Part shown: positions 1-64,000 of the stretch, one piece after another
Layout: every line of letters starts with the position of its first letter
How positions within the stretch are numbered: the stretch's first letter is position 1
Assembly (NCBI GenBank): GCA_030390025.1
Contig: JASTWF010000335.1
Span: 62,001-126,000, forward strand
DNA: 64,000 nt
Origin: Squalus acanthias
Lineage: Eukaryota
Direction of reading: 5' to 3'
Notes under the pieces: model-generated
Seen by the model: only the letters and a program-made list of their open reading frames with translations
What the model was told of the DNA's origin: nothing
Databases searched by the model: none
Position numbers and translations under genes: made by a program

Positions 1-24
1 AGAATTGGAGGAGCACGGATATAT

Positions 25-1680
25 CGGAGGGTTGTAGGGCTGGAGGAGGTTACAGAGATAGGGAGGGTTGTAGGGCTGGAGGAGGTTACAGAGATAGGGA
101 GGGTTGTAGGGCTGGAGGAGGTTACAGAGATAGGGAGGGTTGTTGGGCTGGAGGAGTTTACAGAGATAAGGTGGGTTGTAGGGGCTGGAGGGGGTTACAG
201 AGATAGGGAGAGTTGTAGGGGATGAAGGAGGTTACAGAGATAGGGAGGGTTGTGGGTGCTTGAGGAGGTTACAGAGATAGGGAGGGTTGCAGGGCTGGAG
301 GAGGTTACAGAGATAGGGAGGGTTGTAGGGGCTGGAGGAGGTTACAGAGATAGGGAGGGTTGTAGGGCTGGAGGAGGTTACAGAGATAGGGAGGGTTGTA
401 GGGCTGGAGGAGGTTACAGAGATAGGGAGGGTTGCAGGGCTGGAGGAGGTTACAGAGATAGGGAGGGTTGTAGGTGCTGGAGGAGGTTACAGAGATAGGG
501 AGGGTTGTAGGGGCTGGAGGAGGTTACAGAGATAGGGAGGGTTGTAGGGCTGGAGGAGGTTACAGAGATAGGGAGGGTTGTAGGGGCTGGAGGAGGTTAC
601 AGAGATAGGGAGGGTTGTAGGGCTGGAGAAGGTTACAGAGATAGGGAGGGTTGTAGGGCTGGAGGAGGTTACAGAGATAGGGAGGGTTGTAGGGCTGGAG
701 GAGGTTACAGAGATAGGGAGGGTTGTTGGGCTGGAGGAGGTTACAGAGATAGGGAGGGTTGTAGGGCTGGAGGAGGTTACAGAGATAGGAAGCGTTGTAG
801 GGCTGGAGGAGGTTACAGAGGTAGGGAGGATTGTAGGGGCTGGAGGAGGTTACAGAGATAGGGAGGGTTGTAGGGGCTGGAGGAGGTTACAGAGATAGGG
901 AGGGTTGTGGGGGCTGGAGGAGGTTACAGAGATAGGGAGGGTTGTAGGGCTGGAGGAGGTTACAGAGATAGGGAGGGTTGTAGGGGCTGGAGGAGGTTAC
1001 AGAGATAGGGAGGGTTGTAGGGACTGGAGGAGGTTACAGAGATAGGGAGGGTTGTCGGGCTGGAGGAGGTTACAGAGATAGGGAGGGTTGTAGGGGCTGG
1101 AGGTGGTTACAGAGATAGGGAGGGTTGTAGGGGCTGGAGGAGGTTACAGAGATAGGGAGGATTGTAGGGCTGGAGGAGGTTACAGAGATAGGGAGGGTTG
1201 TAGGGGCTGGAGGAGGTTACAGAGATAGGGAGGGTTGTAGGGGCTGGAGGAGGTTACAGAGATAGGGAGGGTTGTAGGGACTGGAGGAGGTTACAGAGAT
1301 AGGGAGGGTTGTTGGGGCTGGAGGAGGTTACAGAGATAGGGAGGGTTGTAGGGGTTGGAGGAGGTTACAGAGATAGGGAGGGTTGTAGGGGCTGGAGGAG
1401 GTTACAGAGATAGGTAGGGTTGTAGGGGCTGGAGGAGGTTACAGAGATAGGGAGGGTTGTAGGGGCTGGAGGAGGTTACAGAGATAGGGAGGGTTGTAGG
1501 GGCTGGAGGAGGTTACAGAGATAGGGAGGGTTGTAGGGGCTGGAGGAGGTTACAGAGATAGGGAGGGTTGTAGGGGCTGGAGGAGGTTACAGAGATAGGG
1601 AGGGTTGTAGGGGCTGGAGGAGGTTACAGAGATAGGGAGGGTTGTAGGGGCTGGAGGAGGTTACAGAGATAGGGAGGGAG
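25..1680. repeat. 36-37 bp minisatellite (GGAGGAGGTTACAGAGATAGGGAGGGTTGTAGGGCT)n, expanded from an L2 LINE ORF2 segment
   Basis: Direct tandem units are visible. The reverse strand of the unit reads YLCNLLQPYNPP and is continuous with the L2 fragment at 1680-1860. Confidence 0.95.
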
Positions 1681-1860
1681 GGGGGGGCGCGAGATGATGG
1701 AGGGATTTGAAAACAAGGATGAGAATTTTAAAATCGAGGAGCTGCTTAACCGGGAGCCAATGTAGGCCAGCGGGCAAAGGGAGGGTGATGGGTGAGCGGG
1801 ACTTGGTGCGAGTTAGGATACGGGGCAGCAGAGTTTGGGATGAGCTCAAGTTTACGGAGT
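1661..1860 (-). mobile_element. L2-clade LINE ORF2 C-terminal fragment
   Basis: Translation SPITLPLPAGLHWLPVKQLLDFKILILVFKSLHHLAP matches the typical L2 C-terminal motif LHWLPV..RIDFKIL. Confidence 0.8.
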
Positions 1861-2449
1861 GTGGAACGTGGGAGAGTGTTGGAATCGTCAATGTCTGGGG
1901 GTAAGCCAGGAATATTAAGTGAGAAGGAAAGTTGGGAGCGTTCACCTTGAAGTCAGGCTTCGGGGAAATCGGATGGAAATTTCCACGGGTCTGAAGGGGA
2001 ATTGGCGGAAGTGACCCAGGCGCATTGCTCAGTCCAGCAAGGAGGGGGTCACACGATGAAGAGATACAAGTGAAAGCACTGGGATCTTCAGGAGCAGGAA
2101 AGGGACATCACTGACCCCTTTCTCACCCCAGGCACAATAAATGTTGTGGAAGTCACGTGTCAGGGAAGAGGCAGTTTTAGAAGTTCAGGAGACAGTGCGA
2201 CTGCTCCTGGAGAGGGCAGGGATTCTGGGATATGCTCAGAAGGTGTGTGGGTTGGGTTGGAGCGGGGTGGGGGGGCGGGTGTATGGGTGGGGGTCAAGGG
2301 TTGAGGTGTTGCAGTTGGCCACAGTACCACTGTGTTAGAGACGGTAGGAATCAGGCTTCAAGGAGGTTGCGGTTGTTTTTATATCAGCAGCGACATGTTG
2401 TGTATGTGTGTCTACTGTCGACCCACTCCCCTCCCAGCTTTCCCCAATC

Positions 2450-2850
2450 CCCCCATCCCCCCTCTCACTGTCCATCCCCCCATCCCCCCTCTCACTGTCC
2501 ATCCCCCCATCCCCCCCTCACTGTCCATCCCCCCATCCCCCCTCTCACTGTCCATCCCCCCATCCCCCCTCTCACTGTTCATCCCCCCTCTCACTGTCCA
2601 TCCCCCCATCCCCCCTCTCACTGTCCATCCCCCCATCCCCCCTCTCACTGTCCATCTCCCCATCCCCCCTCTCACTGTCCATCCCCCCATCCCCCCTCTC
2701 ACTGTCCATCCCCCCATCCCCCCTCTCACTGTCCATCCCCCCTCTCACTGTCCATCCCCCCATCCCCCCTCTCACTGTCCATCCCCCCATCCCCCCTCTC
2801 ACTGTCCATCTCCCCATCCCCCCTCTCACTGTCCATCTCCCCCATCCCCC
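2450..2850. repeat. About 27-28 bp C-rich minisatellite (CTCTCACTGTCCATCCCCCCATCCCCC)n
   Basis: Direct tandem units are visible. The opposite strand is rich in G-runs. Confidence 0.95.
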
Positions 2851-2910
2851 CTCCTCATTTTTTTGGACTTACCCTGGTTTGACATTTGACCTTTGCTTGC
2901 TCTGTTTTAG

Positions 2911-3024
2911 ATCCGAGCGTGTTTGACCCTGAATATCATCAGTGCAATAGCGTCTTCCATTGGCACGTTCGCATTCCTGATCCTGTCCCATGAAATGGTG
3001 GTCTGCATGTCCCAGGAGTGTGAA
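2911..3024 (+). CDS. MS4A/CD20-like gene A, internal exon (TM3 region): IRACLTLNIISAIASSIGTFAFLILSHEMVVCMSQECE
   Basis: Acceptor tgttttAG at 2909-2910 and donor GTatgc at 3025. Exon is 114 bp, phase 0-0. The L.LNIISAI motif is typical of MS4A TM3. Confidence 0.75.
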
Positions 3025-3064
3025 GTATGCAACTGTTTACATACATATTATCAATTCTTCACGG

Positions 3065-5232
3065 AACTGGGAGGACTGGAGGTAGATAAACAATGGCAAG
3101 CATTTAAAGATAGAATGACAAAATTGCAAAAATTGTTTATACCAATCTGGCATAAAAGGAAATCTAAAAAGGTGACTCAACCGTGGATAACAGGGGAAAT
3201 TAGAGACAGCATAAAATCCAAAGATAGGGCGTATAAAATAGCCAAAAAAAGCACCAGAGCGGAAGATTGGGAACAGTTTAAGATAGAGCAAAGGAGGACA
3301 AAGGGCTTAATCAAGAGGGGCAAAATAGCTTACGAAAGCAAGCTGGCGGAAAATATAAAAACTAACTCCAAAAGCTTTTATAAGTATATCAAGAGGAAAA
3401 GACTGGTGAAAACCAAAGTTGGCCCATTGCAGTCAGATACAGGGGAATATATAACGGGAAATAAGGAAATGGCAGACCAACTAAATGCATACTTTGGGTC
3501 AGTCTTTACGAAGGAAGACACAAAAAACCTCCCTGGGATATCGGGAAAAATAGGGACATTTGCAAAGGAGGAACTGACGCAAATCAATATCTCTAAGGAT
3601 ATGGTGTTAAGGAAGCTAAAGGGATTGAAGGCGGACAAATCCCCAGGGCCTGATAACATGCATCCTAGGGTACTGAAGGAGGTGGCCCTAGAGATAGCGG
3701 ATGCACTAAGTATGATTTTTCAGAATTCATTAGACTCGGGAACAGTGCCCATGGATTGGAGGGTAGCTAACGTTACCCCACTATTCAAAAAGGGGGGTAG
3801 GGAAAAAGCAGGTAATTACAGACCTGTAAGTCTTACATCAGTTGTGGGCAAAATGCTGGAGTCCATCATTAAGGATGAAATAGCGGAGCACTTAGCAAAT
3901 GGGGACAGGATAGGACAGAGTCAACATGGATTTACAAAGGGTAAATCGTGCTTGACTAATCTATTGGAATTTTTTGAGGGAGTAACTGGTAAAATAGATG
4001 GGGGAGAGCCAGTAGATGTGGTGTACCTGGACTTCCAAAAGGCCTTCGATAAGGTCCCACATAAAAGATTAGCAGGGAAAATTGAAGCTCATGGGATAAA
4101 GGGGAAAGTATTGACGTGGATAGAGAACTAGCTGTCAGATAGAAAACAGAGAGTTGGAATAAACGGCTCATTTTCTGAATGGCAGGCAGTAACAAGTGGG
4201 GTACCGCAGGGATCTGTCCTGGGTCCCCAGCTGTTCACAATTTACATTAATGACCTGGATCAGGGAGTCGGATGCAGCATTTCCAAATTTGCAGACGACA
4301 CTAAACTAGGAGGGGGGGTGGGCTCAGAGGAGGAGACCAGGAAGCTCCAGAGCGATTTGGACAGACTGGGTGATTGGGCGGATAAATGGCAGATGCACTA
4401 TAATGTGGACAAGTGCGAAGTTATCCACCTTGGGTGCAGGAACGGGAGGGCAAATTATTATTTAAATGGCAATAAATTGGGAGAGGGGGAAGTACAGAGA
4501 GACCTGGGTGTTCTTGTACACCAGTCACTGAAGGCGAGCATGCAGGTGCAACAGGCGGTCAAGAAGGCAAACGGTATGCTGGCCTTCATAGCAAAAGGGT
4601 TGGAATACAGGAACAGGGATACCTTGCTGCAGCTGTACAGGGCACTGGTGAGACCACACCTCGAGTACTGTGTACAGTTTTGGTCGCCTCATCTGAGGAA
4701 AGATGTTCTTGCCATGGAGGGGGTGCAGCGGCGATTCACCAGGCTGATACCAGGAATGGCGGGATTGACCTATGAGGAGAGACTATGTAGTTTAGGGATG
4801 TACACACTGGAGTTTAGAAGATTGAGAGGGGACCTCATAGAAGTGTATAAAATTCTGACAGGTCTAGACAGACTAGATGCAGAAGGAATGTTTCCCTTGG
4901 CGGGTGAGAACAGAACTAGAGGACATAATTTAAGGATAAGGGCTAAACCATTTAGGACAGAAATGAGGGGGAATTTCTTCACTCAGAGGGTGGTGAACCT
5001 GTGGAACTCATTGCCACAGAGGGCAGTGTACGCCAGCTCATTAAATATATTTAAGAGGGAATTAGATATATTTCTACAGGCAAAAGGGGTTAAGGGTTAC
5101 GGAGAGAAGGCGGGGACGGGATACTGAATTGGAGGATCAGCCATGATCTCATTAAATGGCGGAGCAGGCTCGAAGGGCCGGATGGCCTACTCCTGCTCCT
5201 ATCTTCTATGTATCTATGTATCTATGTATCTA
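3065..5232 (+). mobile_element. CR1 LINE, 5'-truncated, ORF2 RT with one premature stop (4129-4131), intronic
   Basis: Motifs KSPGPD, YRPVSLTS, YLDFQKAFDKV, SGVPQGS, FADDTKL; CR1 3' UTR and (tctatgta)n tail. Confidence 0.95.
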
Positions 5233-5244
5233 CTACTATTTGTA

Positions 5245-8200
5245 CGACTGGGAGAGTAACAGGGAGACAGCGACTGGGAGGGCGCAACCGGGAGAGTGAT
5301 CGGGGGAGAGTGATCGGGGGAGAGTGATCGGGAGAGTGATCGGGGGAGAGTGATCGGGGGAGAGTGATTGGGAGAGAGTGATTGGGAGAGAGTGACCGGG
5401 AGAATGATCGGGAGAGAGCGACTGGGAGAGTGATCAGGGGAGAGTGATCGGGAGAGAGCGACCGGGAGAGTGATCGGGAGAGAGCGACCGGGAGAGAGCG
5501 ACTGGGAGAGAGCGACCGGGAGAGTGATCGGGAGAGAGCGACCGGGAGAGTGATCGGGGGAGAGTGATCGGGGGAGAGTGATCGGGGGAGAGTGATCGGG
5601 GGAGAGTGATCGGGGGAGAGCGATCGGGAGAGAGTGATAGAAACATAGAAACATAGAAAATAGGTACAGGAGTAGACTACTCGGTCCTTCGAGCCTGCAC
5701 CGCCATTCAATGCGTTCATGGCTGAACATGCTACCTCAGTACCCCATTCCTGATTTCTCGCCATACCCCTTGATCCCCCTAGTTGTGAGTGTTATATCTA
5801 ACTCCCTTTTGAATATATTTAGCGAACTGGCCTCAACAACCTTCTGTGGAAGAGAATTCCATAGATTCACCACTCTCTGGGTGAAGAAGTTCCTCCTCCG
5901 CTCAGTCTTAAATAGCTTCCCCTTAATCCTTAGACTGTGACCCCTGGTTCTAGTTTTCCCTAACATTGGGAACATTCTGCCCGCATCTAATTTGTCTAAA
6001 CCAGTCAGGATTTTAAATGTCTCTATAAGATCCCCCCTCATTCTTCTGAACTCCAGAGGATACAAGTTCGGTTGACCCAATCTTTCTTGATATGTCAGTC
6101 CGGCCATCCCAGGAATCAATCTAGTGAACCTTCGCTGCACTCCCTCAATAGCAAGAATGTCCTTCCTTAAGTTAGGAGACCAAAACTGCGCACAATACTC
6201 CAGGTGTGGCCTCACCAAGGCCCTGTACAACTGCAGCATCACCTCCCTACTCCTGTACTCAAATCCCCTTACTATGAAGGCCATCATTCCGTTTGCTTTC
6301 TTGACTGCCTGCTGCACTTGCATTCCCACCTTCAGTGACTGATGTACCATGACGCCCAGGTCTCGTTGCACCTCCCCTTTCCCTAATCTGCCACCATTCA
6401 GGTAATAGTCCGCCTCTCTATTTGTACCACCAAAGTGGATAACCTCACATTTATCCACATTGTACTTCATCTGCCATACATTTGCCCATTCACCCAACCT
6501 GTCCAAGTCACTCTGTAGCCTCCTAGCATCCTCCTCATTGTTCACACTGCCTCCCAATTTAGTGTCATCCGCAAATTTGGAGATATTACATTTAATCCCT
6601 TCGTCCAAATCATTAATATATAATGTAAACAGCTGGGGTCCCAGCACCGAACCCTGCGGTACCCCGCTGGTCACTGCCTGCCATTCTGAAAAGTACCCAT
6701 TTACTCCTACTCTTTGTTTCCTGTGTGCCAACCAGTTCTCAATCCACGTCAACACATTACCCCCAATCCCATGTGCTTTAACTTTGCTCACCAATCTCTT
6801 GTGTGGGACCTTGTCGAAGGCCTTCTGAAGGTCCAAAAAGACCACATCTACTGGTTCCCCCCCATCCACCCTATTGGAAACATCCTCAAAAAATTCCAGA
6901 AGATTTGTCAAGCATGATTTCCCTTTCACAAATCCATGCTGACTTGGACCTATCATGTCGCCACTTTCCAAATGGTCTGTTATGACATCTTTAATAATTG
7001 CTTCCATCATTTTACCCACGACCGATGTCAGGCTGACCAGTCTATAATTCCCTGCTTTCTCCCTCCCTCCTTTTTTAAAAAGAGGGGTTACATTGGCCAC
7101 CCTCCACTCCATCGGAACTGATCCCGAGTCTAAGGAATGTTGGAAAATGATCGTCAATGCATCCACTATTTCCAAGGCCACCTCCTTAAGTACTCTGGGA
7201 TGCAGACCATCAGGCCCCGGGGATTTTTCAGCCTTCAGTCCCATCAATTTCCCCAATACTTTTCCCGACTAATAAGGATTTCCCTCAGCTCCTCCCTCTT
7301 ACCAGATCCTCTGACCCCTTTTATTTCCGGCAGGTTGTGTGTGTCCTCCACAGTAAACACCGAACCAAAGTACTTGTTCAATTGATCAGCCATTTCCTTG
7401 TTCCCCATTACGACTTCCCCTGTTTCCGACTGCAGGGGACCTACGTTTGTTTTTACTAACCTCTTTCTTTTTACATATTTATAGAAGCTTTTGCAGTCCA
7501 TTTTAATGTTCTCTGCAAGCTTCCTTTCATATTTTATTTTCTCTGCCCTAATCAAACCCTTCGTCCTCCTCTGCTGAGTTTTGAAGTTCTCCCAGTCCCC
7601 GGGTTTGCTGCTACTTCTGGCCAATTTGTATGCAACTTCCTTGGTTTTAATACTATCCCTGATTTCCCTTGTTATCCATGGTTGAGCCACCTTCCCTTTT
7701 TTATTTTTACGCCAGACCGGGATGTACAATTGTTGTAGTTCATCCATGCGATCTCTAAATGTCTGCCATTGCCCTTCCACTGATAGCCCCTTAAATATCG
7801 GGGGAGAGTGATCGGGAGAGAGCGACTGGGAGAGTGATCAGGAGAGAGCGACTGGGAGAGAGCGACCGGGAGAGTGATCGGGGGAGAGCGACTGGGAGAG
7901 AGCGACCGGGAGAGTGATCGGGGGAGAGTGATCGGGAGAGTGATCGGGAGAGTGATCGGGAGAGTGATCGGGAGAGTGATCGGGAGAGTGATCGGGAGAG
8001 TGATCGGGAGAGAGCGACTGGGAGAGTGATCGGGAGAGTGATCGGGAGAGAGTGATCGGGAGAGTGATCGGGAGAGAGTGATCGGGAGAGTGATCGGGGG
8101 AGAGTGATCGGGAGAGAGTGATCGGGAGAGAGCGACTGGGAGAGTGATCGGGAGAGAGCGACTGGGAGAGAGCGACCGGGAGAGTGATCGGGAGAGAGCG

Positions 8201-9290
8201 ACCGGGAGAGAGCGACCGGGAGAGTGATCGGGAGAGTGATCGGGAGAGTGATCGGGAGAGAGTGATCGGGAGAGAGCGACTGGGAGAGTGATCGGGAGAG
8301 AGCGACCGGGAGAGTGATCGGGAGAGTGATCGGGAGAGAGTGATCGGGAGAGTGATCGGGAGAGTGATCGGGAGAGTGATCGGGAGAGAGCGACCGGGAG
8401 AGAGCGACCGGGAGAGTGATCAGGAGAGAGTGATCGGGAGAGTGATCGGGAGAGAGTGATCGGGGAGAGTGATCCGGGAGAGTGATCGGGAGAGTGATCG
8501 GGAGAGAGTGATCGGGAGAGTGATCAGGAGAGAGTGATCGGGAGGAGTGATCGGGAGAGTGATCGGGGGAGAGTGATCGGGGAGAGTGATCGGGAGAGAG
8601 CGACTGGGAGAGCGACTGGGAGAGTGATCGGGAGAGTGATCGGGAGAGTGATCGGGAGAGTGCGACTGGGAGAGTGATCGGGAGAGTGATCGGGAGAGTG
8701 ATCGGGAGAGAGAGATCGGGAGAGTGATCGGGAGAGAGTGATCGGGAGAGAGTGATCGGGAGAGTGATCGGGAGAGTGATCGGGAGAGTGATCGGGAGAG
8801 TGATCGGGAGAGAGCGACTGGGAGAGAGTGATCGGGAGAGAGCGACTGGGAGAGTGATCGGGAGAGAGCGACTGGGAGAGTGACTGGGAGAGAGCGACTG
8901 GGAGAGAGTGACTGGGAGAGTGATCAGGAGAGTGATCGGGAGAGAGCGACTGGGAGAGTGATCGGGAGAGAGCGACTGGGAGAGTGATCGGGAGAGAGTG
9001 ATCGGGAGAGTGATCGGGGAGAGTGATCGGGAGAGTGATCGGGAGCATGATCGGGAGAGTGATTGGGAGAGTGATCGGGAGAGAGCGACTGGGAGAGTGA
9101 TCGGGAGAGAGCGACTGGGAGAGTGATCGGGAGAGAGTGATCGGGAGAGTGATCGGGAGAGAGTGACCGGGAGAGTGATCGGGAGAGAGCGACTGGGAGA
9201 GCGATCGGGAGAGTGATCGGGAGAGAGCGACTGGGAGAGTGATCGGGAGAGAGCGACTGGGAGAGTGACCGGGAGAGAGCGAGAGAGGGG
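5245..9290. repeat. 12-14 bp minisatellite (GGGAGAGTGATC / GGGAGAGAGCGACT)n, interrupted by a CR1 at 5637-7800
   Basis: Tandem units on both sides of the CR1. Confidence 0.95.
5637..7800 (-). mobile_element. CR1 LINE, 5'-truncated, ORF2 RT (frameshift near 7250)
   Basis: ORFs 7244-7780 and 5736-7256 with complete RT motifs; (tttctatg)n tail at 5637-5660. Confidence 0.95.
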
Positions 9291-9840
9291 AGATGAGGAG
9301 AAATTTCTTCACACAGAGGGTTGTTAAGATCTCGATTGCACTACCTGAGAAGGTGGAAGCAAAAGATGTCCGAGAGGCAATTGGACATGTATGATAGAAG
9401 CATAGAATGATACAGCACAGAAGGAGGCCATTTGGCCCATCGTGCCTGTGCTGGCTCTTTGAAAGAACTACCCAATTAGTCCCATTCCCCCCTGATCTTT
9501 CCCCATAGCCCTGCAAATTTCCCCTTCAAGAATTTACCCAATTCACTTTGGAAAGTTACTATTGAATCTGCTTCCGCAGTGCATTCCAGATCATCATAAC
9601 TCGCTGTGTGAAAAAAAATTTCCTCATGTCCCCTCTGGTTCTTCTGCTAATCACCTTCAATCTGTGTCCTCTGGTTACCGACCCTCCTGCCACTGGAAAC
9701 AGTTTCTCCTCATTTACTCTATCAAAACCCTTCATGATTTTGAACACGTCTATCAAATCTCCCGTTAACCTTCTCTGCTCTAAGGAGAACAATCCCAGCT
9801 TCTCCAGTCTCTCCACATAACTGAAGTCCCTCACCCCTGG
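9290..9840 (-). mobile_element. CR1 3' fragments
   Basis: Reads YVERLEKLGLFSLEQRRL..TRGHRLK..FFTQRV, followed by a CR1-type 3' UTR. Confidence 0.85.
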
Positions 9841-9989
9841 AGAAGATGAATTTGCAGGGTTATGGAGGTGGAAAAGCTGGGATCGGAGGGTGAATGTGGA
9901 ACTAACTTTCAAAGAGCCTTTTTGCGAGGGAGCGTGGTGTGGTTTCAGACCCAGTAAATTGGTGTTGCTTCGGTCTTCTTTCACGGCAG

Positions 9990-10109
9990 GATCTGGATTA
10001 TATCCTGGCCATATTCCAGCTGATCTTCATCCTGTTGTCCCTCACCATCTCCATCGTGCTCGCCACTTACGCCCGGAAATCCCTGCGGTCTATGACGCTG
10101 ATCAAGACG
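9990..10109 (+). CDS. MS4A-like gene A, TM4 exon: DLDYILAIFQLIFILLSLTISIVLATYARKSLRSMTLIKT
   Basis: Acceptor ttcacggcAG and donor GTaagc at 10110. Exon is 120 bp, phase 0-0, a hydrophobic helix, and is conserved in the inverted duplicate. Confidence 0.75.
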
Positions 10110-10534
10110 GTAAGCACTTGCCCCGCGGGAGGTGTTTGTTGGCGGCGGGGGGTCGGGGGGGGGAATTGTAAAACAAATTGAAAGGAGGGGGGCGGGGCAG
10201 CCGGCGAAAAAGAAAGAGCAAGAGAGAGAACGAGACACGGATCAAGAAATTGGAGATTGAACGTGAAAGAAAGAAGGATTTGTACTTGCATATTGCCTTT
10301 CATGACCTGAGCATGTCCCAAAGAGCTTTACAGCCAATGAAGGCTACGTTTATTTGCAGCACCAGTGAGTTGGACCAGATTTCTGATTGGTCCCCTTGGA
10401 GGACAAGACGCACTGAACGATTTGTCTGGAACGGGTAATTTGATCCTGCCTGCTGGAGAGTCATTGAAGGTCTCTGCAATGTGTAATTTGATCCATTCAT
10501 TGTCACAGGCAGGCTCCCCGAGCCAAGCTGTTCT

Positions 10535-11000
10535 AGTGCAACGCTCCCTCAGTACTGATCCTCCGACAGTGCAGAGCTCCCTCAGTACTGTCCCTCCAAC
10601 AGTGCAGAGCTCCCTCAGTACTGTCCCTCCGACAGTGCGGCGCTCCCTCAGTACTGCCCCTCCGACAGTGCGGCGCTCCCTCAGTACTGCCCCTCCGACA
10701 GTGCAGCGCTCCCTCAGTACTGACCCTCCGACAGTGCAGCGTTCCCTCAGTACTGCCCCTCCGACAGTGTGACGCTCCCTCAGTACTGCCCCTCCGACAG
10801 TGCAGCGCTCCCTCAGTACTGACCCTCCGACAGTGCAGCGTTCCCTCAGTACTGCCCCTCCGACAGTGTGACGCTCCCTCAGTACTGACCCTCCGACAGT
10901 GCAGCGCTCCCTCAGTACTGACCCTCCGACAGTGCAGCGCTCCCTCAGTACTGACCCTCCGACAGTGCAGCACTCCCTCAGTACTGCCCCTCCGACAGTG
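10535..11000. repeat. 33 bp minisatellite (GACAGTGCAGCGCTCCCTCAGTACTGCCCCTCC)n, SINE-derived
   Basis: Tandem units; the same unit recurs at 46705-47270, 47775-48370, 49050-50175 and 55635-56705. Confidence 0.95.
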
Positions 11001-11084
11001 ACGTGTAATGGGGTTATTTGAATGTCACAGGAGGCTGTTGATACTAATGGACCGTCTCTCTCTCTCTCTCTGATCTGTGTTCAG

Positions 11085-11147
11085 ACTGTGGTCATGAATC
11101 CACCATCAGCACATGACCCTAGGGATGACCTCTTGGGAGCCCAATGA
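11085..11147 (+). CDS. MS4A-like gene A, terminal coding exon: TVVMNPPSAHDPRDDLLGAQ*
   Basis: (tc)n polypyrimidine tract and ttcAG acceptor at 11083-11084. Phase 0 continues from the 10109 exon; stop TGA at 11145-11147. Confidence 0.65.
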   Translation, partial: TVVMNPPSAHDPRDDLLGAQ

Positions 11148-11339
11148 AGATCTCACCTCACCATTGACTGCCTTTGATTGGTCAACAACTCCAGTACCGT
11201 TGTACCAGGGTGGATTAAGGCGAACTGGATGGACCCGAGTCTTCTTTCTAGTCCAGCAATTCATGTTTGATCTCAGACGTTCCGTGGCATCAGGTCCAAA
11301 GCTACGAAGCCTGACTCTGAAAGGAGAGAAAGTGATTCA

Positions 11340-11642
11340 GAAAGAGAGAAACAAAGAGCTAGCATTTCTATAATGCCTTTCACAACCTCAGGACTTCCCA
11401 AAACACTCCACACCCAATCAAATACATTTGAAGTGTAGTCGCTGTTGTACTGGCGGAAACACGGCAGCCAAATTGCGCACAGCAAGCTCCCACATACAGC
11501 ACTGTAATAAATGACCAGATCATCTGTTTTAGTGATGTTGGTTGAAGGATAAATATTGACCTCAGGACACCAGGGAGAACTCCCCCCTGCTCTTTTTCCA
11601 ATCGTGCCTGTGGGATCTTTTACATCCACCCCAGAGAGCAGA
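11340..11642 (-). mobile_element. DeuSINE/SacSINE1-like SINE, 3' part
   Basis: Shares core GGCAGCCAAATTGCGCACAGCAAGCTCCCAC...GATGTTGGTTGA.GGATAAATATTG with copies at 26675-27000 and 48370-48715. Family name is from recall. Confidence 0.7.
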
Positions 11643-12059
11643 AACACGGACATGGAGCAGTTGGGCCGAATGGCCTGTTTCTGTGCTGTAAATACTGTGG
11701 AATACTTTGTAATCGCTTCATTCGCATAAGCACACATGTTAAATCTTCCATGAACCATCGCAATCGGGCAGCGTAATAGAACGGAATCGTTCCCTTATTT
11801 AGTCCTTGCATTTAACAATATTCCTCGGTGTATTTAAGATGGTCACCTGGGGCAGTTTTATTAATTCAGCTGAAAATGGGTATAATCACCAAATAAAATA
11901 ATGCTTGTTCAACCAACATTAAAGCAACTCGATTTACAATCAAAGTATCTGGTGCTTCACATTCCTCGATCTTTTGGGCCAGTTTGGCTGATTGAAGCCA
12001 GAATCAGTGGAAACTGGCGGAAAATCTCATACAAAAGCCAAATACTGCGGATAGGAGCA

Positions 12060-13140
12060 CAGCAACAGGAGGAGGCCATTCAGCCCCTCGAGCCTGTTAC
12101 ACAGGAACAGGAGGAGGCCATTCAGCCCCTCGAGCCTGTTACACAGCAACAGGAGGAGGCCATTCAGCCCCCTCGAGCCTGTTACACAGGAACAGGAGGA
12201 GGCCATTCAGCCTCCTCGAGCCTGTTACCATAGGAACAGGAGGAGGCCATTCAGCCTCCTCGAGCCTGTTACCATAGGAACAGGAGGAGGCCATTCAGCC
12301 TCCTCGAGCCTGTTACCATAGGAACAGGAGGAGGCCCATTCAGCCCCTCGAGCCTGTTACACAGGAACAGGAGGAGGCCATTCAGCCTCCTCGAGCCTGT
12401 TACCATAGGAACAGGAGGAGGCCATTCAGCCTCCTCGAGCCTGTTACCATAGGAACAGGAGGAGGCCATTCAGCCTCCTCGAGCCTGTTACCATAGGAAC
12501 AGGAGGAGGCCATTCAGCCTCCTCGAGCCTGTTACCATAGGAACAGGAGGAGGCCATTCAGCCTCCTCGAGCCTGTTACCATAGGAACAGGAGGAGGCCA
12601 TTCAGCCTCCTCGAGCCTGTTACCATAGGAACAGGAGGAGGCCATTCAGCCTCCTCGAGCCTGTTACCATAGGAACAGGAGGAGGCCCATTCAGCCCCTC
12701 GAGCCTGTTACACAGGAACAGGAGGAGGCCATTCAGCCCCCTCGAGCCTGTTACACAGGAACAGGAGGAGGCCATTCAGCCCCTCGAGCCTGTTACACAG
12801 GAACAGGAGGAGGCCCATTCAGCCCCTCGAGCCTGTTACACAGGAACAGGATGAGGCCATTCAGCCCCCTCGAGCCTGTTACACAGGAACAGGATGAGGC
12901 CATTCAGCCCCCTCGAGCCTGTTACACAGGAACAGGAGGAGGGCCATTCAGCCCCTCGAGCCTGTTACCATAGGAACAGGAGGAGGCCATTCAGCCCCTC
13001 GAGCCTGTTACACAGGAACAGGAGGAGGCCCATTCAGCCCCCTCGAGCCTGTAACCATAGGAACAGGAGGAGGCCCATTCAGCCCCTCAAGCCTGTTACA
13101 CAGGAACAGGAGGCCATTCAGCCCCTCGAGCCTGTTCCAC
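12060..13140. repeat. 42-44 bp minisatellite (AACAGGAGGAGGCCATTCAGCCCCTCGAGCCTGTTACACAGG)n, derived from a CR1 3' UTR
   Basis: The unit matches the reverse-strand CR1 tail motif GGCCATTC.GCCCCTCGAGCCTG, and the array runs into CCATTCAATGAGATCA CR1 sequence at 13140. Confidence 0.9.
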
Positions 13141-13881
13141 CATTCAATGAGATCACGGCTGATCTGTCACCTAACTCCCTATACCCGCCTTCGGCCCATA
13201 TCCCTTAATACCTTTGGTGCACAGACATCTATCAATCTCTGATTTATAATGAACAACTGACCCAGCATCAATTGTTTTTTGCGGAAGAGAGTTCTGTTGT
13301 GGCTGCCGCGGATCACGAATGGAGGCCGAGTCAACATGTGAAACACACAGGGGGAAAAATTCAGTTGGTTGCGCCTCCCGTTAGCGTTTAAGAGGGCGCT
13401 AATGGGACGCAAAGCATCTAGCGCCCGGGCGCGGCGAAGTTTGCGCCGCTCGCGAAATTAACTAGACATTTTGCGGCGGCGCTAAACACTACCGCCACGA
13501 ACTCCTGTGCCGGCAGATCGTGACGTCAGTCGAGTGCGCAACGCCCCGGTAGCGCCCTGGAGTGGATATTGAGTGGCGCCCCCTTCCTTACCGCCTGCCA
13601 CTAGCAACGACAGGTTGAGGGGAGCGTTCTGCTGTCATGAAGGGAAAGGGGGAGCGCTATTTAAAGGTGACCACTTCCTGCCTTTTATTGTTGGTGCCAT
13701 TTTTGAACGACACATTCTGAGAGAGAGAGAGAGGCTTCTGGAGACATTCAACGCTGTGTGAAGGAGTTTTGGGTACTGAGCAGCACTTTGCAGGTTCATT
13801 TTGATTTGCCATTCCTTGTATCGATTTAGAAGAGACTGTGGGGGCTGCACTCTGAGTTCTTTGCCTCGTACTGCTCCATTG

Positions 13882-15370
13882 CGCGAGCAGGGTGGCGTTG
13901 GCGAGCGCGGTCTTGGTGGAGTCGAAGGCGGCTGACGCGTCTGCCGTCGATTCGACCGCTATCTTGCCGCTCCTGCCCCAGAGGGCTTCATACAGGGGCC
14001 TCATGAGGGAAGCCGCTTTGGGGATGAAGCGGTTGTAGAAATTCACCATCCCGAGGAACTCCTGGAGGCCTTTGATGATGGTGGGGCGGGGAAATTGTTG
14101 GACGGCCTGCACCTTGGTGGGCAGGGGAATGGCCCCAGCATGGGTGATGTGGTGGCTGAGGAAGTCGATCTTGTCCAGGCCGAACTGGCATTTGGCTGGG
14201 CTGAGGATGAGCCCGTGGTCGCTGAGGCGCCCGAACAGGATGCGAAGGTGTTCGAGGTGTTCCTGCTTGGAGGAACTGGCTACCAGGATGTCGTCCAGGT
14301 AGACGAACAGGAACTTCAGGTCCCGAAGGACCGAGTCCATGAGCCGTTGGAATGCCTGGGCCGCGTTTTTGAGGCCGAAGGGCATCCACAGGAACTTGAA
14401 AAGGCCGAAGGGGGTGATTACGGCCGTCTTGGGGATGTCCGCGGGGTGGACGGGGACTTGGTGGTAGCCGCACACCAGGTCGACCTTGGAAAAGACTGAG
14501 CGGCCGGCCAGTCTAGCCGAGAAGTCCTGGATGTGCGGCACGGGGTACCGATCAGGGGTGGCGGCGTCATTGAGGTGGCGGTAATCCCCGCAGGGGCGCC
14601 AACCTCCGCCTGGTTTGGGGGCGATGTGGAGTGGGGAGGCCCAGGGACTGTTGGAGCGGCGGATGATGCCGAGCTGCTCCATGGTGGCAAACTCGGTCCG
14701 CGCGATCTCCAGTTTGGCCGGGTCCAGCCTGCGGGCGTGGGCGTACACTGGGGGGCCTGTGGTGGGGATGAAGTGTTCCACCCCGTGTTTGGCGGCCTCC
14801 GCGGAGAAGGTCGGATTGGTAAGGGCCGGGAATTTGGCCAGGAGTGCCGAGTAGTCATCCGTGGCCCGGGCGTGGCACTGTGACGCCATGTCGGCGGGTT
14901 GACGGGGGGCCATGGCGCCCAGGATGGGGGACATGGTGTTCATGTCCACGAGGCAGTGTTGAGGGATGACTACCAGTAGGCCGTGGGCGCACAGGAAATC
15001 CACGCCAATGAGAGGGGAGAGCACCTTGGCAGTGATGAACTCCCATCGGTAGCGGCGACCAGCGAGGTCGAGGATGACTGTGCGGGTGCCGTACGTCGGG
15101 ATGTCCGAGCCGTTAGCAGCAGCCAGCGCCGGTCCTCGTTTGCCCTTTTGGATGTCGAGGGAGGAGGCCGGGATGATGCTGTGCTGAGCTCCAGTGTCGC
15201 ACAGGAACCGATGGCTGGTTTTGTCATCCGTGACGTACAGCAAGGAGCCCGCGTGGCCCACGGCCATTGCGGGGGCTGGTACGGGGGCGGACTTGAAAGA
15301 GCAGGGAGGTGTGCACCGTTGTGCCCTGGCGCCGAACCGTGCGTGGTAGTAACAGTGACACGGGTTAGTG
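13882..15370 (-). pseudogene. pol: Gypsy pol: aspartic protease plus reverse transcriptase, truncated before RNase H
   Basis: Protease FLCDTGAQ; RT motifs SPWASP, CGDYR.LN, MPFGLKNA, YLDDILV. Confidence 0.92.
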
Positions 15371-15947
15371 GGGTGCGAAGGCCCCGTGAGCCCGGTGGCT
15401 GGGCCTTGTGGCCGCGTGGTGGCCGGTGAGGGGCTGCCAGGTCCGGAGTGACGTCGCGGCTGGAGTGAGCGGACAGCAGCTTGTCGGCCTCATCGGCCAG
15501 GGCTTCCAGGTCCGTGAGGCCGGACGCCACGATCGCTGGGCGGATGCTGAGAGGTAGCTGGCGGATGAACAGCGTGTGGAAGAGGGATCCGGGTGGGCTC
15601 TCGTCGGTGAGGGAGAGCATGTGGGAGAGGAGGTCTGACGGTGAGGCATCACCGAGGCCTGGAAGGGCGAGGAGGTGGCAGTTTCGCTGGTATGTCGAGG
15701 CCGTAAATTTTTTAAGGAGCGCGGCCTTAAGATATGCGTACTTGCCCTCCTCTGGTGGGTTCTGCAGCGCTGTCCAGACCTTCGTAACTGTGGAGCTACC
15801 GAGTGATGTGACGAGGTAGTCATACTTCGTCCCATCTGTGGTGATGTTTCGCAGCCGGAAACGCGACTCGGCTTGGAGAAACCAGGCTTCGGGCTGGTTT
15901 TCCCAAAACTCCGGCAGTTTCACGGAAACTGCGTTCGTGTCCGCCAT
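15370..15947 (-). pseudogene. gag: Gypsy gag
   Basis: N-terminus MADTNAVSVKLPEFWENQPEAWFLQAESRF is typical of Gypsy gag. The CYYHARFG..A.RC..PC knuckle lies in the next frame, near 15300-15360. Confidence 0.85.
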
Positions 15948-16042
15948 TGCAGTGCTTGGAATACGTTCTGAGCGTCGGGGTCACCAATGTTGTGGCTGCC
16001 GCGGAGCACGAATTGAAGCCGAGTCAACATATGAAACACATA

Positions 16043-16935
16043 GAGGGAAAAATTCAGTTGGTTGCGCCTCCCGTTAGCGCCTTAAGAGGGCGCTAATGGG
16101 GCGCAAAGCAACTAGCGCCCGGGCGCAGCGATGTTTGCGCCGCTCGCAAAATTAACTAGACATTTTGCGGCGGCGATAAACACTACCGCCACGATCTCCT
16201 GCACTGGCAGATCGTGACATCAGTCGAGTGCGCAACGCCCCGGTATCGCCCCGGAGCGGATATTGAGTTGCGCCCCCTGCCTTCCCGCCTGACGCTAGCA
16301 ACGACAGGTTGAGGGGAGCGTTCTGCAGTCATGAAGGGAAAGGGGGAGCGCTATTTAAAGGTGATCGCTTCCTGCCTTTTATTTTTGGCGCCATTTTTGA
16401 ACTACGCATTCTGAGAGAGAGAGGGAGAGACTTCTGGAGAGATTCAACACTGTGTGAAGGAGTTTTGGGTACTGAGCAGCACTTTGCAGGTTCATTTTGA
16501 TTTGCCATTCCTTGTATCGATTTAGAAGAGAGTGTGGGGGCTGCACTCTGAGCTCTTTGCCTGGTACTCTCCATTGTTCTTTCCAGCAGATTTGATGTAC
16601 AGGTCTCTCCAGGCAGAGATTCAAGGCTGCAATGAGCAGGATGTGGATGGAAAGCAAGATCAACCCTCGCCTTTAAGAACTGGCCGGGGCCATTGTGTGT
16701 GTGTTCCGTTGCTGACTGACATCACATGAGCTTCGCCAGCGCTCTGCGGTAGCGCCTCGTTCCTCGGCCTTTGTGCCTTAAGACAGGTGTGAAGCGCCTG
16801 ATTTAGCGCTCCAATCACCTCCAGGGGCGATAAAAGTCAAGTTTGCAGTCGGTGGCGATAATTAGCGCCAGGCGCTGATCTTTGCGCCCGGCTGATAATT
16901 GCGCCCCAAATGGGGCGATACTGAATTTCTCCCCC
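16043..16935. mobile_element. Non-autonomous TIR element (MITE, PIF/Harbinger-like) inside the Gypsy LTR; partial second copy at 13350-13881
   Basis: TIRs G(A/G)GGG(A)AAAATTCAGT ... ACTGAATTTCTCCCCC; 3-bp ATA flanks at 16040-16042 and 16936-16938. Confidence 0.7.
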
Positions 16936-17251
16936 ATAGCTTTTAATCACATCTCTGGTCAAAATGGCTGCAGCCACATTTCTCTCGCAAAAAGCCAGAG
17001 GCCCCGCCCACTCCTTTTCTACTGCCTTAAAGGCAAGGTGCCTTAAAGGCAAGGTGCCCGATTTATTGTCCACGGACGGAAAAGTGGATTGCGATCCGCC
17101 ACAGTTCCAAACTTCTACCTCCCTTTGTGTGTAGAAGTGTTTCCTAACTTCACTCCTGAAAGGTCTGGCTCTAATTTTTAGACTATGTCCCCTAGTCCTA
17201 GACTCCCCACAACCAGCGGAAATAGTTTCTCTTATCTGTTCCCCTTAATAT

Positions 17252-17990
17252 ATATAAGAACATAAGAAGTAGGAGCCGGAGTCGGCCATACGACCCCTCG
17301 GGCCTGCTCCGCCATTCAATAGGATCATGGCTGATCCGAACCTAGACTCACGTCCACTTCCCTGCCCGCTCCCCATAACCCTTAATTCCCTTATCAGCTA
17401 GGAAACTGTCTATCTCCGTTTTAAATTTATTTAATGTCGCAGCTTCCACAGCTCTCTGAGGGAGCAAATTCCATCGATTTACTACCCTCTGAGTGAAGAA
17501 GTTTCTCCTCATCTCAGTTTTGAAACGGCAGCTCCTTATTCTAAGATTATGCCCCCTAGTTCTAGTCTCACCCATCAGTGGAAACATCCTCCCCGCCTCC
17601 ACCCGATCAAGCCCCCTCACAATCTTACATGTTTCGATAAGATCGCCTCTCATTCTTCTGAATTCCAATGAGTAGAGGCCCAACCTACTCAACCTTTCCT
17701 CATAAGTCAACCCCCTCATCTCCGGAATCAACTGAGTGAACCTTGTCTGAACTGCCTCGAGAGCAAGTATATATTTTCTTAAATATGGAAACCAAAACTG
17801 TACGCAGTACTCCAGGTGTGTCCTCACCAGTACCCTGTATAGCTGAAGCAAGACTTCCCTGCTTTTATACTCCATCCCCCTTGCAATAAAAGCCAAGATT
17901 CCATTGGCCTTCCTGATCACCTGCTGTACCTGCATACTAACCTTCTGTGTTTCATGCACCAGGACCCCCAGATCCCTTTGTACTGTCGCA
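17252..17990 (-). mobile_element. CR1 3' fragment nested in an older CR1 fragment
   Basis: ORF 17348-17959 is CR1 RT C-terminus; candidate TSD CTTAATAT at 17244-17251 and 17991-17998. Confidence 0.88.
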
Positions 17991-18104
17991 CTTAATATCT
18001 TGAAAATGTGATCAAATCACCACTTAATCTTCTAAATTGCAGTGAATACAACCCTACCAGAGAGCAGATGGGAAAGAGGGAAGGAGAGAGGGATAGAGGG
18101 AGGG

Positions 18105-19080
18105 TGAAAGAATATTTACTAGTCCTTGCCCCTTTGGGGCTATCCCAGATCAGGCGTATTTCTCAGACGTTCACTTTCAACTAAAGTTTAAGGTAACCGA
18201 ATCCTAAAGACGCTTAATTGGGTCTAAAGGTCCGGGCTATCTCTCCCTAAAGGAAAGGAACAACCCAAGAATGTTGCCGTCCTCCAGATAGCACTTTTTT
18301 AATAAGTTTTAGCCAGACTGTAACATCCCGGATATTATGAGGGTCCGGAGATCTCCCCTCAGAAATGTACCTCTCCACCAAACAGTGTCCAGAGATTGGT
18401 TTCGCGAGTTATTGATAGAGAAGACTTATGTGAGACAATTCTAAAAATATATAGAGATTTATTAAAATAATCAACTTGCAATTTACAGTTGGTGAATCAG
18501 TCAATCGCACCGTTAACAGTTCTAAAAAGAGAAAAAATACGATCTTATTTTTAACAGAGAATCTTACTTTTAAATCCATCAATATCAAATTACCTTCGAT
18601 CCCCGAGGTACAAAGAGTGTAAGACTACAGAGCTGCCTCTGTAGTCGAGAATCGCTTTGCCCGATTAAAGCGAGTCTGATATCCCATTTGAGACTTCAAT
18701 ATTTGTACCCTTTTTCAGTTGTATTCCTTACGGTTTTTGCTGATCCAAGTTAATTATCACTATTCATCTTTCTGCTGACTTCCGCAATTCTTTACTGCCG
18801 CATCAGCTTGTAATATTCCAGATTCTGCTGCATCTCCAGGTGTTCTGGCCTCACCATATAGAAGGTGTGATGGGCAGATGTCCCTTATCTCATGTGTCAT
18901 CTTTAAGAGGTGTAATCAAGATCATTTATCCAGGGTTGACCATTGTTCTGTTCCACCCATTCTACTGTTTTAATAAGGTTATTTATTCAGAGTCAACAAC
19001 TGTCTTATCTCAACAAGGCCAGAATTCTTTCATAAGATAGTGTATTTTTTGAAAAAAGTTATATGGCTTATTCCTTCACA
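18105..19080 (-). repeat. Provirus 3' LTR (976 bp)
   Basis: Direct repeat of 24338-25070. Preceded on the minus strand by the PPT; AATAAA (-) at 18458-18463. Confidence 0.92.
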
Positions 19081-19090
19081 CCCCCCTCTT
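19081..19090 (-). other. Polypurine tract AAGAGGGGGG
   Basis: Directly abuts the TG of the 3' LTR on the minus strand. Confidence 0.85.
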
Positions 19091-19568
19091 GACCAAAAAA
19101 TGAGCTCGAGCATCAAGGGCAGGGTTTGGTCAATGTTTCAAATAAGGTTGCAATAGTACATTAAACCACGTTAATTTCACGAGATTTACAGGACCCTAAT
19201 CATGTGCTACATTCAAATTCCTCGAAGTCATCCCCAGGACCATGTTTTGCCTTTTTTTATAATTGGACAGAAATTAAAAGAATGATAGGTACATTGTCAT
19301 GCAATTAGCGAAACAATATGTAATTGGAATGTCCAGTTGGCAGATGTACGTTCCGTAGAGGGGAGTTCTTCATACGAGACGTTGTTGGAGCTGGCTGAAG
19401 CTTGACCAAATCTGCAATTTTCTGAAGGCTGTGATCTTGATCGCTGTTCCGTTGATCCAGCGTGAGGACAGATTCTGCTAGTATCAGAGAAGACTGTTGG
19501 AGCGAGCGGCTGTTCATTGATGTCGAACGTTTCTTGTGACGTCGGGAAGAGTCACTTGATTTTATAAA

Positions 19569-19959
19569 TGATGTGGAGATGCCGGTGTTGGGACTGGGGT
19601 GGACAAATGTGAGAAGTCGCACAACACCAGGTTATAGTCCAACAGTTTTAATTGAAATCACGAGCTTTCGGAGCTGCTGCTCCTTCGTCAGGTGAAGTGA
19701 AGAGATGCATATAGGCACAGCATATATAGTCAGAGAACACAGCCAGGTGACTACAGTTAATCTTTCTAACTGCCCTTTATCACACCTCGGCAGAGAGATA
19801 ATCACAGCAATCAAAGGTGTGGATGGTGTCCTGACTATATATGCTGTGCCTATATGCATCTCTTCACTTCACCTGACGAAGGAGCAGCTCTCCGAAAGCT
19901 TGTGATTTCAAATAAAGCGGTTGGACTATAACCTGGTGTTGTGCGACTTCTCACATTTT
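19569..19959. mobile_element. Non-autonomous Penelope-like pseudo-LTR insertion with inverted arms and two hammerhead motifs
   Basis: Inverted arms at 19605-19733 and 19831-19958; homologous to the Penelope 3' end at 42060-42283; TSD ATTTTATAAA at 19559-19568 and 19960-19969; absent from the paralogous segment near 22005. Confidence 0.8.
19868..19904 (+). ncRNA. Minimal type I hammerhead ribozyme motif (second copy on - at about 19658-19695)
   Basis: TCAC-CTGACGA-aGGAG cagct CTCC-GAAA-GCTT-GTGA: conserved core, stem I, stem II and palindromic stem III. Confidence 0.65.
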
Positions 19960-20711
19960 ATTTTATAAATTCCGTAAAAGATTGATTTAATGGTACAACC
20001 GCTCTATACACATCCGATTGGTATACCGGGAGAGAAGTATTATCAAACTGTTCCTCAAACGATGATGAACCATTAGAGAGGTAAGTTCTGTCATCAGGAG
20101 ACTTTGGTTTTCGATTGTTTTCTTAAAGGTCTTGCCAAAAGCTCAGTTGATTCCTTCTCCATCTGTAGTGCGTTCCTCCTTCGTTGAAGTAACTTGTTGG
20201 TCTTTACTTGTTTCGGTTGTGGCTTTTTGCGAAACCAATTTCTGAGGCATTGCCAAGCATTGTGTGGAGGAGTCGGCGACACCGTCTGGCTGACCGTTGT
20301 CAGTAGTTCGATCGCATCTGTTTCCGGTGTCGTGCTCCAAGCTGGGTCTTGGAAGACAGTGTACGACTGCACCTTGTATTGTTGCTCCATTCCGGTATCC
20401 CGCAGGACATCTTTTTAGATTGTCTATGGAGACAGTTTTAAGAATATGCTTGCCATTCGGCTGATTAAAGGATATTTCAACAGTTCTTTCGTTAATAACG
20501 GAACGTATTTGAACAGGTTTTTTCCACTTAGGTCTTAAACTAGGTTTTTGCTCAAACTTCTTTTCCTCTACCCATTCTCCTGCTAGGGGTTGCCATGCTT
20601 TGTCAATTTTTTCTGCTGATTTGTCTCCCTTATCCTCTGATCAATTTGATGAATCTCATCTGTTATTTCTTTTTTTTAATCTAACTGTTGCTGTCGGGTC
20701 AAGGAATCAGA

Positions 20712-21438
20712 GGGCTGGATTTTGATACTGGGGCGGGTTGGGGTCGTGTTATCCACCCGCCTGCAATTGGATGTGGGAGATTGATGCAATTTTCACTTAA
20801 TTGGGCAATTGAGTTCCAGCATGTGGGAACCCATGACCCAATTAGTGGTTTCAGTCTGAAAGTCGCCTCTGATGATGTCATCATTGCTGCTGCATTGAAG
20901 GTCTTCAGAGGCTACCTGGCCTTTGCTGTGAGAGGACCTGGATGCAAAATGAGCAGCATCTGAGAGAGAGGGAGAGAGAGAGAGAATTTTTTTTTTGCAT
21001 CCAGGTCCTCTCACAGCAAAGGCCAGGCAGCCTCTGAAGACCTTCAATGCAGCAGCATCAGAGGCGACTTTCAGACCTAATACTACTACTACCTTCATCA
21101 CATCTCCGTTGTAGTAGTGGATCTGCAGCTGATAGTCAGCTATCCACTTGTGTTCCCGCCAGGTTTCACTGGCGTGTTTCACCTCAGGCGTGCTTCACGT
21201 GGGAAAAGGGTTAAACTAGCTAAAACGTTTCAAAATGGCATTACAGAGCCAATTTAGGGCTTGTTAAGGGCTTTAATGGCCTCTCCCGCCTCTTGGAGGC
21301 GGGACGGAGTCGGGAACACCGCGACCGATTTTGTCAAAATTGCGTGGAGGCGGGATCAGGTCCGCCCGCCACTTTTCGCAATTTTAACCCCCCACACACC
21401 TCCAAACCCGCCTCCACGGGTCATTAAAAATCCAGCCC
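20712..21438. mobile_element. MITE with GGGCTGGATTTT...AAAATCCAGCCC TIRs (PIF/Harbinger-like)
   Basis: 12-bp perfect TIRs; sister copy at 58272-59001 has a 3-bp TTT TSD. Confidence 0.85.
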
Positions 21439-21439
21439 A

Positions 21440-22434
21440 ATGTAATTAGAATGTCCAATTGGCAGATGTACGTTCTGTAGAGGGGAGTTCTTCATACGAG
21501 TCAAGGAGACGTTGTTGGAGCTGGCTAAAGCTTGACCAAATCTGCAATTTTCTGAAGGCTGTGATCTTGATCGCTGTTCCATTGATCCAGTGTGAGGACA
21601 GATTCTGCTAGTATCACAGAATCCCCACAGTGCAGATGGAGGCCATTTTGGCCCATCGAGCCTGCACCGACACATATCTCACCCTATCCCCGTAACCCCA
21701 CGTATTTAATCCCCCCTAACACTAAGGGTCAATTTAACATAGCCAAATTAACCTAACCCGCACATTTTTGGACTGTGGGAGGAAACCGGAGCACCCGGAG
21801 GAAACCCACACAGACATGGGGAGAATGAGCAAACTCCACACAGACAGTCACCCGGGGCCGGATTCGAACCCAGGTACCTGGCGCTGTGAGGCAACAGTGC
21901 TACCCACTATGCCACCGTGTTGCCCCTATCAGAGAAGACTGTTGGAGCGAGCAGCTGTTCATTGATGTCGAACGTTTCTTGTGACGTCGGGAAGAGTCAC
22001 TTGATTTTATAAAGTCCGTAAAAGATTGATTTAAAGGTACAACCGCTCTATACACATCCGATTGGTATACCGGGAGAGAAGTATTATCAAACTGTTCCTC
22101 AAACGATGATGAACCATTAGAGAGGTAAGTTCTGTCATCAGGAGACTTTGGTTTTCGATTGTTTTCTTAAAGGCCTTGCCAGAAGCTCAGTTGATTCCTT
22201 CTCCATCTGTAGTGCGTTCCTCCTTCGTTGAAGTAACTTGTTGGTCTTTACTTGTTTCGGTTGTGGCTTTTTGCGAAACCAATTTCTGAGGCGCTGCCAA
22301 GCATCGTGTGGAGGAGTCGGCGACACCGTCTGGCTGACCGTTGTCAGTAGTTCGATCACATCCATTTCCTGTGTCGTGCTCCAAGCTGGGTCTTGGAAGA
22401 CAGTGTACGACTGCACCTTGTGTCGTTCCTCCAT
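21440..22434 (-). pseudogene. env: Foamy-like env remnants (N-terminal piece plus SU/TM junction); duplicate copy at about 19320-20390
   Basis: An open frame from about 22165 down reads ..FIKSSDSSRRHKKR/STSMNS.SLQQSSLILAESVLTLDQ.NSDQDHSLQKIADLVK. By eye this aligns with the foamy Env furin site and TM start (RKRR/SVDNNYAKL..LTGAVQTLSQ..D..LQ). Confidence 0.65.
21617..21926 (-). mobile_element. tRNA-derived HE1/V-SINE-like SINE, full length
   Basis: Minus-strand A-box TGGCATAGTGG and B-box GGTTCGAATCC; V-domain CTCCGGGTGCTCCGGTTTCCTCCCACAGTCCAAA; CR1-like tail; TATCA TSD at 21612-21616 and 21927-21931. Confidence 0.85.
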
Positions 22435-22439
22435 TCCGG

Positions 22440-23640
22440 TATCCCGCAGGACATCTTTTTAGATTGTCTATGGAGACAGTTTTAAGAATATGCTTGCCAT
22501 TCGGCTGATTAATCTGTCTTTCAACAGTTCTTTCGTTAATAACGGAACGTATTTGAACAGGTTTTTTCCCACTTCGGTCTTAAACCAGGTTTTTGCTCGA
22601 ACTTCTTTTCCTCTACCCATTCTCCTGCTGGGGGCTGCCATGCTTTGTTTGTCAATTTTTTCTGCTGATTTGCCTCCATTATCCTCTGATCAATTCGATA
22701 TATCTCATCTGTTACTTCCTTTTTTTAAATCTAACTGTTGTTGTCGGGTCAAGGAATCAGAGAGTGTAGAGGCAATAAAAGAACTATGGGTAAGCGGTGT
22801 ATGCATCTCAACCCCATACATCAGATAATATGGAGTTTTAGGGGACACTGTCCCTGATGCAGATGCGGGCACATTATTAAGTGATAGCTGCACCTCCGGA
22901 ATGACGGTGGTCCACTTATTTCCCCTGATTCTCAACAGTTTGACCAATAGCTTTTTTACTTCCTGGTTTTTACGTTCCACCAGCCCCGCTGATTGCGGAT
23001 GACGTGGTGTGCTGTGCTCTTACCCAATCCCTTTGTTCGCAGTAGTCTTTGAAGACCTTGGAGACAAAGGCTCTGCCTTGATCGGAGTGTAAGATTTTGG
23101 GTGCACCAGCTACAGTAATTATGTCAGTAATAGCCCTGGCGAGTGCGTTTTCCGAAACAGTTTTTGTGGGGACCAGCCAGCAGAAGGAAGTGCATCCATC
23201 TACACAAACGAGAACATGTCTGTGTCCCAAAGATGGGGGAAGTGGTCCAATGATGTCAATAAAGAATTTTCCCATTGGTTCATCAGCTTTCACAGGAGCC
23301 AATGGTGGTGGCTTAATTAGTGAGGACTTATTGGCTAAATTGCATGGCTCACAATTTGCCATGTATGTTTTACAGACCTTAAGCATGCCTGGTCACCAAT
23401 ATAAGGGGGTCAATTTGCAGAATGTTGTTCTAGCACCAAAATGTGCTTGACTTATGTCCTCGTGAGCTTCTTTTACAAGCTGTTCTCGTTTGTTTCTTGG
23501 GGGTACCTCTCGGTTTCCCTTGGGCAACTTAACTGGCACAATACCCGTAGGGGTTTCCGAGTAAAAGTACTTTGATGGATATCCTGGTGGATTCTCTTTT
23601 GTTGGGTCCAACAGCTGAATCAGTTCCACATCCTCATTAG
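22440..23640 (-). pseudogene. pol: Foamy-like integrase (N-terminal extension, HHCC, DDE core, C-terminal domain) with stops and frameshifts
   Basis: Reads GYPSKYFY..VPPRNKREQLVKEAH..AHFG..LYW*PGM..CEPC; KFFIDIIGPLPPS.G..VLVCVDG; LHSDQGRAF; HSTPRHPQSAGLVERKN; WQPPAGEWV..LRPKW..TVSIDNLK. All resemble prototype foamy virus IN as I recall it. Confidence 0.9.
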
Positions 23641-24073
23641 CTGCCCGTTCTGTCCTAGTGATAACACTGATATTGGCAGGCCCCTCTCGAGGGGGTGTCA
23701 TGCAGACCGAACGTTTTGCTTGTTCGTCTGCAAGACTGTTGTCTTTTGAGTGTACTGTCCCAGTGGTATGCCCATTTACATGAATCACCTGACAATTCTG
23801 TTTCTCCATCCTCGAACGGAGAATGTCTTCCCACAATGACTTACGTTTTATGGGTTTACCCTTATGATTGGTAAAGTTTGTTTGTTCCCAGAAAACTAGA
23901 TCTTGGTAATATCCTCTTTTACAATAGTCACTATCTGTACAGATTAATGTGGGTTTAATAAGGTCTGCCTTTTCTAAAGCATACCGTAGTGCTGTGGCTT
24001 CAGCATATTGCGCTGTCTTATGGCCAAGGGTTCCTAATAAAAAGACTTGGCCATTTCCGACAGGGTTTGCCAT
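23640..24073 (-). pseudogene. pol: Retroviral RNase H (N-terminally truncated) in a 226-aa ORF starting at ATG 24073
   Basis: Reads LGHKTAQYAE..ICTDSDY..FW..NFTNHKGKPIKRKSLW..IHVNGH..NSLADEQA. The first catalytic Asp motif is missing. Confidence 0.85.
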
Positions 24074-24318
24074 TTCGTCAGGACCTAACCTCGGTTAGGA
24101 TTTAATATGAACTTTATAAGAAATTTCTAGACCTCAATGGTATATTGAGGGAGTTCTGATTTAAGTTCTACAAGGCCTGATCAGGGACTTGTCATCTCTA
24201 GAGACTTAAATCTGGGTCTTAGCACCACTGTCAGTAAAACACTCCTTCCGTACTTAACAACCTACGAGATGGATATAGATATAAATATAGGTATAGGGTT
24301 CTGCATCAACTTGTTATC

Positions 24319-24335
24319 ACACACGTTGGTCGCCA
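24319..24335 (-). other. Primer binding site, tRNA-Lys1,2-like (TGGCGACCAACGTGTG)
   Basis: Lies 2 nt after the 5' LTR CA end and is close to the foamy PBS TGGCGCCCAACGTGGG. Confidence 0.8.
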
Positions 24336-24337
24336 AC

Positions 24338-25070
24338 TGAAAGGATATTTACTAGTCCTAGCCCCTTTGGGGCTACCCCAGATCAGGCGTATTTCTCAGA
24401 TGTTCACTTTCAACTAAAGGTTGAGGTAGCCGAATCCTAAAGACGCTTAACTGGGTCTAAAGGTCTGGACCATCTCTCCCTAAAGGAAAGGAACAACCCG
24501 AGAATGCTGCCGCCCTCCAGATAGCACTTTTAATAAGTTTAGCCAGACTGTAACGTCCCGGATATTATGAGGGTCCGGAGATCTCCCCTCAGAAATGTAA
24601 CTCTCCATCAAAGAGTGTACAGAGATTGGGTTCGCGAGTTATTGATACAGAAGACTTTTGTGAGACAATTCTAAAAATATATAGAGATTTATTAAAAGAA
24701 CCGACATGCAATTTACAGTTGGTGAATCAGTCAATCGCAACATTAACAGTTCTAAAAAGAGAAAAAATACGATCTTATTTTTAACAGAGAATCTTACTTT
24801 TAAATCTTAACTTCGCTACAGTATTACAGCTCTTAAAATTTTCTATACAGGATATCAATCAATATCAAATTACCTTCAATCCCCGAGGTACAAAGAGTGT
24901 AAGACTACAGAGCCACCTCTGTAGTCGAGAATCGCTTTACCCGATTAAAGCGAGTCTGATATCCCATTTGAGACGTCAATATTTATACCCTTTTTCAGTT
25001 GTATTCCTTAAGAATTCTTTCATAAGATAGTGTATTTTTTGAAAAAGGTTATATGGCTTATTCCTTCACA
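24338..25070 (-). repeat. Provirus 5' LTR (733 bp; lacks about 290 bp of U3 present in the 3' LTR)
   Basis: Aligns to 18105-19080; TATAAAT (-) at 24981-24987 and AATAAA (-) at 24688-24693. Confidence 0.92.
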
Positions 25071-26674
25071 AGGGAAGGAGAGAGGGAAGGAGAGAGTAGG
25101 GAGGGAAGGTGAGAGCGAGGGAGGGAATGAGGGAGAGGGAGTGAGGGAGGGAGAGAAGGAGGGAGGGAAGGAGGGAGGGAGAGAGTGAGGGAAGAAAGAA
25201 TGGAGAGAGGGAATGAAAGTGGGAGGAAGAGAGGGAAGGAGGGAAGCTGAGAGGTAGGGAGAGAAAGGGAAGGAGTGAGGGAGGGAGGGACAAATAGAGG
25301 GAAGAAGGAAGGAAGAGATAGAAGGAGGGAGGGAGAGAGGGAAGGAGAGAAGGGAGAGAGGGAACAAAGGAAGGAGGGAAGGAGAGGGAGAGAGATAGAA
25401 GGAGGAAGGGAGAAAGGGAATGAGACAAGGAAGGGAGAAAGGGAAGGAGACAAGAAAGACAGGGAAGGAGAGAGCGAGGAAGCGGCAGAGGGAAGGAGAG
25501 GGAGGGAATGTAAGAGGGAGGGAGAGAGGGAAGGAGAGAGAGGAGGGAAGGAGCGAGGGAGGGAGGGGGAAGGAGAGCAGGAAGGAGAGTGGGAAGGAAA
25601 GAGGTTCAGAGGGACGGAGAGAGGGAAGCAGAGTAAGAGGGAGAGAGGGAAGAAGGGAAAGAGAGAGGGAAGGAAGGAAGGAGAGAGGAAATTAAAGAGG
25701 GAGAGAGAGAGGGAACGGGAGGGAGAGAGCAAAGGAGGGAAGGAGAGAGGGTGGGAGAAAGGGAAGAAGAGAAGGAGGGAGACGGAATGAAAGGGAGAGA
25801 GGGAGTGAAAGGGCGAAGGAAGGAAGAAATGAGAGAGAGAGGGAGGAAAGGAGAGAGGGAAGGAGAGGGAGGGAGAGAGAGGAGAGTAGGAGGGAGAGAG
25901 GGAAGGAGAGTGGATAGGAGAGAGGGAAGGAGGGAAGCAGAGAGGGAGAGAGAGAGGGAAGGAGAGAGCGGGAGAGAGAGGGAAGGAGAGAGAGAGGTTA
26001 AGGAGAAACAGAGGGAGAAAGGGAAGGAGCGAACGAGATAGGGAGGGAGAGAGTGAAGGAGGGTGGGAGAGAGTGAAGGAGGGTGGGTGAGAGGGAGGGA
26101 GAGATGGAGGGAGAGAAGGACAGATGGAGGCAGAGAGGGAGGGAGGAAATGAGGAGGGAAGGAGGGAGGGAAGAGAGAGGGAGGGAGAGAGGGAAGGCAG
26201 GGAGGGAGAGAGGGAAGAAGAGGGGGAAGAGGGAAGAAGAGGGGGAAGAGGGAAGGAGAGCGGGAGAGTGGGAGGAGAGAGGGAAGGAGGGAAGGAGAGT
26301 GTGAAGGAGCAAGGGAAGTAGAGAGGGAGGGAGAGATGGAGGGAGAGAGAGAAAGAAGGAAGGTGAGAAGGAAGGAGAGGGAAGGAGAGAAGGAGGGAAA
26401 GAATTAAGAAGTGAAGGCGAGAGGGAAGGAGAGAAAGGAAAGGAGGGTAGGAGAGAAAGGAAAGGAGGTAAGGAGAGTGTGAAGGAGCGAGGGAAGGAGA
26501 GAGGGAAGGAGAGAGAGAGGGATGGAGTGAAGGAGGGATGGAGGTAAGGAGAGAGAGAAGGAGAGAGGGAGAGATTGAAGCAGGGAAGGAGAGAGGGAGA
26601 GAGAGAGGAAAGAGAGGGTGGGACGGAGGAAAGGAGAGTGGGAAGGAGAGAGGGAGGGAGAGAGGGAAGGAGAA

Positions 26675-27000
26675 AGAAAGAAAGCCTTGCATTTCTATAG
26701 CGCCTTTCTCGACCACCGGACGTCTCAAGGCGCTTTACAGCCAATGAAGTACTTTTGAAGTGGAGTCACTGTTGTAATGTGGGAAACGCGGCAGCCAGTT
26801 TGAGCCCAGCAAGCTCCCACAAACAGCAATGTGATAATGACCCAGATAATCTGTTTTAGTGATGTTGGTTGAGGGATAAATATTGGGCCCCAGGACTCCG
26901 GGGATAACTCCCCGGCTCTTCTTCAAAATACTGACTTGGGATCTTTTACATCCACCTGAGAGAGCAGACGGGGCCTCGGTTTAACGTCTCATCCGAAAGA
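26675..27000 (-). mobile_element. DeuSINE/SacSINE1-like SINE fragment
   Basis: Same core as 11340-11642, with a (AAAG)n tail at 26670-26683. Confidence 0.7.
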
Positions 27001-27554
27001 TGGAGAGGGAGAGGGAGGGAAGGAGGGAAGGTGCGAAGGAGAGTGGGAAGGAGAGAGGGAAGGAAGGAGAGGGGGAGGGAGCGAGGGAAGCAAGGAAGGA
27101 GAGAGGAAGGGGAGAGAGAGAAGGAAGGAAGGAGAGAGGGAAGAGCGAGGAAGCGAGAGAGGGATGGAAATCGAGAGGGAGGGAGAGAGGGAAGAAGGGA
27201 AGGAGAGAGGGAGGAAGTGAGCAACGGAAAGAAGGAAGGAAGGATGGAGAGAGGAAGGGAGAGAGGGAAGGAGGGAAGGAGAGATTGAGAAGGAGAGACG
27301 GAGGAAGAGATAGAAGCAGAGAGGGAAGGAGGGAGGGAGAGAGGAAGAGAGGCAGGGACGGAGGGAAGGTGCAAAGGAGAGTGGGAAGGAGAGAGAGGGG
27401 GGAAGAAAAGAGGGATGGAGAGAGGGAAGGAAGGAGAGAGAGGGAAGGAGGGAAGGAGAGAGTGTGGGAGAGACGGTAGGAGGGAAGGAGAGAGGGAAGG
27501 AGAAAGGGAAGTAGAGAGGGAGGGAGAGATGGAGGGAGAGAGAGAAAGAAGGAA

Positions 27555-30500
27555 ATAGAGGAAACATAGAAGATAGGAGCAGGAGTAGGCCATTCGGCCC
27601 CTCGAGCCTGCTCCGCCATTCAATGCGATCATGGCTGATCATCCAAATTCAGAACCATGTCCCTGCTTTCTCCCCATATCCCTTGATCCCTTTAGCCTTA
27701 AGAAATATATCCAACTCCTTCTTGAATATATTTAATGAATTGGCCTCTACTGCCTTCTGTGGTAGAGAATTCCACAGGTTCACCACTCTCTGGGTGAAGA
27801 AATTCCTCTTCATTTCTGTCCTAAATGGCTTACCCCTTATCCTTAGACTGTGACCCCTGGTTCTGGACTCCCCGACCATCGGGAACATCCTTCCAGCATC
27901 TAGTCTGTCCAGTCCTTTCAGACTTTTATAAGTTTCAATGAGATCCCCTCTCATTCTTCTAAACTCCAGCGAGTATAAGCCCAATCGACCCAATCTCTCT
28001 TCATACGTCATTCCTGCCATCCCAGGTATCAGCCTGGTGAATCTTCGCTGAACTCCTTCCATGGCAAGAACCTCCTTCCTCAGATAAGGCGACCAAAACT
28101 GCACACAATACTCAAGGTGTGGTCTCACCAAGGCCCTGTACAACTGCAGCAAGACATCCTTGTTCCTGTACTCAAACCCTCTCGCTATGAAGGCCAACAT
28201 ACCATTTGCCTTCTTAACCGCCTGCTGCACCTGCATGCTTACCTTCAGCGGCTGGTGCACAAGGACACCCAGGTCTCGTTGCACTTCCCCTTCTCCCAAT
28301 CTATTGCCATTCAGATAATAATCTGCCATCCTGTTTTTGACACCAAAGTGGATAACCTCGCATTTATCCACATTATATTGCATCTGCCATGCTTCTGCCC
28401 AGTCACCCAACCTGTCCAAATCATCCTGGAGTTTCTCGGCATCCTCCTCACAGCACACACGCCCACCCAGCTTTGTGTCGTCTGCAAACTTGGAGATATT
28501 ACATCTAGTTCCCTTGTCTAGATCATTAATATATATTGTGAATAGCTGAGGTCCAAGGACCGATCCCTGCGGTACCCCACTAGTCACTGCCTGCCACTCG
28601 GAAAAAGACCTGTTTATTCCAATTCTTTGCTTTCTGTCTGCCAACCAGTTCGCTATCCAAGTCAATACCTTGCCCCCAATCCCATGTGCCTTAACTTTAC
28701 ATGCTGATCTCTTATGCGGGACCTTATCAAAAGCCTTTTGAAAGTCCAAATACACCACATCCACTGGTTCTCCCTTATCTATTTTACCAGTTACATCCTC
28801 AAAAAATTCCAGTAGATTAGTCAAGCACGATTTACCTTTTGTAAATCCATGTTGACTTTGTCCGATCCTGTCACTGTTTTCCAAGTGCTCTGCTATTACA
28901 TCTTTTATAATGGACTCTAGCATTTCCCCCACTACCGATGTCAGGCTTACCGGTCTGTAATTCCCCTTTTTCTCTCTACCACCTTTTTTGAATAGTGGGG
29001 TAACATTAGCTACCCTCCAATCCATGGGTATTGTTCTAGATTCCATCGAATGTTGGAAGATGATCAGCAATGCATCTATTATTTCTAGGGCCACTTCCTG
29101 AAGTACCCTAGGATGTAGATTATCAGGCCCTGGGGATTTATCGGCCTTCAATCCCGCCAATTTCCCTAACACCATTTCCCTACAAATACTGATTTCTTTC
29201 AGTTCCTCCCTCTCATTATACCCTATGTTCCCCGACATCTCTCGGGGGTTATTTGTGTCCTCCTTTGTGAAGACAGAACCAAAATATGTATTTAATTGGT
29301 CTGCCATTTCTTTGTTCCCCATTATAAGTTCCCCTGATTCTGACTGCAAGGGACCTACGCTTGACTTCACCAATCTTTTTCTCTTCACATATCTATAAAA
29401 GCTTTTACATTCAATTTTTTGTTCCCTGCAATCTTCCTCTCATATTCTATTTTCCCCTTCTTAATTAATCCCTTTGTCCTCCTTTGCTGAATCCTAAACT
29501 GCTCCCAATCCTCAGGTTTACTGCTTTTTCTGGCCAATTTATATGTCCTCTCCTTGGATCTTATGCTATCCCTAATTGCCCTTGTTAGCCACGGTTGAGT
29601 CACCTTTTTTGTTTTATTCTTATGCCAAACTGGGATGAACAAATTCTGTAGTTCATCCATGCGGTCTTTGAATGTTTGCCATTGCCTATCCACCGTCAAC
29701 CCTTTGAGTGACATTCCCCAATTAATCTGACCCAACTCGCGCCTCATACCATCGTAGTTTCCTTTATTTAAATTCAGGACCCTAGTCTCTGAGTCAACTA
29801 CTTCACTCTCCATCTTAATGAAGAATTCTATCATATTATGATCGCTCTGACCCAAGGGGCCTTGCACAACAAGATTGCTAATTAATCCTTTCTCATTACA
29901 TAATACCCAGTCTAAGATGGCCTGCTCTCTGGTTGGTTCCTCGACATATTAGTCCAGGAAACCATCCCGTAAACACTCCAGGAATTCCTCCTCCACAGTA
30001 TTGTTACTAATTTGGTTAGCCCAATCTATATGTAGATTAAAGTCACCCATGATGACTGCTGTGCCCTTATTGCATGCTTCTCTAATTTCCCTTTTAATGC
30101 CATCCCCAACCTCCGCATTACTGTTTGGAGGTCTATATATCACTCCCACTAACGTTTTCTGCCCCTTGGTATTTCTCAGTTCTACCCATACAGATTCCAC
30201 ATCATCAGAGCTAATATCCTTCCTTACAATTGTGTTAATCTCCTCTTTAACCAGCAATGCTACGCCACCTCCCTTTCTTTTTTGCCTATCTTTCCTGAAT
30301 ATTGAATACCCCTGGATGTTGAGTTCCCAGCCTTGGCCACCCTGGAGCCATGTTTCTGTAATCCCAATCAAATCATATTCGTTTACCTCTATTTGCGCAG
30401 CTAATTCATCCACCTTATTCTGAATGCTCCTCGCATTAAGACACAAAGCCTTCAGGCTTGTTTTTTTAACGCTCTTAGACCTATTAGAATTAGTATTTAC

Positions 30501-31985
30501 TGTGGCCATGTTTGATTTAAACCATTGATTTCTCTGACTGCCACTTTTGTTTTTCTCCTTCCTATCTTTTGCTTTTATCCTTGTTTCCCTTTCCTCTGTC
30601 TCCCTGCTCAGGTTCCCAACCCCCTGCCATTTTAGTTTAAACCCTCCCCCAGAGCACTAGCAAACACTCCGCCTAGGACATCGGTCCCTGTCCTGCCCAG
30701 GTGCAAACCGTCCGGTTTGTACTGGTCCCACCTCTCCCAGAACCGGATCCAATGTCCCAGGAATTTGAATTACAACCCCTTGCACCATTCCTCTAGCCAC
30801 GTATTCATCTGAAATATCCTTCTATTTCTACTCTGACTAGCACGTGGCACTGGTAGCAATCCGGAGATTACTACCTTTGAGGTCCTATTTTTTAATTTAC
30901 CTCCTAACTCCCTATATTCTGCTTTTAGGACCTCATCCCCTTTTTTACCTATATCGTTGGTACTTATATGCACCACGACAACTGGCTGTTCACCCTCCCC
31001 TTCCAAAATGTTCTGCAGCCGCTCTGAGACATCCTTGACCCTTGCACCAGGGAGGCAACATACCATCCTGGAGTCTCGTTTGCGGCCGCAGAAATGCCTA
31101 TCTATTCCCCTTACAATAGAATCCCCTATCACTATAGCTCTTCCACTTTTTTTCCTCCCGTCCTGTGCAGCAGAGCCACCCCTGGTGCCAGGAAGTTGGC
31201 TGCTGCTGCCTTCCTCTGATAAGCCATCCCCCCCAACAGTATTCAAAGTGCTATATCTGTTTGAGAGGGGGATGTCCACAGGGGACTCCTGCACTACCTG
31301 CCTGCGCCTACTACTCTGTCTGTTGGTCACCCATTCCCTTTCTGCCTGTGCATCCTTTGCCTGCGGTGTGACCAACTGCTCAAACGTGCTATCCACGACG
31401 TCCTCAGCATCGCGAATGGTCCAGTATGTATCCAATCGCAGCTCCGGCGCCGCAATGCGGTCTGCCAGTAGCTGCAGCTGGATACACTTCCTGCACACAT
31501 TGTTGTCAGAGGCACAGGAAGTGTCCCTGAGTTCCCACATAGCGCAGGAGGAGTATAACACGGGGCCGAGCACTCCTGCCATGACTTACCCTTTAATTAA
31601 TTCAAATTAAATTAAATCAAATCAATCCCACCAATTACACTACAGTTAAATGACATACTTAAGGGCCCTGGTTTACCAACAGTCCCCGCTACACCACAGA
31701 GAGCTTAGAAACTATAAACCACAGAGTTCAAGTTTAAAAAGAGAGAAATACTCACCAACCAATCACTTACCTGCTTTCTGGTGACGTCACACTTCGATTA
31801 CTTTTTACTTCTCTCCCTCCCTCTGAGCTCGGAGATTGGTGAGGCCGACCTGGTCTCTGCCGCCTCTTAAACCTCGCCGCCGCCTGGTTCCCCGCAGGTC
31901 CGCCGCCGCTCTGAAGCCTACCTGGTCTCTGCCGCCTCTTTTAAATCTCGCCGCCGCCGCCTGGTTCCCCGCAGGTCCACCGCGG
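27555..31985 (-). mobile_element. Near full-length CR1 LINE: 5' UTR, ORF1 (zinc finger plus SGNH esterase, 30770-31582), ORF2 (APE endonuclease plus RT, 27649-30509) with few lesions
   Basis: ORF1 motifs C..W..C..C, IVIGDSIVR, CLPGA, H.STND; APE motifs LNARS, ITETW, YRPPN, GDFN; complete RT. Stop at 29949 and frameshift near 29410. Confidence 0.95.
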
Positions 31986-34900
31986 AAGGTGAGGGAAGGA
32001 GAGAGGGAGGGAGAGAAAGGAAAGGAGAGAAGGAAAGAGTGAAGGAGGGAAGGAGAGAGGGATGGAGGGAAGGAGGGAAGGATGGAGGTAAGGAGGGAGG
32101 GAGAGGGTGGGATGGAGGGAAGGCACGAAGGAGAGTGGGAAGAAGGGAGGGAGGGAAGGAATGGGGGGAGAGAGAGAGGGAGGGAAGAGAGAGGGAGGGA
32201 TAGAGGGAAGGAGGGAAGGCGATTGGCATGGAGGGAGGGAAGGAGGGAGGAAGGGGAGAGAGAAAGAGGGAGGGAGAGAGGGAAGGAAGGAAGGAGAGAT
32301 TGAGAAGGAGAGAGGGAGGGAGAGATAGAAACAGAGAGGGAAGGAGGGAGAGAGGAAGGGAGAGAGGGCAGGAGAAAGGGAGGGAGAGAGGGAAGAGAGA
32401 GGGAGGGATAGAGGGAAGGAGGGGGGAATAGAGGGATGGAGGGAAGGAGGGAAGGAGAGAGGCACGGAGGAAAGGAGGGAGGGAAGGAGAGAGGAAGGGG
32501 AGAGAGAGAAGGTGGAGAGAGAGGGAAGGAGGGAGGGAGAGAGAGAAAGAGAGAAGGAGAGAGGGAAGGAGGGAAGGAGAGAGGGAGGGAGACAATGAAG
32601 GAGAGAGGGAAGGAAGGAAGGAGAGATTGAGAAGGAGAGAGGGAGGGAGAGATAGAAGCAGAGAGGGAAGGAGGGAGAGAGGAAGGGAGAGAGGGCAGGA
32701 GAAAGTGAGGGAGAGAGGGAAGGAGAGGGAGGGAGAGAGGGAAGGTGAGGAAGGGATGGAGGGAAGGTGCGAAGGAGAGAGGGAAGGAGAGAGGGAGGGA
32801 GACAGGGAAGCAGGGAAGGAGAGCGGGAAGGGGGAGAGACGGATGGAGACAGAGAGGGAAGGAGGGAGGGAGAGAGGGAGACCAGGAAGGAGAGAGGGAA
32901 GGAGAGATGGAGTGAGCGAGAGAGGGAGGGAGAGAGGGAAGGAGTGAAGGAGAGATGGATGGACAGCAGGACGGAGGGAAGGAGAGAGGGAGAGGGAAGG
33001 AGGAAAGGAGGATGGAGGGAAAGAGAGAAGGCAGAGGGTAGGAGAGGGGGAGGGAGAGGGGAGGGAGGGGGAAAGGAAGGAAGGAGGGAATCAAGGAGGA
33101 GAGAGAAGGTATGATAGAGGGAAGAGAGAGGGAGGGAGAGAGGAAAGGAGGGAAGGAGAGCAGGAGGGAGGGAGGAGGGAAGGAGAGAGGGAAGGAGAAA
33201 GGGAGGTAGAGAGGGAGGGAGAGAGGCAGGGAGAGAGTGAAAGAAGGAAGGAGAGAAGGAAGGAGAGGATGGAGAGAGAAGGGAAAGAATTAAGGCGTGA
33301 AGGCGAGAGGGAAGGAGAGAAAGGAAAGAAGGGAAGGAGAGAGTGAAGGAGGGAAGGAGAGAGGGAGGGAAGCAGGTAGAGAGGGAGGGAGAGACGGAAA
33401 GAGGGAGGAAGGGAAGGAATGAAGGAGAGAGGGAAGGAGGAATGAAGAGAGGGAAGAGAGAGAGAAGGATGGAGGGAAGGTGCGAAGGAGAGTGGGAAGG
33501 AGAGAGGCAGAGAGTGAAGCAGGGAAGGAAAGGGGAAAAGCAAGGGATGGAGAGAAAGGGAGGGAGAGAGGGAAGAGAGAAGGAGGGAGAGAGGGAAGAG
33601 AGAGGGAGGGACAGAGGGAAGGTGCGAAGGAGAGTGGGAAGGAGAGAGAGAGGGAAGGAAGGAATGAGAGAGGAAGCGAGAGAGGGAAGGAGGGAAGAAG
33701 AGATTGAGGAGTGAGAGATAGAAGCAGGGAGGGAGAGAGGGAGGGACGGAGGGAAGATGCGAAGGAGAGAGGGAAGGAGAGAGGGAGGGAAGGAGAGAGT
33801 GAGGATGAGAGGAAGCGAGAGAGGGATGGAGAGAGGGAAGGAGGGTGGGAGAGAGGGAAGGAGAGATAGATGGAGAAAGGGAGGGCGGGTAGGAGCGAGA
33901 GAGGGAAGGAGGGAAGGAGGGACAGATGGACAGCGGGACAGAGGGAAGGAGGGAAGGAGAGGGGGCATGAGAGGGAGGGAAGGAGGAAAGAAGTGGGGCG
34001 GAAGAGAGGGAAGGCAGAGGGTCAGAGGGAGTGAAGGAGTGAGTGAAGGAGAGAGGGAGGGAGATGGGAAAGGAAGGTAGGAAGGAGAGAGGGAATGGGG
34101 GGAGAGAGTGAATGATAGAGGGAAGAGGGAAGGAGAGAGGGAAGAGAGAGGGAAGAGAGAGGGAGGGAGAGAGGGAAGGAGGGAGGGAGAGAGAGAAGGA
34201 GAGAAGGAGAGAGGGAAGGAGGGAAGGAGAGAGGGAGGGAGACAATGAAGGAGAGAGGGAAGGAAGGAAGGAGAGATTGAGAAGGAGAGAGGGAGGGAGA
34301 GATAGAAGCAGAGGGGGAAGGAGGGAGAGAGGAAGGGAGAGAGGGCAGGAGAAAGGGAGGGAGAGAGGGAAGGAGAGGGAGGGAGAGAGGGAAGGTGAGG
34401 AAGGGATGGAGAGAAGGTGCGAAGGAGAGAGGGAAGGAGAGAGGGAGGGAGACAGGGAAGCAGGGAAGGAGAGCGGGAAGGGGGAGAGACGGATGGAGAC
34501 AGAGAGGGAAGGAGGGAGGGAGAGAGGGAGACCAGGAAGGAGAGAGGGAAGGAGAGATGGAGTGAGCGAGAGAGGGAGGGAGAGAGGGAAGGAGTGAAGG
34601 AGAGATGGATGGACAGCAGGACGGAGGGAAGGAGAGAGGGAGAGGGAAGGAGGAAAGGAGGATGGAGGGAAAGAGAGAAGGCAGAGGGTAGGAGAGGGGG
34701 AGGGAGAGGGGAGGGAGGGGGAAAGGAAGGAAGGAGGGAATCAAGGAGGAGAGAGAAGGTATGATAGAGGGAAGAGAGAGGGAGGGAGAGAGGAAAGGAG
34801 GGAAGGAGAGCAGGAGGGAGGGAGGAGGGAAGGAGAGAGGGAAGGAGAAAGGGAGGTAGAGAGGGAGGGAGAGAGGCAGGGAGAGAGTGAAAGAAGGAAG

Positions 34901-36418
34901 GAGAGAAGGAAGGAGAGGATGGAGAGAGAAGGGAAAGAATTAAGGCGTGAAGGCGAGAGGGAAGGAGAGAAAGGGAAGAAGGGAAGGAGAGAGTGAAGGA
35001 GGGAAGGAGAGAGGGAGGGAAGCAGGTAGAGAGGGAGGGAGAGACGGAAAGAGGGAGGAAGGGAAGGAATGAAGGAGAGAGGGAAGGAGGAATGAAGAGA
35101 GGGAAGAGAGAGGGAAGGATGGAGGGAAGGTGCGAAGGAGAGTGGGAAGGAGAGAGGCAGAGAGTGAAGCAGGGAAGGAAAGGGGAAAAGCAAGGGATGG
35201 AGAGAAAGGGAGGGAGAGAGGGAAGAGAGAGGGAGGGAGAGAGGGAAGAGAGAGGGAGGGACAGAGGGAAGGTGCGAAGGAGAGTGGGAAGGAGAGAGAG
35301 AGGGAAGGAAGGAATGAGAGAGGAAGCGAGAGAGGGAAGGAGGGAAGAAGAGATTGAGGAGAGAGAGATAGAAGCAGGGAGGGAGAGAGGGAGGGACGGA
35401 GGGAAGATGCGAAGGAGAGAGGGAAGGAGAGAGGGAGGGAAGGAGAGAGTGAGGATGAGAGGAAGCGAGAGAGGGATGGAGAGAGGGAAGGAGGGTGGGA
35501 GAGAGGGAAGGAGAGATAGATGGAGAAAGGGAGGGCGGGTAGGAGCGAGAGAGGGAAGGAGGGAAGGAGGGACAGATGGACAGCGGGACAGAGGGAAGGA
35601 GGGAAGGAGAGGGGGCATGAGAGGGAGGGAAGGAGGAAAGAAGTGGGGTGGAAGAGAGGGAAGGCAGAGGGTCAGAGGGAGTGAAGGAGTGAGTGAAGGA
35701 GAGAGGGAGGGAGATGGGAAAGGAAGGTAGGAAGGAGAGAGGGAATGGGGGGAGAGAGTGAATGATAGAGGGAAGAGGGAAGGAGAGAGGGAAGAGAGAG
35801 GGAAGAGAGAGGGAGGGAGAGAGGGAAGGAAGGTAGAGGGGGAAGGAAGAAAGGAGAGCGTGAGGGAGGGAGGAGAGAAGAGGAAGGAAGGAGAGTGGTA
35901 GGAGGGAAGGAGATAGGGAGGGAGAGAGAGAAAGAAGGAAGGATGGAGAGAGGAAGGGAGAGAGGGAAGGAGAGTAGGAAAAGATTGAGATGGAGAGACT
36001 GAGGAAGAGATAGAAGTAGGGAGGGAGAGAGGGAAGGAGGGAGGGAGAGAGGAAGAGAGAGGCAGGGACGGAGGGAAGGTGCGAAGGAGAGTGGGTAGGA
36101 GAGAGGGAAGGAGAGAGGAAGGGGGAGAGAGAGAGAAGGAGGGAGTGAGTGAGGGAAGGAGGGAGGGAGAGAGGGAAGGGGGGAGGGAGAGAGGGAAGGA
36201 GAGAGGGAGGGAGAGGGGGAAGGAGAGGGGGAAGAGATAGGAAGTGAGAGAGGGATGGAGAGAGAGAGCGAGGGAGAGAGGGAAGGAGGGAGGGAGAGAG
36301 GGAGGGAGACAAGAAGAGAGGGAAGGAAAGATGGAGGGAGAAAGGGAGGGAAGGATGGAGAGAGGGAACGAGCTAGAGAGGGAAGGAGGAAAGGAGGGTA
36401 GAGGGAGAGAGAGAAGGC

Positions 36419-39025
36419 AGAACACCAAAGGGCAGAAAACGTTAGTGGGGGTTGTGTACAGACCTCCAAACAGTAGTAGTGAGGTGGGAGAGGGTATGAA
36501 ACAGGAAATCAGAGGTGCATGCAAAAAAGGCGCAGCAGTTATCATGGGTGACTTTAATATGCATATAGATTGGGCTACTCAAACTGGAAGCAATACGATG
36601 GAGGAGGATTTCCTGGAGTGTTTAAGGGATGGTTTCCTAAACCAATATGTTGAGGAACCAACTAGAGGGGAGGCCATCCTGGACTGGGTGTTGTGTAATG
36701 AGGAAGGACTAATCAGCAATCTTGTGGTGCGTGGCCCCTTGGGGAAGAGTGACCATAGTATGGTGGAGTTCTACATTAGGATGGAGAAGGAAACAGTTAA
36801 TTCAGAGACCATGGTCCAGAACTTAAATAAGGGCAACTTTGAGGGTATGAGGCGTGAATTGGCGAGGTTAGATTGGCAAGCGATATTTAAGGGGCTATCA
36901 GTGGAAGGGCAATGGCAGACATTTAGAGATCGCATGGATGAACTACAGCAATTGTACATCCCTGTCTGGCGTAAAAATAAAAAAGGGAAGGTGGCTCAAC
37001 CATGGCTAACAAGGGAAATCAGGGATAGTATTAAAAGCAAGGAAGTGGCATACAAATTGGCCAGAAGTAGCAGCAAACCCGGGGACTGGGAGAACTTTAA
37101 AACTCAGCAGAGGAGGACGAAGGGTTTGATTAGGGCAGGGAAAATAAAATATGAAAGGAAGCTTGCGGAGAACATTAAAACGGACTGCAAAAGCTTCTAT
37201 AAATATGTAAAAAAAAAGAGGTTAGTAAAAACAAACGTAGGTCCCCTGCAGTCAGAAACAGGGGAAGTCATAATGGGGAACAAAGAAATGGCAGATCAAT
37301 TGAACAAGTACTTTGGTTCGGTGTTTACTGTGGAGGACACAAACAACCTTCCGGAAATAAAAGAGATCAAAGGATCTGGTAAGAGGGAGGAGCTGAGGGA
37401 AATCCTTATCAGTCGGGAAAAGATGTTGGGGAAATTGATGGGACTGAAGGCTGATAAATCCCCAGGGCCTGATGGTCTGCATCCCAGAGTACTTAAGGAG
37501 GTGGCCTTGGAAATAGTGGATGCATTGATGATCATTTTCCAACATTCCTTAGACTCTGGATCAGTTCCGAAGGAGTGGAGGGTGGCTAATGTAACCCCTC
37601 TTTTTAAAAAAGGAGGGAGGGAGAAAGCAGGGAATTATAGACCGGTCAGCCTGACATCGGTGGTGGGTAAAATGATGGAATCAATTATTAAAGATGTCAT
37701 AACAGACCATTTGGAAAGTGGCGACATGATAGGTCCAAGTCAGCATGGATTTGTGAAAGGGAAATCACGCTTGACAAATCTTCTGGAATTTTTTGAGGAT
37801 GTTTCCAATAGGGTGGACGGGGGGGAACCAGTAGATGTGGTGTATTTGGACTTTCAGAAGGCCTTCGACAAGGTCCCACACAAGAGATTGGTGTGCAAAG
37901 TTAAAGCACATGGGATTGGGGGTAATGTGTTGACGTGGATTGAGAACTGGTTGGCACACAGGAAACAAAGAGTAGGAGTAAATGGGTACTTTTCAGAATG
38001 GCAGGCAGTGACCAGTGGGGTACCGCAGGGTTCGGTGCTGGGACCCCAGCTGTTTACATTATATATTAATGATTTGGACGAAGGGATTAATTGTAATATC
38101 TCCAAATTTGCGGATGACACTAAATTGGGAGGCAGTGTGAACAATGAGGAGGATGTTAGGAGGCTACAGAGTGACTTGGACAGGTTGGGTGAATGGGCAA
38201 ATGTATGGCAGATGAAGTACAATGTGGATAAATGTGAGGTTATCCACTTTGGTGGTACAAATAGGGAGGCAGACTATTACCTGAATGGTGGCAGATTAGG
38301 GAAAGGGGAGGTGCAACAAGACCTGGGCGTCATGGTACATCAGTCACTAAAGGTGGGAAGGCAAGTGCAGCAGGCAGTCAAGAAAGCAAATGGCATGATG
38401 GCCTTCATAGCAAGGGGATTTGAGTACAGGAGTAGGGAGGTGATGCTACAGTTTTACAGGGCCTTGGTGAGGTCACACCTGGAGTATTGTGTGCAGTTTT
38501 GGTCTCCTAACTTGAGGAAGGACATTCTTGCTATTGAGGGAGTGCAATGAAGGTTCACTAGATTGATTCCTGGGATGGCCAGACTGACATATCAAGAAAG
38601 ACTGGATCAACTGAACTTGTATCCTCTGGAGTTCAGAAGAATGAGGGTGGATCTTGACTGGTTTAGACAAATTAGATGCGGGCAGAATGTTTCCAATGTT
38701 AGGGAAAACTAAAACCAGGGGTCACAGTCTAGGGATAAAGGGGAAGCCATTTAAGACTGAGATGAGGAGGAACTTCTTCACCCAGAGAGTGGTGAATCTG
38801 TGGAATTCTCTACCACAGAAGGTTGTTGAGGCCAGTTCGCTAAATATATTCAAAAGGGAGTTAGATATAATACTCACAACTAGGGGGATCAAGGGGTATG
38901 GCGAGAAAGCAGGAATGGGGTACTGAGGTAGCATGTTCAGCCATGAACGCATTAAATGGCGGTGCAGGCTCGAAGGACCGAATGGTCTACTCCTGCACCT
39001 ATTTTCTATGTTTCTATGTTTCTAT
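36419..39025 (+). mobile_element. CR1 LINE truncated within the APE domain
   Basis: Runs from NTKGQKTLVGVVYRPPN through RT; stop at 38548-38550; tttctatg tail. Confidence 0.95.
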
Positions 39026-40469
39026 GGTAGGAGAGTGGGAGGGAGAGGGGAAAGGAAGGAAGGAGGGAATCAAGGAGGGGGAGAGAGGAAATGATAGAGG
39101 GAAGAGAGAGGGAGGGAGAGAGGAAAGGAGGGAAGAGAGAGTGTAGGAGCGAGAGCGGGAGAGAGTGAAGCAGGGAAGGAGAGAGGGAAAAGCGAGGGAT
39201 GGAGAGAGAGAGGGAAGGACGGACGGAGAGAGGGAAGTGAGAGGGAAGGAGGGAAGAAGAGATTGAGAAGGAGAGAGATAGAAGCAGGGAGGTAGAGAAA
39301 GAAGGGAGAGGGAGGGATGGAGGGAAGGTGAAAAGGAGAGTGGGAAGGAGAGAGGAAAGGAAAGCAGGAGGGAGAGGGAAGGAGGGAAGGAGAGAGGGAA
39401 GGAGGGAAGGAGAGAGGGAAGGAGGGAAGGAGGGAAGGAGAGAGGGATGAGAAGGAGGGACAGGAGGGAAGATGTGAAGGAGAGTGGGAAGGAGAGAGGG
39501 AGGAGAGAGGGAAGGAGGGAAGGAGAGAGAGATGTGCGAGGAAGCGAGAGAGGGAAAGAGGTGGGAGAGAGGGAAGGAGGCAGGAGAGAGGGATGGACAG
39601 CAGGACGAAGGGAACAAGAGAGGGAGTGAGAGGGAGGGAAGGAGGAAAGGAGTGGGAAGGAAGAAAGGAGTGGGGAGGGAGAGAGGGAAGGCAGAGGGTT
39701 GGAGGAAGTGAAGGAGAGAGGGAGGGAGAGGGGAAATGAAGGTAGGAAGGAGGGAGTGAATAGAGGAGGAGTAGAGAGTGAATGATAGAGGGAAGAGAGA
39801 GGGAGAGAGGGAAGAGAGAGGGAGGGAGAGAGGGAAGGAAGGTAGAGGGGGAAGGAAGAAAGGAGAGCATGAGGGAGGGAGGAGAGAGGGAAGGAGATAG
39901 GGACAGGGGAAGGACAGAGTGAGGGAGAGACAGTAGGAGGGAAGGAGAGAGGAAAGGAGAAATGGAAAGAGAGAGGGAGGGAAGAAGAGATAGAAGGAGG
40001 GCGGGAGAGAGGGAAGGAGGGAGGGTGGGAGAGAGGGAGGGTGGGAGGAAGGGAAGGAGAGTGGCAAGGAGTGAGGGATGGAGAGACAAATAGAGGGAAG
40101 GAGGGAGGGAGGGAGAGAGGGAAGGAGAGAGGGAAGGAGGGAAGGAGAGGGGGAGGAAGGGAAGGAGAGAGGGATGGAGGAATGAGGAGAGGGGGACAGA
40201 GAGAGGTATTGATGGAAGTAGAGAGGGAGTGAGAGAGTGAAGCAGGGAAGGAGAGAAGAAAGGAGGAAAGGAGAGATGGAATGAGAGAAGGAGAGAGGGA
40301 AGAGAGTGGGAGAGACGGAGGGAAGGTGCGAAGGAGAGTGGGAAGGAGGGAGAGAGGGAAGCAGGGAAGGAGAGGGGCAGGGAGGGAAGGAGAGAGGGAG
40401 GGACGGAAATAAGGTGTGAAGGAGAGTGGGAAGGAGAGAGGGAAGGAGGAAAGGAGAGATGGAAGAGTT

Positions 40470-42575
40470 TGGCATAAAAATAAAACAAAAAAAGGTGACT
40501 CAACCGTGGCTAACAAAGGAAATTAGGGATAGCATAAGATCCAAGGAGAGGACATATAAATTGGCCAGAAAAAGCAGCAAACCTGAGGATTGGGAGCAGT
40601 TTAGGATTCAGCAAAGAAGGACAAAGGGATTAATTAAGAGGGGGAAAGTAGAGTATGAGAGTAAGCTTGCAGGGAACATAAAAACTGACTGTAAAAGCTT
40701 TTATAGAAATGTGAAGAGAAAAAGATTGGTGAAGTCAAGTGTAGGTCCCTTGCAGTCAGAATCAGGGGAATTTATAATGGGGAACAAAGAAATGGCTGAC
40801 CAATTAAATACATACTTTGGTTCTGTCTTCACAAAGGAGGACACAAATAACCCCCGAGAGATGTCGGGGAACATAGGGTCTAATGAGAGGGAGGAACTGA
40901 AAGAAATCAGTATTTGGAGGGAAATAGTGTTAGGGAAATTGGCGGGATTGAAGGCCGATAAATCCCCAGGTCCTGATAATCTACATCCTAGGGTACTTAA
41001 GGAAGTGGCCCTAGAAATAGTAGATGCATTGCTGGTCATCTTCCAAATTTCTATAGACTCTGGAACAGTACCCATGGATTGGAGGGTAGCTAATGTTACC
41101 CCACTATTCAAAAAAGGTGGTAGAGAGAAAACAGGGAATTATAGACCGGTAAGCCTGACATCGGTAGTGGGGAAAATGCTAGAGTCCATTATAAAAGATG
41201 TAATAGCAGAGCACTTGGAAACAGTGACAAGATCGGACAAAGTCAACATGGATTTACAAATCTACTGGAATTTTTTGAGGATGTAACTGGTAAAATAGAT
41301 AAGGGAGAACCAGTGGATGTGGTGTATTTGGACTTTCGGACACTCCTGCCTGGCGATTGTTGCGCGGTGTCCGTTCATACGTTGTCGCAGTGTCTGTATG
41401 GTCTCGCCGATGTACCATGCTCCGGGGCATCCTTTCCTGCAACGTATGAGGTAGACAACGTTGGCCGAGTCACATGAGTATGTACCATGTACCTGGTGGG
41501 TAGTGTCCTCACGTGTGATGAAGGTATCTGTGTTGATGATCTGGCATGTCTTGCAGAGGTTGCCGTGGCAGGGTTGTGTGGTGTCGTGGTCGCTGTTCTC
41601 CTGAAAGCTGGGTAATTTGCTGCGAACAATGGTCTGTTTGAGGTTAGGCGGCTGTTTGAATCGCCAGGCAGGAGTGTTCCCTCCCAGTCGGGGAACACTT
41701 CAGCAGTCAAGGACATTCAGCCTCCGATCTGTGGGTAAGCGTTCTCCAAGGCGGCCTTCGAGACACACGACAACGCAAAATCGTCGAGCAGAAACTGATA
41801 GCCAAGTTCCGCACCCATGAGGACGGCCTCAACCGGGATCTTGGGTTCATGTCATGCTACATGTAACCCCACCTGACGTAGAGTCATCCAGACTCGAGTC
41901 GTCGTTGGCTTGTTCTCTCTACACAGATGCGGCCGGACCTGCTGTGATTTCCAGCAAAAACAGTTTCTTGTTTTCGATACAGACCCCAGCATCTGCCACA
42001 TTGACCCCTTGTGACCCCACCTCATTGTCTTTGATGTAATGTTTTCCTGACTGACCTGTTTGGACACCATCCACACCTTTGATTGCCGTGATTATCTCTC
42101 TGCCGAGCTGTGATAAAGGGCAGTTGGAAAGATTAACTGTAGTCACCTGGCAGTGTTCTCTGACTATATATGCTGTGCCCATATGCATCTCTTCACTTCA
42201 CCTGACGGAGGAGCAGCGCTCCGAAAGCTTGTGATTTCAAATAAAACTGTTGGACTATAACCTGGTGTTGTGCGACTTCTCACATAAGGATAAGGGGTAA
42301 GACATTTAGGACTGAAATGAGGAGGAATTTCTTCACCCAGAGAGTGGTGAACCTGTGGAATTCTCTACCACAGAAGGTAGTTGAGGTCAATTCATTAAAT
42401 ATATTCAAGAAGGAGTTGGATATATTTCTTAAAGCTAAAGGTATCAAGGGATATGGGGAGAAGGCAGGGACAGGGTACTGAATTTGGATGATCAGTCATG
42501 ATCTCATTGAATGGCAGAGCAGGCTCGAGGGGCTGAATGACCTACTCCTGCTCCTATCTTCTATGTTTCTATGTA
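40470..42575 (+). mobile_element. CR1 fragment (40470-41338 and 42284-42575) split by a Penelope-like insertion
   Basis: CR1 ORF2 stops at VVYLDF and resumes near IRGK..RTEMRRNFF, then 3' UTR. Confidence 0.88.
41339..42283 (+). mobile_element. Penelope-like element 3' end: GIY-YIG endonuclease (5' part inverted) plus 3' UTR/pLTR with hammerhead-like motifs
   Basis: Minus 41341-41658 reads YSCDSANVVYLIRCRKGCPGAWYIGET..LRQRMNGHR. Plus 41659-41866 reads IARQECSLPVGEHFS..EQKLIAKFRTHEDGLN. CTGACG..GAAAGCTT at about 42200-42232. Confidence 0.85.
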
Positions 42576-44417
42576 AGAGAGTGGGAGGGACGGAGGGAAG
42601 GTGTGAAGGAGAGCGAGAGGGAGAGAGGGAAGCAGGGAAGGAGAGAGGGAAGAGCGAGGAAGCGAGAGAGGGATGGAGAGAGGGAAGGAGGGAAGTAGAG
42701 AGGGAGAGAGAGAGGGAAGGCGAGATTGAGAAGGAGGGAGGGAGAAGGAAGCAGGGAAGGAGAGAGGCAGGGAGGGATGGAGAGAGGGATGGAGAGCTGT
42801 CCTTCCCTCCTTCCCTCTCTCCCTTCCTTCCTTCCCTCTCTCCATCCCTCCCTGCCTCTCTCCCTCCCTCCTTCTATCTTTCCGTCCATCACTCCTTCCC
42901 TCTCTCATTCCCTCTGTCCTTGCCTCCTTACTTCTCTCGCTCTGTCTCTCCTTCTCGCTCTCCTTCCCTCCTTCCCTCTCTCCCTCCACTCCTTCCCTCT
43001 CTCTCTCGCTCTCTCCTTCCCACCTTCCTTCTCTCCTTCCCTCTCTCCCTACCTCCCTCTGTCCTTCCATCCTTCTCTCTCTCCTTCTCACTTCCTTCCC
43101 ACTCTCCTTCCCTCCCTCCTTCCCTCTCTCCTTTCCTCCCTCGGTAATTCCATCCTTCCCTCTCTCCTTCATTCCTTCTGTCTCACCCTCCCTATCTCCT
43201 TACCTCCGTCCCTCTCTCCTTCACTCCTTCCCTTTCTCCCACCCTCTCTCCCACACCTTCCCTCTCTCCCTCCCTCCCTCCCACTCTCCTTCCCTCTCCC
43301 TCCCACTCTCCTTCCCTCTCTCCCTCCCACTCTCCTTCCCTCTCCCTCACTCCATCCCTCCCTCCCTCTCCCTCCCTCCTTCCTTCTCTCTCTCACTCCC
43401 TCCTTCTATCTCTCCCTCCCTCTCTCCTTCCCTCCCTTCGTCTCTCCCTCCCACTCTCCTTCGCGCTGTCCTTCGCTCCTTCCCTCTCTCTCTTTCCCGC
43501 TCTCCCTCCCTCTTTCATTTCCTCTCCTTCCTTCCCTCTCTCCTTCCCTCCATCCTTCCCTCTCTCCTTCCCTCCATCCTTCTCTCCGTCCCTGCCTCCC
43601 TCCTTCTCACCGTCCCTCACAACCCTCCCTCTCCTTCCCTCCTTACCTCTCTCCTTTCCTCAGCTTCCCTCCTGCTCTCTCCCCCTCTCGCTTTCATTCC
43701 CTCTCTCCTTTCTTCCATCCATCTCACCCTCCCTCTCTCCCTCATTCTCTCTCCTTCCCTCTCTGCTCTCTCCCTCCCTTCTTCCTTCTATCTCTCCCTC
43801 CCTCTCTCCATCCCTCTCGCCTTCTCTCAATTCCTCTCTCCATAACTACTTCCGTCTCTCTCCCTCTCTCCTTCCCACCTTCCCTCTATTCATCTCTCCC
43901 TCACTCTTTCCCTCTCTCCTTCCTTCTTTCTCTCCCTCCGTCTCTTGCCCTCCCTCTATCATTCCCTCCTTACCTCTCTCTCTCCCTCCTCTCTCCTTCC
44001 CTTTCAGCTTCTCTCCTTCCCTCTCCCTCCCTCTTTCATTCCCTCTAAGCTTTCTTTCTTCCCTCACCTTTTCCCTCCCTCCCTCGCTCCTTCCCTCTCT
44101 GCCTCACTTGCTCTCCCTCTCCTTCCCTTCCTCCCTCTCTCTTGCCTTCCCTCTCTCCTTCCCTCCCTCGCTCTCTCCTTCCCTCTCGCTTATCTCTCAC
44201 CCTCTTCTCTCCTCCCTCTTTCTCTTTCTCACCCACCTTCTCCCTTCCCTCTCTCTCCTCTCTCTCTCTGTCTGTCTTTCATATCTTGTAATTCTTGTTG
44301 TGATGGGTCTGTCATCTTTCCAAGCATGGGACATTGAGATTAAAGAAACAAAAGATGGCTCTAGAGGAGGTGTAAATGGGAACGGTAGAATCATCAACAG
44401 CTGCTGCCTGAAAAGAT

Positions 44418-45400
44418 AGGGGCAGAGGTTATGGTCTGAAATTGTTGAACTCTATGTTGAGTCCAGAAGGCTGTAAAGTGCCTAATCGAAAGATGAGGTG
44501 CTGTTCCTCGAGCTTACGTTGAGCTTCATTGGAACAGTGTAAGAGGCCGAGGACGGTGAGGTCTGAGTGAGCGTGGAGCGGAGAATTAAAGCGACAGGCG
44601 ACCGGAATCTCGGGGTCACCCTATCGGACTGAACGGAGGTGTTCTGCAAATCAGTCACCCAATCTGCGTTTGGTCTCCCCAATGTAGAGGAGACCGCATC
44701 GTGAGCAGCGAATACAGTATACTAAATTGCAAGAAGTACAAGTAAATCGCTGTTTCACCTGGAAGGGGTGTTTGGGGCCCTGGACAGTGGGAAGGGGGGA
44801 GGTAAAAGGGCAAGTGTTGCATCTCCTGCGCTTGCACGGGAAGGTGCCGTGGGGAGGGGAGGGGGTGCTGGGGGTGGTAGAGGAGTGGACCAGGGTGTCG
44901 CGGAGGGAGCGGTCCCTTCGGAATGCTGAAAGGGGAGGTGAGGGGAAGATGTGTTTGGTGGTGGGATCACGTTGGAGGTGGCGGAAATGGCGGTGGATGA
45001 TCCGTCGAATGTGGAGGCTGGTGGGGTGAAAGGCGAGGACAAGGGGAACCCTATCGTGGTTCCGGGAGGGAGGGGCAGGGGTGAGGGCAGAGTGCGGGAG
45101 ATAGAACGGACACGGTCGAGGGCCGTATCAACCACGGTAGAGGGGAATCCTCGGTTGAGGAAAAAGGAAGACATGTCGGAAGCACTGGTATGGAAGGTGG
45201 CATCGTCAGAGCAGATGCGGTGGAGACGGAGAAACTGGGAGAAGGGAATAGAGTCCTTACAGGAAGCGGGGTGGGAGGAAGTGTAGTCCAGGTAGCTGTG
45301 GGAGTCAGTGGGCTTATAGTGGATGTTGGTCGATAGCCTATCCCCAGAAATGGAGACAGAGAAGTCGAGGAAGGGAAGGGAAGGGTTGGAGATGGACCAT
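44418..45400 (-). mobile_element. Penelope-like element fragment (RT C-terminus/thumb plus GIY-YIG)
   Basis: Reads MSSFFLNRGFPSTVV..; FPCKRRRCNTC; FTCTSCNLVYCIRCSRCGLLYIGETKRRL. Confidence 0.85.
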
Positions 45401-45955
45401 CATTGAATGGTGGAACAGGCTCGAGGGGCTGAATGGCCTCCTCCTGCTCCTACATAACAGGCTCGAGGGGCTGAATGGCCTCCTCCTGTTCCTACATAAC
45501 AGGCTCGAGGGGCTGAATGGCCTCCTCCTGTTCCTGTGGAACAGGCTCGAGGGGCTGAATGGCCTCCTCCTGTTCCTGTGTAACAGGCTCGAGGGGCTGA
45601 ATGGCCTCCTACTGTTCCTGTGTAACAGGCTCGAGGGGCTGAATGGCCTCCTCCTGTTCCTACATAACAGGCTCGAGGGGCTGAATGGCCTCCTCCTGTT
45701 CCTGTGTAACAGGCTCGAGGGGCTGAATGGCCTCCTCCTGTTCCTGTGTAACAGGCTCGAGGGGCTGAATGGCCTCCTCCTGTTCCTACATAACAGGCTC
45801 GAGGGGCTGAATGACCTCCTCCTGTTGCTGTGTAACAGGCTCGAGGGGCTGAATGGCCTCCTCCTGCTCCTGTGTAACAGGCTCGAGGGGCTGAATGGCC
45901 TCCTCCTGTTCCTGTGTAACAGGCTCGAGGGGCTGAATGGCCTCCTCCTGTTGCT
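45401..45955. repeat. Inverted copy of the 42 bp CR1-tail minisatellite
   Basis: Reverse complement of the 12060-13140 units, with a shorter array. Confidence 0.92.
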
Positions 45956-47739
45956 GTGCTCCTATCCGCAGTATTTGGCTTTTGTATGAGATTTTCCGCC
46001 AGTTTCCACTGATTCTGGCTTCAATCAGCCAAACTGGCCCAAAAGATCGAGGAATGTGAAGCACCAGATACTTTGATTGTAAATCGAGTTGCTTTAATGT
46101 TGGTTGAACAAGCATTATTTTATTTGGTGATTATACCCATTTTCAGCTGAATTAATAAAACTGCCCCAGGTGACCATCTTAAATACACCGAGGAATATTG
46201 TTAAATGCAAGGACTAAATAAGGGAACGATTCCGTTCTATTACGCTGCCCGATTGCGATGGTTCATGGAAGATTTAACATGTGTGCTTATGCGAATGAAG
46301 CGATTACAAAGTAGTCGACAGTATTTACAGCACAGAAACAGGCCATTCGGCCCAACTGCTCCATGTCCGTGTTTCTGCTCCACACGAGACTCCTCCCACC
46401 CTTCCTCATCTCACCCCATCAACATCTCCCTCTATTCCTTTCACCCTCGTGTGTTTATCCAGCTTCCCCATAAATGTATCGACGCTCTTCGCCTCAACCA
46501 CTCCCTGTGGGAACGAGTTCCACTCTCTGGGTGAGGGAGTTTCTCCTGAATTCCCGATTGGATTTATTAGTGACTATCTCATACTGACGGCCCCCAGTTC
46601 TGGTTTTAGTGATGTTGGTTAAGGGATAAAAATTGGCCCCAGGACACCGTGGAGAACTGACCCCTGCTCTTCTTCGAATAACGGCCGCGGGGTCTTTTAC
46701 ATCCCCTCTGACAGTGCAGCGCTCCCTCAGTACTGCCCCTCCGACAGTGCAGGCGCTCCCTCAGTACTGCCCCTCCGACAGTGCAGCACTCCCTCAGTAC
46801 TGCCCCTCCGACAGTGCAGCGCTCCCTCAGTACTGTCCCTCCGACAGTGCGGCGCTCCCTCAGTACTGTCCCTCCGACAGTGCAGCGCTCCCTCAGTACT
46901 GCCCCTCCGACAGTGCGGCGCTCCCTCAGTACTGCCCCTCCGACAGTGCAGCGCTCCCTCAGTACTGCCCCTCCGACAGAGCAGCGCTCCCTCAGTACTG
47001 CCCCTCCGACAGTGCAGCGCTCCCTCAGTACTGCCCCTCCGACAGTGCAGCGCTCCCTCAGTACTGTCCCTCCGACAGTGCAGCGCTCCCTCAGTACTGC
47101 CCCTCCGACAGTGCAGCGCTCCCTCAGTACTGCCCCTCCGACAGTGCAGCGCTCCCTCAGTACTGCCCCTCCGACAGTGCAGCACTCCCTCAGTACTGCC
47201 CCTCCGACAGAGCAGCACTCCCTCAGTACTGCCCCTCCGACAGTGCAGCACTCCCTCAGTACTGCCCCCATCATGCCAGTGACGCCCACATCCCATAAAT
47301 GATTAAATATATCGATGTGTATTTGTAGGAATAGCCAGAGGCTGTGTGGAACTAATTGGATAGCTCTTTCAAAGAGCCGGCAGAGGCCCGATGGGCCGAA
47401 TGGCCTCCTTCTGTGCTGTATCTAAGTTGGATTAACACCCACATGCCTACTGTACACTGTGGGGACTGTATGACAAAGTTATCTGTGCACGCACTGTGAG
47501 CAATGCCATGGAGTGGGGGAGGTCTGCTAGTAATATGCATGCAAGGGCTTATTTCAACTCCTGCGTGGGAACATGGGTCGGAGACTTTAACGGTCGGGCC
47601 TGGTTCGGTCCTTGCCGGTCAGGAGCAGCTCGCAGTTTATCATTAGAGAGGGTGTTTTCGGTAACAAGTTAATTCTGAGAGTTGAGTGAGCGGGGCGGAG
47701 CCTGGGCCTCACAAAAGACAAGTTTCTTAACCTTAGCGG

Positions 47740-48715
47740 GAGGTGCACAAAATCTAGGCCGACACTCCCCGATTGCCAGTACTGAGGGAGTGCCGCACTG
47801 TCGGAGTGTCAGGACTGAGGGTGCGCTGCACTGTCGGAGGGGCAGTACTGAGGGAGCGCTGCACTGTCGGAGGGGCAGTACTGAGGGAGCGCCGCACTGT
47901 CGGAGTGTCAGGACTGAGGGTGCGCTGCACAGTCGGAGGGGCAGTACTGAGGGAGCACTGCACTGTCGGAGGGGCAGTACTGATGGAGCGCCGCACTGTC
48001 GGAGTGTCAGGACTGAGGGTGCGCTGCACTGTCGGAGGGGCAGTACTGAGGGAGCGCTGCATTGTCGGAGGGGCAGTACTGATGGAGCGCCGCACTGTCG
48101 GAGTGTCAGGACTGAGGGAGCGCTGCACTGTCGGAGGGGCAGTACTGAGGGAGCGCTGCACTGTCGGAGGGGCAGCACTGAGGGAGCGCTGCATTGTCGG
48201 AGGGGCAGTACTGAGGGAGCGCTGCATTGTCGGAGGGACGGTACTGAGGGAGCGCTGCACTGTCGGAGGGGCAGTACTGAGGGAGCGCTGCACTATCGGA
48301 GGGGCAGTACTGAGGGAGCGCCGCACTGTCGGAGGGGCAGTACTGAGGGAGCGCCGCACTGTCGGAGGTGCTGGCTTTTGAGATGAGACGTCAAACAAGG
48401 TCCCATCGTCTGCTCTCTGGGGTGGATGTAAAAGATCCCACAGGCACGATTGGAAAAAGAGCAGGGGGGAGTTAGACCTGGTGTCCTGAGGTCAATATTT
48501 ATCCTTCAACCAACATCACTAAAACAGATGATCTGGTCATTTATTACAGTGCTGTATGTGGGAGCTTGCTGTGCGCAATTTGGCTGCCGTGTTTCCACCA
48601 GTACAACAGCGACTACACTTCAAATGTATTTGATTGGGTGTGGAGTGTTTTGGGAAGTCCTGAGGTTGTGAAAGGCATTATAGAAATGCTAGCTCTTTGT
48701 TTCTCTCTTTCTGAA
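47740..48715 (+). mobile_element. DeuSINE/SacSINE1-like SINE with the 33 bp minisatellite expanded in situ (47775-48370)
   Basis: SINE sequence (AAATCTAGGCCGACACT.. before, GGTGCTG.CTTT..GATGAGACGT.AAAC after) flanks the array on both sides. Confidence 0.75.
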
Positions 48716-48903
48716 TCACTTTCTTTCCTTTCAGAGTCAGGCTTCGTAGCTTTGGACCTGATGCCACGGAACGTCTGAGATCAAACATGAATTGCTGGAC
48801 TAGAAAGAAGACTTGGGTCCATCCAGTTCGCCTTAATCCACCCTGGTACAACGGTAATGGAGTTGTTGACCAGTCAAAGGCAGTCAATGGTGAGGTGAGA
48901 TCT

Positions 48904-48966
48904 TCATTGGGCTCCCAAGAGGTCATCCCTAGGGTCTTGTGCTGATGGTGGATTCATGACCACAGT
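48904..48966 (-). CDS. MS4A-like gene B, terminal coding exon: TVVMNPPSAQDPRDDLLGAQ*
   Basis: Inverted duplicate of 11085-11147 with an intact acceptor. Confidence 0.6.
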   Translation of the reverse strand, partial: TVVMNPPSAQDPRDDLLGAQ

Positions 48967-49049
48967 CTGAACACAGATCAGAGAGAGAGAGAGAGACGGT
49001 CCATTAGTATCAACAGCCTCCTGTGACATTCAAATAACCCCATTACACG

Positions 49050-50175
49050 TCACTGTCGGAGGGGCAGTACTGAGGGAGCGCTGCACTGTCGGAGGGACAG
49101 TACTGAGGGAGCACCGCACTGTCAGAGGGGCAGTACTGAGGGAGCACCGCACTGTCGGAGGGGCAGTACTGAGGGAGCGCTGCACTGTGGGAGGGGCAGT
49201 ACTGAGGGAGCGCTGCACTGTGGGAGGGGCAGTACTGAGGGAGCGCTGCACTGTCGGAGGGGCAGTACTGAGGGAGCGCTGCACTGTGGGAGGGGCAGTA
49301 CTGAGGGAGCGCTGCACTGTGGGAGGGGCAGTACTGAGGGAGCGCTGCACTGTCGGAGGGGCAGTACTGAGGGAGCGCTGCACTGTCGGAGGGGCAGTAC
49401 TGAGGGAGCGCTGCACTGTGGGAGGGGCAGTACTGAGGGAGCGCTGCACTGTCGGGGGGGCAGTACTGAGGGAGCGCTGCACTGTCGGAGGGGCAGTACT
49501 GAGGGAGCGCTGCACTGTCGGAGGGGCAGTACTGAGGGAGCGCTGCACTGTCAGAGGGGCAGTACTGAGGGAGTGCTGCACTGTCGGAGGGGCAGTACTG
49601 AGGGAGCGCTGCACTGTCGGAGGGGCAGTACTGAGGGAGCGCTGCACTGTCAGAGGGGCAGTACTGAGGGAGCTCTGCACTGTTGGAGGGACAGTACTGA
49701 GGGAGCGCTGCACTGTCGGAGGGACAGTACTGAGGGAGCACTGCACTGTCGGAGGGTCAGTACTGAGGGAGCGTCGCACTGTCGGGGGGGCAGTACTGAG
49801 GGAGCTCTGCACTGTCGGGGGGGCAGTACTGAGGGAGCTCTGCACTGTCGGAGGGGCAGTACTGAGGGAGCTCTGCACTGTCGGAGGGACAGTACTGAGG
49901 GAGCGTCGCACTGTCGGAGGGGCAGTACTGAGGGAGCGCTGCACTGTCGGAGGGGCAGTACTGAGGGAGCGCTGCACTGTCGGAGGGTCAGTACTGAGGG
50001 AGCGCTGCACTGTCGGAGGGGCAGTACTGAGGGAGCGCTGCACTGTCGGAGGGGCAGTACTGAGGGAGCGCTGCACTGTCGGAGGGGCAGTACTGAGGGA
50101 GCACTGCACTGTCGGATGGACAGTACTGAGGGAGCTCTGCACTGTTGGAGGGACAGTACTGAGGGAGTGTCGCAC
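49050..50175. repeat. 33 bp SINE-derived minisatellite (inverted paralog of 10535-11000, longer)
   Basis: Tandem units with the same flanks as the left copy. Confidence 0.95.
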
Positions 50176-50602
50176 TGGAACAGCTTGGCTCGGGGAGCCT
50201 GCCTGTGACAATGAATGGATCAAATTACACATTGCAGAGACCTTCAATGACTCTCCAGCAGGCAGGATCAAATTACCCGTTCCAGACAAATCGTTCAGTG
50301 CGTCTTGTCCTCCAAGGGGACCAATCAGAAATCTGGTCCAACTCACTGGTGCTGCAAATAAACGTAGCCTTCATCGGCTGTAAAGCTCTTTGGGACATGC
50401 TCAGGACATGAAAGGCAATATGCAAGTACAAATTCTTCTTTCTTTCACGTTCAATCTCCAATTTCTTGATCCGTGTCTCGTTCTCTCTCTTGCTCTTTCT
50501 TTTTCGCCGGCTGCCCCGCCCCCCTCCTTTCAATTTGTTTTACAATTCCTCCCCCCGCACCCCCCGCCGCCAACAAACACCTCCCGCGGGGCAAGTGCTT
50601 AC

Positions 50603-50722
50603 CGTCTTGATCAGCGTCATAGACCGCAGGGACTTCCGGGCGTAAGTGGCGAGCACGATGGAGATGGTGAGGGACAACAGGAGCAAGATCAGCTTGAATA
50701 TGGCCAGGATATAATCCAGATC
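50603..50722 (-). CDS. MS4A-like gene B, TM4 exon: DLDYILAIFKLILLLLSLTISIVLATYARKSLRSMTLIKT
   Basis: Inverted duplicate of 9990-10109 with intact AG/GT sites and 4 substitutions. Confidence 0.7.
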
Positions 50723-50869
50723 CTGCCGTGAAAGAAGACCGAAGGAACACCAATTTACTGGGTCTGAAACCACACCACGCTCCCTCGCAAAAAGGCTCTT
50801 TGAAAGTTAGTTCCACATTCACCCTCCGATCCCAGCTTTTCCACCTCCATAACCCTGCAAATTCATCTT

Positions 50870-51935
50870 CTCCAGGGATGAGGGACTTCAGTTACGTGGA
50901 GAGGTTGGAGAAGCTGGGATTGTTCTCCTTAGAGCAGAGAAGGTTAAGGGGAGATTGACCAGAATGGTACCAGGGGATGAGAGACTTCAGTTACGTGGAG
51001 AGACTGGAGAAGCTGGGATTGTTCTCCTTAGAGCAGAGAAGGTTAAGGGGAGATTGACCAGAATGGTACCAGGGATGAGGGACTTCAGTTATGTGGAGAG
51101 ACTGGAGAAGCTGGGATTGTTCTCCTTAGAGCAGAGAAGGTTAAGGGGAGATTTGATCGAGGTGTTCAAAATCATGAAGGGTTTTGATGAAGTAAATAAG
51201 GAGCAACTGTTTCCGGTGGCAGGAGGGTCGGTAACCAGAGGACACGGATTGAAGATAATCGGCAAAAGAACCAGAGGGGACATGAGGAGAAATGTTTTCA
51301 CACAGCGTGTTATGATGATCTGGAATGCACTGCGGAAGCAGATTCAATAGTAACTTTCCAAAGTGAATTGGATAAATACCTGAAGGGGAAATTTGCAGGG
51401 CTATGGGGAAAGATCAGGGTGGAGTGGGACTAAATGGAGAGCTCTTTCAAAGAGCCGGCACAGGCACGATGGGCCGAATGGCCTCCTTCTGTGCTGTATC
51501 ATTCTATGATTCTATCATACATGTCCAATTACCTCTCGGACATCTTTTGCTTCCACCTTTTCAGGTAGTGCGCTCGAGATCTTAACAACCCTCTGTGTGA
51601 AGAAATGTCTCCTCATCTCCCCTCTCGTTCCCTCACCCTATTGCTGTATCTTCTACCTCAACTCCACTTTCTCGCCCGATCCCCATATCCCTCGTTTCCC
51701 TTAGTATCCAAAAATCTATCGATCTCAGTCTTGAATATACTCAACGACTGAGCCTCCACAGCCCTCTGGGCTAGAGAATTCCAAAGATTCACAACCCTCT
51801 AAGTGAAGAAATTCCTCCTCATCTCGGTCTTAAATGGCCGAGCCCTTATCCCGAGACTGTGACCCCGAGTTCTAGACTCACCAGCCTGGGGAAACATCTG
51901 CCCAGCATCTACCCTGTCAATCCCCCTCAGAACCA
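50870..51935. mobile_element. CR1 3' fragments (+ 50870-51520 with an internal about 100 bp segment present three times; - 51650-51935)
   Basis: Reads MRDFSYVERLEKLGLFSLEQRRLRGD three times; paralog of 9290-9840. Confidence 0.85.
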
Positions 51936-51989
51936 TAAAGATTATCTTATCCTATGACTGCCCTAGTCTCTATTACTATCCTAGTCTCT

Positions 51990-53496
51990 CCCGATTACCT
52001 TCCCATCACTCTCTCCCGATCACTCTCCCGGTCGCTCTCTCCCGATCACTCTCCCGATCACTCTCCCGATCACTCTCCCGATCACTCTCCCAGTCGCTCT
52101 CTCCCGATCACTCTCCCAGTCACTCTCCCGATCACTCTCCCGATCACTCTCCCAGTCGCTCTCTCCGATCACTCTCCCAGTCGCTCTCTCCCGATCACTC
52201 TCCCAGTCGCTCTCTCCCGATCACTCTCCCGATCACTCTCCCAGTCGCTCTCTCCCGATCACTCTCCCGATCACTCTCCCGATCACTCTCCGGTTGCTCT
52301 CTCCCAGTCGCTCTCTCCCGATCACTCTCCCAGTCGCTCTCTCCCGATCACTCTCCCAGTCGCTCTCTCCCGATCACTCTCCCAGTCACTCTCCCGATCA
52401 CTCTCCCGATCACTCTCCCAGTCGCTCTCTCCCGATCACTCTCCCAGTCGCTCTCTCCCGATCACTCTCCCAGTCGCTCTCTCCCGATCACTCTCGATCA
52501 CTCTCCCAGTCGCTCTCTCCCGATCACTCTCCGATCACTCTCCCGATCACTCTCCCGATCACTCTCCCGGTCGCTCTCTCCCAGTCGCTCTCTCCCGATC
52601 ACTCTCCCAGTCGCTCTCTCCCGATCACTCTCCCAGTCGCTCTCTCCCGATCACTCTCCCAGTCGCTCTCTCCGATCACTCTCCCAGTCGCTCTCTCCCG
52701 ATCACTCTCCCGATCACTCTCTCGATCACTCACCCGATCACTCTCCCAGTCGCTCTCTCCCGATCACTCTCCAGTCGCTCTCTCCCGATCACTCTCCCAG
52801 TCGCTCTCTCCCGATCACTCTCCGATCACTCTCCCGATCGCTCTCCCAGTCGCTCTCCCAGTCGCTCTCTCCCGATCACTCTCCCGATCACTCTCCCGAT
52901 CACTCTCCCAGTCGCTCTCTCCCGATCACTCTCCCAGTCGCTCTCTCCCGATCACTCTCCCGATCACTCTCCCGATCGCTCTCCCGATCGCTCTCCCAGT
53001 CGCTCTCTCCGATCACTCTCCCGATCACTCTCCCAGTCACTCTCTCCCGATCACTCTCCCAGTCGCTCTCTCCCGATCACTCTCACAGTTTCTCTCTCCC
53101 GATGACTCTCCCGATGACTCTCCCGATCACTCTCTCCCGATCACTCTCTCCGATCACTCTCCCGATCACTCTCCCGATCACTCTCCCGATCACTCTCTCC
53201 CATCACTCTCCCAGTCGCTCTCTCCCGATCACTCTCCCAGTCGCTCTCTCCCGATCACTCTCCCAGTCGCTCTCTCGCAGTCGCTCTCTCCCGATCACTC
53301 TCCCAGTCGCTCTCTCCGATCACTCTCCCAGTCGCTCTCTCCCGATCACTCTCTCCCGATCACTCTCCCGATCACTCTCTCCCGATCACTCTCTCCCAGT
53401 CACTCTCTCCCGATCACTCTCTCCCGATCACTCTCTCCCGATCACACTCTCCCGATCACTCTCTCCCGATCACACTCTCCCGATCACTCTCTCCCG
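51990..53496. repeat. 12-14 bp minisatellite (GATCACTCTCCC)n, inverted paralog of 7800-9290, running into the gap
   Basis: Tandem units visible. Confidence 0.95.
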
Positions 53497-53696
53497 NNNN
53501 NNNNNNNNNNNNNNNNNNNNNNNNNNNNNNNNNNNNNNNNNNNNNNNNNNNNNNNNNNNNNNNNNNNNNNNNNNNNNNNNNNNNNNNNNNNNNNNNNNNN
53601 NNNNNNNNNNNNNNNNNNNNNNNNNNNNNNNNNNNNNNNNNNNNNNNNNNNNNNNNNNNNNNNNNNNNNNNNNNNNNNNNNNNNNNNNNNNNNNNN
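53497..53696. other. Assembly gap (200 N)
   Basis: Run of n bases. Confidence 1.
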
Positions 53697-54730
53697 ATGT
53701 GTTCAATTCTGGGCACCACACTTTAGGAAGGATGTCAAGTCCTTGGAGAGGGTGCAGACGAGATTTACCAGAATGGTACCAGAGATGAGGGATTTGTGTT
53801 AATGTGGAGAGACTTGGAGAAGCTGGGATTGTTCTTCTTGGAGCAGAGAAGGTTAAGGGGAGATTTAATAGAGGTGTTCAAAATTACGAGGGGCTTTGAT
53901 AGAGTAAATAAAGAGAAACTGTTATCACTGGCAGAAGGGCATAGAGGACACAGATTTAAGGTGATTGGCAAAAGAACCAGAGGAAACAATGTTTTACACA
54001 GCGCATTGTGATCTGGAACGCACTGCCTGAATGGGTGGTGGAAGCAGATTCAATAGTAACATTTAAAAAGGGAATTGGATAAACACTTGAAGGAAAAACT
54101 TTACAGGGCTATGGGGAACATACATAAGAAATAGGAGCAGGAGTAGGCCCTACGGCCCTTCGAGCCTGCTCCACCATTCAGTAAGATCATGGCTGATCAT
54201 CCAAACTCAGTACCCTGTACCTGCCTTCTCCCCATATCCCTTGATACTTTTAGCTTTAAGAAATATATCTAACTCATTCTTGAATATATTTAATGACTTG
54301 GCCTCAACTACCTTCTGTGGTAGAGTATAGAAGAATGAGAGGGGATCTCATCGAAACATATAAAATTCTGACAGGTCTGGACAAACTAGATGCAGGAAGA
54401 ATGTTCCCGATGGCGGGGGAGTCCAGAACCAGGGGTCACAGTCTAAGGATAAGGGGTAAACCATTTAGGACAGAAATGAGGAAGAATTTCTTCACCCAGA
54501 GAGTGGTGAACCTGTGGAATTCTCTACCACAGAAGGTAGTTGAGGCCAAGTCATTAAATATATTCAAGATGAGTTAGATATATTTCTTAAAGCTAAAGGT
54601 ATCAAGGGATATGGGGAGAAGGCAGGGACAGGGTACTGAGTTTGGATGATCAGCCATGATCTCATCGAATGGCGGAGCAGGCTCGAGGGGTCGAATGGCC
54701 TACTCCCTGCTCCTATCTTCTATGTTTCTA
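53697..54730. mobile_element. Cluster of CR1 3' fragments (+ 53697-54120, - 54122-54323, + 54324-54730)
   Basis: CR1 C-terminal peptide and 3' UTR motifs in both orientations. Confidence 0.85.
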
Positions 54731-55336
54731 GGCGATTCTCTGGCTACGATTAGATAGAAAAGAATGGAACCAGGCGAGTGCAGTCCCACCCAGTTGGGCG
54801 ACGGTGCTAATATATTACCCCCAATCCCAAGAGCAGAGGAGTGGGATTAATTGAATAGCTCGACCAACAAACCAGCACAAGCACGATGGCTGCCTTCTGT
54901 GCTGTTGCACGCGGTAATTCTAATACGTACTGTCCCGAGCTCCCCATTCTGTAACAATTGTCCTTCCGACATGCGTGGCTCTATCCATTTTCCAATCTCT
55001 CTGGGACCTGCAGCTTGTGAGTTTACCCAGGTTCTGCTCTCTGGGCTTTCTAAACTGCTTCCTCTTCTGGAACCTTACCACCTTCTGCGGCGTTGGCCCG
55101 TGCCTGCTATCTGTTTGCCAATAAAGTCTGCTTGCACCTTCTCCCAGTGTCCCCTCATATTGGGACATATGCTTTAGATAAAAATGTATTTCTCGCTAAC
55201 AATGCGTTCCTTGGTTTTTTTTGTTCTTCCCAGGAGATTGTGATTTCCTTTGCACATAGATACCTTCGTGTGTGTGGTTAGTTTTCCAGAAAATTCAAGG
55301 TTGCTTCAAGGTCAAGGTCAATCCTCTGAACGAAAA

Positions 55337-55567
55337 ATGCCTGAGACCACCAACAAGCTTACGATCTCTTCAGATGTGAGCATTGTGGAACATCCATCCT
55401 CATTGACAGTACCCAAGGATAAGCCTCCGAACCGTGTGTCTAAGACCCGTATGACTACGATTAGTAATATACATCATCGGCACATGTCGTGGATCAGTTT
55501 TGCTCGGTATTCCCATGCCAATTTAACCTTCATGGAACGATTACATATGGAACTAAGAGATTTGGGT
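55337..55567 (+). CDS. MS4A-like gene C, probable first coding exon (77 aa, MPETT...ELRDLG)
   Basis: Unique open sequence ending E..DLG then GTaagc, matching the MS4A E.K.LG exon end. Phase 0 into the 56841 exon. The start codon is uncertain. Confidence 0.6.
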
Positions 55568-55634
55568 GTAAGCATCAATTTCTTTCCGCCTTTGTTTTCT
55601 TCCCAAACGTATGTCGTCAAGAAACTACTCCGAA

Positions 55635-56705
55635 TGATACTGAGGGAGGGCAGCGCTGTCGGAGGGGGCAGTACTGAGGGAGCGCTGCACTGTCAGAGGG
55701 GCAGTACTGAGGGAGCGCTGCACTGTCGGAGGGGCAGTACTGATGGAGCGCTGCACTGTCAGAGTGGGCAGTACTGAGGGAGCGCTGCACTGTCAGAGGG
55801 GCAGTACTGAGGGAGCGCTGCACTGTCAGAGGGGCAGTACTGAGGGAGCGCTGCACTGTCAGAGGGGCAGTACTGAGGGAGTGCTGCACTGTCGGAGGGG
55901 GCAGTACTGAGGGAGCGCCGCACTGTTGGAGGGGCAGTACTGATGGAGCGCTGCACTGTCAGAGGGGCAGTACTGAGGGAGCGCTGCACTGTCGGAGGGT
56001 CAGTACTGAGGGAGCGCTGCACTGTGGGGGTGGCAGTACTGAGGGAACGCTGCACTGTCGGAGGGGCAGTACTGAGGGAGGGCTGCACTGTCGGAGGGGT
56101 AGTACTGAGCGCTGCACTGTCAGAGGGGCAGTACTGATGGAGCGCTGCACTGTCAGAGGGGCAGTACTGAGGGAGCGCTGCACTGTCGGAAGGGCAGTAC
56201 TGAGGGAGTGCTGCACTGTCGGAGGGGCAGTACTGAGGGAGTGCTGCACTGTCGGAGGGTCAGTACTGAGGGAGCGCTGCACTGTGGGGGTGGCAGTACT
56301 GAGGGAACGCTGCACTGTCGGAGGGGCAGTACTGAGGGAGGGCTGCACTGTCGGAGGGGCAGTACTGAGGGAGTGCTGCACCCTCGGAGGGGGCAGTACT
56401 GAGGGAGCGCTGCACTGTCAGAGGGGCAGTACTGATGGAGCGCTGCACTGTCGGAGGGTCAGTACTAAGAGCGCGCACTGTCGGAGGGGCAGTACTGAGG
56501 GAGGTGCGGCACTGGTACTGATGGAGCGCTGCACTGTCGGAGGGACAGTACTGAGGGAGCGCTGCACTGTCAGAGGGACAGTACTGAGGGAGCGCTGCAC
56601 TGTCGGAGGGACAGTACTGAGGGAGCACTGCACTGTCGGAGGGGCAGTACTGAGGGAGCACTGCACTGTCGGAGGGGCAGTACTGAGGGAGCGCCACACC
56701 GTCGG
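55635..56705. repeat. 33 bp SINE-derived minisatellite in an intron of gene C
   Basis: Tandem units visible. Confidence 0.95.
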
Positions 56706-56840
56706 AGAGGTACCTGTCCACTAGCTTTTAGTGATTATTAGTCATTTAGTGATATCAGTCTTAGACTCTTGAGATTCTCTATTTAGAATCTTGGCTAACT
56801 CTGGTCTATGTATTTCTGTGCAAACTCCCCCCAACTGTAG

Positions 56841-56954
56841 GCCATCGAGATCATCATCGCAATGATTGAGATGGTGTTTGGCATTCCACTTATCTTCGCA
56901 GAGAGCTATGCCTATCCGGCAATTATTGGAGCCCCATGGTTCACAGGAATTTGG
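56841..56954 (+). CDS. MS4A-like gene C, TM1 exon: AIEIIIAMIEMVFGIPLIFAESYAYPAIIGAPWFTGIW
   Basis: Acceptor ctgtAG and donor GTtagt; 114 bp; matches the MS4A pattern AIQI.IG....G ... G.PFW.G. Confidence 0.8.
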
Positions 56955-57379
56955 GTTAGTTCATTCATTTAGAAATTACAAATAAAACTTCAACTCAAAC
57001 AAAATGAACATAAGAACTTAAGAAATAGGAGCAGGAGTCGGCCATTTGGCCCCTCGGGCCTGCTCCGCCATTCGATAAGATCATGGCTGATCTGATCTTG
57101 GCCTCAACTCCACTTCCCTGCCCGCTGCCCATAACCCTTAGCTCCCCTGTAGCTCAAATATCTGTCTATCTCCGCCTTGAATATATTCAATGACTCCGTC
57201 TCCACAGCTCTCTGGGGAAGAGAATTCCGCAGATTCACGACCCTCTGAGTCAAGAAAATCTTCTTCATCTCCATTTTAAATGGGCGACACCTTATTCTGA
57301 AACTATGCCCCCTAGTTCTGGATTCCCCCACGAGGGGAAACATCCTCCCTGTATCTACCCTGTCAAGCCCCCTCAGAAT

Positions 57380-57747
57380 GGCAGCTGTCCTTCATTCTGC
57401 CAGCGCAATTCACACTTCATCTAGAGCCAGCCTTTGTTCCTCAACCTGTCCCATTTCCACCTCCTCTTGCCTTGAATATCTCTCAATGTCTCTTAATGTC
57501 TCCTGCTTTCTATCCTATCACTGACCTTCCCTTTTGTTCTTTCATCCCCTCCCCCTTTTCCCAGCCCCTAAACTTACTTTAAAATCTATTTCATTTCCTG
57601 CTTTTTTCCAGTTCTGACGAAAGGTCTTCGACCTGAAACATTAACTCTGTTTCTCTCTCCACGGATGCTGCCTGGCCTGCTGAGTTTTTCCAGCGTTTTC
57701 TGTTGTTATTTCGGATTTCCAGCATCCGCAGTATTTTGCTATTGCAT
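57380..57747 (+). mobile_element. Penelope-like 3' end/pLTR with a hammerhead motif at 57610-57646
   Basis: AGTT-CTGACGA-aAGGTC TTC GACCT-GAAA-CATT-AACT; 11-bp TSD CCCCTCAGAAT at 57369-57379 and 57748-57758. Confidence 0.7.
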
Positions 57748-58271
57748 CCCCTCAGAATCTTATATGTTTCAATAAGTTCACTTCTCATTCTTCTAAACTC
57801 CAATGAATATAGGCCCAACCTGCTCAACCTTTCTTCATAAGACAACCCCTTCATCTCGGGAATCAACCTCGTGAACCTTCTCTGAACTGCCTCCAATGAA
57901 AGTATATCCCTTCCTTCAATAAGGAGACCAAAACTGTACGCAGTACTCCAGGTGTGGTCTCACCAATACCCTATACAGTTGTAGCAGGACTTCCCTGCTT
58001 TTATACTCCATCCCCCTTGCAATAAAGGCCAACATTCCATTTGCCTTCCTAATTACTTGCTGTACCTGCATACTAACTTTTTGTGTTTCATGTACGAGGA
58101 CCCCCAGATCCTTCTGTACTGCAGCATTTTGCAGTGTCTCCATTTAAACAATAATTTGCTTTTTTATTCTTTCTACTAAAGTGGATAACCTCACATTTTC
58201 CCACATTATACTCCAGCTGCCAGATTTTTGCCCACTCACTTAACCTATCGATATCCCTTTGCAGACTCTTT

Positions 58272-59001
58272 GGGCTGGATTTTGATACTGGGGCGGGTTG
58301 GGGTCGTGTTATCCACCCGACTGCAATTGGATGTGGGAGATTGATGCAATTTTCACCTAATTGGGCAATTGAGTTCCAGCATGTGGGAACCCATGAACCA
58401 ATTAGTGGTTTCAGTCTGAAAGTCGCCTCTGATGATGTCATCATTGTTGGTGCATTGCAGGTCAGAGACTGCCTGGTCTCAGAGACTGCCTGGCCTTTGC
58501 TGTGAGAGGACCTGGATGCAAAATGAGCAGCGTCTCAGAGAGAGAGAGAGAATGAATTTTTTTTTCCATCCAGATCCTCCAAAGGCCCTGGCAGTCTCTG
58601 AAGACATTCAATGCAGCAGCATCAGAGGTGACTTTCAGACCTAATACTACTACTACCTTCATCACATCTCCGTTGTAATAGTGGACCTGCAGCTGATAGT
58701 CAGCTATCCACTTGTGCTCCCGCCAGGTTTCACTGGCGTGTTTCACATCAGGCGTGCTTCACGTCGGAAAAGGGTTAAACTAGCTAAAACATTTCAAAAT
58801 GGCATTACAGAGCCAATTTAGGGCTTGTTAAGGGCTTTAATGGCCTCTCCCACCTCTTGGAGGTGGGACGGAGTCTGGAACACCGCGACCGATTTTATCA
58901 AAATTGCGTGGAGGCGAGATGGGATGGGACCCCCGAATCTGCAACTTTAACCCCTCACACGCCTCCAAACCCGACTCCATGGGTCATTGAAAATCCAGCC
59001 C
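58272..59001. mobile_element. MITE, same family as 20712-21438
   Basis: Same TIRs and internal sequence; TTT TSD in the host CR1. Confidence 0.88.
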
Positions 59002-59175
59002 TTTGTGTCCTCCTCACAACTTGCTTTCCCACCTATCTTTGTATCATCAGCAAATTTGGCTACAGTACACACGGTCCCTTCATCCAAGTCATTAATATAG
59101 ATTGTAAATAGTTGAAAGCCCCAGCACTGATCCGTGCGGCACCCCACTAGTTACAGTTTGCCAACCGGAAAATGA

Positions 59176-59893
59176 CAAGTAATGGTGACCATAAAACTAC
59201 CGGATTGTCATAAAAATCCATCTGGTTCACTAATGTCCTTTGGAGAAGGAAATCTGCCGTCCTTACCTGGTCAGGCCGATATGACTCCAGACCCACAGCA
59301 ATGTGATTGATTCTTAACTATCCTCTGAAATGGCCTAGCAAGTCACTCAGTTGTAACAAACCGCTACGAAACATAATAAGAATGAAACCGGACGGAACAC
59401 CCGGCATCGACCTCGGCACCGGCTACGGACATGGCAACGGCACACCCAGCCCAGTCGACCCTGCAAAGTCCTGCTCACCAACATCTGGGGACTTGTGCCA
59501 AAATTGGGAGAGCTGTCCCACAGACTAGACAAGCAACAGCCTGACATAGTCATACTCTCAGAATCATACCTTTCAGCCAATGTCCCAAACTCCTCCATCA
59601 CCATCCTTGGGTATGTCCTGTCCCACCATCAGGACAGACCCACCAGGGGTGGCGGCACAGTGGTATACAGTCGGGAAGGAGTGGTCCTGGGAGTCCTCAA
59701 CATTGACTCCAGACCCCATGAATCTCATGGCTTCAGGTCAAGCATGGGCAAGGAAACCTCCTGCTGATTACCACCTACCGCCCTCCCTCAGCTGATGAAT
59801 CAGTACTCCTCCATGTTGAACACCACTTGGAAGAAGCACTGAGAGTAGCAAGGTCACAGAATGTACTCTGGATGGGGGACCTCAATGTCCATC
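59176..59893 (+). mobile_element. 5' fragment of a different LINE family, APE endonuclease
   Basis: Reads NIWGLVPKLGEL..PDIVILSESYL..DRPTRGGG..TTYRPPS..WMGDLN. Confidence 0.75.
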
Positions 59894-62438
59894 AGTTGTA
59901 TAGGGCCTTGGTGAGACCACACCTTGAGTACTGTGTGCAGTTTTGGTCGCCTTATCTGAGGAAGGATGTTCTTGCCATGGAAGGAGTTCAGCAAAGATTC
60001 ACAAGGCTGATACCTGGGATGGCAGGAATGACGTATGAAGAGAGATTGGGTCGATTGGGCTTAAACTCGCTGGAGTTAAGAAGAATGAGAGCGGATCTCA
60101 TTGAAACTTATAAAATTCTGACAGGACAGGACAAACTAGATGCAGGAAGGATGTTCCCGATGGTTGGGGAGTCCAGAACCAGGGGTCACAGTCTAAGGAT
60201 AAGGGGTAAGCCATTTAGGACAGAAATTAGGAGGAATTTCTTCACCCAGAGAGTGGTGAACCTGTGGAATTCTCTGCCACAGAAGGCAGTAGAGGCCAAT
60301 TCATTAAATAGATTCAAGAAGGAGTTGGATATATTTCTTAAGGCTAAAGGGATCAAGGGATATGGGGAGAAAGCAGGTACAGGGCACTGAGTTTGGATGA
60401 TCAGCCATGATCGCATTGAATGGCGGAGCAGGCTCGAGGAGCCGAATGGCCTACTCCTGCTCCTATCTTCTATGATGCTATGATTCTATGATTGGGAGCA
60501 GTTTAGGATTCAGCAAAGGAGGACAAAGGGATTAATTAAGAGGGGGAAAATAGAGTATGAGAGTAAGCTTTCAGGGAACATAAACTGACTGTAAAAGCTT
60601 CTATAGATATGTGAAGAGAAAAAGATTGGTGAAGTCAAGCGTCGGTCCCTTGCAGTCAGAATCAGGGGAATTTATAATGGGGAACAAAGAAATGGCAGAC
60701 CAATTAAATACATACTTTGGTTCTATCTTCACAATGGAGGACACAAATAACCTCCCAGAGATGTCGGGGAACATAGGGTCTAATGAGAGGGAGGAACTGA
60801 ATGAAATCAGTATTTGTAGGGAAATGGTGTTAGGGAAATTGACGGGATTGAAGGCCGATAAATCCCCAGGGCCTAATAATCTACATCCTAGGGTACTTAA
60901 GGAAGTGGTCCTAGAAATAGTAGATGCATTTCTGGTCATCTTTCAAAATTCTCTCGACTCTGGAACAGTTCCCATGGATTGGAGGGTAGCTAATGTAACC
61001 CCACTATTTAAAAAAGGTGGGAGAGAGAAAACGGGGAATTATAGACTGGTAAGCCTGACATTGGTAGTGGGGAAAATGCTGGAGTCCATTACAAAAGATG
61101 TAATAGCAGAGCACTTGGAAAACAGTGACAGGATCGGACAAAGTCAACATGGATTTACAAAAGGTAAATCATGCTTGACTAATCTACTGGAATTTTTTGA
61201 GGATGTAACTGGGAGAATAGATAAGGGAGCAACAGTGGATGTGGTGTATTTGGACTTTCAGAAGGCTTTCGATAAGGTCCCGCAAAAGAGATTAGTGTGC
61301 AAAGTTAAAGCACATGGGATTGGGGGTAAGGTACTGACTTGGATAGAGAACTGGTTGGCAGACAGGAAGCAAAGAGTTGGAATAAATGGATCTTTTTCCA
61401 AGTGGCAGGCAGTGACTAGTGGGGTACCGCAGGGATCGGTGCTAGGACCCCAGTTATTCACAATATATATTAATGATCTAGACGAGGGAACTAGATGTAA
61501 TATCTCCAAGTTTGCAGACGACACAAAGCTGGGTGGGCGTGTGTGCTGTGAGGAAGATGCAGAGAAACTCCAGTATGATTTGGACAGGTTGGGTGATTGG
61601 GCAGATGCATGGCAGATGCAGTATAATGTGGATAAATGCAAGGTTATCCACTTTGGTGGCAAAAACAGGAAGGCAGATTATTATCTGAACGGCAGTAGAT
61701 TGAGAAAAGTGGAAGTGCAACGAGACCTGGGTGTCCTTGTGCACCAGTCGCTGAAGGTAAGCATGCAGGTGCAGCAGGCGGTTAAGAAGGCAAATGGTAT
61801 GTTGGCCTTCATAGCGAGAGGATTCGTGTACAGGAGCAAGGATGTCTTGCTGCAGTTGTACAGGGCCTTGGTGAGACCACACCTTGAGTATTGTGTGCAG
61901 TTTTGGTCACCTTATTTGAGGAAGGATGTTCTTGCCATGGAGGGATTGCAGCGAAGATTTACCAGACTGATACCTGGGATGGCAGGAATGACGTATGAAG
62001 AGAGATTGGGTCAATTAGGCTTATATTGGCTAGAGTTCAGAAGAATGAGAGGGGATCACATTGAAATTTATAAAATTCTAACAGGACTAGACAGACTAGA
62101 TGCAGGAAGGATGTTCCCGATGGCGGGGTGTCCAGAACCAGAGGTCACAGTCTAAGGATAAGGGGTAAGCCATTTAGGACTGAGATAAGGAGGAATTTCT
62201 TCACCCAAAGAGTGGTGAACCTATGGAATTCCTACCACAGAAGGTAGTTGAGGCCAATTCATTAAATAGATTCAAGAAGGAGTTGGATATATTTCTTAAA
62301 GCTAAAGGAATCAAGGGATATGCGGAGAAGGCGGGACAGGGTACTGAATTTGGATGATCAGCCATGATCGCGTTAAATGGCGGAACAGGCTCGAAGGGCC
62401 GAATGGCCTACTCCTGCTCCTATCTTCTATGTTTCTAT
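59894..62438 (+). mobile_element. Two tandem CR1 copies (59894-60492 3' end; 60493-62438 with RT ORF 60611-62155)
   Basis: RT motifs and two CR1 3' UTR/tails. Confidence 0.93.
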
Positions 62439-64000
62439 TAGATCAGTATCTCTCTATGGTGTGTCTCTCTCTAGATTAGATCAGTATCTCTCTATGGTGT
62501 GTCTCTCTCTAGATTAGATCAGTATCTCTAAGGTGTGTCTCTCTCTAGATTAGATCAGTATCTCTCTATGGTGTGTCTCTCTCTAGATTAGATCAGTATC
62601 TCTACGGTGTGTCTCTCTCCAGATTAGATCAGTGTCACTCTATGGTGTTTCACTCTCTAGATTAGATCAGTATCTCTCTATGGTGTGTCACTCTCCAGAT
62701 GAGATCAGTATCTCTCTATGGTGTTTCACTCTCTAGATTAGATCAGTATCTCTATGGTGTGTCTCTCTCTAGATTAGATCAGTATCTCTCTATGGTGTGT
62801 CACTCTCTAGATTAGATCAGAATCTCTCTATGGTGTGTCACTCTCTAGATTAGATCAGTATCTCTCTATGGTGTGTCACTCTCTAGATTAGATCAGTATC
62901 TCTCTATGGTGTTTCACTCTCTAGATTAGATCAGTATCTCTCTATGGTGTGTCACTCTCTAGATTAGATCAGTATCTCTCTATGGTGTTTCACTCTCTAG
63001 ATTAGATCAGTATCTCTCTATGGTGTGTCACTCTCTAGATTAGATCAGTATCTCTATGATGTGTCACTCTCTAGATTAGATAGTTTCTCTCTATGGTGTG
63101 TCACTCTCTAGATTAGATCAGTATCTCTCTATGGTGTGTCACTCTCTAGATTAGATCAGTATCTCTCTATGGTGTGTCTCTCTCTAGATTAGATCAGTAT
63201 CTCTCTATGGTGTGTCACTCTCTAGATTAGATCAGTATCTCTCTATGGTGTGTCTCTCTCCAGATTAGATCAGAATCTCTCTATGATGTGTCACTCTCTA
63301 GATTAGATCAGTATCTCTCTATGGTGTGTCTCTCTCTAGATTAGATCAGTATCTCTCTATGGTGTGTCACTCTCTAGATTAGATCAGTATCTCTCTATGG
63401 TGTTTCTCTCTCTAGATTAGATCAGTATCTCTCTATGGTGTGTCACTCTCTAGATTAGATCAGTATCTCTCTATGGTGTTTCACTCTCTAGATTAGATCA
63501 GTAACTCTCTATGGTGTGTCTCTCTCTAGATTAGATCAGTATCTCTCTATGGTGTTTCACTCTCTAGATTAGATCAGTATCTCTCTATGGTGTTTCACTC
63601 TCTAGATTAGATCAGTATCTCTCTATGGTGTGTCACTCTCTAGATTAGATCAGTATCTCTATGGTGTGTCTCTCTCTAGATTAGATCAGTATCTCTCTAT
63701 GGTGTGTCACTCTCTAGATTAGATCAGTATCTCTCTATGGTGTGTCACTCTCTAGATTAGATCAGTATCTCTCTATGATGTTTCACTCTCTAGATTAGAT
63801 CAGCGTCTCTCTATGGTGTGTCACTCTCTAGATCAGATCAGTATCTCTCTATGGTGTGTCACTCTCTAGATTAGATCAGTATCTCTCTATGGTGTGTCAC
63901 TCTCTAGATTAGATCAGTATCTCTCTATGGTGTGTCACTCTCTAGATTAGATCAGTATCTCTCTATGGTGTGTCACTCTCTAGATTAGATCAGTGTCTCT
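62436..64000. repeat. 38 bp minisatellite (TTAGATCAGTATCTCTCTATGGTGTGTCACTCTCTAGA)n
   Basis: Tandem units continue to the end of the window. Confidence 0.97.

Follow-up and report, generated by a model that had tools for sequence, protein, structure and literature searches.

A decayed foamy-like provirus and its internally deleted relatives in the genome of Squalus acanthias

Introduction

Endogenous foamy viruses of cartilaginous fish were reportedly described by Wang, Chen and Cui in J Virol in 2023 (97:e0181622), in a paper whose title has them rooting to the vertebrate foamy viruses. Judged by that title, these elements are of the same kind and from the same host class as the family analyzed here. 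The original prediction of an undescribed lineage was thus not upheld, and the copy found in the window (the whole 64,000-nucleotide stretch of Squalus acanthias DNA under analysis) is of a known kind, foamy-like viruses of cartilaginous fish being already in print. Among other endogenous retroviruses (ERVs), IAP, or MusD with ETn, are env-less, intragenomically amplified families with non-autonomous derivatives.

Foamy-like ERVs of the elephant shark are known as CmiFLERV/CmiERV (PMC5512871; PMC4422223), and ERV-Spuma.0-Sca of the small-spotted catshark is an element of 9,220 bp with 866-bp LTRs (PMC10699275). According to the excerpted text of the latter source, neither Gag nor Env domains were detected in the element, which grouped with FLERVs of ray-finned fish. 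As these sources present them in the parts considered, the elephant shark and catshark elements resemble the window family in being chondrichthyan foamy-like or 'Spuma' ERVs with LTRs of several hundred bp and a few-percent LTR divergence. The LTR of ERV-Spuma.0-Sca differs from the window LTR in a comparison of the first 400 printed bases, and none of four end motifs of the present family was found in the supplement carrying this element (PMC10699275).

The exogenous foamy viruses (simian, prototype/human and feline) are like the family in the order of the Pol domains, the A9 protease, the integrase N-terminal extension and the SH3-type C-terminal domain. The likeness extends to the central domain of Gag, the Env family, the Lys1,2-type primer-binding site (PBS), the 4-bp target-site duplication (TSD) and LTRs of ~1 kb. 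In contrast to these viruses, the shark family is endogenous and multi-copy.

Structure of the Provirus

The element lies on the minus strand, as indicated by a minus-strand PBS at 24318-24335 and a polypurine tract (PPT) at 19081-19090; the LTR at 24338..25070 (733 bp) is therefore the 5' LTR, and that at 18105..19080 (976 bp) is the 3' LTR. Both LTRs are on the minus strand and have TG..CA ends. Self-BLAST aligned them in matching blocks of 93.4% identity over 472 bp, 95.5% over 157 bp and 98.3% over 60 bp. A segment of 290 bp, retained in the 3' LTR and in other copies, is missing from the 5' LTR as a private internal deletion, and the 5' LTR contains ~47–50 additional bases. The K2P distance between the window LTRs was 0.061 (683 sites), and that in three sibling copies was 0.033–0.054. 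The similarity of the window LTRs to each other is not greater than their similarity to at least 39 other copies of the family.

Direct reading revealed AGGG on both sides of the element, at 18101..18104 on its 3' side and at 25071..25074 on its 5' side. Both flanks consist of GA-rich simple repeat, where 4–10% of all 4-mers are AGGG; taken by itself, the pair is therefore a weak indication of a TSD and may be due to chance. A 4-bp TSD for the family is supported by perfect duplications in four of the four solo LTRs examined and in one sibling provirus, L046 (GATG). The spacing of foamy integrase corresponds to a 4-bp TSD.

The PBS TGGCGACCAACGTGTGTG, read directly at 24318..24335 on the minus strand, is separated from the LTR by a 2-base spacer (24336-24337). 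It matches the complement of a tRNA-Lys(CTT)-type 3' end at 14 of 18 bases and at 13 of the first 14, and the mismatched sixth position is C in two other family copies. The 21-nt candidate motif, which we take to be the tRNA-Lys(CTT)-type 3' end, has 633 sites in the host genome at two or fewer mismatches, against one site for the reversed control. Judged by its sequence, the PBS appears to be of the Lys1,2 type; foamy viruses are stated to have a PBS complementary to tRNA-Lys1,2 (PMC5035957, excerpted text). The leader between the PBS and the gag start (24074..24317, minus strand) is colinear with that of sibling copies.

The PPT AAGAGGGGGG (19081..19090, minus strand) abuts the 3' LTR, and sibling copies have the identical tract ahead of their LTRs. 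No second AAGAGGGGGG or AGAGGGGG was found within pol in the window and eight stretches from six sibling copies, where the purine-rich runs are other ones. In this the family differs from exogenous foamy viruses, for which a copy of the 3' PPT inside integrase is reported as conserved in the part of PMC5035957 considered.

The coding interior is strongly reduced. Gag codons 1-14 (MANPVGNGQVFLLG; 24032..24073, minus strand) are fused in frame, at the deletion junction 24031|24030, to the C-terminal two thirds of RNase H (23714..24030, minus strand), which matches residues 636-743 of the foamy PR-RT structure 7O24 (E=6e-19). The first ~45 residues of RNase H, which hold the DGS motif in siblings (VIYCDGSS upstream of the junction), are absent. 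The fusion frame is open for 226 codons from the gag ATG. The integrase (22394..23665, minus strand), identified by matches to PFV integrase and Pfam rve, consists of the N-terminal extension, HHCC, the DDE core and the C-terminal SH3 domain. A TGA at 23393-23395 and frameshifts within 23019-23030, 22718-22720 and 22567-22569 disrupt its reading frame, and the D, D and E residues survive in the broken frames. The rest of gag, the protease and RT, all present in exogenous foamy viruses, are lacking, and env is represented by remnants only.

Downstream of integrase, the element contains a partial tandem duplication of ~1.1–1.4 kb on the minus strand. The proximal unit (21440..22393) comprises the env start and a remnant of middle env (21927-22134), and carries a SINE-like insertion of 305 bp (21622-21926); the distal unit does not have it, and the two alignments share 10 bp at that point. 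The distal unit (19318..20712) comprises the integrase C-terminal domain, the env start and an env remnant; an ORF at 20143-20640 gave an SH3_11 match of 39.4 bits, and the unit is interrupted by an inverted-repeat insertion of 385 bp (19569-19953). Identity between the units was 94.8% (19954-20712 versus 21998-22762). They are separated by a non-family spacer of 727 bp (20713..21439), which resembles another repeat: it has an internal 65-bp inverted repeat, finds no match in an env-bearing copy, and is 83% similar to a stretch adjoining another family copy (L021). The unique tail upstream of the PPT (19091..19317, minus strand) is derived from post-env sequence, and element positions 5693-6023 match what follows env on contig C20, where an env-bearing copy lies.

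The LTRs, AGGG flanks, PBS, PPT and RNase H with integrase, which the original prediction had named, were all confirmed in their predicted places. The provirus as a whole is not intact, its interior being gutted.

Phylogenetic Position

Searches of the retroviral Pol region of the window gave Pfam scores of 59.5 bits for RNase_H and 44.2 bits for rve, and the best structure matches were foamy. For RNase H, the top five matches in the structure database were foamy PR-RT or RNase H (6e-19 to 7e-14), whereas bacterial and MLV-type RNase H matched only at 1e-5 or weaker. All eight database matches of the integrase core at E<=0.01 were PFV integrase or chains named 'Integrase'. PFV integrase aligned over residues 86-206 (E=2e-28) and over residues 8-84 (E=3e-6), the latter bearing out the predicted N-terminal extension; the integrase motifs quoted from the sequence can likewise be aligned with PFV integrase or the foamy consensus.

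The careful tree was constructed from 28 rows and 505 RNase H–integrase columns, with X placed at the four breaks of the window sequence. The window copy and three siblings formed one group with 100/100 support, which joined nine exogenous foamy genomes, a newt protein and protein P0008 in a clade with 100/99 support. This foamy clade was separate from eight other retroviral rows and five Gypsy rows, the latter serving as the outgroup, and the shark family branched outside the mammalian foamy clade. The quick tree of whole Pol (36 rows) agreed with the foamy placement (100 SH-aLRT). The rows of both trees were drawn without ERV-L/class III, lentivirus, betaretrovirus or published fish and elephant-shark FLERV sequences. 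The placement of the family fits the rooting that Wang, Chen and Cui reportedly claim in their title.

Fuller sibling copies provided further evidence. They encode a foamy Gag and a Pol of A9 protease–RT–RNase H–integrase, and six copies only have a foamy Env. Sibling Pol was 39% identical to rhesus SFV Pol over 92% of its length (761 bits), against 192 bits for the next non-foamy match, and whole sibling Pol showed 37–40% identity to all 14 foamy genomes versus 23–32%, over partial lengths, to the rest. Gag_FV_central was detected in one sibling copy with 51.7 bits (cut-off 30), and Spuma_A9PTase in two siblings with 37.3 and 26.2 bits (cut-off 21). Foamy_virus_ENV matched three env ORF pieces of one same-family copy (36.8, 77.1 and 47.5 bits), and PF03408 had 11 matches in the genome, every one above its cut-off. 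In the ~1 kb interval between env and LTR of one decayed env-bearing copy, no tas/bet-like sense ORF of at least 70 aa was found.

Taken with the PBS and the 4-bp TSD, the structure matches, the two trees and the sibling Gag, protease and Env domains support the identification of the locus as a germline foamy-like retrovirus, as had been predicted.

Membership in Gypsy/Ty3 (Metaviridae) was rejected, with the Gypsy rows standing apart at 100/99 and a separate RNase_H (PF00075) found in the element. Orthoretrovirinae (gamma/epsilon-type and delta-like references) were rejected as well, as they formed a separate clade in both trees; the integrase tail of the family is SH3_11 instead of the MLVIN_C or IN_DBD_C of the orthoretroviral reference rows.

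Copies of the Family in the Genome

The genome was surveyed with equal 250-bp probes, which gave 468 integrase-bearing, 153 RT-bearing and six env-bearing copies; a separate search gave ~3,895 LTR matches. All these counts are uncurated first-look candidates. The original prediction had considered such elements rare, which hundreds of internal copies and ~3,900 LTR matches contradict. Different copies of the family are 92–93% alike. The ratio of integrase-bearing to RT-bearing copies of ~3:1 means that forms without RT are about twice as common as those with it. In these respects the family is like IAP and MusD/ETn, having few env copies (six versus ~470 with integrase) and internally deleted forms that outnumber RT-bearing ones. 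It differs from them in being foamy-like and in that its derivatives keep an in-frame RNase H–integrase rather than non-coding filler.

In a fuller copy, the gag and RNase H sides of the window junction stand 3,462 bp apart. The uninterrupted window-type junction was found at four of 40 scored places, namely in the window and in three other copies whose flanks differ from those of the window; for one of them (L046), the GATG TSD was fully read. The deleted form with this junction is integrated at no fewer than four loci. In the siblings sharing the junction, the frame is interrupted by different stops, at codons 35 and 78. Apart from the window class, gag, protease and RT have been lost in two or more independent deletion events. 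All classes retain the leader and the initial 14–38 gag codons (42–114 bases), the final ~1.9 kb of pol, the PPT and the LTR; in each, the gag start codon is fused in frame to RNase H–integrase.

A primer-site-like GTTGGCGAC follows the 3' LTR of sibling L045, which indicates that rearranged arrays occur in the family.

Origin of the Locus

The locus is very probably a single provirus of a foamy-like ERV family, old, dead and non-autonomous, inserted on the minus strand. We consider it improbable that two family copies, recombined or nested, make up the 7-kb structure and that its outer LTRs come from different elements. Such an origin would account for the unequal LTR lengths (733 versus 976 bp) and for the two integrase C-termini with 727 bp of foreign sequence between them, whose likeness of 94.8% is close to the 92–93% seen between different copies; the weakness of the AGGG pair in its GA-rich flank and the L045 array also agree with it. 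However, both flanks are one GA-rich simple repeat and join as a single site with a single AGGG, the spacer contains none of this repeat, and each duplicated unit has a private insertion, which fits a duplication that arose in place and later aged.

Far less probable still is an element of another type, i.e., a class III (ERV-L-like) or epsilon/gamma-type ERV or a Gypsy-type retrotransposon. Gypsy elements likewise have RT_RNaseH and Integrase_H2C2 domains, and the trees contained no ERV-L, lentivirus or betaretrovirus reference; against this stand the 100/99 foamy clade, away from Gypsy rows and from retroviruses with MLVIN_C-type or IN_DBD_C-type tails, the foamy-specific Pfam families of sibling Gag, protease and Env, all exceeding curated cut-offs, and the whole-Pol identities to foamy genomes. 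The 226 open codons in frame with the gag ATG could be read as a gag–RNase H–integrase host gene still in use, but the one TGA and three frameshifts in integrase, the loss of the first catalytic motif from RNase H and the stops in the junction-sharing siblings make co-option the least credible of these readings. The window copy presumably has no present function.

For the single provirus, the following history is proposed. A deleted genomic RNA would have arisen, probably through template switching in reverse transcription, and would have retained the leader and gag start, the 3' portion of pol, the PPT and the LTR. This RNA may then have been packaged, primed by tRNA-Lys and integrated with the help of trans-acting proteins, presumably from the ~150 RT-bearing copies. 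After integration, the 5' LTR would have lost its 290 bp, the partial tandem duplication would have arisen, two nested insertions would have been acquired, and the reading frame would have decayed.

Discussion

Minimal foamy vectors of PFV, SFVmac and FFV need CAS-I, CAS-II and CAS-III in cis (PMC5035957, excerpted text). At the sequence level, the deleted shark forms share the layout of such vector backbones as described there (leader with early gag, 3' pol, PPT with LTR); the backbones are engineered, whereas the shark forms are natural. It is conceivable, though on balance doubtful, that the window copy is one of a population of natural 'mini foamy genomes' that would keep the CAS-I/CAS-II/CAS-III set. 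Recurrent in-frame mini-genomes retaining the cis needs of foamy vectors may be a new point.

If this layout was selected, the foamy need for an RNA element in 3' pol would date to the split from the viruses of cartilaginous fish, and the mini-genomes may have relied on translating their own integrase-containing fusion protein.

Organization of the Foamy-like Element

The foamy-like element at 18105..25070 is oriented on the minus strand and, read in its own sense, is flanked on both sides by CCCT. The 733-bp 5' LTR (25070-24338) and the 976-bp 3' LTR (19080-18105) both start with TG and end with CA. The 5' LTR is followed by a two-base spacer, the primer site TGGCGACCAACGTGTGTG (24335-24318, read from sequence), a leader of 244 bp between primer site and gag, and the gag start codon (24073-24071), after which 14 gag codons remain. 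At the deletion junction 24031|24030, gag is joined to the C-terminal two thirds of RNase H (to about 23714); the integrase (about 23665-22394), a rearranged non-coding interior, the polypurine tract (PPT) AAGAGGGGGG (19090-19081) and the 3' LTR follow. Thus, the LTR pair, primer site, PPT, RNase H and integrase of the original prediction were confirmed at this locus. The locus is not the near-intact rare provirus it had been taken for, being a decayed non-autonomous copy from an abundant foamy-like family.

Compared with fuller copies in the same assembly (3.71 Gb, 3,882 contigs), the stretch of 3,462 bp that separates gag codon 14 from RNase H is missing, a loss that removed gag, protease and RT; no clear microhomology was found at the junction. 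Relative to an env-bearing copy, env has lost two stretches, one of about 1.5 kb and the other of about 1.4 kb, leaving the very start of the gene, a mid-env remnant of about 290 bp and the post-env tail. A TGA at 23393-23395 interrupts the integrase, as do frameshifts located within 23019-23030, 22718-22720 and 22567-22569.

A segment of about 1.1-1.4 kb, which extends from the C-terminal domain of integrase as far as the env remnant, occurs twice. Its units agree at 94.8% (19954-20712 versus 21998-22762) and are parted by 727 bp of unrelated sequence (20713-21439). Three siblings sharing the window's junction lack the duplication, which is therefore private to this locus. The proximal unit alone carries a SINE-like insert of 305 bp (21622-21926), opposite which two alignments of the distal unit overlap by 10 bp, as expected of a target duplication; neither ARAGORN nor Rfam gave a hit within 18000-25200, and the insert is therefore only tentatively called a SINE, from its shape. 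A 385-bp insert forming a long inverted repeat (19569-19953) is present in the distal unit only, and its opposite-strand ORFs 19632-19868 and 19696-19905 begin with the same peptide. The 727-bp spacer contains a 65-bp inverted repeat (20885-20949 / 20993-21057) and is probably another interspersed repeat, because a sequence next to a further copy of the family (L021, 5074-5734) shows 83% similarity to it.

The primer site is also present in siblings, with CpG-type decay; its sixth position is C in two copies and A in the window. A 21-base motif, which we take to be the 3' part of vertebrate tRNA-Lys(CTT), matched 633 genome sites at ≤2 mismatches versus 1 for the reversed control, and the first 100 matches listed were all exact, many of them in arrays. 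The window primer site agrees with the primer implied by this motif at 14 of 18 bases, including 13 of the first 14. Exact matches to this motif form dense arrays on contig C21, at about 9.9-11.0 Mb, and on contig C26, at about 39.4-44.3 Mb; some are regularly spaced at about 1.8 kb, and the arrays look like large tandem tRNA gene clusters. In the sibling locus L045 (G000:C10:63223000-63232999, oriented 5315-6380), the 3' LTR is followed by GTTGGCGAC, the beginning of a primer site, which suggests a tandem or recombinant LTR-internal-LTR-internal arrangement.

LTR Divergence and Boundaries

The 5' and 3' LTRs match in blocks of 93.4% over 472 bp, 95.5% over 157 bp and 98.3% over 60 bp. A 290-bp stretch of the 3' LTR is absent from the 5' LTR, which has about 47-50 extra bases. 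The 290-bp stretch also occurs in other copies, where roughly 280-500 bp separate the match to LTR positions 1-60 from that to positions 53-733. According to a block-guided alignment, the K2P distance between the LTRs is 0.061 over 683 sites (25 transitions, 15 transversions; the 290 bp excluded), or 0.052 without CpG sites. A distance of 0.11 from a global MAFFT alignment was discarded, as the 290-bp gap was misplaced and the distance inflated. Two siblings sharing the window's junction gave 0.054 and 0.040, and an env-bearing copy on contig C20 gave 0.033 (partial alignment).

The age of the window copy hinges on the substitution rate assumed for the host. It would be about 61 My at 0.5e-9 per site per year, the rate assumed for catshark in the text of PMC10699275, about 139 My at 2.2e-10, assumed for elephant shark in that of PMC4422223, and about 31 My at 1e-9.

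The insertion is surrounded by a long GA-rich simple repeat (25071-26734 and 18000-18104), which yields spurious minus-strand open frames of up to 558 aa. AGGG accounts for 4% of the 4-mers in this repeat on the left and 10% on the right, so that the AGGG pair flanking the window copy is weak evidence alone. Support for the boundaries comes from family copies rather than from this pair. Identical 4-mers were found on both sides of four of four solo LTRs (L003, L004, L007 and L008), sampled as having both ends locatable, no PPT in front and no primer site behind; the sibling provirus L046 has GATG at both flanks. Beside the element, a 222-aa minus-strand open frame (17348-18016) gave no Pfam match at E≤0.01; it resembles the C-terminal part of a CR1/L2-type LINE ORF2.

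Foamy Virus Affinity of the Encoded Proteins

In the structure database, all eight sequences matching the window integrase core at E≤0.01 (best E = 2e-28) were prototype foamy virus (PFV) integrase or chains named 'Integrase'; the latter, covering the same region, we take to be PFV core domains. The top five matches of the RNase H piece were foamy PR-RT or RNase H (6e-19 to 7e-14), followed by PFV integrase residues 8-84, comprising the N-terminal extension and zinc domain (3e-6); weaker matches included bacterial RNase HI (1e-5) and MLV/XMRV RNase H (1e-4 to 1e-2). The RNase H alignment begins at foamy residue 636, and about 45 residues at the start of the domain are therefore missing; the DGS motif of the siblings falls within this part.

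Fuller siblings show about 90% protein identity with the window copy. Their proteins matched Gag_FV_central (51.7 bits, cut-off 30) and Spuma_A9PTase (37.3 and 26.2 bits, cut-off 21), as well as the Pfam models RVT_1, RNase_H, Integrase_H2C2, rve and SH3_11. One natural sibling pol frame of 1,153 residues shows 39% identity to the Pol of rhesus macaque simian foamy virus (SFV) across 92% of its length, at 761 bits. Its identity to feline foamy virus (FFV) Pol is 37%, and the best non-foamy match reached 192 bits. In the C20 copy, three env frame pieces matched Foamy_virus_ENV (36.8, 77.1 and 47.5 bits, cut-off 27). A second env-bearing copy (G000:C22:33862000-33880000, loci L032-L034) has several kb inserted between integrase and env and further inserted sequence in its 5' part. 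No accessory ORFs of at least 70 aa were found after env in the one env-bearing copy examined.

Phylogenetic trees were constructed with 22 retroviral loci drawn from a viral-contig collection as references. Fourteen of these are foamy genomes, whose Pol shares 62-100% identity with named SFV or FFV proteins. Pfam analysis of four of the eight non-foamy references indicated MLVIN_C-type tails in L064, L065 and L068 and an IN_DBD_C-type tail in L070; the other four were typed by tree position alone. In a quick whole-Pol tree (36 rows, 1,135 columns; the four breaks of the window copy were bridged with X), the window and three siblings formed one group. This group clustered with the 14 foamy genomes, a newt protein and P0008, a protein from a public assembly, with support of 100, separately from 10 other retroviral rows and six Gypsy rows. 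A more careful RNase H-integrase tree was restricted to window-covered columns (28 rows, 505 columns), omitting five near-duplicate foamy genomes and the rows L067, L069 and P0015. There, the foamy clade including the present family received 100/99, the window with its siblings 100/100, the mammalian foamy viruses 100/99, and the present family with P0008 and the newt protein 90/88. The predicted foamy position of the window in an RNase H/integrase phylogeny thus held among the rows included, which in both trees comprise several long branches and no ERV-L, lentivirus, betaretrovirus or published fish foamy-like endogenous retrovirus (FLERV) rows.

P0008 and the newt protein are the nearest relatives of the family outside the host genome. 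P0008 is a Gag-Pol-like protein of 1,687 aa, 35% identical to the family Pol, with SH3_11; it differs from the family in that its protease fits the ordinary RVP model, not the A9 one. Protein searches found no annotated shark protein of the family, and the only shorter annotated relative was a toad protein (35% identical). Together, the structure matches, the trees and the sibling Gag, A9 protease, Pol and Env bear out a foamy-like germline virus, and the foamy-like assignment of the family is well supported.

Family Size and Deleted Genomes

The family was counted with equal 250-bp DNA probes, because protein-level counts (4,971 for RNase H-integrase, 15,410 for RT) include other retroelements and were rejected as copy numbers. 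The probes gave first-look candidate counts rather than curated copy numbers: 468 for the integrase core (40 scored, all at least 96% identical), 153 for RT (40 scored, 97-100%) and six for the env TM region (six scored). A search with the 733-bp LTR gave 3,895 genome candidates, and a protein search with the gag central domain gave 354. With 3,895 LTR and 468 integrase candidates, the rarity ascribed to the element does not stand.

A 200-bp probe across the window's junction yielded 667 candidates, 40 of which were scored. The junction was uninterrupted at four places, the window included, while its halves lay 152-158 bp apart at 14 and 186-201 bp apart at nine; one place with a distance of 143 bp belongs to the 152-158-bp class with a further small loss. 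The gag side alone was found at 11 places and the pol side alone at one; these shares are biased, since scoring favours places with both halves. When representatives were aligned to a full copy, the three classes broke at 5175|8638 (window), about 5189|8495 and about 5247|8516. Neither of the latter two can derive from the other, and the window class could be a further deletion inside either. In all three, the gag start leads in frame into RNase H-integrase, the number of gag codons retained being 14, 19 and 38. The flanks of the four copies with the window's junction differ, and a separate 4-bp duplication borders L046; integration of the deleted genome therefore took place more than once, presumably with proteins provided in trans.

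Comparison with Known Foamy Viruses

According to the text of PMC5035957, the foamy virus cis elements are CAS-I, running from R-U5 through about the first 200 gag bases and including the Lys1,2 primer site; CAS-II, about 1.8 kb encoding C-terminal Pol domains and called unique among retroviruses; and CAS-III, the PPT plus LTR. Exactly these three parts are retained in the deleted mini-genomes. Foamy viruses also have an internal copy of the 3' PPT in pol (PMC5035957), whereas no such copy was found in the window or in eight stretches from six siblings.

Foamy-like elements of cartilaginous fish are a kind already published, among them CmiFLERV of elephant shark (PMC5512871) and ERV-Spuma.0-Sca of small-spotted catshark (PMC10699275). 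The latter looks like a different element from the family, differing in its LTR start as printed (first 400 characters), size and domain content (PMC10699275). Family motifs were not found in the supplement sequences of that paper, which are printed to 400 characters and so show a differing LTR start only. A literature text search, covering papers outside subscription and part of the supplements, found no further chondrichthyan foamy report. Endogenous foamy viruses of cartilaginous fish were reportedly also treated in J Virol in 2023. A possible novelty is the population of mini-genomes that are fused in frame and resemble foamy vectors in their layout; the evidence for it is suggestive, not conclusive.

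No retroviral lineage is known to be older than the foamy viruses, whose deep history is read from endogenous copies. The window locus alone adds little. For a fish element, the family is unusually similar to present-day foamy viruses, judged by its Pol (39% identity over almost the entire length) and its recognisable Gag, protease and Env. Its copy number is unusually high as well, so that many dated copies are available for studying early foamy virus evolution. The family further illustrates how a virus of foamy type became a genomic parasite that lacks env and has given rise to non-autonomous derivatives.

Follow-up and report, generated by a model that had tools for sequence, protein, structure and literature searches.

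A probable remnant of a foamy-type Env in an internally deleted endogenous retrovirus of a cartilaginous fish

An infectious retrovirus is distinguished from an LTR retrotransposon by its Env, which in the endogenous foamy viruses of coelacanth, amphibians, reptiles and birds is recognisably foamy, according to the available parts of the reports (PMC6955096, 10.1101/2020.12.18.423569). Foamy-like pol is also described from cartilaginous fish, namely in CmiFLERV of the ghost shark, where pol was the only gene detected in the accessible part of the paper (PMC5512871), and in ERV-Spuma.0-Sca of the catshark, whose env was annotated by position: in the part of that source available, the consensus carries an env coding sequence (6989-8314) that does not overlap with pol (ending at 6865) and for which no foamy Env domain is named (PMC10699275). 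In contrast to such elements, a foamy fusion-peptide match in cartilaginous fish bears on the age of the foamy fusion machine. No foamy-type shark Env is reported in the available portions of PMC8227577, 10.1101/2021.11.23.469661, PMC8922424 and PMC4422223, and a literature search, with most subscription journals and the supplement alignments of 2017-2021 outside its scope, returned no report of a foamy fusion-peptide match in this group of fish. Here, we analysed one 64-kb stretch of Squalus acanthias DNA (the window, to which all coordinates refer), in which we saw one deleted provirus of a foamy-type family and no undeleted copy. This provirus contains a short stretch that we read as a dead env remnant from an endogenous foamy-type retrovirus, with a probability of roughly 0.88.

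The provirus and its pol remnant

The provirus spans 6,964 nt (25070-18107) on the minus strand and is internally deleted, with an LTR at each end. Its general features are:

24340..25070, minus strand: 5' LTR (TG...CA), 36 mismatches to the 3' LTR over 681 aligned nt
24320..24337, minus strand: primer binding site (PBS) of the foamy (tRNA-Lys) type, starting 2 nt past the LTR
22187..24094, minus strand: pol remnant with RNase H and integrase (IN; N-terminal part, core and SH3), its frame broken by stops and frameshifts
19081..19090, minus strand: polypurine tract (PPT), with GGGTG spanning the junction with the 3' LTR
18107..19080, minus strand: 3' LTR, ~290 nt longer in one part than the 5' LTR and without 50 nt present there

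Besides the RNase H and integrase, the foamy hallmarks of this provirus are a tRNA-Lys PBS, the GGGTG junction and 4-nt flanks. The PBS agrees with its foamy counterpart in 13 of its initial 14 nt and in 14 of 18 overall, and the foamy PBS was present in all six natural foamy genomes checked, while GGGTG at the PPT/LTR junction is known from foamy viruses and fish foamy-like ERVs (PMC5210030, in the part available). CCCT lies outside each LTR end as a 4-nt flanking repeat, in a low-complexity tract that makes this duplication weak evidence. The ~290 extra nt of the 3' LTR correspond to 19020-18731, and the LTRs also contain an internal partial repeat (18105-18730 and 24730-25010), visible as a second blastn match with 79% identity over 281 nt. 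From the divergence between the LTRs (K2P 0.055), the insertion would be very roughly ~55 million years old if the rate used in PMC10699275 is applied, or ~125 million years old with the one implied by a table in PMC4422223, as far as these sources were available.

The pol remnant gave its best PDB matches with foamy Pol (E 4e-19) and PFV integrase (E 2e-28), which identifies the nearest solved relative rather than a position in a tree, as the PDB is poor in fish and loki proteins. Pfam recovered RNase_H, rve and SH3_11, and the identity to simian foamy Pol was 37-43%, compared with 56-91% for mammalian foamy viruses among themselves. Comparison with foamy proteins within the provirus found no gag, protease or RT upstream of the pol remnant, and 18 gag/tas/bet ORFs compared with the provirus gave nothing better than E 0.09, with ~310 nt left before the PPT. 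Searches for relatives were negative in viral contigs (with the IN of the window) and in metagenomes (with the RNase H ORF), and a protein search with the RNase H ORF returned 768 candidates, none of which scored. Among the sequencing runs listed, 20 of 24 rows, from six organisms and seven studies, contained 24-40% of the sampled words, which is only a lead, and no RNA run was listed among them.

Elsewhere in the window, a gypsy-like gag-pol retrotransposon remnant with long open frames lies at 13657-15980 on the minus strand, with an RT region only 26-27% identical to foamy Pol. The window also contains many CR1-type LINE fragments, minisatellites of 33, 37, 38, 42 and 44 nt, long tracts of purines or pyrimidines and, near 53500, an N gap.

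The env frames in two copies and the 98-aa ORF

Downstream of pol, the candidate env sequence occurs twice, as copies A and B:

22138..22434, minus strand: 98-aa ORF, probable env 5' stub by its position; ATG 22 nt past the 'DNLK' motif of IN, in the +1 frame
21927..22166, minus strand: C-terminal end of SU, basic site RRHKKR and first TM residues of copy A, in a frame different from that of the 98-aa ORF
21617..21931, minus strand: SINE-like insertion of ~315 nt in the fusion-peptide region of copy A, missing from copy B, TGATA at both sides
21440..21614, minus strand: remaining TM start of copy A and a short tail, 29 codons to a stop at 21527-21525
20712..21438, no strand assigned: non-autonomous DNA-transposon-like element of 727 nt, exactly between copies A and B, with a 12-nt perfect terminal inverted repeat
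19318..20711, minus strand: copy B, which repeats the 3' end of IN, the env stub and the pieces of the SU end and TM start; 42 mismatches to copy A over 1,003 aligned nt
19570..19970, no strand assigned: hairpin-forming insertion of 401 nt with inverted arms (69 and 58 nt), interrupting the SU end of copy B, TTTATAAAA at both sides
19398..19526, minus strand: TM start of copy B without interruption (fusion peptide and beginning of HRA), the top-scoring Env remnant

The original prediction, made from the sequence, had described an ATG-less minus-strand frame from about 22165 with three N-glycosylation sequons and a basic cleavage site. Such a frame does exist: it opens at 22166 and could be traced through the basic site, the predicted peptide itself beginning at 22139 and running past this site to ~21927. 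All three sequons (NGS, NTS, NQS) were found, and sequons together with the SU end were not significant on their own against the whole-Env profile, where 141 and 355 of 2,000 shuffles scored as high; a sub-profile picked for that region was marginal at best (41/2,000), and a protein search with the SU-end fragment produced 32 candidates and no scored match. The basic stretch RRHKKR is present in both copies, but it has His at P4 in place of the canonical R-X-K/R-R, so the consensus pattern misses it; the basic residues at P1, P2, P5 and P6 would fit a looser furin rule.

In copy A, the frame is split by an insertion of ~315 nt, as predicted; the insertion has a GC-rich start and motifs resembling A and B boxes by eye, and is a putative SINE. 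The short tail beyond the stop of copy A has no detectable similarity to Env. In copy B, the basic site and the next 43 codons are unbroken (19577-19389), with the hairpin insertion sitting just upstream of the site. This insertion had been predicted to be a Penelope end, and the 401-nt hairpin is real, but the label was confirmed neither by Pfam, which returned nothing for the ORF of GIY-YIG-like look adjoining a 96% similar locus at 42062-42285 (a similar ORF reached only E 0.28), nor by Rfam, which found no hammerhead in the insertion and only a below-threshold microRNA hairpin match. The hairpin is near-perfect and has a motif resembling by eye the minimal hammerhead ribozyme of Penelope elements, and the end of a Penelope-like element is a plausible identity.

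The predicted duplicate at 19400-20100 turned out to be an internal duplication within the same provirus and not a second provirus. At 22762-19318 there is a 1.0-kb tandem duplication, with the terminal-inverted-repeat element sitting precisely where the two copies meet and without a short target duplication; a second copy of the 727-nt element lies at 58272-59001 (90%). The arrangement fits unequal crossing-over between two insertions of this element, or aberrant transposition. The difference between copies A and B is 4.2%, near the LTR divergence of 5.3%. Of 204 codons in their env frames, 5 show a synonymous and 10 a non-synonymous difference, with no sign of constraint, and from these sequences there appears to be no sign of co-option. 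The junction between the frame of the 98-aa ORF and that of the SU end lies between about 22166 and 22138 in both copies; because it is common to them, the deletion that joined the frames is older than the duplication.

The 98-aa ORF overlaps the IN end as predicted, by 248 nt, compared with 44-116 nt in 13 natural foamy genomes. Across the stub, the IN frame of copy A has no stop for 82 codons (22187-22434), and in copy B it runs to the same stop. In the natural foamy genomes, the env ATG is found 13-25 nt past DNLK in 12 of 13 cases, and in the +1 frame in all 13. An open frame of 98 codons has a probability of ~0.003 by composition. What argues for the ORF being the probable 5' end of env is its position and frame, and its proposed resemblance to a foamy leader peptide did not hold: 1,536 (one copy) and 1,139 (the other) of 2,000 shuffles scored as well against leader residues 1-65, and there is no hydrophobic segment, the best 19-residue hydropathy being 0.36 versus 2.6-3.4 in natural leaders. 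In the foamy leader, the WxxW motif falls among roughly the first 15 residues (PMC7828637, in its available part), and natural Envs have it at residues 6-12 in 15 of 16 cases. The ORF has Trp at 18, 46 and 52 and no WxxW, the paired Trp (AWQRLRNWF) proposed as a leader sign being the residues at 46 and 52, spaced by 6.

We consider the 98-aa ORF to be, with about two chances in three, the cytoplasmic start of env, cut before the membrane span. The strongest alternative, which we regard as unlikely, accepts the SU/TM piece as env and sees in the ORF a separate small accessory gene between pol and env with the tandem stops as its natural end. The two stops do terminate the ORF in both copies, it has none of WxxW, hydrophobic segment or leader similarity, and ORFs between pol and env occur in teleost elements (PMC5210030, in the part available). 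However, the position and frame of its ATG copy the foamy env start, the env of PpERV-1 likewise has no WxxW in that same part of the source (PMC5210030), and the SU-end frame opens 28 nt before the stops, too close for an env start, so that a junction is needed anyway.

The match to the start of foamy TM

Profiles were built from natural foamy genomes and their Envs (9, then 16 Envs), one of which was confirmed as PF03408. With the whole-Env HMM, this site came first among 1,710 six-frame chunks covering the window, at columns 563-609 (the SU/TM boundary) with both the 9 and the 16 Envs, with a window-wide E of only 1.3 and 0.7, respectively. The 63-aa piece of copy B matched this HMM at columns 564-607 with P 9e-5 and none of 2,000 shuffles scored as high, while copy A with X at the insertion was equalled by 10 of 2,000. 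In addition, an ungapped 38-column profile was made from 16 natural TM starts, limited to the post-cleavage segment with the basic residues left out; the segment was set after the first HMM match, though at the place named by the original prediction. Its score of 24.4 for the remnant ranked first among 127,768 six-frame windows (next 11.2) and first among 1,488 dibasic sites (next 5.1), and was attained by 4 of 5,000 shuffles; on the same scale, natural Envs score 96-123. The 38 post-cleavage residues align without gaps to the 16 natural foamy Envs with 5-11 identities, which is a distant relationship, and the alignment of the remnant to simian Env at the SU/TM site is gapless as well.

The match lies in the register given by the L..V.TL.Q....D..LQ spacing that had been proposed for the start of foamy TM, and the stretch after RRHKKR is supported, as far as sequence comparison goes, as a homologue of the beginning of foamy TM (fusion peptide/HRA). 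The comparison with a foamy Env profile, put forward as a check with the prediction, gave a mixed outcome, with the first rank among the 1,710 chunks on one side and the window-wide E of 0.7, an hhalign probability of 9.6% (E 0.003) for remnant versus foamy Env and no Pfam hit on the other. An HMM of the post-cleavage part alone ranked the site seventh among 4,260 chunks, with 57 of 5,000 shuffles as high. Pfam returned no Env family, including PF03408, at the curated cut-off for nine fragments (four from the env region), although a natural Env used as control reached 1,688 bits to PF03408. A PDB sequence search with the copy-B ORF had no matches at E 10, and neither the TM piece nor the 98-aa ORF had a usable match in the ESM Atlas. 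Such blank library scans are expected, because the piece is short and distant. The sole match in 1.84 billion representatives (E 7e-4) was an unrelated helical-repeat protein and was rejected as chance. The 30 proteins retrieved with the Env profile shared 45-99% identity with the simian query, and none was a distant relative. Downstream of the match, none of the six frames resembles the rest of TM, including 'NWTF' and the Cys-rich stretch, and the best 19-residue hydropathy there is at most 1.37 (2.6-3.4 in natural leaders), with no membrane span.

That env is instead of a lokiretrovirus or paramyxovirus-F type, with the foamy TM likeness stemming from a shared class I fold, seems very improbable to us. 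In the available parts of the sources, a structural relationship links foamy Env to F proteins (10.1101/2024.02.09.579661) and an RNase H group is common to loki and foamy viruses (PMC7947760), and our scoring was decoy-free, the Env profiles covering foamy Envs only; nevertheless, the IN is foamy-type here, while loki IN groups with CGIN1 (PMC7947760, same part), Pfam gave no Fusion_gly (PF00523) match, albeit with short fragments, and the post-cleavage residues start polar, as in foamy TM. Equally improbable is that the frame is non-coding or accessory-gene debris with a chance dibasic site before an amphipathic stretch, since the window-wide E of 0.7, the blank libraries and a probability of ~0.009 per try for an open 80-codon frame are opposed by a first rank among 127,768 windows, far ahead of the second, straight after a dibasic site and with the strand and location expected for env within a foamy provirus.

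Decay of the provirus and comparison with known systems

Under our preferred reading of a dead foamy-type env, the intact ancestor would have encoded a foamy-type Env, a class I fusion protein, from an ATG within the integrase tail, and a furin-like protease would have cleaved it at RRHKKR, freeing the fusion peptide and allowing spread as an enveloped virus. A first deletion of ~400 codons would have taken out the bulk of SU along with the first membrane span, so that the 98-codon stub became fused, in a different frame, to what remained of SU, and a second one would have eliminated most of TM together with any accessory genes; gag and PR-RT would also have been lost, and the internal duplication would have followed the first deletion. 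The insertions are later additions to the provirus. Upstream of the cleavage site, ~98 + 65 codons are left where foamy Env has ~570, and of some 417 TM codons ~43 survive, so ~80% of env is absent, plus all gag and PR-RT. Such a remnant is unable to anchor or fuse, and drifts neutrally.

TM homology downstream of a foamy-type pol on the same strand bears out the predicted infectious ancestor, and we therefore infer that the lineage was an enveloped retrovirus. An infectious ancestor does not imply that infection brought in the present copy, which may have come from the copying of an env-less defective genome. The parts kept are the 5' end, the 3' part of pol, the PPT and the LTRs (see 24337-24030 and 19398-19090). 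Because they resemble CAS-I and CAS-II, the cis sequences that foamy genomes need for packaging (PMC7828637, in its available part), and are kept as in a foamy vector, the gutted form was possibly a defective genome copied by a helper before integration.

From its sequence, the locus is best filed as the remnant of a foamy-type ERV, with membership of the tetrapod/coelacanth clade unproven, because it has no canonical cleavage site, WxxW or membrane spans, and RT is missing. We put at slightly below even the odds that it was a genuine foamy virus like those of tetrapods and coelacanth, with foamy IN, pol/env overlap and fusion peptide, distinct from the described shark and teleost foamy-like ERVs. 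If so, either foamy Env would date from the base of the jawed vertebrates or a foamy virus would have crossed into sharks from another vertebrate class, and the remnant would provide a deep outgroup for the link between Env and paramyxovirus F. The match suggests that an enveloped foamy-type virus infected cartilaginous fish too, and although the remnant is dead and short, it has its worth as a probe for longer natural copies.

Among the known systems, CmiFLERV and ERV-Spuma.0-Sca share with this locus a foamy-like pol in a cartilaginous fish (PMC5512871, PMC10699275, available parts); ERV-Spuma.0-Sca was compared by description, three short motifs of the provirus being absent from the supplement file of PMC10699275. 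The teleost elements DrFV, PpERV and AcERV resemble it in the Lys PBS, the GGGTG junction, the 4-nt target duplication and the absence of WxxW, but differ in an env without foamy homology detectable by BLAST or HMMER and in extra ORFs between pol and env (PMC5210030, available part). The tetrapod and coelacanth Envs, also compared by description from the accessible parts of their reports, match over the full length (~36-37% for bird and snake), as opposed to ~45 codons here (PMC6955096, 10.1101/2020.12.18.423569). Relative to foamy Env gp130 (PF03408; gorilla SFV structures in 10.1101/2024.02.09.579661, in the part available), the remnant differs in its 5-11 of 38 identities, the His at P4, the absence of an N-terminal WxxW, the longer overlap with pol and the loss of the bulk of both SU and TM along with the first membrane span, whereas both have an env ATG that lies, in the +1 frame, within the integrase tail, and a basic SU/TM site directly followed, in the same register, by a fusion peptide/HRA with a polar start.
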